The notes beneath the pieces were generated by a model. It saw nothing but the letters and a program-made list of their open reading frames with translations. It did not search any database and was not told where the DNA came from. A DNA stretch of 43,400 bases, taken from positions 1 through 43,400 of the forward strand of contig CANQRI010000113.1 of assembly GCA_947626235.1 (NCBI GenBank), in the 5' to 3' direction. Below, one piece after another: positions 1-43,400 of the stretch. The translations under genes and the position numbers were made by a program. Numbering within the stretch: position 1 is the stretch's first letter; every line of letters begins with the position of its first letter. This stretch comes from an uncultured Clostridia bacterium (GTDB lineage Bacteria; Bacillota; Clostridia; TANB77; CAG-508).

Positions 1-7479: not shown

Positions 7480-8241
7480 TTATTTTACTCTCTTAAATAT
7501 GAACTCTTTTTGATTGGTTTCTTCTATACTACTCATGCCTTCTTCTGTAATGTTTCCTGTTGGAAGATTTAATTTCAATGTTGTTTTATAATCTCTTACG
7601 GATGTCTTCATTATTATATCCATTTCTACTTCAAAATTTAATTGCTCTTTATCTATTCCTGCTCTCGTAATAAGAGTTCCATCATGCTTTATTTCTTCAT
7701 CTTCATTTGATACATATTTTGCAAAGTTTGTATTTGCTATTCTAATTGCTATGCTTCCTCCTTGATTTCCAATTTGCAATGTTTTAGTGCTACTTTTTTC
7801 TGCTCCTTTATATTCTAATTTTTCTTTTACTTCTAATTCATCTGAATATGTAAATGTTCTTCCTTCTCCACTATTAGGCATATATATCTTTACTTCTCCT
7901 ACTTCAGGTTGCTTTGTGATTTTTATATTTTGTATTATTATACTTTTTATAAACTCTGTTCCTTCATATTCTTCTCTTTTTTGAAAGTCTATGTATATAT
8001 CATTATTTTGCCATATATTAAAATTCCATTTTTCCTGTGTTTCTGAATTTTCTTCAACATTTTCTTCAACGCCTTCTGCCGTACTAATAATTGTTAATTT
8101 TGAAATTTTAAATGGCATATTAGGCTCTCCTTCTATTTGATATATTATTGCTACAATAACCGAAAATAGAATTATTGTTAGCACTATGCATATCGCTATT
8201 GCCGCCTTTATTTTTTCTTTTTTACTTTTTATTTCCATCAA
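7480..8241 (-). CDS. Hypothetical membrane-anchored protein
   Basis: 253 aa with a single N-terminal TM helix (AAIAICIVLTIILFSVIVAIIY) followed by a beta-rich extracytoplasmic region. I recognise no family signature. Confidence 0.55.
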   Translation of the reverse strand: MMEIKSKKEKIKAAIAICIVLTIILFSVIVAIIYQIEGEPNMPFKISKLTIISTAEGVEENVEENSETQEKWNFNIWQNNDIYIDFQKREEYEGTEFIKSIIIQNIKITKQPEVGEVKIYMPNSGEGRTFTYSDELEVKEKLEYKGAEKSSTKTLQIGNQGGSIAIRIANTNFAKYVSNEDEEIKHDGTLITRAGIDKEQLNFEVEMDIIMKTSVRDYKTTLKLNLPTGNITEEGMSSIEETNQKEFIFKRVK

Positions 8242-8262
8242 CTTATCTCCTTTTGGTTGATT

Positions 8263-8724
8263 TTATGTTAACTTGTTTTTGTTTCTCAACATTTTAAAAA
8301 AGCTTTTTATTATTGCTTCGCAATCTTCTTTTAATACATCTTTTTCAATTTCTACTTTATGATTAAACTTATAATCATCTAATAAATTTAAAACACTTCC
8401 ACATGCTCCTGTTTTATAATCCATTGCTCCTATATATACTTTTTTTATTCTACTTTGAATTAATGCCCCTGTACACATTGGACAAGGCTCTAATGTTACA
8501 TACATTTCACATTCTGATAATCTCCATGCGCCTATTTTTTTACTTGCTTTTTGTATGGCTAGAATTTCTGCATGGCATGTAGTATCTTTTTTTATCTCTT
8601 TTTGATTATGAGCTCTTGCTATAATTTTACCGTCTTTTACTATAACTGCTCCAACTGGCACTTCCTCTTTATCGTATGCTTTTTGTGCCTCTTTTAGAGC
8701 TTCTTTCATAAATTTTTCTACCAT
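8263..8724 (-). CDS. tadA: tRNA adenosine(34) deaminase
   Basis: Has the CMP/dCMP deaminase zinc motifs HAEILAI and PCPMC, and sits in the conserved position next to the SRP RNA and dnaX. Confidence 0.92.
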   Translation of the reverse strand: MVEKFMKEALKEAQKAYDKEEVPVGAVIVKDGKIIARAHNQKEIKKDTTCHAEILAIQKASKKIGAWRLSECEMYVTLEPCPMCTGALIQSRIKKVYIGAMDYKTGACGSVLNLLDDYKFNHKVEIEKDVLKEDCEAIIKSFFKMLRNKNKLT

Positions 8725-8751
8725 TTAGGCTCCTTTAATTTTTTTATACTT

Positions 8752-8828
8752 TGGTGTGCCAAAGAGGATTCGAACCTCCGACCTGCAGTTTAGGAAACTG
8801 TCGCTCTATCCTACTGAGCTATTGGCAC
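8752..8828 (-). tRNA. tRNA-Arg (anticodon CCU), CCA encoded
   Basis: The reverse complement reads GTGCCAATAGCTCAGTAGGATAGAGCGACAGTTTCCTAAACTGCAGGTCGGAGGTTCGAATCCTCTTTGGCACACCA, with anticodon loop TTCCTAA. Confidence 0.85.
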
Positions 8829-8937
8829 ATATAATTTTTATCTAGCTTTTTTATTGTACTATATTTTTATTAAAAAAGCAACTTTATTTTTATTTTCTTT
8901 TATGCTATAATTAACGTTCGAAGGGAATGAGTTTTTT

Positions 8938-9648
8938 ATGCAAAGAATTTTAAGTGAAATGAGAAAAGCTATTAGGCATTATAATATGATAGAAGATGGT
9001 GATAAAATCGCAGTATGCCTATCTGGAGGCAAAGATTCTATTACTATGCTAATGGGTCTAAAACAATTACAAACATATTTTGATAAGGATTTTGAAATTA
9101 TTGCTGTTAGTGTACATCCTGGTTTTGAGTTTTTTGACGTAGAATTTCTAAAAAGTGTTTGTAATAAGCTAGACATACCTCTTATTATAGAGGAAAGTCA
9201 TATAAAAGAAATTGTATTTGATATTAGAAAGGAAAAGCATCCTTGCTCACTATGTGCAAATATTAGAAGGGGTATTTTAAATTCTGTTGCTATAAGAGAA
9301 GGCTGTAATAAAATTGCTCTTGGACATAATGAAGATGACGTTTTAGAAACATTTTTAATGAATCTATTTTTAACTGGTGCTTTTTCAACATTTGGTCCAT
9401 CTACTTATATGGATAGATCAAAGATTACAGTTATAAGACCTCTTATTTACCTTCCTGAAAGGGAAATTAAGAAATTTGTAAAAAGAGAAAATATAGCTAC
9501 TATGAAAAAGAATTGCCCAATGGACGGTGTATCTAAAAGAGAATATATGAAAGATTTACTTTATAAACTTTCTTGTGATATACCTATGGTTAGAGCAAAC
9601 CTACTTGGCGTAATAAAAAGAAATAATATAAAGGGTTGGCACGAATAA
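8938..9648 (+). CDS. PP-loop ATPase, TtcA-like tRNA 2-thiocytidine synthase family
   Basis: SGGKDS PP-loop plus Cys motifs (CSLC and NCPMDG). 236 aa. Confidence 0.8.
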   Translation: MQRILSEMRKAIRHYNMIEDGDKIAVCLSGGKDSITMLMGLKQLQTYFDKDFEIIAVSVHPGFEFFDVEFLKSVCNKLDIPLIIEESHIKEIVFDIRKEKHPCSLCANIRRGILNSVAIREGCNKIALGHNEDDVLETFLMNLFLTGAFSTFGPSTYMDRSKITVIRPLIYLPEREIKKFVKRENIATMKKNCPMDGVSKREYMKDLLYKLSCDIPMVRANLLGVIKRNNIKGWHE

Positions 9649-9661
9649 TTTTTTATACATA

Positions 9662-9719
9662 TAAAAAGAGTCTGAAATAAGCTATGTCTATCATTTAGTT
9701 TGCTTCAGACTCTTTTTTG
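9662..9719. terminator. Bidirectional rho-independent terminator between the ttcA-like gene and pgm
   Basis: 10-bp stem AGAGTCTGAA / TTCAGACTCT (9667-9676 and 9704-9713), flanked by an A-run upstream and a T-run downstream. Confidence 0.7.
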
Positions 9720-9741
9720 TTTTTAAAATTAGTTTACATAA

Positions 9742-11445
9742 TTATATAGTGTTCATTAATTTTTCCATTCTTTTTTCTGCATCTTCTAAAGATTTTCCTT
9801 TAACTCCAACATAATATTTTATTTTAGGTTCTGTACCAGAAGGTCTTACACAACACCATGCATTATCACTTAATTCATAATATAAAACATTAGACTTTGG
9901 AAGTCCTGTATTATACATTTGTTTAGTATTACAATCTACTATTCTTCCTTTTTCATAATCTCTAATCTTTTCTACTTCATACTCTCCAAATGTTTTTGGT
10001 GGATTCTCCCTCATTTCTTGTAATATCTTTTTCATTTTTTCTACTCCGTCTGCACCTTCATATGTAACAGATTTTATTCCCTCTTTATAAAAACCATATT
10101 TTTCATATATTTTTATCATTTGGTCCCATAAACTTAAACCTTGTTCTTTATAGTATGCTGCTGCTTCACATAGTACCATTACTGCAACTATTGCATCTTT
10201 ATCCCTTGCATGAGTTCCTATTAAACAGCCATAGCTTTCTTCAAACCCAAATTCATATTCGTACTCTTTTGTTTGTTCAAATTCTTTTATTTTTTCTCCT
10301 ATATATTTAAATCCTGTTAGTACTTCTATTAACTTTATTCCATACTCTTCTGCAATAGCATCTGCTAGTGTTGAAGATACTATACTTCTTATCAAGGTTC
10401 CATTTTTATGTAAAGTGTTTTTTTCTTTTCTTTGTGATAATACATATTCTGCAATTAGCAATGCAGACATATTTCCTGTAAAAGCTTTATATTCTCCTGT
10501 TTTAGTGTCTTTTGCATATACTCCTAATCTATCTGCATCTGGATCTGTAGCTAAAACTATTTCTGCATCTATTTTTTTTGCTAATTCTAATGCTAACTTA
10601 AATGCCTTTTTATCTTCTGGATTTGGATATTCTACTGTTGGAAAATCTCCGTCTGGATTTTCTTGTTCTTTCACAATATTTACATTTTCAAAACCAATTT
10701 CTTTTAGAATTCTTGTTACAGGCATTCTTCCTGTTCCATGAAGTGGAGTGTATACAATTTTTAAATCTTTATTTTTCATTATAACATCAGGATTTAATAC
10801 TTGCTTTTTTAGTTCTTTTATATATTCATCATCTATTTCTTTTCCTATAATGTTATACAATCCATTTTTTATTGCCTCTTCTTTGCTTATTGCTTTTACC
10901 TCTGAATAATCTAAAATATTATTTACTTCATTAATTATTTCCCTATCTTTTGGTGATACTATTTGTGCTCCATCTTCCCAATATACTTTATATCCGTTAT
11001 ACTTTGGTGGATTATGACTTGCTGTAATCATTATTCCTGCTATACAATTTAACTTTCTTACTGTATAAGATAACTCTGGCACAGGTCTTAATTCTTCAAA
11101 TATGTATGTTTTTATTCCATTTGCATTTAAGCAAAGTGCTGCTATTTCACTAAATTCTTTTGACATATGTCTTGAATCATATGCTATTGCTACTCCTCTT
11201 TGTTGAGCTTTTTCTTTTATTATATAATTTGCTAAACCTTGTGTTGCTTTTCCAACTGTATATTTATTCATTCTATTTGTGCCTATTCCAATTACTCCCC
11301 TCAGACCTGCTGTTCCAAACTCTAAATCTTTATAAAATCTGTCTTTTATTTCTTTTTCATCTTTTATTTTTTTTAATTCTTCTCTATCTTTTTCTTCTAT
11401 TATTTCACTATTACACCATTCTTCATATTTTTCTTTATAATTCAT
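9742..11445 (-). CDS. pgcA: Phosphoglucomutase/phosphomannomutase (alpha-D-phosphohexomutase)
   Basis: 567 aa with the active-site loop TASHNPPKYNGYK and the metal loop DPDADR. Confidence 0.9.
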   Translation of the reverse strand: MNYKEKYEEWCNSEIIEEKDREELKKIKDEKEIKDRFYKDLEFGTAGLRGVIGIGTNRMNKYTVGKATQGLANYIIKEKAQQRGVAIAYDSRHMSKEFSEIAALCLNANGIKTYIFEELRPVPELSYTVRKLNCIAGIMITASHNPPKYNGYKVYWEDGAQIVSPKDREIINEVNNILDYSEVKAISKEEAIKNGLYNIIGKEIDDEYIKELKKQVLNPDVIMKNKDLKIVYTPLHGTGRMPVTRILKEIGFENVNIVKEQENPDGDFPTVEYPNPEDKKAFKLALELAKKIDAEIVLATDPDADRLGVYAKDTKTGEYKAFTGNMSALLIAEYVLSQRKEKNTLHKNGTLIRSIVSSTLADAIAEEYGIKLIEVLTGFKYIGEKIKEFEQTKEYEYEFGFEESYGCLIGTHARDKDAIVAVMVLCEAAAYYKEQGLSLWDQMIKIYEKYGFYKEGIKSVTYEGADGVEKMKKILQEMRENPPKTFGEYEVEKIRDYEKGRIVDCNTKQMYNTGLPKSNVLYYELSDNAWCCVRPSGTEPKIKYYVGVKGKSLEDAEKRMEKLMNTI

Positions 11446-11501
11446 ATTCTATTTATATGATATGCTTTTAACAATATCATAAACTCCTTTCTTTTTATAA
11501 T

Positions 11502-11526
11502 AAGACCGCTAAAAATTTGCGGTCTT
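11502..11526 (-). terminator. Hairpin downstream of the UDP-sugar pyrophosphorylase gene
   Basis: AAGACCGC-loop-GCGGTCTT. This is an unusually GC-rich stem just past the stop codon at 11549. The minus-strand T-run is weak. Confidence 0.45.
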
Positions 11527-11548
11527 GTGTTGTTTTATGTTAACCAAT

Positions 11549-12790
11549 TTATAAATTATGATATTTTTTGTATAATTTTCTTGCCGTCTCTGGACTATCT
11601 ACTCCTTCTGCATTTTTCACTGGTGCAAACTCTTCTTCTCTTTTTACTCTCATTATTACCATATCATCTAAACTTTCAAATGCATCAAATAAAAATGCCT
11701 CAAATTTATACGCATTTGGAGTTTCTGGATTTACTATTTCTCCTGCATTATTCATATATGGTATCTTCTTGTGTGCACAATGATATGGAAGTTTGTCCTT
11801 ACTTATTTCATCTATTGCTTCTATATTAAATAAATTGCACAATATATGTGATTCTCCATATTGCAATTCACCTTTTTCATTTCTTTGTTCTGCTAATTCT
11901 TTTGATATTTCTGTATATTCTATTACGCTTGGTTTTCCATTCTTTTTACAAAATACTCCAACTCTTTCTTCTGGATATGCTTTTACAACACTTTTCCCTG
12001 CAGCTAATACTTTTGCATCTTCTGCTAAACCAACTAAAATAGGGTCTACCATTTTTACTAAAACATTGTCTACTCCACCAATAAAAGCCCATTTTATGCC
12101 TCTTGCTCTCATATCATATATAACTGCATTTCTTCTCATTGCTACAAATATTCCACCATGACCATCTGCTGCCTTATTTATTAATCCTTCTTTATTTAAT
12201 AAGATTTTTCCTTCCTCATTAAGTACTGGTAATTCACCTTGCTTAAAAAATTTAACTTTGCTTTTTTCATATCCAAAATAATTGTGCTTTTCAAAAAATT
12301 CTATAGTATCTTCATTGTTTTCTTCACTTGTCATTATATACCAAGGTATATAATCTCCATATTTTTCAAAACTCTCTTTTAGAGTGTCACTTAAAATTTC
12401 AAATAAACTTTTATGAGATTCTAATCCTAAATCAAAACTACCTTTTGGTCCATTATGGCCTAACCTAGTACCTTGTCCACCTGCCATTGTTACCACTGCA
12501 TATTGCCCTTTTTTTATAATATCTTCACCTATTTTTTCATATTTTGCCTTATCTTCTGCTGACAACTTATCTTTCTCTACATATGCGATAGGTTCTAATT
12601 TCATTTCACTAAAAGATACCGGTTTTTGAGTATTCTCGTATAACTTCTTTATTTGATCAAAATTAATTGTCAATATTTCATCTAATAATTTATTTTTCTT
12701 ATTTATATCTAATTTTTCAAAGTTATTTAATAACTGTTCTTGTCCATTATCTTCTAAAAGCTGTTTTACTCTTAAATATTTTTCATCCAT
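11549..12790 (-). CDS. UDPGP type 1 family (UAP1-like) UDP-sugar / UDP-GlcNAc pyrophosphorylase
   Basis: 413 aa with the MAGGQGTRLG nucleotide-binding loop and a GGHGG-type motif (ADGHGGIF), characteristic of the eukaryote-type UDP-sugar pyrophosphorylase family. Confidence 0.8.
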   Translation of the reverse strand: MDEKYLRVKQLLEDNGQEQLLNNFEKLDINKKNKLLDEILTINFDQIKKLYENTQKPVSFSEMKLEPIAYVEKDKLSAEDKAKYEKIGEDIIKKGQYAVVTMAGGQGTRLGHNGPKGSFDLGLESHKSLFEILSDTLKESFEKYGDYIPWYIMTSEENNEDTIEFFEKHNYFGYEKSKVKFFKQGELPVLNEEGKILLNKEGLINKAADGHGGIFVAMRRNAVIYDMRARGIKWAFIGGVDNVLVKMVDPILVGLAEDAKVLAAGKSVVKAYPEERVGVFCKKNGKPSVIEYTEISKELAEQRNEKGELQYGESHILCNLFNIEAIDEISKDKLPYHCAHKKIPYMNNAGEIVNPETPNAYKFEAFLFDAFESLDDMVIMRVKREEEFAPVKNAEGVDSPETARKLYKKYHNL

Positions 12791-12911
12791 ATATTTTCCT
12801 CCATTGTTATTTATATATTTCTATTTAATTATTATTTCCATTGTTCTATTATAATATAACATATATTAGTTTTAGTCAAATTTTAGGATTAAAATATTTA
12901 AGGCTTTAATA

Positions 12912-13448
12912 CTAGCCTATTTTCTCTTTTTTTTCATAATCTTCAAATATTTCTTCTATCTCTTTTTCTCCAGATGTATTAAGTATTTTATCACTATTGT
13001 CTAATATTTCTTGTATACTTCCATTAAAATCTACAATTTCATAGCATGAAACTATTTTTATTTTCGAATTTATGTTAACTAATTTTTCTTTATTTTTATC
13101 TATGTATCTATTTATATTTTCTTTTGCTCTTTCTATATAATCTTTTGTACCATTTACTATTATAAGTTGTTTTTCTGAAAAGGTTTTATCTAATATCTTA
13201 CATATATTAGCATATTTCTTTTCATTTGTTCTTGTCCAATTTATATTTAATATTTGTTCATTTGTTTTTAAATTTAATCTTTCTAATAATGTACAAACAT
13301 TTTCTTTTATATCTTTTTCTAAAACTGTGGCTATTTTTACTCCTTCATTAATTGATTTATTTATGTATGGTAATAACATTGTTACTAAATGCCAGTCACT
13401 AACATAAAAACTACATAAATTTTTAACTAATTTTTTTTGAAAATCCAT
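12912..13448 (-). CDS. Hypothetical cytoplasmic protein
   Basis: 178 aa with a good SD (TAGGAGG) and a strong upstream promoter. I recognise no family. Confidence 0.6.
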   Translation of the reverse strand: MDFQKKLVKNLCSFYVSDWHLVTMLLPYINKSINEGVKIATVLEKDIKENVCTLLERLNLKTNEQILNINWTRTNEKKYANICKILDKTFSEKQLIIVNGTKDYIERAKENINRYIDKNKEKLVNINSKIKIVSCYEIVDFNGSIQEILDNSDKILNTSGEKEIEEIFEDYEKKEKIG

Positions 13449-13483
13449 ATTTATAGCCTCCTATATGTTTTTTGATATGGTAA

Positions 13484-13548
13484 ATTTTACCATTTATTTT
13501 GTTATGTGTCAATAATATTACAAATAAAGTTTTCGCCCTTTTTCGACA
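13484..13548 (-). promoter_or_regulatory. Sigma-A promoter with two upstream Spo0A-box-like motifs, for the 178-aa gene
   Basis: On the minus strand, TTGACA (13512-13507), a 17-nt spacer and TGG-TAAAAT (13489-13484). Plus-strand TTCGCCC (13532) and TTCGACA (13542) lie exactly 10 bp apart; the latter is the 0A-box consensus TGTCGAA on the minus strand. Confidence 0.45.
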
Positions 13549-13652
13549 CATAAACTTTCTTAAAAAATTTTTTCCAAATAAGTATATATTTTTTTTATTT
13601 GTCAATACTTAAAATAAAGACAAAAATTTTATAATTTTATTTGGAGGTTTGT

Positions 13653-14318
13653 ATGAAAACTTTATTATCTATTATATGTTCTAAAAAAGTAAAATATTCC
13701 TTATTTTTGATAATTTTACTTTGTATATATATATTGGTCTGTGCAATTTCTTACGTAGATGCTGTTTCTACTGATATTGAGAATAGTGTTTTTAGACTTC
13801 ATGTTATTGCAAACAGTAATACAGAGGAAGACCAAAATTTAAAATATATTGTTAGGGATAATTTAATTGAATATATGAATACACTCGTAGAAGATTTTTC
13901 TTCAAAAGAAGATGTAATTAATATTGCAAATTCTCATAAAGACGATTTTTACTCTATTGCTAAACAAACTATTTTAGATAATGGATTTAATTATGATGTT
14001 AATATTGAAATAGGTAATTTTGATTTTCCTACAAAAAACTATGGAGATATTTCATTACCTGCTGGTTATTATGATGCATTAAGAGTAAAAATTGGAGAAG
14101 CTAAAGGCGAAAATTGGTGGTGTGTAATGTTCCCTCCTCTATGTTTCGTAAATATAAGTTCTGGTATTGTTCCAGAAGAATCTAAAGAATATATGAAAAA
14201 TGAGCTTTCAGATGAAGAATATGATTTGATAAGTAAAAAAGAGTCTAATGGCATTCAATTTAAGTTTAAACTTATTGAATGGTTACAAAGTACTAATATA
14301 CTAACTGCAAAAAAATAG
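13653..14318 (+). CDS. spoIIR: Stage II sporulation protein R
   Basis: Signal/TM segment followed by the FRLHVIANSN...ENWWCVMFPPLCF motifs typical of SpoIIR. SD GGAGG precedes ATG at 13653; the track's TTG at 13641 overlaps that SD. Confidence 0.88.
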   Translation: MKTLLSIICSKKVKYSLFLIILLCIYILVCAISYVDAVSTDIENSVFRLHVIANSNTEEDQNLKYIVRDNLIEYMNTLVEDFSSKEDVINIANSHKDDFYSIAKQTILDNGFNYDVNIEIGNFDFPTKNYGDISLPAGYYDALRVKIGEAKGENWWCVMFPPLCFVNISSGIVPEESKEYMKNELSDEEYDLISKKESNGIQFKFKLIEWLQSTNILTAKK

Positions 14319-14350
14319 TTGTAAAATATATACATTTGTGATATATATAG

Positions 14351-14386
14351 AATAGAATATTTAAAAGTATTCTATTTTATTTTTTT
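14351..14386 (+). terminator. Rho-independent terminator after spoIIR
   Basis: 9-bp stem AATAGAATA / TATTCTATT followed by TTATTTTTTT. Confidence 0.6.
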
Positions 14387-14399
14387 GGGGGTAATTTAT

Positions 14400-15662
14400 T
14401 TGGATAAATTAGTAATACATGGTCCAACAAAACTAAATGGTGAAGTAATTATTAGTGGAGCAAAAAATGCAGCAGTTGCATTACTTCCAGCTACTTTATT
14501 AGTCGACGGTATTTGCACAATTAATAACCTTCCTAATATTAGTGATGTAAAAATATATTGCGATATTTTAGAGCAACTTGGAGCTAAAATAACTTGGGTA
14601 ACGAAAAATGAAATTACGATAGATACAAGAAATATAACTTGCACAGAGGCACCATTAGAGCAAACAAGTAAATTTAGAGCTTCTTATTATTTAATAGGAT
14701 CTTTACTTGGTAGATGTAAACATGTACAAGTAGGTCTTCCTGGTGGTTGTAATTTAGGTGCAAGACCTATTGATCAACATATTAAAGGTTTCGAAGCTTT
14801 GGGAGCTACAGTAGATGTAAGTCAAGGAAAAATAACTGCTTATGCCGATGAATTAGTAGGAACTTCTATATATATGGACGTTGTATCTGTTGGAGCAACT
14901 ATTAATGTTATGCTTGCAAGTGTTTTGGCTAAAGGAACCACTGTTATTGAAAACCCTGCCAAGGAGCCTCATATTGTTGACGTAGCAAACTTTTTAAATA
15001 CTATGGGAGCAGATATTCGTGGTGCAGGAACAGATAGTATAAAAATAAATGGTGTTGAAAAATTACATGGAAACTGTACGTATTCTGTTGTTCCAGACCA
15101 AATTGAAGCAGGTACTTTTATGCTTGCTGCTGTTGCCACCCAAGGTGATATTACTTTGAAAAACTGCGTTCCCGAACATTTAGATTGTATAACAGCAAAA
15201 ATTATAGAAATGGGCGCTAATGTAACTATAGATAGAGATTCAATTCGAGTATGTTGTAATAAAAGACCTGAAAAGGCTAATATAAAAACCTTGCCTTATC
15301 CTGGTTTTCCTACAGATTTGCAACCTCAAATTGGAGTTTGCCTATCTATTGCTAATGGAACAAGTATTATTAATGAAAGTATTTGGGAATCAAGATTTCA
15401 ATATACTGCCGAATTAAATAAAATGGGTGCTAAAATTATAGATCAAGGTAAGTCTGCTGTATTTGAAGGTGTTGATACCTTAATTGGCTCTCCTGTTTAT
15501 GCTACAGATTTAAGAGCTGGTGCTGCACTTATTATTGCAGGTGTTACCGCAAATGGTGAAACTTCTCTATATAATATAGAACATATAGATAGAGGTTATG
15601 AAAATATAGAAGAAAAATTCAGAAAACTAGGAGCTAATATTACTAGAGTTCATGAAGATTAA
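14400..15662 (+). CDS. murA: UDP-N-acetylglucosamine 1-carboxyvinyltransferase
   Basis: Full-length MurA/EPSP-fold protein (LVIHG..L.GEV.ISGAKNAA and the catalytic loop GGCNLGARPID). SD GGGGG lies 8 nt before TTG at 14400. Confidence 0.93.
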   Translation: MDKLVIHGPTKLNGEVIISGAKNAAVALLPATLLVDGICTINNLPNISDVKIYCDILEQLGAKITWVTKNEITIDTRNITCTEAPLEQTSKFRASYYLIGSLLGRCKHVQVGLPGGCNLGARPIDQHIKGFEALGATVDVSQGKITAYADELVGTSIYMDVVSVGATINVMLASVLAKGTTVIENPAKEPHIVDVANFLNTMGADIRGAGTDSIKINGVEKLHGNCTYSVVPDQIEAGTFMLAAVATQGDITLKNCVPEHLDCITAKIIEMGANVTIDRDSIRVCCNKRPEKANIKTLPYPGFPTDLQPQIGVCLSIANGTSIINESIWESRFQYTAELNKMGAKIIDQGKSAVFEGVDTLIGSPVYATDLRAGAALIIAGVTANGETSLYNIEHIDRGYENIEEKFRKLGANITRVHED

Positions 15663-15682
15663 TATGCGAAAGAAGGTTTACA

Positions 15683-16474
15683 ATGTTTAAATTTTGCAGT
15701 TTATGTAGTGGCAGTTCTGGTAATTGCTCACTTATACAAAGTGATAATACAAAAATCCTTATAGATGCTGGTGAGAGTTGTAAAAAAATATGTACAGCTC
15801 TTAATTCTATTAATGTAGAACCTAATGAGATTGATGCTATTTTAGTAACACATGAACATTCCGACCATATTAAAGGCATTTCTACTTTTTCTACTAAATA
15901 TAATACTCCTGTTTTTGCAAACGCAGAAACTTGGAATGCTATGCCATCAGAAAAATCAAAAGTTGCTGAAAATAATATTTCTTATTTTAATTTAAATGAA
16001 AAATTTAATATTAAGGATTTAGAAATTTTTGCTTTTCCTATTCCTCATGATGCTGTTAACCCTTGTGGTTTTAATGTTTTTTATAAGAATAAAAAACTTA
16101 GCGTAGCAACTGATATTGGTCATATGACAAAGGATATTATAAATAATTTAATAAATAGTTCCTTCTTATTATTAGAAGCAAATTATGACCCTAAAGTTTT
16201 ACAATGTTCACCGTATCCATATTTATTAAAGCAACGCATTGCTGGACCTAATGGACATCTTTCTAATGACATGGCTGGACAAACCATTTCCTACTTATCT
16301 AAATACGGTTTAAAAACTGCCATGCTTGGACATTTAAGTAAAGAAAATAATTTTCCAGAATTAGCTTACAAAACAGTAGTTGAGCAACTTATAGAAAATA
16401 ATGTAGATGAATCTACTTTGAATTTGTCTGTTGCTACAAGATACGAAGCAACTCCTATTATTGATGTAGGATAA
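15683..16474 (+). CDS. MBL-fold metallo-hydrolase, YycJ/WalJ-like
   Basis: HEHSDH metal motif, 263 aa, adjacent to rlmH as in Bacillus (yycJ..yydA). Confidence 0.8.
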   Translation: MFKFCSLCSGSSGNCSLIQSDNTKILIDAGESCKKICTALNSINVEPNEIDAILVTHEHSDHIKGISTFSTKYNTPVFANAETWNAMPSEKSKVAENNISYFNLNEKFNIKDLEIFAFPIPHDAVNPCGFNVFYKNKKLSVATDIGHMTKDIINNLINSSFLLLEANYDPKVLQCSPYPYLLKQRIAGPNGHLSNDMAGQTISYLSKYGLKTAMLGHLSKENNFPELAYKTVVEQLIENNVDESTLNLSVATRYEATPIIDVG

Positions 16475-16499
16475 TAATATTTTAATTGTAGGTGTTTTT

Positions 16500-16979
16500 A
16501 TGTTACATATTGATATCATTTGTGTGGGTAAACTTAAAGAACAATATTTTAAAGATGCTTTAAATGAATATTCTAAAAGACTTTCTAAATATTGTATTTT
16601 ATCTGTTGTTGAATTACCTGATGAAAAAGTTCCTGATAAATTAAATGATAAATTAATTTCTGATATTAAGGAAAAAGAAAGTAATAATATTTTATCTCAT
16701 ATAAAAAAGGATAGTTATGTTATTAGTTTAGACTTACGAGGTAAACAATTTACTTCTGAAGAATTTTCCAAAAAATTAGAAAATATTTCTTTAATAAATA
16801 GTTATGTTACTTTTATAATTGGTGGTACTTTAGGATTATCTGATAAATTAATTTCTAGTTCTAATGAATTAATTTGTTTTTCAAAAATGACTTTTCCCCA
16901 TCAATTAATAAGAATTTTTTTATTAGAGCAAATCTTTAGAGGATTTAAAATTTCTAATAATGAAACTTATCACAGATAA
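16500..16979 (+). CDS. rlmH: 23S rRNA (pseudouridine1915-N3)-methyltransferase
   Basis: 159-aa SPOUT family protein with FIIGG..G and typical RlmH length and ends. Confidence 0.9.
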   Translation: MLHIDIICVGKLKEQYFKDALNEYSKRLSKYCILSVVELPDEKVPDKLNDKLISDIKEKESNNILSHIKKDSYVISLDLRGKQFTSEEFSKKLENISLINSYVTFIIGGTLGLSDKLISSSNELICFSKMTFPHQLIRIFLLEQIFRGFKISNNETYHR

Positions 16980-16994
16980 TAATATATAGAGGAT

Positions 16995-17173
16995 TTTGTA
17001 GAGGGCCGGGCCTTTATTTTAATTAATTTGGATTTTCACTATAGAAATAATTATTAATGAAAAAACTTTCATGATAATAATTCTTTTATAGGAATGAGGA
17101 GTGTGATTATACTTTGGGGGATACTAAAGTATTATTGAAATTTTTTCTTTTGTTGGGGTAGCCCTCTACAAAA
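16995..17173. repeat. 179-bp element bounded by perfect 13-bp inverted repeats (TTTTGTAGAGGGC / GCCCTCTACAAAA); MITE-like or a structured RNA
   Basis: The inverted repeats are at 16995-17007 and 17161-17173. The ends are GC-rich (GTAGAGGGCCGGGCC) in an otherwise AT-rich spacer, and there is an internal hairpin TACTTT-GGGGGATACT-AAAGTA. Confidence 0.5.
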
Positions 17174-17259
17174 ATAAAAACTATTTAATTATAAATCTTT
17201 TTAGATTTATTTTTGAATTGATTTTCTTTTTTAATTTTATTCATTTTAGCTTGGTATTT

Positions 17260-17385
17260 TCATTCTTTTATAATTCTTTTATAATTTTTTTGATATTTTT
17301 TTAGAATTCTTTGTGCAATAATTATTTCTAAAATTTTTCTTACTAAAAAATATATTGAATAAAATAATAATATTTGAATTAACAT
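17260..17385 (-). CDS. Possible 41-aa small membrane protein (below the ORF-track cutoff)
   Basis: AAGGAG lies 7 nt before the ATG. The product is MLIQILLFYSIYFLVRKILEIIIAQRILKKYQKNYKRIIKE, one TM helix plus a basic tail. It lies 70 nt downstream of spmB on the same strand. Confidence 0.3.
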   Translation of the reverse strand: MLIQILLFYSIYFLVRKILEIIIAQRILKKYQKNYKRIIKE

Positions 17386-17455
17386 TTTACTGCTCCTTGA
17401 ATCAATTTCGTTGTATACATAATAACACTATTTCTTATTATTGTCAACAAAAAAA

Positions 17456-17983
17456 TTACGACAAAAATCCCCATAATACAACAGAAAACGCCATTCCAAC
17501 AAAATCAGCTATCAATGCGGCTGCTAAAACAAATCTTATTTTCTTTACACCCACACAACTTGTATAAATTGCTATTGTATAAAAAGTAGTTTCTGTTGAA
17601 CCCATAATTGTTGATGCAATCAATCCTATTTTTGAATCTACGCCAAAAGTAGTCATTATGTCAGTTGCAACTGCTGTCGAAGCGCTTCCTGAAATTGGTC
17701 TTACTAATGCAAGTGGCATTATTTCTGATGGTATTCCAAAAAAATTAGTAATAGGTGATATTGCTTTTATTATTAAATCCAATATTCCTGAACTTCTTAT
17801 TGCCCCTACTGCTAAAAATATTCCTATTAATGTAGGAAATATTTTTAAAACAATTCCAATCCCTTCTGTAGCTCCTTCTACAAAATTATCAAATACTTTA
17901 TTTTTTTCTATTACGCCATATATAACAATAAGTAATATAATTACTGGTATTGCAGCTGAAGAAATATAATTTATTATACTCAT
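17456..17983 (-). CDS. spmB: Spore maturation protein B
   Basis: 175-aa polytopic membrane protein of the nucleoside-recognition/SpmB family. It overlaps the spmA stop by 4 nt. Confidence 0.85.
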   Translation of the reverse strand: MSIINYISSAAIPVIILLIVIYGVIEKNKVFDNFVEGATEGIGIVLKIFPTLIGIFLAVGAIRSSGILDLIIKAISPITNFFGIPSEIMPLALVRPISGSASTAVATDIMTTFGVDSKIGLIASTIMGSTETTFYTIAIYTSCVGVKKIRFVLAAALIADFVGMAFSVVLWGFLS

Positions 17984-18564
17984 TTTTTATTTTCCTTTTT
18001 TATAAATATTTTTGTCGCTGTTATTCCAGCAATTGCTGCAGCTATAGTTGCTCCCCAAACAGGTAATATTATTTGTGTTGGATTTTGAGAGTTTAATGAT
18101 GCTCTTATTGCAATTACCGTTGTTGGTATTAGCTGTAATGAAGCTGTATTTAATACTATAAACATAGCCATTGAATTTGAAATCGTATCTTTTTTAGGGT
18201 TTTCTTCTTGCATTGTTTTCATAGCTTTTAATCCTAAAGGTGTTGCTGCATTTCCTAATCCTAGTATATTTGCAATAATATTCATTGAAATTTCTTCTTT
18301 AGCTTTCTCATTTTTTTTCATTTCTGGAAATAAAAAATTAATTATTGGTCTTAATTTTTTTGTTAATTTTGAAATTATCGTTGTATTTTGAGCTATTTTC
18401 ATGATTCCATTCCAAAGACAAATTGTTCCTAAAAAAGTTATTGACAATTCCACTGCATTTGATGTAGAATTAAAAACTGAATTGTTTATTTGTTCTACAT
18501 TTCCATTAAATATTGCATATATATATGAGATAATAATAAAAATAGGCCAAATTTTATTTAACAT
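17980..18564 (-). CDS. spmA: Spore maturation protein A
   Basis: 194-aa membrane protein with the SpmA-type motifs NIIANILGLGNAATPLG. It forms an operon with spmB. Confidence 0.85.
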   Translation of the reverse strand: MLNKIWPIFIIISYIYAIFNGNVEQINNSVFNSTSNAVELSITFLGTICLWNGIMKIAQNTTIISKLTKKLRPIINFLFPEMKKNEKAKEEISMNIIANILGLGNAATPLGLKAMKTMQEENPKKDTISNSMAMFIVLNTASLQLIPTTVIAIRASLNSQNPTQIILPVWGATIAAAIAGITATKIFIKKENKK

Positions 18565-18753
18565 AATGTTTCCTTTTAAATAATTTTATATATAATTATA
18601 AATTTGTAATTAATTGTCTTTTTTTACGCATAATAATTATATATTTATAAATTGAATTTTATATTTATACATTCTATTCTTGTATACTTTTTTTATGATT
18701 ATTTTGTTATGTTTTATAAAATTCTTATTGCCTTTTTATCTTTTATATGTTAT

Positions 18754-18787
18754 TATAATATTAAATATTTTGTCGAAAAATGACGAA
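18754..18787 (+). promoter_or_regulatory. abrB promoter -10 element plus two downstream Spo0A boxes
   Basis: TATAAT at 18754-18759. TGTCGAA (18771-18777) and TGACGAA (18781-18787) lie 10 bp apart between the promoter and the SD, the arrangement known for Spo0A repression of abrB. Confidence 0.6.
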
Positions 18788-18803
18788 TTGAAGGAGGGAT
18801 ATA

Positions 18804-19064
18804 ATGAAGTCAACTGGTATTGTTAGAAAAGTAGATGAATTAGGTAGAGTTGTTATTCCTATAGAAATAAGAAATCAATTTGATATAGCAGAAAAAGATC
18901 CAATAGAAATATATGTAGACGGTTCCTCTATCATTTTAAGAAAATATGAAAAAGCTTGTTTATTCTGTAATAATACAAAAAAATTAGTAGATTTTAGAGG
19001 AAAGTTGATTTGTAATAAATGTTTAAAACAATTAGCAGAATTAGATGATTCAAATGAACAATAA
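18804..19064 (+). CDS. abrB: Transition-state regulator AbrB (SpoVT/AbrB domain) with a C-terminal Cys4 motif
   Basis: The N-terminus MKSTGIVRKVDELGRVVIPIEIR is the canonical AbrB swapped-hairpin domain. The C-terminus carries CLFC...CNKC. Confidence 0.92.
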   Translation: MKSTGIVRKVDELGRVVIPIEIRNQFDIAEKDPIEIYVDGSSIILRKYEKACLFCNNTKKLVDFRGKLICNKCLKQLAELDDSNEQ

Positions 19065-19077
19065 AAATAACGATTTT

Positions 19078-19836
19078 TTAATCGTTATTTTTATTGTATA
19101 TTTTTAAAATTTCGTCTGTATATGTTCCATCTTTATTATATATAAATAAAGGCTTTTCCACTTTTAAAAATTTATTTGCATTTTTTATTGCCTTAATTAA
19201 AACTAATTTAGGTTCTGCTTCTATGTTTGAATATACAAGCCTTATAATTTTGGGTTCTAATTTATTTTCTCTTAATTCACATATTATATCAGCCAATCTT
19301 TCTGGTCTATGTACCATATATAAACAACCTTTATCTTTTAACATATCAAAACTTACATTTAAAAAATCCGATAAATTTGCAGATATTTCATGCCTTGATA
19401 TTAATTTTTTTTCATTTTCATTTATTTTTCCAGAATTTATTTTTTTGTATGGTGGATTCGTTACTATTGCATCAAAAGTATTTTTTTGAAAAATATTTTT
19501 TAAATTTTTTATATTTTCATTTAATATTTCTACTTTTTCTTGTAAATCATTTAATTTTACACTTCTGCTTGCCATATCTGCTACTTCTTCTTGTATCTCT
19601 ACTCCATAAATTTTTTTTAATTTTGTTTTTTTAGATAATAAAATACTTAATATTCCTGTACCTGTTCCTAAATCTAATACTAAAGATTCATTTTTTATTT
19701 CTTTTGAAAAATCTGAAAGTAATACACTATCTATTCCAAAACAAAATCCATTTTTATCTTGTATTATTTTTAATCCTTTATATTCCAAATCATCAATTCT
19801 TTCATTTTCTTTTATTTTTACTTCCATATAACCCAA
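19078..19836 (-). CDS. tRNA (adenine-N6)-methyltransferase-like SAM-dependent methyltransferase (YabB/TrmN6 family)
   Basis: SAM motif LDLGTGTGIL and catalytic NPPY. It neighbours abrB and rsmI, as yabB does in Bacillus. Confidence 0.8.
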   Translation of the reverse strand: MGYMEVKIKENERIDDLEYKGLKIIQDKNGFCFGIDSVLLSDFSKEIKNESLVLDLGTGTGILSILLSKKTKLKKIYGVEIQEEVADMASRSVKLNDLQEKVEILNENIKNLKNIFQKNTFDAIVTNPPYKKINSGKINENEKKLISRHEISANLSDFLNVSFDMLKDKGCLYMVHRPERLADIICELRENKLEPKIIRLVYSNIEAEPKLVLIKAIKNANKFLKVEKPLFIYNKDGTYTDEILKIYNKNND

Positions 19837-19915
19837 CTCCTATTTTTTATTAATTATATTTATTATTTATTTTCATATTTTTATAAATTAATTTTATTTA
19901 TTCTTGCTTGCTTTT

Positions 19916-19944
19916 TTGTCAATTATATTTTGTCTTTTTATAAT
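19916..19944 (+). promoter_or_regulatory. Promoter-like element of array module A1 (TTGTCA-17-TATAAT)
   Basis: Hexamers with an exact 17-nt spacer, conserved in position in all four A modules. Confidence 0.3.
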
Positions 19945-21023
19945 TTTTTCTTTACTTATAGATATTTTTATCATTTTCTTATATTTATGTATACTTTTAT
20001 AATATTTTTTCATTTTTCTTCTTTTTTAGAGATTCCGCATACTTAACAAGAAATTTTTTGTATTTTTTTATCTTTTTTTGCGTATTTTTAAATTTTTATT
20101 AAAATTTTTTATTACTTTCATATTTATATAATATTTGTCTTTTTGAATATATCTGCTTTTTAAATTATTATTTTTAATAATAATTATTTTTATAATTAAT
20201 TATATATTTTTTTATTTTTTAATAATTTTATAACTAAATTTTATTTTTAAATATTTTTAATTTATTTAATTTTTTATTCTTCTTTTTTATATTATTTTTT
20301 ATAATATTTTTTATTAATTGTTTTTTATAATTTTTATTAATCATTTTTTTATAATTTTTTACTAATTTATTTTTTTAATTTCTTATAAATAATTTTTTAT
20401 TAATTAATTATTTATAAATTTTTAATAATTTATTTTTTATAATTCACTATAAATAATTTTTTATTTATAAATTTTTATTACTTTCTTTTTATAATTTTTT
20501 TATTAATATTTTGATTAAATATTTTTGGTTGTTTTTAATTTATTTTTTATTTTAATTTATTATTTTTAATTTAATATAATATATTTTTGATTTATTTTAT
20601 ACGTTTTTATTTTGTTGTTATTTTGACAATACAGTTTTATTTTTCTTTTCTGTTACAATTTTTTTGTCTTTGCATTTTTCATATTTTTAGATTTTTTTGT
20701 TATGTATACTTGTGTTTTATAGAATATCTAATTTCCTTTTTTGCTTATTCCCCAATACTTTTTTCAAAATGTTAATATTTCTTTTGTGTAAGATTTATAT
20801 TCTTTTTTGGTATTTTTCCATTTTCTTTTTATATTTTTTAGTGTTTTTTATTGCTTTTTTGACTATTTATTTTCTATTTCTATTTAATTTTTTTATTTAT
20901 TTTCTTGATTCAAAAAATATTTTTTTATTTTATAAATTTTTTTTATTCATTGATATTAAGCCTTTTTCCATATTTATCTTAATATTTTATATATTTAATT
21001 ATATTTATTTGTTGTTTGTTATA

Positions 21024-21052
21024 TTGACAATTATTTTTTGTCTTTTTATACA
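21024..21052 (+). promoter_or_regulatory. Promoter-like element of array module A2 (TTGACA-17-TATACA)
   Basis: Hexamers with an exact 17-nt spacer, conserved in position in all four A modules. Confidence 0.3.
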
Positions 21053-22130
21053 TTTTATCTTATTTATAGATATTTTTATCATCTTTTGGTGTTTATGTAT
21101 ACTTTTATGGGTTATTTCTGTTTTTCTTCTTCTTTAGAGATTCCCCATACTTTATATTAATTTTTTTGTCTTTTTTTATCTTTTTCCATGCATTATTAAA
21201 AATTTATCAAAAATTTTAATACTCAATTGTATGTATAATATTTGTCTTTTTGTGTATGTTGATTTTTTATTATTATTTTTTATAATATTTTACCTTTATA
21301 TTTAATTAATTATTCTTTAATTATTTAATAATTTTATAATTAATTTTTATTTTTAATTATTTATAATTCATTTTCTATTTATTTTTTTCATATTTTTTTA
21401 TCAATATTTTTATTAATTTTTTTAATTTTTTTTATTTTTTTTATTTATCTTTTTCATATTATTTTTTATTAATTGTTTTTTATTCATATTAATTATTTTT
21501 AATTTTTTATTTTTATAAATTTTTACTAATTGTTGTTTAAAATTTTTTAATTTATCTTTTTTTAATTTTTACTAATTATTTTTTTATAACTTTTTATTAA
21601 TTTATTTTTTATAATTTTTTTATCAATATTTTAATTAATTATTTTTTTCATTTTTTATTTTAATTTATTATTTTTTTATTTAATATAATATATTTTTGAT
21701 TTATTTTATATGTTTTTATTTCGTTGCTATTTTGACAAAATAGCTTTGTTTTTCATTTTTGTTACAATTTTTTTTTGCTTTGTACTTTTTATATTTTAAT
21801 GTTTTTTTGTTATGTATACTTGTGTTTTGGAGAATATTTACTTTTATTTTTTGCTTATTCCCCAATACTTTTTTCAAAATACTAATTTTTTTCTAGTTCA
21901 AAGTTAGATTCTTTTTGGTTATTATTCTATTTTATTTTTATATTTTTAGTTTTTTTTATTGCTTTTTTGACTATTTATTTTTCATTTTTATTTAATTTTT
22001 TTATTTATTTTCTTAATTTAAAAAAATATTTTTTTATTTCATAAATTTTTTTATTCATTGATATTAAGCCTTTTTCCATATTCATCTTAATATTTTGAAT
22101 ATTTAACTATATTTTTTATTGTTTGTTATT

Positions 22131-22159
22131 TTGACAATTGTTTTTTGCCTTTTTATGCT
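22131..22159 (+). promoter_or_regulatory. Promoter-like element of array module A3 (TTGACA-17-TATGCT)
   Basis: Hexamers with an exact 17-nt spacer, conserved in position in all four A modules. Confidence 0.3.
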
Positions 22160-23217
22160 TTTTACCTTATTAATATATATTTTTATCATCATTATGCGTT
22201 TATGTATACTTTTATAAGTTATTTCTATTTTTCTTCTTTTTTAGAGATTCCCCATACTTTATATTAATTTTTTTGTCTTTTTTTATCATTTTTCACGCAA
22301 TATTAAAATTTTATCAAAAATTTTAATATTGAATTGTCTGTATGATATTTGTCTTTTTGTGTATATTGATTTTTTATTATCCTTTTTACAATATTTTTCT
22401 TTTATATTTAATTTAATTATTTTTTATTATTAATAATTTTATAACTGATTTTTATCTATTAATTATTTTTAATTTTTTTTTTATCTATCTTTTATTTATT
22501 TTTTTATATTATTTTTTATTAATTTTTTTTATTCATATTAATTATTTTTAATTTTTTATTTTTATAAATTTTTATTAATTGTTGTTTAAAATTTTTTAAT
22601 TTATTTTTTTAATTTTTACTAATTATTTTTTATTAATTTTTTTATCAACTATTTTTTTATTAATTATTTTTATAACTTTTTATTAATTTATTTTTTATAA
22701 TTTTTTTATCAATATTTTAATTAATTATTTTTTTCATTTTTTATTTTAATTTATTATTTTTTTATTTAATATAATATATTTTTGATTTATTTTATATGTT
22801 TTTATTTCGTTGCTATTTTGACAAAATAGCTTTGTTTTTCATTTTTGTTACAATTTTTTTTGCTTTGTACTTTTTATATTTTAATATCTTTTTGTTATGT
22901 ACACTTGTACTTTGCAAAATATTTACTTTTATTTTTTGCTTATTCCCCAATACTTTTTTCAAAATATTAATATTTCTTTGGTGTAAGGTTCATATTCCTT
23001 TTTGTTATTTTTCCATTTTCTTTTTGTATTTTTTAGTGTTTTTTATTGCTTTTTTGACTATTTATTTTCTATTTTTATTTATTTTTTTTATTTATTTTTT
23101 TAATTCAAAAAATATTTTTTTATTTTATAAAATTTTTTATTCATTGATATTAAGCCTTTTTGCATATTCATCTTAATTTTTTAAATACTTAATTATATTT
23201 ATTTACTGCTTGTTATT

Positions 23218-23246
23218 TTGACAATTATTTTTTGTTCTTCTATGCA
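23218..23246 (+). promoter_or_regulatory. Promoter-like element of array module A4 (TTGACA-17-TATGCA)
   Basis: Hexamers with an exact 17-nt spacer, conserved in position in all four A modules. Confidence 0.3.
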
Positions 23247-23779
23247 TTTTATCTTATTTTTATATATTTTTATTATCTTTTTGTGTTTATGTATACTTTT
23301 ATGGGTTATTTCCGTTTTTCTTCTTTTTTAGAGATTCCCCATACTTTATATTAATTTTTTTGTCTTTTTTTATCATTTTTCACATAATATTAAAATTTTA
23401 TCAAAAATTTTAATATTGAATTGTCCTCATAATATTTGTCTTTTTGTGTATGTCGGTTTTTTATTATTATTTTTTACAATATTTTACCTTTATATTTAAT
23501 TAATTATTTTTTTATTATTTAATAATTTTATAATTAATTTTTATTTTTAATTATTTATAATTCATTTTCTATTTATTTTTTTCATATTTTTTATCAATAT
23601 TTTTATTAATTATTTTTAATTTTTTTATTTATCTTTTTCATATTATTTTTTATTAATATTTTTTTATTATTTATTTTTAATTTTTTATTAATTATTTTTA
23701 TATTAATTTTTTTATTATTTATTAATTAATTATTTTATTAATATTTTTTATTAATTAATTAAATATTATTTATTACCAT

Positions 23780-24613
23780 TTATTTATTTTTTATAAAATA
23801 TTTATATATTTCATTTTTATTTACATTTTTATCTTTTGCAATTTTTTTAATTATTTCATTTTTTATTAAACCTTGTTTTTCATAATATTTATAATGTTCT
23901 TCCAATGACATATTATTTAAAATATTTTTTTCATTATTTTCTTGTGATTTATTTCCTTCTATTAAAATAATATGTTCTCCTTTTGGTTCATTATATTTTT
24001 CTAAAATTTCTGAAGCTGTACCACTTATAAATTCTTCATGTATTTTTGTTAATTCTCTGGCTATTACTATTTTTCTATTTTCAAATATTTCTTCAATCAA
24101 TTTTAATGTATCTAATAATTTATGTGGTGCTTCATATATTATTGATGTTTTTTTCTCTTTTTTTATTTCTTCTAATTTCTCTTTTTTTAATTTTTTATTT
24201 GTAGATAAAAATCCATAAAATGCAAATTCTTTTGCATCTAACCCTGAAGCTATTAATGCATTTATTAATGCACATGCACCTGGTATTGGAATTATTTTTA
24301 TATTTTCCTTTAATGCTTCTTTTACTACTTCTTCCCCTGGATCAGAAATTACAGGAGTACCTGCATCTGAAACTAATGCAATATTTTCTCCTTTTTTTAA
24401 TTTTTCTATTATTATATCTGATTTTACTTCTTCATTATGCCTATGATAACTAATTAATGGTTTTGATATATTTAAATGATTTAATAATTTTAATGTATGT
24501 CTTGTATCTTCTGCAGCAATTAAATCTACTTCTTTTAAAATATTTATTGCTCTTAATGTTATATCTTCTAAATTTCCTATTGGTGTTGCAACCAAATATA
24601 ATATTCCATTCAT
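23780..24613 (-). CDS. rsmI: 16S rRNA (cytidine1402-2'-O)-methyltransferase
   Basis: The N-terminus LYLVATPIGNLEDITLRA and the tetrapyrrole-methylase fold are typical of RsmI. 277 aa. Confidence 0.9.
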   Translation of the reverse strand: MNGILYLVATPIGNLEDITLRAINILKEVDLIAAEDTRHTLKLLNHLNISKPLISYHRHNEEVKSDIIIEKLKKGENIALVSDAGTPVISDPGEEVVKEALKENIKIIPIPGACALINALIASGLDAKEFAFYGFLSTNKKLKKEKLEEIKKEKKTSIIYEAPHKLLDTLKLIEEIFENRKIVIARELTKIHEEFISGTASEILEKYNEPKGEHIILIEGNKSQENNEKNILNNMSLEEHYKYYEKQGLIKNEIIKKIAKDKNVNKNEIYKYFIKNK

Positions 24614-24888
24614 ATTTTTTTCGTCCCTTCTTTTATTTTTCTTATTATATAATATTTTTTTGTTTTTTTAAATAACTATTTATATTATTCTTTCATATTA
24701 TATATAAAATAAATTCAAAGGATTTTAATTATGAATATTAAAGGTTATAAAAATAATAAAATAAATTTTAAAAAAAATTGTATAAATAATAATTCCTATT
24801 TACATTCATTATTTGAAGTAGAGAATTTTTTGTGTAATTTTAAAAAAGTATTAAAATGTATTAATATTTATAAAATTTTTAAATAATA

Positions 24889-25383
24889 TTAATTCATTTT
24901 TTCGTCATTTACTCGTATGTCTACTGCATTTATTTCTGTTAGTTGAGTAATTGTTTTTTCTATTGAATTATTTACCATCTTTTTTTGTTCTTCTGTCATT
25001 TCTTTTATTTTATTAAATTCTTCTGAAAAATTAATTATTAAATTTTCTCCCTTTTTTTCGATCTTTTCAATTTTCGTTCCTTCTGGAATTATTTTTTGTA
25101 AATTACTATTTTTTGGTCCTTCTAATAACATATTAAGTATTTCTTCATAAGGATTTTCCATCAATTTTTTTACATCTATTAGTCTTGCTTCTGGAACAAC
25201 GTCATTTTCATTTTTAAAATAAAGCGTTACCATTGTTTGTCTCATTTGCTCTTCTGATATTTCTTCTTGAGGTGTGTATTCTGTTATTTCCTCTTCTTCT
25301 TTATTGCTTGATAAATAAAAAATTCCAAAAATTACACCTATTATTAATAAAATTATGATCATCACAGTAATTATTCTTTTCAT
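24889..25383 (-). CDS. GerMN-domain (GerM-like) sporulation/germination protein, membrane anchored
   Basis: N-terminal TM helix followed by the TLYF...LLEGP...IPEGT motifs characteristic of GerMN domains. Confidence 0.7.
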   Translation of the reverse strand: MKRIITVMIIILLIIGVIFGIFYLSSNKEEEEITEYTPQEEISEEQMRQTMVTLYFKNENDVVPEARLIDVKKLMENPYEEILNMLLEGPKNSNLQKIIPEGTKIEKIEKKGENLIINFSEEFNKIKEMTEEQKKMVNNSIEKTITQLTEINAVDIRVNDEKMN

Positions 25384-25526
25384 ATATAGCCCTCCGTTTA
25401 CAATATAATTATTTAATTTTTATGTTAGACAAGTTAATTTTAGAACTATATTTTTTTATATTATTTTTTTATGTTATTTGTTTGAATTTTTACCTTTAAT
25501 TACATATATTTTTTATGTCAAAATAT

Positions 25527-25555
25527 TTGACAAAAACGCTATTTCCGTATAAAAT
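25527..25555 (+). promoter_or_regulatory. Sigma-A promoter of the 1438-aa gene (TTGACA-17-TAAAAT)
   Basis: TTGACA at 25527-25532, a 17-nt spacer and TAAAAT at 25550-25555, about 50 nt upstream of the SD/ATG. Confidence 0.5.
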
Positions 25556-25605
25556 TAATAATGATTTATTGTATTTTTATACAATAATAGAAGGGAGCTT
25601 TATAT

Positions 25606-28600
25606 ATGAGCAATTTATTACATGTAGGACTAGATGTAGGTTCTACAACTGTTAAAATAGCTGTAATGGATAAAGATTTAAATACTATATATACAGATTA
25701 TCAAAGACACTTTTCAGATACTAAAAATACTGTTTGTAAAGTGTTAGAAGATTTAATTAATAGATTTCCAAATAGTGAATTTACAATAGCACTAACGGGT
25801 TCTGGAGCAATGTCTGCTGCTAAATTTTTGGACTTACCTTTTATTCAAGAGGTAGTTTCTTGTAAAAGAACTGTAGAAAAATATATTCCTCAAACTGACG
25901 TTGTTATAGAACTTGGAGGAGAAGATGCTAAAATTATTTATTTTGGTAAATCTATTGAGCAACGTATGAATGGTACTTGTGCTGGTGGTACAGGTGCATT
26001 TATCGACCAGATGGCTTCTTTATTAAATACTGATACTGCTGGTCTTAATGAGCTTGCTAAAAATCATAAAATGATTTACCCTATAGCTTCTCGTTGTGGT
26101 GTTTTTGCTAAAACTGATATTCAACCTTTATTAAATGAAGGTGCTGCAAAAGAAGATATAGCTGCTTCTATTTTTCAAGCAGTTGTTAATCAAACTATTA
26201 GTGGTCTTGCTTGTGGAAGACCTATAAGAGGTACTGTAGCATTTTTAGGTGGTCCTCTTAATTATTTATCTGAACTTAGAAATAGATTTATAGAAACTTT
26301 AAAGTTGACTGATGAGCATATTGTTGTGCCTGATGAAGCTCATTTACTTGTTGCTAAAGGTGCTGCTTTAGATTCTATAAATTATCATAGTATTTCTACT
26401 GAAAAATTAAAGAGTAAAATAGCAGTTTTAAAATCATCTCATGATGATACTACAAACCCATTAAGTCCTTTATTTAAAATAGATAGTGAATATGATGAAT
26501 TTAAGAAAAGACATGAAAAGGATAAAGTTAAAAAGGCTGATCTTGCTTCTTATAAGGGAGATGCTTTTGTTGGCATAGACGCAGGTTCAACAACTACTAA
26601 ATTAGTTTTAATAGATAGAGATGGTGCTCTTTTATATTCTTTATATGGAAGTAATGAAGGTAACCCTTTACAAAGTGTTATAAAAATGCTTAAGACTTTA
26701 TATTCTGTTCTTCCAGAAGGAGTTACTATTAGATATAGTGGTGTTACAGGTTATGGCGAAAAATTAATTCAAACTGCTTTAAATGTTGATTTAAATGAAA
26801 TTGAAACTATAGCACATTATACTGCTGCAAAAGAATTTATGCCTGATGTTACTAGTATTGTAGATATTGGCGGTCAGGATATGAAATACATAAAAATGAA
26901 AAATGGTGCTATTGATAATATAATGTTAAATGAAGCTTGTTCTTCAGGTTGTGGCTCTTTTATAGAAACTTTTGCAAAAAGTTTAGGTCTTTCTATTGAA
27001 GATTTTGTTAATTCTGCTCTTGATGCTAGAAATCCTGTTGATTTAGGCTCAAGATGTACTGTTTTTATGAATTCTAAAATTAAACAAGCTCAAAAAGAAG
27101 GTTATAGCGTTGGAGATATTTCTGCTGGACTTTCTTATTCTGTTATTAAAAACGCTATTCAAAAAGTTATGAAAGTAAGAGATGTAAAGACATTAGGTGC
27201 ACATATAGTAGTTCAGGGTGGAACTTTTTATAATGATGCTGTTTTACGTGCTTTTGAATTAATTGTTGGAAGAAATGTTGTTAGACCAGATATTGCAGGT
27301 CTTATGGGTGCTTATGGTGTTGCCCTACTTTCTAAAGAGCAATATGAATCTAATTTTGATATGGAATATAAATCTACATTATTAAAAGAAAATGAATTAG
27401 ATAAATTAGAAATTACAACTTCTCATGTTCGTTGTAATGGTTGTGAAAATCATTGCTTACTTACTATTAATAAATTTAGTAATGGAGCTAAATATATTTC
27501 TGGAAACCGTTGTGAAAAGGGCGCTGGGGTTGAAACATCTTCTGATAAATTAATTAACATAATCAAGTATAAAAATGAAAGATTGTTTAATTATGAACCT
27601 CTATCTGAAGAAAAAGCGACTCGTGGAACAATAGGAATACCTAGAGTTTTAAATATGTATGAGGATTATCCTTTTTGGTTTACATTTTTAACTAATTTAG
27701 GCTTTAGAGTTATAATTTCTGAAAAGAGTAATAGGAAAACTTACGAAAAAGGTATTGAATCTATGCCTTCAGAGTCTGTTTGCTATCCTGCTAAACTTTC
27801 ACATGGTCATATTGTAAGTTTAATAAATAGTGGAATAAAAACTATTTTTTATCCTTGTATGCCTTATTCAAGAAAGGAATATGAAAAGGCTGATAATCAC
27901 TATAATTGCCCTATTGTTATTTCATATTCTGAAGTTTTGAAAAACAATGTAGAAGAATTAAAAGATAAAAATATTAAGTTTCTAAATCCATTTTTACCTT
28001 TTGAACCTAAAAAATTAGCAAATACTATTATGGATTTACCAGAATTTAAAGAATATAACTTTACTAAAAAAGAAGTTTTAGAGGCTGCTATAAAAGCAGA
28101 TGAAGAATATAAGAACTTTAAAAATGATATTAGAAAAAAAGGTGAAGAAGCTTTAAAATATATTGATGAGAATCATTTACATGGTATAGTTTTAGCTGGT
28201 CGTCCTTATCACACAGACCCTGAAGTAAATCATGGTATTGATACTTTAATTACAAGTTTAGGTTTATGTGTACTAACAGAAGATAGTATTTCTCATTTAA
28301 CAGAGGCTAAACGTCCTTTAAGAGTTGTTGACCAATGGGTATTTCATGCAAGACTTTATGCTGCTGCTGATTTTGTTGGAAAGCATGATAATTTAGAATT
28401 AGTTCAATTAAATTCTTTTGGATGTGGTGTTGATGCTGTTACAACAGATCAAGTTGAAGAAATTCTTTCAAGTTATGGAAAAATGTATACATTAATAAAA
28501 ATAGACGAAATAAATAATTTAGGTGCTGTAAGAATTAGAATACGTTCTCTTTTAGCTAGTATGAAAAAACGTGAAGCTCTAAAGAAACAGGAAAATACAA

Positions 28601-29922
28601 ATAACGGTAATTATGAATGTAATAAAAAAATATTTACAAAAGATATGAAAAAAGATTATACAATTTTAATTCCTCAAATGGCTCCAATTCATTTTGAATT
28701 ATTAGAGTCTGCAGTTCGTTCTTCTGGCTATAAGGTTGAACTACTTAGAGAATGTACAGAACATACTGTTGAAACTGGTTTAAAATATGTAAATAACGAT
28801 GCTTGTTATCCTTCAATATTAACTACTGGTCAAATGATTGAGGCTTTACAGTCTGGAAAATATGATTTAAATAAAACAGCTTTAATCATGTCTCAAACTG
28901 GTGGTGGTTGTAGAGCAACAAATTATATTGGATTTATAAGAAAAGCTTTAAAAGATGCTGGCTTTGAAAATGTACCTGTTATATCTTTTAATGTTGTAGG
29001 TATGGAAAAAATGCCTGGTTTTAAAATTACTATACCTTTAGTAGAGCGTCTTTTAAAAATGGTAGTATACGGAGATTTATTACAAAAAATGCTTACAAAG
29101 AACAGAGCTTATGAAGTACATAAAGGTGAAACTCAAAAACTTTTTGATGAGTGGATGCAAAAATGTAAAAAGCTTTTGGAAAAGTCTACTATGAAGGAAT
29201 TTAACAATAGTTTATATGACATAGTTAATGATTTTGAAAAAATAGAATTAGACACATCAATACAAAAACCTAAAGTTGGAATTGTTGGAGAAGTATTAAT
29301 AAAATACCATCCTTTTGGAAATAATTTTGTTGCTAACAAATTAGAAGAAGAAGGTGCAGAAGTTGTTTTACCTGATTTCATGGGATTTATTAAGTTTATT
29401 GCTACTCACAAAATTACATTTAATGAACTTATAAAAACAGATGGTGTAAAGGCTAAAATTTTTAAAACAGCTATAAAATTAATTGACATAATTGAGAAAG
29501 ATGAAAGACTTGCTCTTGAAAATTCTAAAAAAGGATATCTTCCTCCTTGCAATATTTGGGAACTTGAAGATAAGGTAAAAAATGTTTTATCTATTGGAAA
29601 TCAAACTGGTGAAGGTTGGTTTTTAACTGCTGAAATGATTGAATATATTGAACATGGTATTCCTAATATTATTTGTGTACAGCCTTTTGCTTGTTTACCA
29701 AACCATGTTGTAGGTAAGGGTGTTATAAAAACTATCAGAAATATGTTCCCTGAAGCAAATATTTCTCCTGTTGACTATGACCCAGGTGCTAGTGAAGCAA
29801 ACCAAACTAATAGAATTAAACTTTTAATGACAGTTGCAAAAGATAATTTAAAAGCAAAAAATAAATTAAATGAATTGACAGAAAAAGAAAATATTGAAAG
29901 TAAAGAAAAAGTAACTATATAA
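25606..29922 (+). CDS. Fused BCR/HAD-family protein: two BadF/BadG/BcrA/BcrD-type ATPase (activase) domains plus a C-terminal dehydratase-like (DUF2229-type) region; possibly a PlsA/PlsR-like anaerobic plasmalogen synthase
   Basis: Two ASKHA phosphate-1 motifs (GLDVGSTTVKIAV at aa 8, GIDAGSTTTKLVLID at about aa 324). Cys cluster CNGCENHC...GNRCEKG. Long C-terminal region with motifs typical of CoA-enzyme-activase-associated domains (SESVCYPAKL, NNDACYPS, QTGGGCRATNY). Confidence 0.8.
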   Translation: MSNLLHVGLDVGSTTVKIAVMDKDLNTIYTDYQRHFSDTKNTVCKVLEDLINRFPNSEFTIALTGSGAMSAAKFLDLPFIQEVVSCKRTVEKYIPQTDVVIELGGEDAKIIYFGKSIEQRMNGTCAGGTGAFIDQMASLLNTDTAGLNELAKNHKMIYPIASRCGVFAKTDIQPLLNEGAAKEDIAASIFQAVVNQTISGLACGRPIRGTVAFLGGPLNYLSELRNRFIETLKLTDEHIVVPDEAHLLVAKGAALDSINYHSISTEKLKSKIAVLKSSHDDTTNPLSPLFKIDSEYDEFKKRHEKDKVKKADLASYKGDAFVGIDAGSTTTKLVLIDRDGALLYSLYGSNEGNPLQSVIKMLKTLYSVLPEGVTIRYSGVTGYGEKLIQTALNVDLNEIETIAHYTAAKEFMPDVTSIVDIGGQDMKYIKMKNGAIDNIMLNEACSSGCGSFIETFAKSLGLSIEDFVNSALDARNPVDLGSRCTVFMNSKIKQAQKEGYSVGDISAGLSYSVIKNAIQKVMKVRDVKTLGAHIVVQGGTFYNDAVLRAFELIVGRNVVRPDIAGLMGAYGVALLSKEQYESNFDMEYKSTLLKENELDKLEITTSHVRCNGCENHCLLTINKFSNGAKYISGNRCEKGAGVETSSDKLINIIKYKNERLFNYEPLSEEKATRGTIGIPRVLNMYEDYPFWFTFLTNLGFRVIISEKSNRKTYEKGIESMPSESVCYPAKLSHGHIVSLINSGIKTIFYPCMPYSRKEYEKADNHYNCPIVISYSEVLKNNVEELKDKNIKFLNPFLPFEPKKLANTIMDLPEFKEYNFTKKEVLEAAIKADEEYKNFKNDIRKKGEEALKYIDENHLHGIVLAGRPYHTDPEVNHGIDTLITSLGLCVLTEDSISHLTEAKRPLRVVDQWVFHARLYAAADFVGKHDNLELVQLNSFGCGVDAVTTDQVEEILSSYGKMYTLIKIDEINNLGAVRIRIRSLLASMKKREALKKQENTNNGNYECNKKIFTKDMKKDYTILIPQMAPIHFELLESAVRSSGYKVELLRECTEHTVETGLKYVNNDACYPSILTTGQMIEALQSGKYDLNKTALIMSQTGGGCRATNYIGFIRKALKDAGFENVPVISFNVVGMEKMPGFKITIPLVERLLKMVVYGDLLQKMLTKNRAYEVHKGETQKLFDEWMQKCKKLLEKSTMKEFNNSLYDIVNDFEKIELDTSIQKPKVGIVGEVLIKYHPFGNNFVANKLEEEGAEVVLPDFMGFIKFIATHKITFNELIKTDGVKAKIFKTAIKLIDIIEKDERLALENSKKGYLPPCNIWELEDKVKNVLSIGNQTGEGWFLTAEMIEYIEHGIPNIICVQPFACLPNHVVGKGVIKTIRNMFPEANISPVDYDPGASEANQTNRIKLLMTVAKDNLKAKNKLNELTEKENIESKEKVTI

Positions 29923-29923
29923 G

Positions 29924-29958
29924 AAAAAATGCAAAGTATTAATTACTTTGCATTTTTT
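29924..29958. terminator. Rho-independent (bidirectional) terminator after the 1438-aa gene
   Basis: AAAAAA-TGCAAAGTA-ttaat-TACTTTGCA-TTTTTTT. Confidence 0.75.
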
Positions 29959-30049
29959 TGGCGGAACAGAGAGGATTTGAACCTCCGCGGCCCTTACGAA
30001 CCCTAGCAGTTTAGCAAACTGCCCCCTTCAACCACTTGGGTACTGCTCC
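29959..30049 (-). tRNA. tRNA-Ser (anticodon GCU), long variable arm, CCA encoded
   Basis: The reverse complement reads GGAGCAGTACCCAAGTGGTTGAAGGGGGCAGTTTGCTAAACTGC...GGAGGTTCAAATCCTCTCTGTTCCGCCA. Confidence 0.85.
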
Positions 30050-30106
30050 ATTTATATTAAATATGGAAGCTAGAAAAAGTTTATATTATATTCTAACTTC
30101 CATTTT

Positions 30107-30198
<92 letters not shown>

Positions 30199-30347
30199 GA
30201 GTGAAATGTTACTTTGCAGTAACATTATATATATTAACATATTTGTAAGCCCAATGTCAATAGTTTAAACCTTTTTTTCAAAGCTTTTACTACTATTTGT
30301 ATATGTTATTTTTTACACAAACTTTTTTTATATACATATTTTTTATA

Positions 30348-31223
30348 TTATCTATTTATTAAATCCAATATTCTTTCCAAATCTTCATTTGAAGAATATT
30401 TTATTATAATTTTACCACTTTTAGCACCTGCATCAAGCTTAACTTTTGTTCCAAAGAATCCTTGAAATCTATCTTCAATATCTCTATATATAGCCTCATA
30501 TTTTTTCTGAACTTCTTTATCCATTTTTGCTATTTTTTTAGAATTTTTAAATTTTCTCTCCATATCATGTACAGAGTCGCCACTTTCTATTATATGTAAC
30601 GCTGCTTCATATTGTTTGTCACCATCTTGGAAAGACATTAAACTTCTGCAATGACCTTCAGTTAATTTTCCTGCCAATGCTAAATCTATTACTCTTGGGT
30701 CCAAATTTAATATACGAACTGTATTTGCAAGTGTACTTCTACTTATACCCATAACATCAGAAAGCTCTTGTTGAGTAAGTCCATACTCGTCCAATAATTG
30801 TCTAAAACCTCTTGCTTTTTCTATTGGATTTAAATCTTCCCTTTGAATATTTTCTATAAGAGCTATTTCTCTTTTTCTTCTATCATCTTCATCTCTTATA
30901 ATGCATGGTATTTCTGTAAGACCTGCTTTTTTTGAAGCTCTCCATCTTCTTTCTCCTGCTACTATTTCATAATAATTATCCTTTGGAGACACAATTATTG
31001 GTTGAATTACGCCATAAACTTTTATAGATTCTGCTAATTCTTCTATTGATTCTTCATCAAAAGTTCTTCTTGGCTGATTTCTATTTGGCTCTATATTTAC
31101 TAGTTTTATTTTTTCAACTATTTCGCCATCTTTTCTTTCTTCAAAATTTATATTATTTTCCATTATAGTATTATCTCCAAAAAGAGCATCTAATCCTTTT
31201 CCTAATCCAGTTTTCTTTGCCAT
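30348..31223 (-). CDS. parB: Chromosome partitioning protein ParB/Spo0J
   Basis: Contains GLGKGLDALF, QPRR, IVAGERRWRA and an HTH (LTQQELSDVMGISRSTLAN). The start was moved to the ATG of MAKKTGLG, which follows an SD. Confidence 0.92.
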   Translation of the reverse strand: MAKKTGLGKGLDALFGDNTIMENNINFEERKDGEIVEKIKLVNIEPNRNQPRRTFDEESIEELAESIKVYGVIQPIIVSPKDNYYEIVAGERRWRASKKAGLTEIPCIIRDEDDRRKREIALIENIQREDLNPIEKARGFRQLLDEYGLTQQELSDVMGISRSTLANTVRILNLDPRVIDLALAGKLTEGHCRSLMSFQDGDKQYEAALHIIESGDSVHDMERKFKNSKKIAKMDKEVQKKYEAIYRDIEDRFQGFFGTKVKLDAGAKSGKIIIKYSSNEDLERILDLINR

Positions 31224-31249
31224 AATAATCATCCTTCCTTTATTTATTT

Positions 31250-32038
31250 TTATTTCATATGTTTTGCCTTTTGTTCTTCTTCATTAATTTTTACAAATTC
31301 TTTAACAAATTTTTCATATGATTTTGCACCCTTTGACCTTGGATCATAAATTGAAATAGGCATTCCATAGCTTGGAGACTCACTTAATTTAACATTTCTA
31401 GGGATGACTGTTTTATAAACCTTATCTCCAAAATATTTCTTAACTTCTTTAACAACTTGATTAGATAGATTTGTTCTTACATCAAACATTGTTAATAAAG
31501 CTCCTTCTATGGCTAAATCCTTATTTAAATGTTTTCTTACTAAATTAATTGTATTTATAAGTTGACCTAACCCCTCTAATGCATAATACTCACATTGTAC
31601 AGGAATTAAAACACTGTCTGAAGCAGTAAAAGCATTTAAAGTAAGTAAACCTAAAGAAGGTGGGCAATCTATTATAATATAGTGGTATTTGTCTTTAAGA
31701 CAACTTATTTTTTCCTTCATTTTTTGCTCTCTAGATTCCATTGAAACAAGTTCAACCTCTGCTCCTGCTAAATTAATACTAGATGGACATATATCTAAAT
31801 TTTTAACTTGTGTTTTTACTATAGTTTTCTCAACATCTTCATCATTAATAATAACATCATATATAGAAAGTTCAACATCTTTATCCATACCTAAACCACT
31901 AGTAGCATTTCCTTGTGGATCTGTATCGATTATTAATACTTTTTTACCTTTTTTTGCTAATATAGTACTTAAATTAACTGCGGTTGTAGTCTTTCCTACT
32001 CCACCCTTTTGATTTGCTATTGATATTATTTTTCCCAA
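31250..32038 (-). CDS. parA: Chromosome partitioning ATPase ParA/Soj
   Basis: Deviant Walker A NQKGGVGKTTT. SD GGAGGT lies 7 nt before TTG at 32038; the track starts 6 codons earlier. Confidence 0.92.
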   Translation of the reverse strand: MGKIISIANQKGGVGKTTTAVNLSTILAKKGKKVLIIDTDPQGNATSGLGMDKDVELSIYDVIINDEDVEKTIVKTQVKNLDICPSSINLAGAEVELVSMESREQKMKEKISCLKDKYHYIIIDCPPSLGLLTLNAFTASDSVLIPVQCEYYALEGLGQLINTINLVRKHLNKDLAIEGALLTMFDVRTNLSNQVVKEVKKYFGDKVYKTVIPRNVKLSESPSYGMPISIYDPRSKGAKSYEKFVKEFVKINEEEQKAKHMK

Positions 32039-32160
32039 GTTAATTACCTCCATCATTATTTTTTAACACTAAATATTCTATAAAATTATTTAATATATGT
32101 CAATAAATTTCTAAAAAAAATAGATAAATATTTTTTATAATATCTATCTACTTTCTATTC

Positions 32161-32883
32161 TTATTTAATTGGCTCTTTCGACGGCATTCCAGCTTTTCTT
32201 GGATATTTCAAAGGAGTATTTTTTACCTTCTTTATAATAATATTTTTTCTTTCAATATCTGTATCTGGCAAAATCACACTTTGTATATCTACTATCTCTC
32301 CTCCTAATATTCCACATGCAGTTTTTGCCATATCTAATTCTTCTTCTATTGATGAAGATTTCATACAAATACATTTTCCACCCACTTTTACGGTTGGAAG
32401 CATATACTCTAATAAAATGTTTAACGGTGCCACAGCTCTTGAAACAGCTATATCATACTTTTCCCTATATTTATTATCTTTTCCAAAATCTTCAGCCCTA
32501 GAATGAATAGTTGTTACATTATTTAGTTCTATCTCTTTTAATACTTCATTTAAAAAATTAATTCTCTTATTAAGTGAATCTAGTAAAGTAACATTGCTTT
32601 TATTATTCATTATAGCTATTGGTAATCCTGGAAAACCAGCTCCTGTGCCAATATCAATAACCTCATCATTATCATGAATATTATTTAAAATAGTTAAGGA
32701 ATCTACAAAATGTTTTAAAATTATTTCTTTTGGCTCAACAATGGCTGTTAAATTAACTTTTTCATTCCATTCTATTAATAACTTCATATATTTATAAAAT
32801 TTTTCAGTGTCGTGTGGCACAATATTAATATTCATTTTTTCGCATTTATTTATTAATTCTTGTGAAAATTCTTCTAAATCCAT
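32161..32883 (-). CDS. rsmG: 16S rRNA (guanine527-N7)-methyltransferase
   Basis: GidB family with SAM motif IDIGTGAGFPGLP. It holds the conserved position between mnmG and parA. Confidence 0.92.
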   Translation of the reverse strand: MDLEEFSQELINKCEKMNINIVPHDTEKFYKYMKLLIEWNEKVNLTAIVEPKEIILKHFVDSLTILNNIHDNDEVIDIGTGAGFPGLPIAIMNNKSNVTLLDSLNKRINFLNEVLKEIELNNVTTIHSRAEDFGKDNKYREKYDIAVSRAVAPLNILLEYMLPTVKVGGKCICMKSSSIEEELDMAKTACGILGGEIVDIQSVILPDTDIERKNIIIKKVKNTPLKYPRKAGMPSKEPIK

Positions 32884-32899
32884 TTTTTTCTTCCTTTCA

Positions 32900-34771
32900 T
32901 TATTTATTAGTCTCTAAATATATTAAAAGTACTGATATATCTGCTGGAGACACTCCTGATATTCTAGATGCTTGTCCAACGGAATTAGGTTTTATTCTAT
33001 TTAATTTTTGCCTTGCTTCTAACCTTAATCCTTTTATTTCTTCATAATTTATATCTTTTGGAAGAAGTTTTTCCTCCAATTTCTTAAACTTCTCAACTTG
33101 TGCTTCCTGTAATTTTATATATCCTTCATATTTTAACTCAATTTCAACTTCTTTTTTTACTTGTTCAGGCAATTCTTCCCTATCTTCATCTATATCTTTT
33201 AATGCGTCATATGTTAATTCTGTTCTTTTAATCAAATCTGCTAAACATACTCCTGTAGTTATTTCAGACGAATTATTTTTTCTTAAAAATTCATTTACTT
33301 TTTCAGAAGGTTTTATTACAGTATTTCTAATTCTTTCTATTTCTTTCTCAATTTGCTCTTTTTTTACTAAAAACTTATTATACCTTTCATCAGAAATTAA
33401 ACCTATTTCATGCCCTATTTTTAGCAACCTTAAATCAGCATTATCTTGTCTTAAAAGAAGCCTGTATTCTGCCCTAGAAGTCATCATTCTATATGGTTCG
33501 TTTGTCCCTTTTGTAACAATATCATCAATTAATACTCCAATATAAGCCTGTGATCTATCTAAAATTATAGGTTCTTTACCGTCAATTTTCCTTACAGCAT
33601 TTATTCCCGCTATTAAGCCTTGACAAGCGGCTTCTTCGTACCCAGAAGTTCCATTAGTCTGACCTGCGAAAAATAAACCATCTATTTTCTTATATTCAAG
33701 TGATAATTTTAAATCTGCTGGATTTATGCAATCATATTCTATTGCATAGGCAGGCCTTGTAAATTCAGCATTTTCTAAACCAGGAATAGTCCTATACATC
33801 GCTATTTGAACATCTTCTGGTAATGATGAACTCATTCCTTGAATATACATCTCTTCAGTATTTCTTCCTATTGGTTCAACAAATATTTGATGTCTTTCTT
33901 TATCTGCAAAACGCACAACTTTATCTTCTATTGATGGACAATATCTTGGCCCTGTTCCCACTATTTCTCCACCATATAAAGGTGAACGATGTAAATTTTT
34001 TCTTATAATTTCATGAGTTTTCTCATTAGTATATGTCAAATAACATGGTAATTGTTCCACATCTTTTTTTATTTCATCTTCAAAAGAAAAAGCTTCAGGA
34101 TTCTTATCTCCTTCCTGTATTTCCATTTTAGAAAAATCTATTGTCCTTCTATTTATTCTTGCTGGAGTACCGGTTTTAAATCTTACAAGCTCTACTCCCT
34201 CTCTTTTTAATGCCTCTGAAAGCTTATTTGCTGGAAACACTCCATCTGGTCCACTTTCAAAAGAAGTTTCCCCTATATAAATTTTTCCTTTTAAATATGT
34301 ACCTGTAGCAACAATTAACGTTTTAACATTATATATGGCCCCTATATTTGTTTCTATAGATTTTATCTTTCCATCTTCCACAACAATATCAACAATCTCT
34401 GCCTGCTTTAAATATAAATTTTCTTGCTTTTCTATAGTATGTTTCATTTCCATTTGATACATTTTTCTATCTGCTTGAGCTCTCAAAGAATACACAGCAG
34501 GACCTTTAGAAGTGTTTAGCATTCTTAATTGAGTAAAAGTCTTATCTATATTTTTTCCCATTTCTCCGCCAAGACAATCTATTTCTCTTACCAAATGACC
34601 CTTTGAACTACCTCCTATATGTGGATTACAAGGCATATTTGCTATAGCTTCTAAACTTATGGAAAAAAGTAAAGTTTTTTTACCTAATCTTGCTGAAGCA
34701 AGTGCTGCTTCACACCCAGCATGTCCTGCACCAATTACTGCTACATCAAAATTTCCTCCATTATATTTCAT
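32900..34771 (-). CDS. mnmG: tRNA uridine 5-carboxymethylaminomethyl modification enzyme MnmG (GidA)
   Basis: FAD motif [16 protein letters not shown] and full-length GidA homology. The start was set at the ATG of [10 protein letters not shown]. Confidence 0.95.
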
Positions 34772-35253
34772 ATTTTTCAATCCTTCTTTCAACATATTTC
34801 ACTAAATTTAAAAATTGTTTCACGGCTTCAAACCCGCTATTTCATCAACAATTTTCGATGTTTCACAAAATAAATTGTTCAAATTTTTAACATATTTTTT
34901 TGTTATTGCAAAATTTCTGTCCTTTGTGAAACAGAAATCATTGTTTTTAAAAATCGATTTTAACTTTTTAACAAATTTTATTATTTTTGTAATAGATTTT
35001 TTATTAACTTGTCTTATTGTCAAGTATTTTTTCTTCTCTTGTTCGCTTTTATCAAGTGTTACAGCGTTTCATATTTAAACCAATATATTAAAATGTTCGC
35101 TTTTTTTTAATTTATTTGTAAAATTTTAAATCTTTTTAACCAATTTTTTTATCTTTATTATCAAATTCAATTTTAAAGCACTTTATTTTTTTAATATAAA
35201 ATTACTCATTATTTAAATTAAAATGTCTTATTTTTTATTTTCACGCTTTATTT

Positions 35254-36618
35254 TTACTTTCCTAAACAAAACTTAGAAAAAATTTCATTTATAATATCTT
35301 CAGATACGTTTTGACCTGTTATTTTGCCTAATTCTTCTAATGTTTGTTTCACATTTATAGAAATTATATCTATTGGCAAATTTAATTCTATAGAATTTAT
35401 AGCCTCATCTATATTTTTTATTGCATTTGTTATTTGAGTTTTATGTCTTATATTTGTAATTATAACTTCTTGATCTGATTCTATCTCTTTTAAATCAAAT
35501 ATATTTTCAATTTCTTTATATAAATCATCTATTCCCTCTCCGTTCATAGCTGAAATTTTTATTATTTTTTTATTTGACAATATTTTATTTTCTAACACAT
35601 TATTATTTTTGTCTATTTTATTTAATAAAATAATTGCATTTTTATTTTCTATTAATTTTAATATTTCATAATCTTCCTCATTCATTTCTCTAGTACTATC
35701 AAAAATTGCCAAAACCAATTCTGCACTTTCTGCAATATCTATTGCCCTTTTTACCCCTATTTCTTCTATTTTATCTGTTGTTTTTCTTATTCCTGCTGTA
35801 TCAACTATTTTTAAAGGTATTCCATTTACACTTATCATTTCTTCTATTGTATCTCTTGTAGTTCCTTCAACATCACTTACTATTGCTCTTTCTTCTTTTA
35901 AAATAGTATTTAAAAGTGATGACTTCCCTGCATTTGGTCTTCCTATTATAGCTGTTTTTATCCCTTCTTTTAATATTTTTCCACTATTAAAAGTCTTTTC
36001 TAAATATAATAATTTTTCTTTTATTTCCTGCAAAATATTTTTTATATTTTTATCTTTTACTTCTTCTATATCATATTCTGGATAATCAATTTGTACCTCT
36101 ATATCTGCCATAATACCCAATAACTCTTTTCTTATTTCTTCTATTTTTTTTGATAAAGCACCCTGAAGCTGATTCATAGATGCCTTTGCTTCCTTTTCTG
36201 TTTTACTATTTATAATATCTATTATTGATTCAGCTTGAGATAAATCAATTCTTCCATTCAAAAATGCTCGTTTTGTAAACTCCCCTGGCTCTGCTAATCT
36301 TGCTCCATTTTTTATACATTCCTCTAATATTTTTCTTTCTACTACCATTCCACCATGAGAATTAATTTCGCACATATCTTCCCTTGTATAACTTTTTGGA
36401 TTTTTAAAAAATGAAACTAAAACCTCATCTATTTTTTCACCAGTTTCTGTATTTTTTATAAATCCATATTTTATTGTATATCCTTCTATTTTTTCTATAT
36501 CAAATTTTTGTGAAATAAATATTTTTTCTAATATTTTAAAACATTCTTTTCCACTCATTCTTATTATTCCAATTCCGCCATTTCCTATTGCCGTAGATAT
36601 TGCCACTATTGTTTCCAT
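35254..36618 (-). CDS. mnmE: tRNA modification GTPase MnmE (TrmE)
   Basis: G1 motif GRPNAGKSSLLN, DTAGIR, and the C-terminal FCLGK. SD AGGAGG precedes ATG at 36618 (METIVAISTA). Confidence 0.95.
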   Translation of the reverse strand: METIVAISTAIGNGGIGIIRMSGKECFKILEKIFISQKFDIEKIEGYTIKYGFIKNTETGEKIDEVLVSFFKNPKSYTREDMCEINSHGGMVVERKILEECIKNGARLAEPGEFTKRAFLNGRIDLSQAESIIDIINSKTEKEAKASMNQLQGALSKKIEEIRKELLGIMADIEVQIDYPEYDIEEVKDKNIKNILQEIKEKLLYLEKTFNSGKILKEGIKTAIIGRPNAGKSSLLNTILKEERAIVSDVEGTTRDTIEEMISVNGIPLKIVDTAGIRKTTDKIEEIGVKRAIDIAESAELVLAIFDSTREMNEEDYEILKLIENKNAIILLNKIDKNNNVLENKILSNKKIIKISAMNGEGIDDLYKEIENIFDLKEIESDQEVIITNIRHKTQITNAIKNIDEAINSIELNLPIDIISINVKQTLEELGKITGQNVSEDIINEIFSKFCLGK

Positions 36619-36639
36619 TTTTCCTCCTATTTTATTTAT

Positions 36640-36699
36640 CAAAAAAGTCAAAGTAAGAACTCAGTTTAATTATTTTAAACTAAAATCCGAACTTTGACT
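36640..36699 (-). terminator. Hairpin terminator downstream of jag
   Basis: On the minus strand, AGTCAAAGT...ACTTTGACT followed by TTTTTT. Confidence 0.55.
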
Positions 36700-36710
36700 T
36701 CCGATTTTTA

Positions 36711-43400: not shown

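What the first reader, a model, noticed from the sequence alone, without database searches (positions are those of the whole stretch)
19860..23779. 3.9-kb ORF-poor tandem array of a roughly 1.1-kb unit inserted between the yabB-like methyltransferase gene and rsmI
Repeat period. Landmarks recur with periods of 1085-1117 bp: TTG(A/T)CA at 19916/21024/22131/23218 (A modules) and TTGACA at 20623/21732/22818 (B modules). A and B are diverged copies of one module, TTGTT..ATTTTGACAAT .. TTATGTATAC .. 43 nt .. ATTCC(C/G)C(A)ATAC. Array layout. The array therefore holds 7 modules, alternating with four 300-450-bp blocks of T-tracts. Copies differ by many substitutions and indels, so this is not a fresh duplication. 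Coding potential. I saw no SD motifs and no frame that is conserved across copies. The plus strand is overwhelmingly T. A non-coding tract this large is exceptional in a compact genome, about 16 kb from oriC and between genes that are neighbours in other Firmicutes. Possible roles. It might be a set of tandem promoter/sRNA units, a protein-binding or nucleoid-organising platform, or a satellite derived from the T4SS-like island.
Basis: seen in the sequence. Interest (0 to 1): 0.82.

Follow-up and report, generated by a model that had tools for sequence, protein, structure and literature searches.

The report
Non-coding AT-rich tandem repeat array
A 3.9-kb gene-free stretch near the replication origin of an uncultured gut Clostridium is a real tandem array of a 1.1-kb unit carrying a short conserved three-box DNA motif; its closest relative found has a single unit, and its function is unknown.

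Summary
Window 19864-23779 is about 3.6 tandem copies of a 1.1-kb unit, 82-84% identical, 11-12% G+C and 63% T on the + strand. There is no SD-led ORF, terminator, Rfam hit or conserved RNA fold. Each unit holds two paralogous modules (A, B) and an AT-only minisatellite block. Every module has three boxes: TTTTG(A/T)CAAT, TTTATGTATAC and TCC(G/C). The last two lie at a fixed 47-nt offset. An eighth copy sits at 3377-3476.

Independent assemblies reproduce the yabB junction and the first 1.5 kb at 99.6%. Homologous modules occur in five related lineages at three genomic sites. The closest lineage has one unit in the same spacer, only 70% identical although the flanking genes are 93-98% identical. 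Other relatives carry unrelated AT-rich arrays nearby. At both operon-internal sites the flanking genes have swapped order relative to outgroups.

Best reading: recombinational amplification of a fast-evolving, lineage-specific non-coding element whose boxes are DNA-level protein-binding sites. Copy number itself is probably not essential. The tandem promoter/sRNA and mini-peptide readings are poorly supported. No known repeat, IS, phage or plasmid sequence matches. This is a new repeat family of unknown function, of moderate interest.

The parts
19864..23779 (.). Tandem array of about 3.6 copies of a ~1107-bp non-coding unit. Layout from the yabB side: A1-AT-B1-linker-A2-AT-B2-linker-A3-AT-B3-linker-A4-AT.
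   Evidence: Self-blastn at 82-84% identity with offsets 1107 and 2215. Repeat families D1-D6. Unit alignment.
19902..20072 (+). Module A1. Box1 TTTTGTCAAT (TTGTCA at 19916), Box2 TTATGTATAC at 19985, Box3 ATTCC at 20032.
   Evidence: nhmmer E=2e-19. Alignments. Spacing.
20610..20786 (+). Module B1. TTGACA at 20623, Box2 at 20700, ATTCC at 20747.
21011..21180 (+). Module A2. TTGACA at 21024, Box2 at 21093, ATTCC at 21140.
21717..21897 (+). Module B2. TTGACA at 21732, Box2 at 21810, ATTCC at 21857.
22116..22287 (+). Module A3. TTGACA at 22131, Box2 at 22200, ATTCC at 22247.
22803..22983 (+). Module B3. TTGACA at 22818, Box2 variant TTATGTACAC at 22895, ATTCC at 22942.
23204..23374 (+). Module A4. 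TTGACA at 23218, Box2 at 23287, ATTCC at 23334.
20160..20600 (.). AT-only block 1. Minisatellite-like subrepeats of 12-13 and 25 nt.
   Evidence: TRF rows. Weak 12.5-12.75-nt periodicity just above shuffles.
21260..21710 (.). AT-only block 2.
22370..22800 (.). AT-only block 3.
23460..23779 (.). AT-only block 4, abutting the rsmI stop codon.
   Evidence: The equivalent block in the closest lineage varies between samples in copies of a 15-nt unit.
22298..22331 (.). Perfect 15-bp A/T inverted repeat with a 4-nt centre, downstream of module A3. An equivalent repeat lies at 23386-23417 after A4. It is degenerate after A1 and A2.
   Evidence: the repeat finder I17 and I19
3124..3600 (+). Eighth copy of the element: an AT-only block (3124-3300) plus a diverged module (TTGACT at 3377, Box2 at 3425, ATTCC at 3472). 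It lies between two genes of the T4SS-like cluster.
   Evidence: The closest lineage has a degenerate 308-bp version.
19078..19836 (-). yabB-like tRNA(m6A37) methyltransferase gene, flanking the array. It lies downstream of rsmI here and upstream of it in most relatives.
   Evidence: Pfam MTS. Name from homologues. Order.
23780..24613 (-). rsmI gene, flanking the array. No terminator lies between its stop codon and the array.
   Evidence: Pfam TP_methylase. No terminator found.

Best explanation
**Shown.** The region is a non-coding tandem amplification of a lineage-specific intergenic element.
- The element consists of an AT-only, slippage-prone minisatellite block plus a ~170-bp module.
- The module has three conserved boxes: G(T/C)T(A/T)TTTTG(A/T)CAAT, TTTATGTATAC and (A/T)TCC(G/C).
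- The element is dispersed at three or more intergenic sites in a subclade of uncultured, low-G+C gut Clostridia.
- In the rsmI-yabB spacer it is present as one unit (B+A modules) in the closest lineage, as two or more modules ~1.0-1.3 kb apart (both contigs end inside the repeat) in two more distant ones, and as 3.6 units here.

**Inferred: how the array arose.**
- Copy number changes by unequal homologous recombination between units.
- Units are homogenised within a genome (concerted evolution) while the sequence outside the boxes turns over faster than synonymous sites.
- The same repeat-mediated duplication and loss explains why the flanking gene pairs are swapped at both operon-internal sites.

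**Inferred: how the element works.** The three boxes act at the DNA level as binding sites for an unidentified sequence-specific protein, probably a dimer or oligomer. The reasons are:
- Two boxes have palindromic cores (TTGWCAA, GTATAC).
- The Box2-Box3 distance is fixed.
- The Box1-Box2 distance changes in steps of about 10 bp.
- Orientation relative to neighbouring genes is not kept.

The array then simply multiplies such sites sevenfold. It is probably tolerated rather than required.
For: **Array and modules**
- establish the array and its seven modules.
- There are 8 matches to the two-box pattern, against 0 in shuffles.

**Non-coding**
- Searches show no conserved frame and no SD plus start codon.
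- The peptide profile finds no relative among 5.8 billion proteins.
- Differences between module copies are spread evenly over codon positions: 10/11/9, 5/6/2, 9/8/12.

**Not a structured RNA**
- No Rfam match even at E<=10.
- RNAalifold finds 0 consensus pairs on either strand.
- No terminators.

**Homologous modules elsewhere**
- L003 x2, L030 x2, L008, L243 x2 and L235-L242 x2 each (nhmmer).
- The offset ATG(Box2)->TCCS is 47 in 15 of 17 copies.
- The Box1->Box2 distance is 52, 62, 72, 74 or 80-81 (plus sequence count).

**Selection on the boxes**
- The closest lineage has flanking genes 97.6% and 93.2% identical in DNA (third positions 95.7% and 85.2%).
- Its spacer unit is about 70% identical with 99 gap columns.
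- Boxes 1-3 nevertheless persist there and in lineages with 73-84% RsmI or 82% YabB identity.

**Copy-number change**
- One unit (1009-1199 bp) lies between rsmI and yabB in 8 samples. Contigs of 35-42x coverage span both genes.

**Reality**
- L230 matches the window at 99.6% through 1.5 kb of the array.

**Gene swaps at both sites**
-.
Against: - No binding protein is identified, and no box matches a binding site that I could verify.
- Box1 in reverse reads TGTCAAA. This is a Spo0A 0A box with G5 replaced by A, a change reported to cut affinity about tenfold (PMC3485338).
- The ~10-bp stepping of the Box1-Box2 distance rests on five lineage classes, and 74 and 80-81 fit less well than 52/62/72.
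- The variable positions inside Boxes 2 and 3 are mostly third positions of the frame that starts at the Box2 ATG (TAT/TAC, ACT/ACC/ACG, ATT/ATC, CCC/CCG). A coding constraint would explain this better than a DNA site would.
- The one-unit state in the closest lineage could in principle be a collapsed assembly, although 17% divergence between units makes that unlikely.
- Nothing shows that the array, as opposed to a single module, matters to the cell.
Confidence: 0.45

Rival explanations
1. Neutral satellite. An AT-rich spacer expanded by slippage and unequal crossing-over in a genome rich in low-complexity intergenic DNA. Neither the boxes nor the array has any function.
For: - Repeat structure is nested: 12-25-nt subrepeats, A/B module duplication, then the 1.1-kb array.
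- The minisatellite copy number varies between samples.
- Copy number is 1 in the closest lineage.
- Unrelated AT-rich arrays of 470-1330-bp units lie at other intergenic sites of the same region in L043, L059, L069, L022, L020 and L026.
- AT-only blocks precede genes in outgroups too.
Against: - Runs of 10-13 invariant positions that include the rare G and C survive. The rest of the unit has diverged to 70% between lineages whose flanking genes are 93-98% identical.
- They also survive across lineages with 73-84% RsmI identity.
- A 47-nt offset without indels in 15 of 17 copies is unexpected in T-runs, which elsewhere accumulate indels.
Confidence: 0.17
2. Tandem mini-genes. Each module encodes a short hydrophobic peptide (MYT-x13-P..., 19-46 aa) starting at the ATG of Box2. 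It would be translated without an SD from a very short leader, and could be a type-I-toxin-like or small membrane peptide.
For: - The frame from the Box2 ATG is open for at least 17 codons in 14 of 17 copies.
- The proline codon sits at codon 17 in 16 of 17.
- Variation inside the boxes falls mostly at third codon positions.
- Two L243 copies give 46-aa ORFs of equal length ending at the same stop despite 30 substitutions.
Against: - No SD lies upstream in any copy.
- There is no conserved -10 at leaderless distance.
- Lengths range from 6 to more than 90 aa.
- A stop occurs at codon 2 in L235B and in the L244 copy, and at codon 7 in B1.
- 1-nt offsets right after the proline codon shift the frame between lineages.
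- Substitutions are evenly spread over codon positions, and pN/pS does not differ from the other frames.
- There is no homologue among predicted proteins.
- T-rich DNA is poor in stop codons by composition.
Confidence: 0.12
3. Non-autonomous recombination or mobile element. The module is the site of a trans-acting recombinase. Integration and excision at it spread the element, build tandem copies and reshuffle adjacent genes, cassette-like.
For: - Copies lie at three unrelated sites (rsmI|yabB, downstream of BcrAD, inside the T4SS-like cluster). They are absent from the orthologous sites of outgroups.
- At both operon-internal sites the neighbouring genes are swapped relative to outgroups.
- Box spacing is fixed, as in recombination sites.
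Against: - No recombinase or transposase gene lies nearby.
- No terminal inverted repeats were seen. One search reports no inverted repeat of 40 nt or more, and the shorter ones are all A/T-only and internal to the unit. No direct-repeat scan was run on an insertion junction, so target-site duplications were not tested.
- Whole units, not only the sites, are homologous. This is what ordinary unequal recombination gives.
- Three sites is a small sample.
- There is no match in viral, plasmid or phage collections.
Confidence: 0.12
4. Tandem promoter or small-RNA transcription units on the T-rich strand.
For: - TTGACA/TTGTCA is present in every module. A good -10 lies 17 nt downstream in A1 (TATAAT) and A3 (TATGCT).
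- B modules keep TGTTACAAT.
- A canonical promoter at 17419-17447 (-) uses the same words: TTGACAAT-N15-TATTATGTATAC.
- A different array family in L043 does carry a conserved sigma-A-type promoter and a terminator-like hairpin in each unit.
Against: - -10 elements are lost in A2 and A4 (TATACA, TATGCA) and absent at the right spacing in L003, L030, L243 and the 3377 copy.
- The region has fewer promoter-like sites than shuffles, and no terminators.
- There is no Rfam hit and no consensus structure.
- Such transcripts would run head-on against replication and antisense to rsmI.
Confidence: 0.1
5. Assembly artefact: a single unit spuriously expanded.
For: Tandem repeats are error-prone in assembly, and many relatives' contigs end at such arrays.
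Against: - Units differ by 16-18% with many indels, so they are individually distinguishable.
- An independent short-read contig reproduces unit 1 and the start of unit 2 at 99.6% identity.
Confidence: 0.02

Closest known systems
Dispersed bacterial intergenic repeats (REP/BIME of E. coli, BOX and RUP of pneumococcus, Correia elements, other MITEs). From my own knowledge.
   Same: They are non-coding, lineage-specific and scattered in intergenic DNA, often just downstream of genes. Some form clusters and serve as protein-binding sites. They can promote rearrangements.
   Different: Those are 35-300 bp and built on hairpins or terminal inverted repeats. Here the module has no inverted-repeat architecture. 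It carries a long AT-only minisatellite and forms kilobase-unit tandem arrays.
Satellite or macrosatellite DNA and VNTRs evolving by unequal crossing-over with concerted evolution (general concept).
   Same: Nested repeat hierarchy, copy-number change between close lineages (1 vs 3.6 units) and length-variable minisatellite. Units are more alike within a genome (82-84%) than between lineages (70%).
   Different: Kilobase-unit non-coding satellites are unusual in a compact ~1.5-Mb bacterial genome. Here short boxes inside the unit are conserved far beyond the rest.
Iteron or centromere-like arrays of plasmids and phages (sopC, parC, parS clusters, replication iterons).
   Same: Tandem repetition of putative protein-binding sites, AT-rich surroundings, and phased spacing.
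   Different: Units there are 10-43 bp next to rep or par genes. Here units are 1.1 kb with no rep or par gene adjacent, on the chromosome 15.6 kb from oriC. DnaA boxes are absent.
Tandem small-RNA or type I toxin-antitoxin repeats (LhrC1-5, ldr, ibs/sib, hok/sok-type loci).
   Same: Repeated units with promoter-like words and a short hydrophobic ORF.
   Different: Those loci have an SD, an antisense RNA, a terminator and conserved RNA structure. None of these is present here, and the peptide is not conserved.
Integron cassette arrays.
   Same: Arrays of about 1-kb units each carrying a conserved site, associated with reordering of neighbouring genes.
   Different: There is no integrase and no attC-type imperfect palindrome. 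Whole units are homologous to each other rather than only the sites.

Membership tests
Any Rfam RNA family (sRNA, riboswitch, leader) | Match to a curated covariance model | tested here: not met
   The array gave 0 matches at E<=10 on both strands. At gathering scores the window shows only tRNAs and SRP RNA, all outside the array.
Structured non-coding RNA gene (unclassified) | Conserved secondary structure with covariation, plus a promoter and a terminator | tested here: not met
   RNAalifold gives 0 pairs on the T-rich strand (9 sequences) and on the A-rich strand (11 sequences). There are no terminator-like sites, and promoter-like sites fall below the shuffle expectation.
Type I toxin-antitoxin or small-peptide tandem genes | Short ORF with a ribosome-binding site, conserved at the protein level | tested here: not met
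   No SD plus start codon anywhere. Substitutions are even over codon positions. Premature stops occur in 3 copies. There are no protein homologues.
Type I toxin-antitoxin or small-peptide tandem genes | Overlapping antisense RNA with its own promoter and terminator | tested here: not met
   No terminator and no conserved structure on the opposite strand.
IS element or MITE | Terminal inverted repeats and target-site duplication; a transposase for an autonomous copy | tested here: inconclusive
   There is no long inverted repeat, only A/T palindromes internal to the unit. No transposase lies nearby. Exact element ends could not be defined, because no empty site with the same gene order was available.
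Known IS, phage or plasmid non-coding repeat | Sequence similarity to a deposited element | tested here: not met
   blastn 'distant' found no match in 72,556 plasmids and 50,697 phage records. Pattern hits in viral and metagenome contigs were all chance, since nhmmer does not confirm them.
CRISPR array | Short (24-48 bp) near-identical direct repeats separated by unique spacers of similar length | tested here: not met
   Whole 1.1-kb units are homologous. No such repeat-spacer pattern appears in the TRF or repeat finder output.
DnaA-box cluster or secondary origin | Clustered TTATNCACA boxes | tested here: not met
   Boxes with 1 mismatch or fewer cluster only at 39317-39348 and 40822-40979. 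None lies in the array.
Spo0A-binding array (0A boxes) | Core TGTCGAA with G2, C4 and G5 contacted | tested here: not met
   Box1 in reverse reads TGTCAAA (or TGACAAA), so G5 is A. According to PMC3485338 the G5A change cuts binding about tenfold. Binding itself cannot be tested here.
Plasmid-type iteron or centromere array | Short iterated sites adjacent to cognate rep or par genes | tested here: not met
   The flanking genes are yabB, rsmI, abrB, spmAB and a Germane-domain gene. No rep or par gene is present.
Tandem-repeat (satellite-type) DNA with concerted evolution | Head-to-tail homologous units, with copy number varying between lineages and units more alike within than between genomes | tested here: met
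   (units 82-84% identical). (one unit in the closest lineage, 70% identical to every window unit)..

The most novel reading that the evidence does not exclude
The three-box module is the recognition site of an unidentified DNA-binding or recombination system specific to this clade of uncultured gut Clostridia. It makes its surroundings recombinogenic. This builds kilobase tandem arrays, makes the locus evolve faster than synonymous sites, and reorders adjacent housekeeping genes (yabB/rsmI, and the 92-aa/289-aa pair of the T4SS-like cluster). That would be a new kind of non-autonomous genome-shuffling element.
Probability: 0.12. Interest if true: 0.8.

Novelty: new variant of a known kind. 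Interest (0 to 1): 0.5.

Why it matters
If the reading is right, a compact (~1.5 Mb class), uncultured gut Clostridia lineage maintains kilobase-scale non-coding satellites built around a short, strongly conserved DNA motif.

- **A concrete handle.** The motif is a 3-box site with fixed geometry. It could be used to fish for an unknown DNA-binding protein in organisms that cannot yet be grown.
- **Assembly breaks.** Contigs of several relatives (for example L003, L008 and L016) end inside such arrays, which suggests that these repeats break MAG assemblies around this locus.
- **Strain typing.** The locus is hypervariable. Unit number, minisatellite length and unit sequence all change (70% identity against 93-98% for the flanking genes). 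It could serve for strain typing.
- **Local gene-order change.** At both operon-internal sites the neighbouring genes are swapped, which suggests that such repeats drive local gene-order change.

If the array is only tolerated junk, it is still an instructive exception to the rule that reduced bacterial genomes purge non-coding DNA.

Tried and rejected
1. **Known RNA families.** Rfam at gathering and at E<=10 gave nothing in the array.
2. **Conserved RNA structure.** None on either strand.
3. **Sigma-70 promoter and terminator scans.** Uninformative or negative in this composition.
4. **Public DNA searches for the module.**
   - The viral contigs pattern gave 29 hits, all chance.
   - Plasmid and phage blastn gave no match.
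   - The strict metagenome contigs pattern gave 0 hits. The relaxed one gave 120 hits, none confirmed by nhmmer.
5. **Coding on the T-rich strand.** The long ORFs at 20697-21137 and 22796-23176 are not kept in frame between units.
6. **Coding of the MYT... mini-ORF.** There is no codon-position signal and no homologue (one search failed because the query was too short).
7. **yabB pseudogene remnants** in the array or in the Germane-rsmI gap: none.
8. **DnaA boxes:** none in the array.
9. **Helical phasing of A/T tracts** in the AT-only blocks. Only a weak 12-12.75-nt signal appears, not 10.5, and the periods differ in other arrays.
10. **Shared k-mers among arrays of all relatives.** There is no universal motif. 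Arrays fall into unrelated families.
11. **Apparent extension of the repeat into the rsmI 3' end (to 23901).** This is low-complexity similarity only.
12. **Sigma-E/K/H/B, XerD/dif, CtsR, WalR and IHF look-alikes of the boxes.** These were compared from memory only. None fitted in all copies, so I make no claim.
13. **Alternative genetic code** (suggested by a database product reading TGA as W): rejected. TGA ends 3 of 35 ORFs and TGG encodes Trp 47 times.
14. **The divergent 117-nt tail of contig L231.** It is unrelated sequence, probably a chimeric 2x-coverage contig.

Full report
**1. What is there**

The window is about 25% G+C. It carries dnaA (39370-40719) and dnaN, with DnaA boxes only at 39317-39348 and 40822-40979.

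Between a yabB-like tRNA methyltransferase gene (19078-19836, -) and rsmI (23780-24613, -) lie 3.9 kb of 10.6-12.4% G+C. The + strand there is 63% T and 25% A.

- Self-comparison aligns 19864-22803 with 20971-23901 at 83.3% (offset 1107) and gives 82.1% at offset 2215.
- Repeat families have spacings of 1108/1107/1087 and 1109/1086.

So there are about 3.6 head-to-tail units of ~1107 bp, 16-18% diverged, with many indels that concentrate in the AT-only parts.

**2. Anatomy of a unit**

Each unit holds an A module, an AT-only block of 320-450 bp, a B module and a T-rich linker.

- The AT-only block carries subrepeats of 12-13 and 25 nt. Its 12-12.75-nt periodicity is weak and is not helical phasing.
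- A and B are paralogues.
- All seven modules, and an eighth copy at 3377-3476 inside a T4SS-like gene cluster, share three boxes on the T-rich strand:
  - Box1: G(T/C)T(A/T)TTTTG(A/T)CAAT
  - Box2: TTTATGTATAC
  - Box3: (A/T)TCC(G/C)
- The pattern TTATGTAYAC-N37-ATTCC occurs 8 times in the window and never in 100 shuffles.

**3. It is non-coding, and it does not look like an RNA gene**

- ORFs on the T-rich strand are compositional and lose frame between units.
- No SD-like motif is followed by a start codon on either strand.
- Rfam gives nothing even at E<=10.
- RNAalifold finds no consensus pair for the module on either strand.
- There are no terminator-like sites, and fewer promoter-like sites than in shuffles.
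- The TTGACA word has a proper -10 at 17 nt only in A1 and A3. A2 and A4 have lost the invariant final T, and relatives have no -10 at that spacing.

**4. It is real**

The AbrB protein next to yabB is found, by exact sequence, on four contigs from other metagenome samples.

- They match the window at 97.7-100%.
- Three of them (L230-L232) run from yabB into the array.
- One (L230) runs through unit 1 into unit 2 at 99.6%.

**5. Relatives**

RsmI relatives are MAGs of uncultured low-G+C Clostridia from animal and human guts. I think they belong to the GTDB order TANB77, but I could not test this.

The synteny BcrAD(-), Germane, yabB, rsmI, abrB(-), spmA, spmB, [rlmH], MBL is conserved. Three findings follow.

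(a) *Gene order is swapped.* In most relatives yabB lies directly upstream of rsmI. The window has rsmI-array-yabB.

(b) *Homologous modules occur in five other lineages* (nhmmer).

| Lineage | Similarity to window | Modules | Location |
|---|---|---|---|
| L003 | RsmI 84% | two, 1336 bp apart | downstream of rsmI; contig ends in the array |
| L243 | YabB 82% | two, 1037 bp apart | upstream of yabB; contig starts in the array |
| L030 | RsmI 73% | two, ~550 bp apart | downstream of BcrAD |
| L008 | RsmI 76% | one | downstream of BcrAD, at a contig end |
| L235-L242 | YabB 94% | two (one B-like, one A-like) | rsmI-yabB spacer |

(c) *The closest lineage has one unit.* In L235-L242, contigs of 35-42x coverage span Germane, rsmI, a 1009-1199-bp spacer, yabB and abrB. 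The spacer is one unit: a B-like and an A-like module plus AT blocks. The only difference among eight samples is the number of copies of a 15-nt TTATTATTTATTTTT repeat.

That unit is about 70% identical to every unit of the window. The flanking genes, by contrast, are 97.6% (rsmI) and 93.2% (yabB) identical in DNA, with third positions at 95.7% and 85.2%.

The spacer therefore changes much faster than synonymous sites, or retains a different paralogue. Units within the window are more alike (82-84%) than units between lineages. This is the signature of concerted evolution in a tandem array.

**6. The boxes are under constraint**

Across 17 copies from six lineages, the distance from the ATG of Box2 to TCC(G/C) is 47 nt in 15 copies. 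In a sixth-lineage copy the proline-codon position is kept, and L008 is one nucleotide shorter. The 37 nt in between are barely alignable.

The Box1-to-Box2 distance takes these values (and a direct count):

- 52 in the copy at 3377
- 62 in L030
- 72 in A and L235A
- 74 in L003 and L243
- 80-81 in B and L235B

That is roughly one helical turn per step.

Box1 has a 7-bp palindromic core, TTGWCAA. Its central base flips A/T in A1 and L030 without breaking the symmetry. Box2 holds the palindrome GTATAC.

Module orientation relative to the nearest genes is not kept. It is antisense to rsmI and yabB, but sense to BcrAD and to the T4SS-like genes. Taken together, these features fit DNA-level recognition by a protein better than an RNA or a peptide. 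This is inference: no protein is identified.

**7. The mini-ORF question**

The ATG in Box2 opens a frame, MYT-x13-P..., that stays open for at least 17 codons in most copies.

*In favour:*
- Variable positions inside the boxes are mostly third positions (TAT/TAC, ACT/ACC/ACG, ATT/ATC, CCC/CCG).
- Two L243 copies give 46-aa ORFs of equal length.

*Against:*
- There is no SD.
- Lengths range from 6 to more than 90 aa.
- There is a stop at codon 2 in L235B and in the L244 copy, and at codon 7 in B1.
- 1-nt shifts occur right after the proline codon.
- Substitutions are spread evenly over codon positions, and pN/pS is no different from the other frames.
- No relative was found among predicted proteins.

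I keep this as a minority rival.

**8. A wider phenomenon**

Other relatives carry AT-rich tandem arrays that are not homologous to this one (nhmmer, k-mers). They lie at nearby intergenic sites.

| Locus | Unit | Position |
|---|---|---|
| L043 (a complete 1.55-Mb chromosome) | 733 bp, about 7 copies | between Germane and rsmI |
| L069 | 947 bp | between Germane and rsmI |
| L059, L060 | 839 bp | between Germane and rsmI |
| L022 | 472 bp | downstream of BcrAD |
| L020, L026 | ~1.0-1.3 kb | between spmB and MBL |

In 12 of 14 such regions the A-rich strand is the rsmI-sense strand, which is the leading strand.

The L043 family differs in kind. Each unit has a conserved promoter on the A-rich strand: TTGGTA/TTTGTA-17-TACAAT/TATAAT/TATACT. 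It also has an invariant CTTACAGTATTTTCC and a hairpin plus T-run before the next unit.

Long AT-rich arrays are thus a habit of this clade, with different cores.

**9. Gene swaps**

The copy at 3124-3600 separates a 93-aa gene from a 291-aa gene.

- Two outgroups (L247, L249) have the order TrwB-like, TrbC-like, 289-294 aa, 92-96 aa.
- The window and its closest lineage (L244) have 107 aa, 93 aa, spacer with module, 291-296 aa.
- In L244 the spacer is 308 bp. Its module is degenerate (Box2 TTATGTAAAT), yet TCC is still at +47.

So at both places where the module lies inside a co-oriented gene pair, the pair is swapped relative to outgroups. Duplication between direct repeats followed by loss of the outer copies would produce exactly this. 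A site-specific mechanism is not excluded.

**10. Comparison with known things**

- No match was found to plasmid, phage, viral or metagenome DNA.
- It is not CRISPR, not an iteron or par array (no rep or par genes), and not a DnaA-box cluster.
- Box1 reversed is a 0A box with the contacted G5 changed to A, which weakens Spo0A binding about tenfold according to PMC3485338.
- The nearest concepts are dispersed intergenic repeats (REP/BIME, BOX, MITEs) and satellite-type tandem DNA. It differs from the first in lacking hairpins or inverted repeats and in its kilobase tandem units. It differs from the second in the conserved three-box core.

**11. Verdict**

- The array is a recombinational amplification of a fast-evolving, lineage-specific non-coding element.
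- The conserved part is a three-box motif, most likely a DNA-binding site. My confidence in the whole statement is 0.45.
- The copy number is not conserved and is probably not essential.
- This is a new repeat family, a new variant of known kinds of bacterial repeats, of unknown function. Interest is moderate (0.5).
- It would rise sharply if the boxes prove to be the site of a recombination or chromosome-organising system.

Noticed in passing
window 19078-24613: The gene order is rsmI-array-yabB, whereas most of the 80 relatives fetched have yabB immediately upstream of rsmI. The rsmI-spacer-yabB order is confirmed in the closest lineage (L235, L237). L003 and L243 each show one side of it on contigs that end in the repeat.
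   Followed up: yes
window 2842-4492; L244 5411-6891; L247 5475-7196; L249 3641-5232: In the T4SS-like cluster the 93-aa gene lies upstream of the 291-aa gene, with the module-bearing spacer between them. Two outgroups have the 289-294-aa gene first and the 92-96-aa gene after it. This is a second adjacent-gene swap at a module site.
   Followed up: partly
window 3596-3630: The conserved 291-aa membrane-protein gene has no ATG, GTG or TTG start in frame. The window reads AGGAGGTGATATAAAATAG, while the closest lineage has GTGATAAAAATAG (MIKIEN...), so there is one extra T after codon 2. An independent assembly shows the same (P0122). The database gene caller bridged the in-frame TGA as Trp (P0121), but the window otherwise uses the standard code. 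This may be a non-canonical start, a frameshift or a pseudogene.
   Followed up: partly
L043 4456-9714; L069 5613-9125; L059/L060 6854-9449: A different, non-homologous array family lies between the Germane-domain gene and rsmI, and yabB is absent within 10 kb. Each 730-950-bp unit has a conserved sigma-A-type promoter on the A-rich strand, an invariant CTTACAGTATTTTCC just downstream, and a possible 15-21-codon ORF (MTCN.E...). A hairpin plus T-run precedes the next unit.
   Followed up: partly
L235-L242, AT block next to rsmI (e.g. L235 2203-2450): Among eight samples with otherwise identical spacers, only the number of copies of a 15-nt unit (TTATTATTTATTTTT) differs, so spacer length ranges from 1009 to 1199 bp. 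This is either a true VNTR or short-read assembly ambiguity.
   Followed up: no
window 17411-17447 (-): A canonical promoter, TTGACAAT-N15-TATTATGTATAC, uses the same words as Box1 and Box2 but at normal 17-nt hexamer spacing. It lies upstream of an SD-led 42-codon ORF (MLIQILLFYS...). The promoter is conserved in at least seven relatives downstream of spmB.
   Followed up: partly
window 19078-19836 vs 23780-24613, compared with L235: The two genes flanking the array differ in divergence from the closest lineage. rsmI is 97.6% identical and yabB 93.2% identical in DNA. This suggests recombination or different histories on the two sides of the array.
   Followed up: no
L003 8800-9400: The L003 lineage (RsmI 84% identical to the window, the highest among the fetched MAG loci) has an extra ~170-codon gene between the Germane-domain gene and rsmI. 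It is absent from the window, where that gap is 275 bp.
   Followed up: no
L231 1387-1503: A 2x-coverage contig of the same species leaves the array after 19953 and continues in unrelated, higher-G+C sequence. It is probably chimeric, although a structural variant cannot be excluded.
   Followed up: partly
L247 5808-5990 and 7197-7330: AT-only, T-rich blocks with short periodic subrepeats also precede ordinary genes in outgroups that lack the three-box module. Such blocks are therefore a general feature of intergenic DNA in this clade.
   Followed up: no
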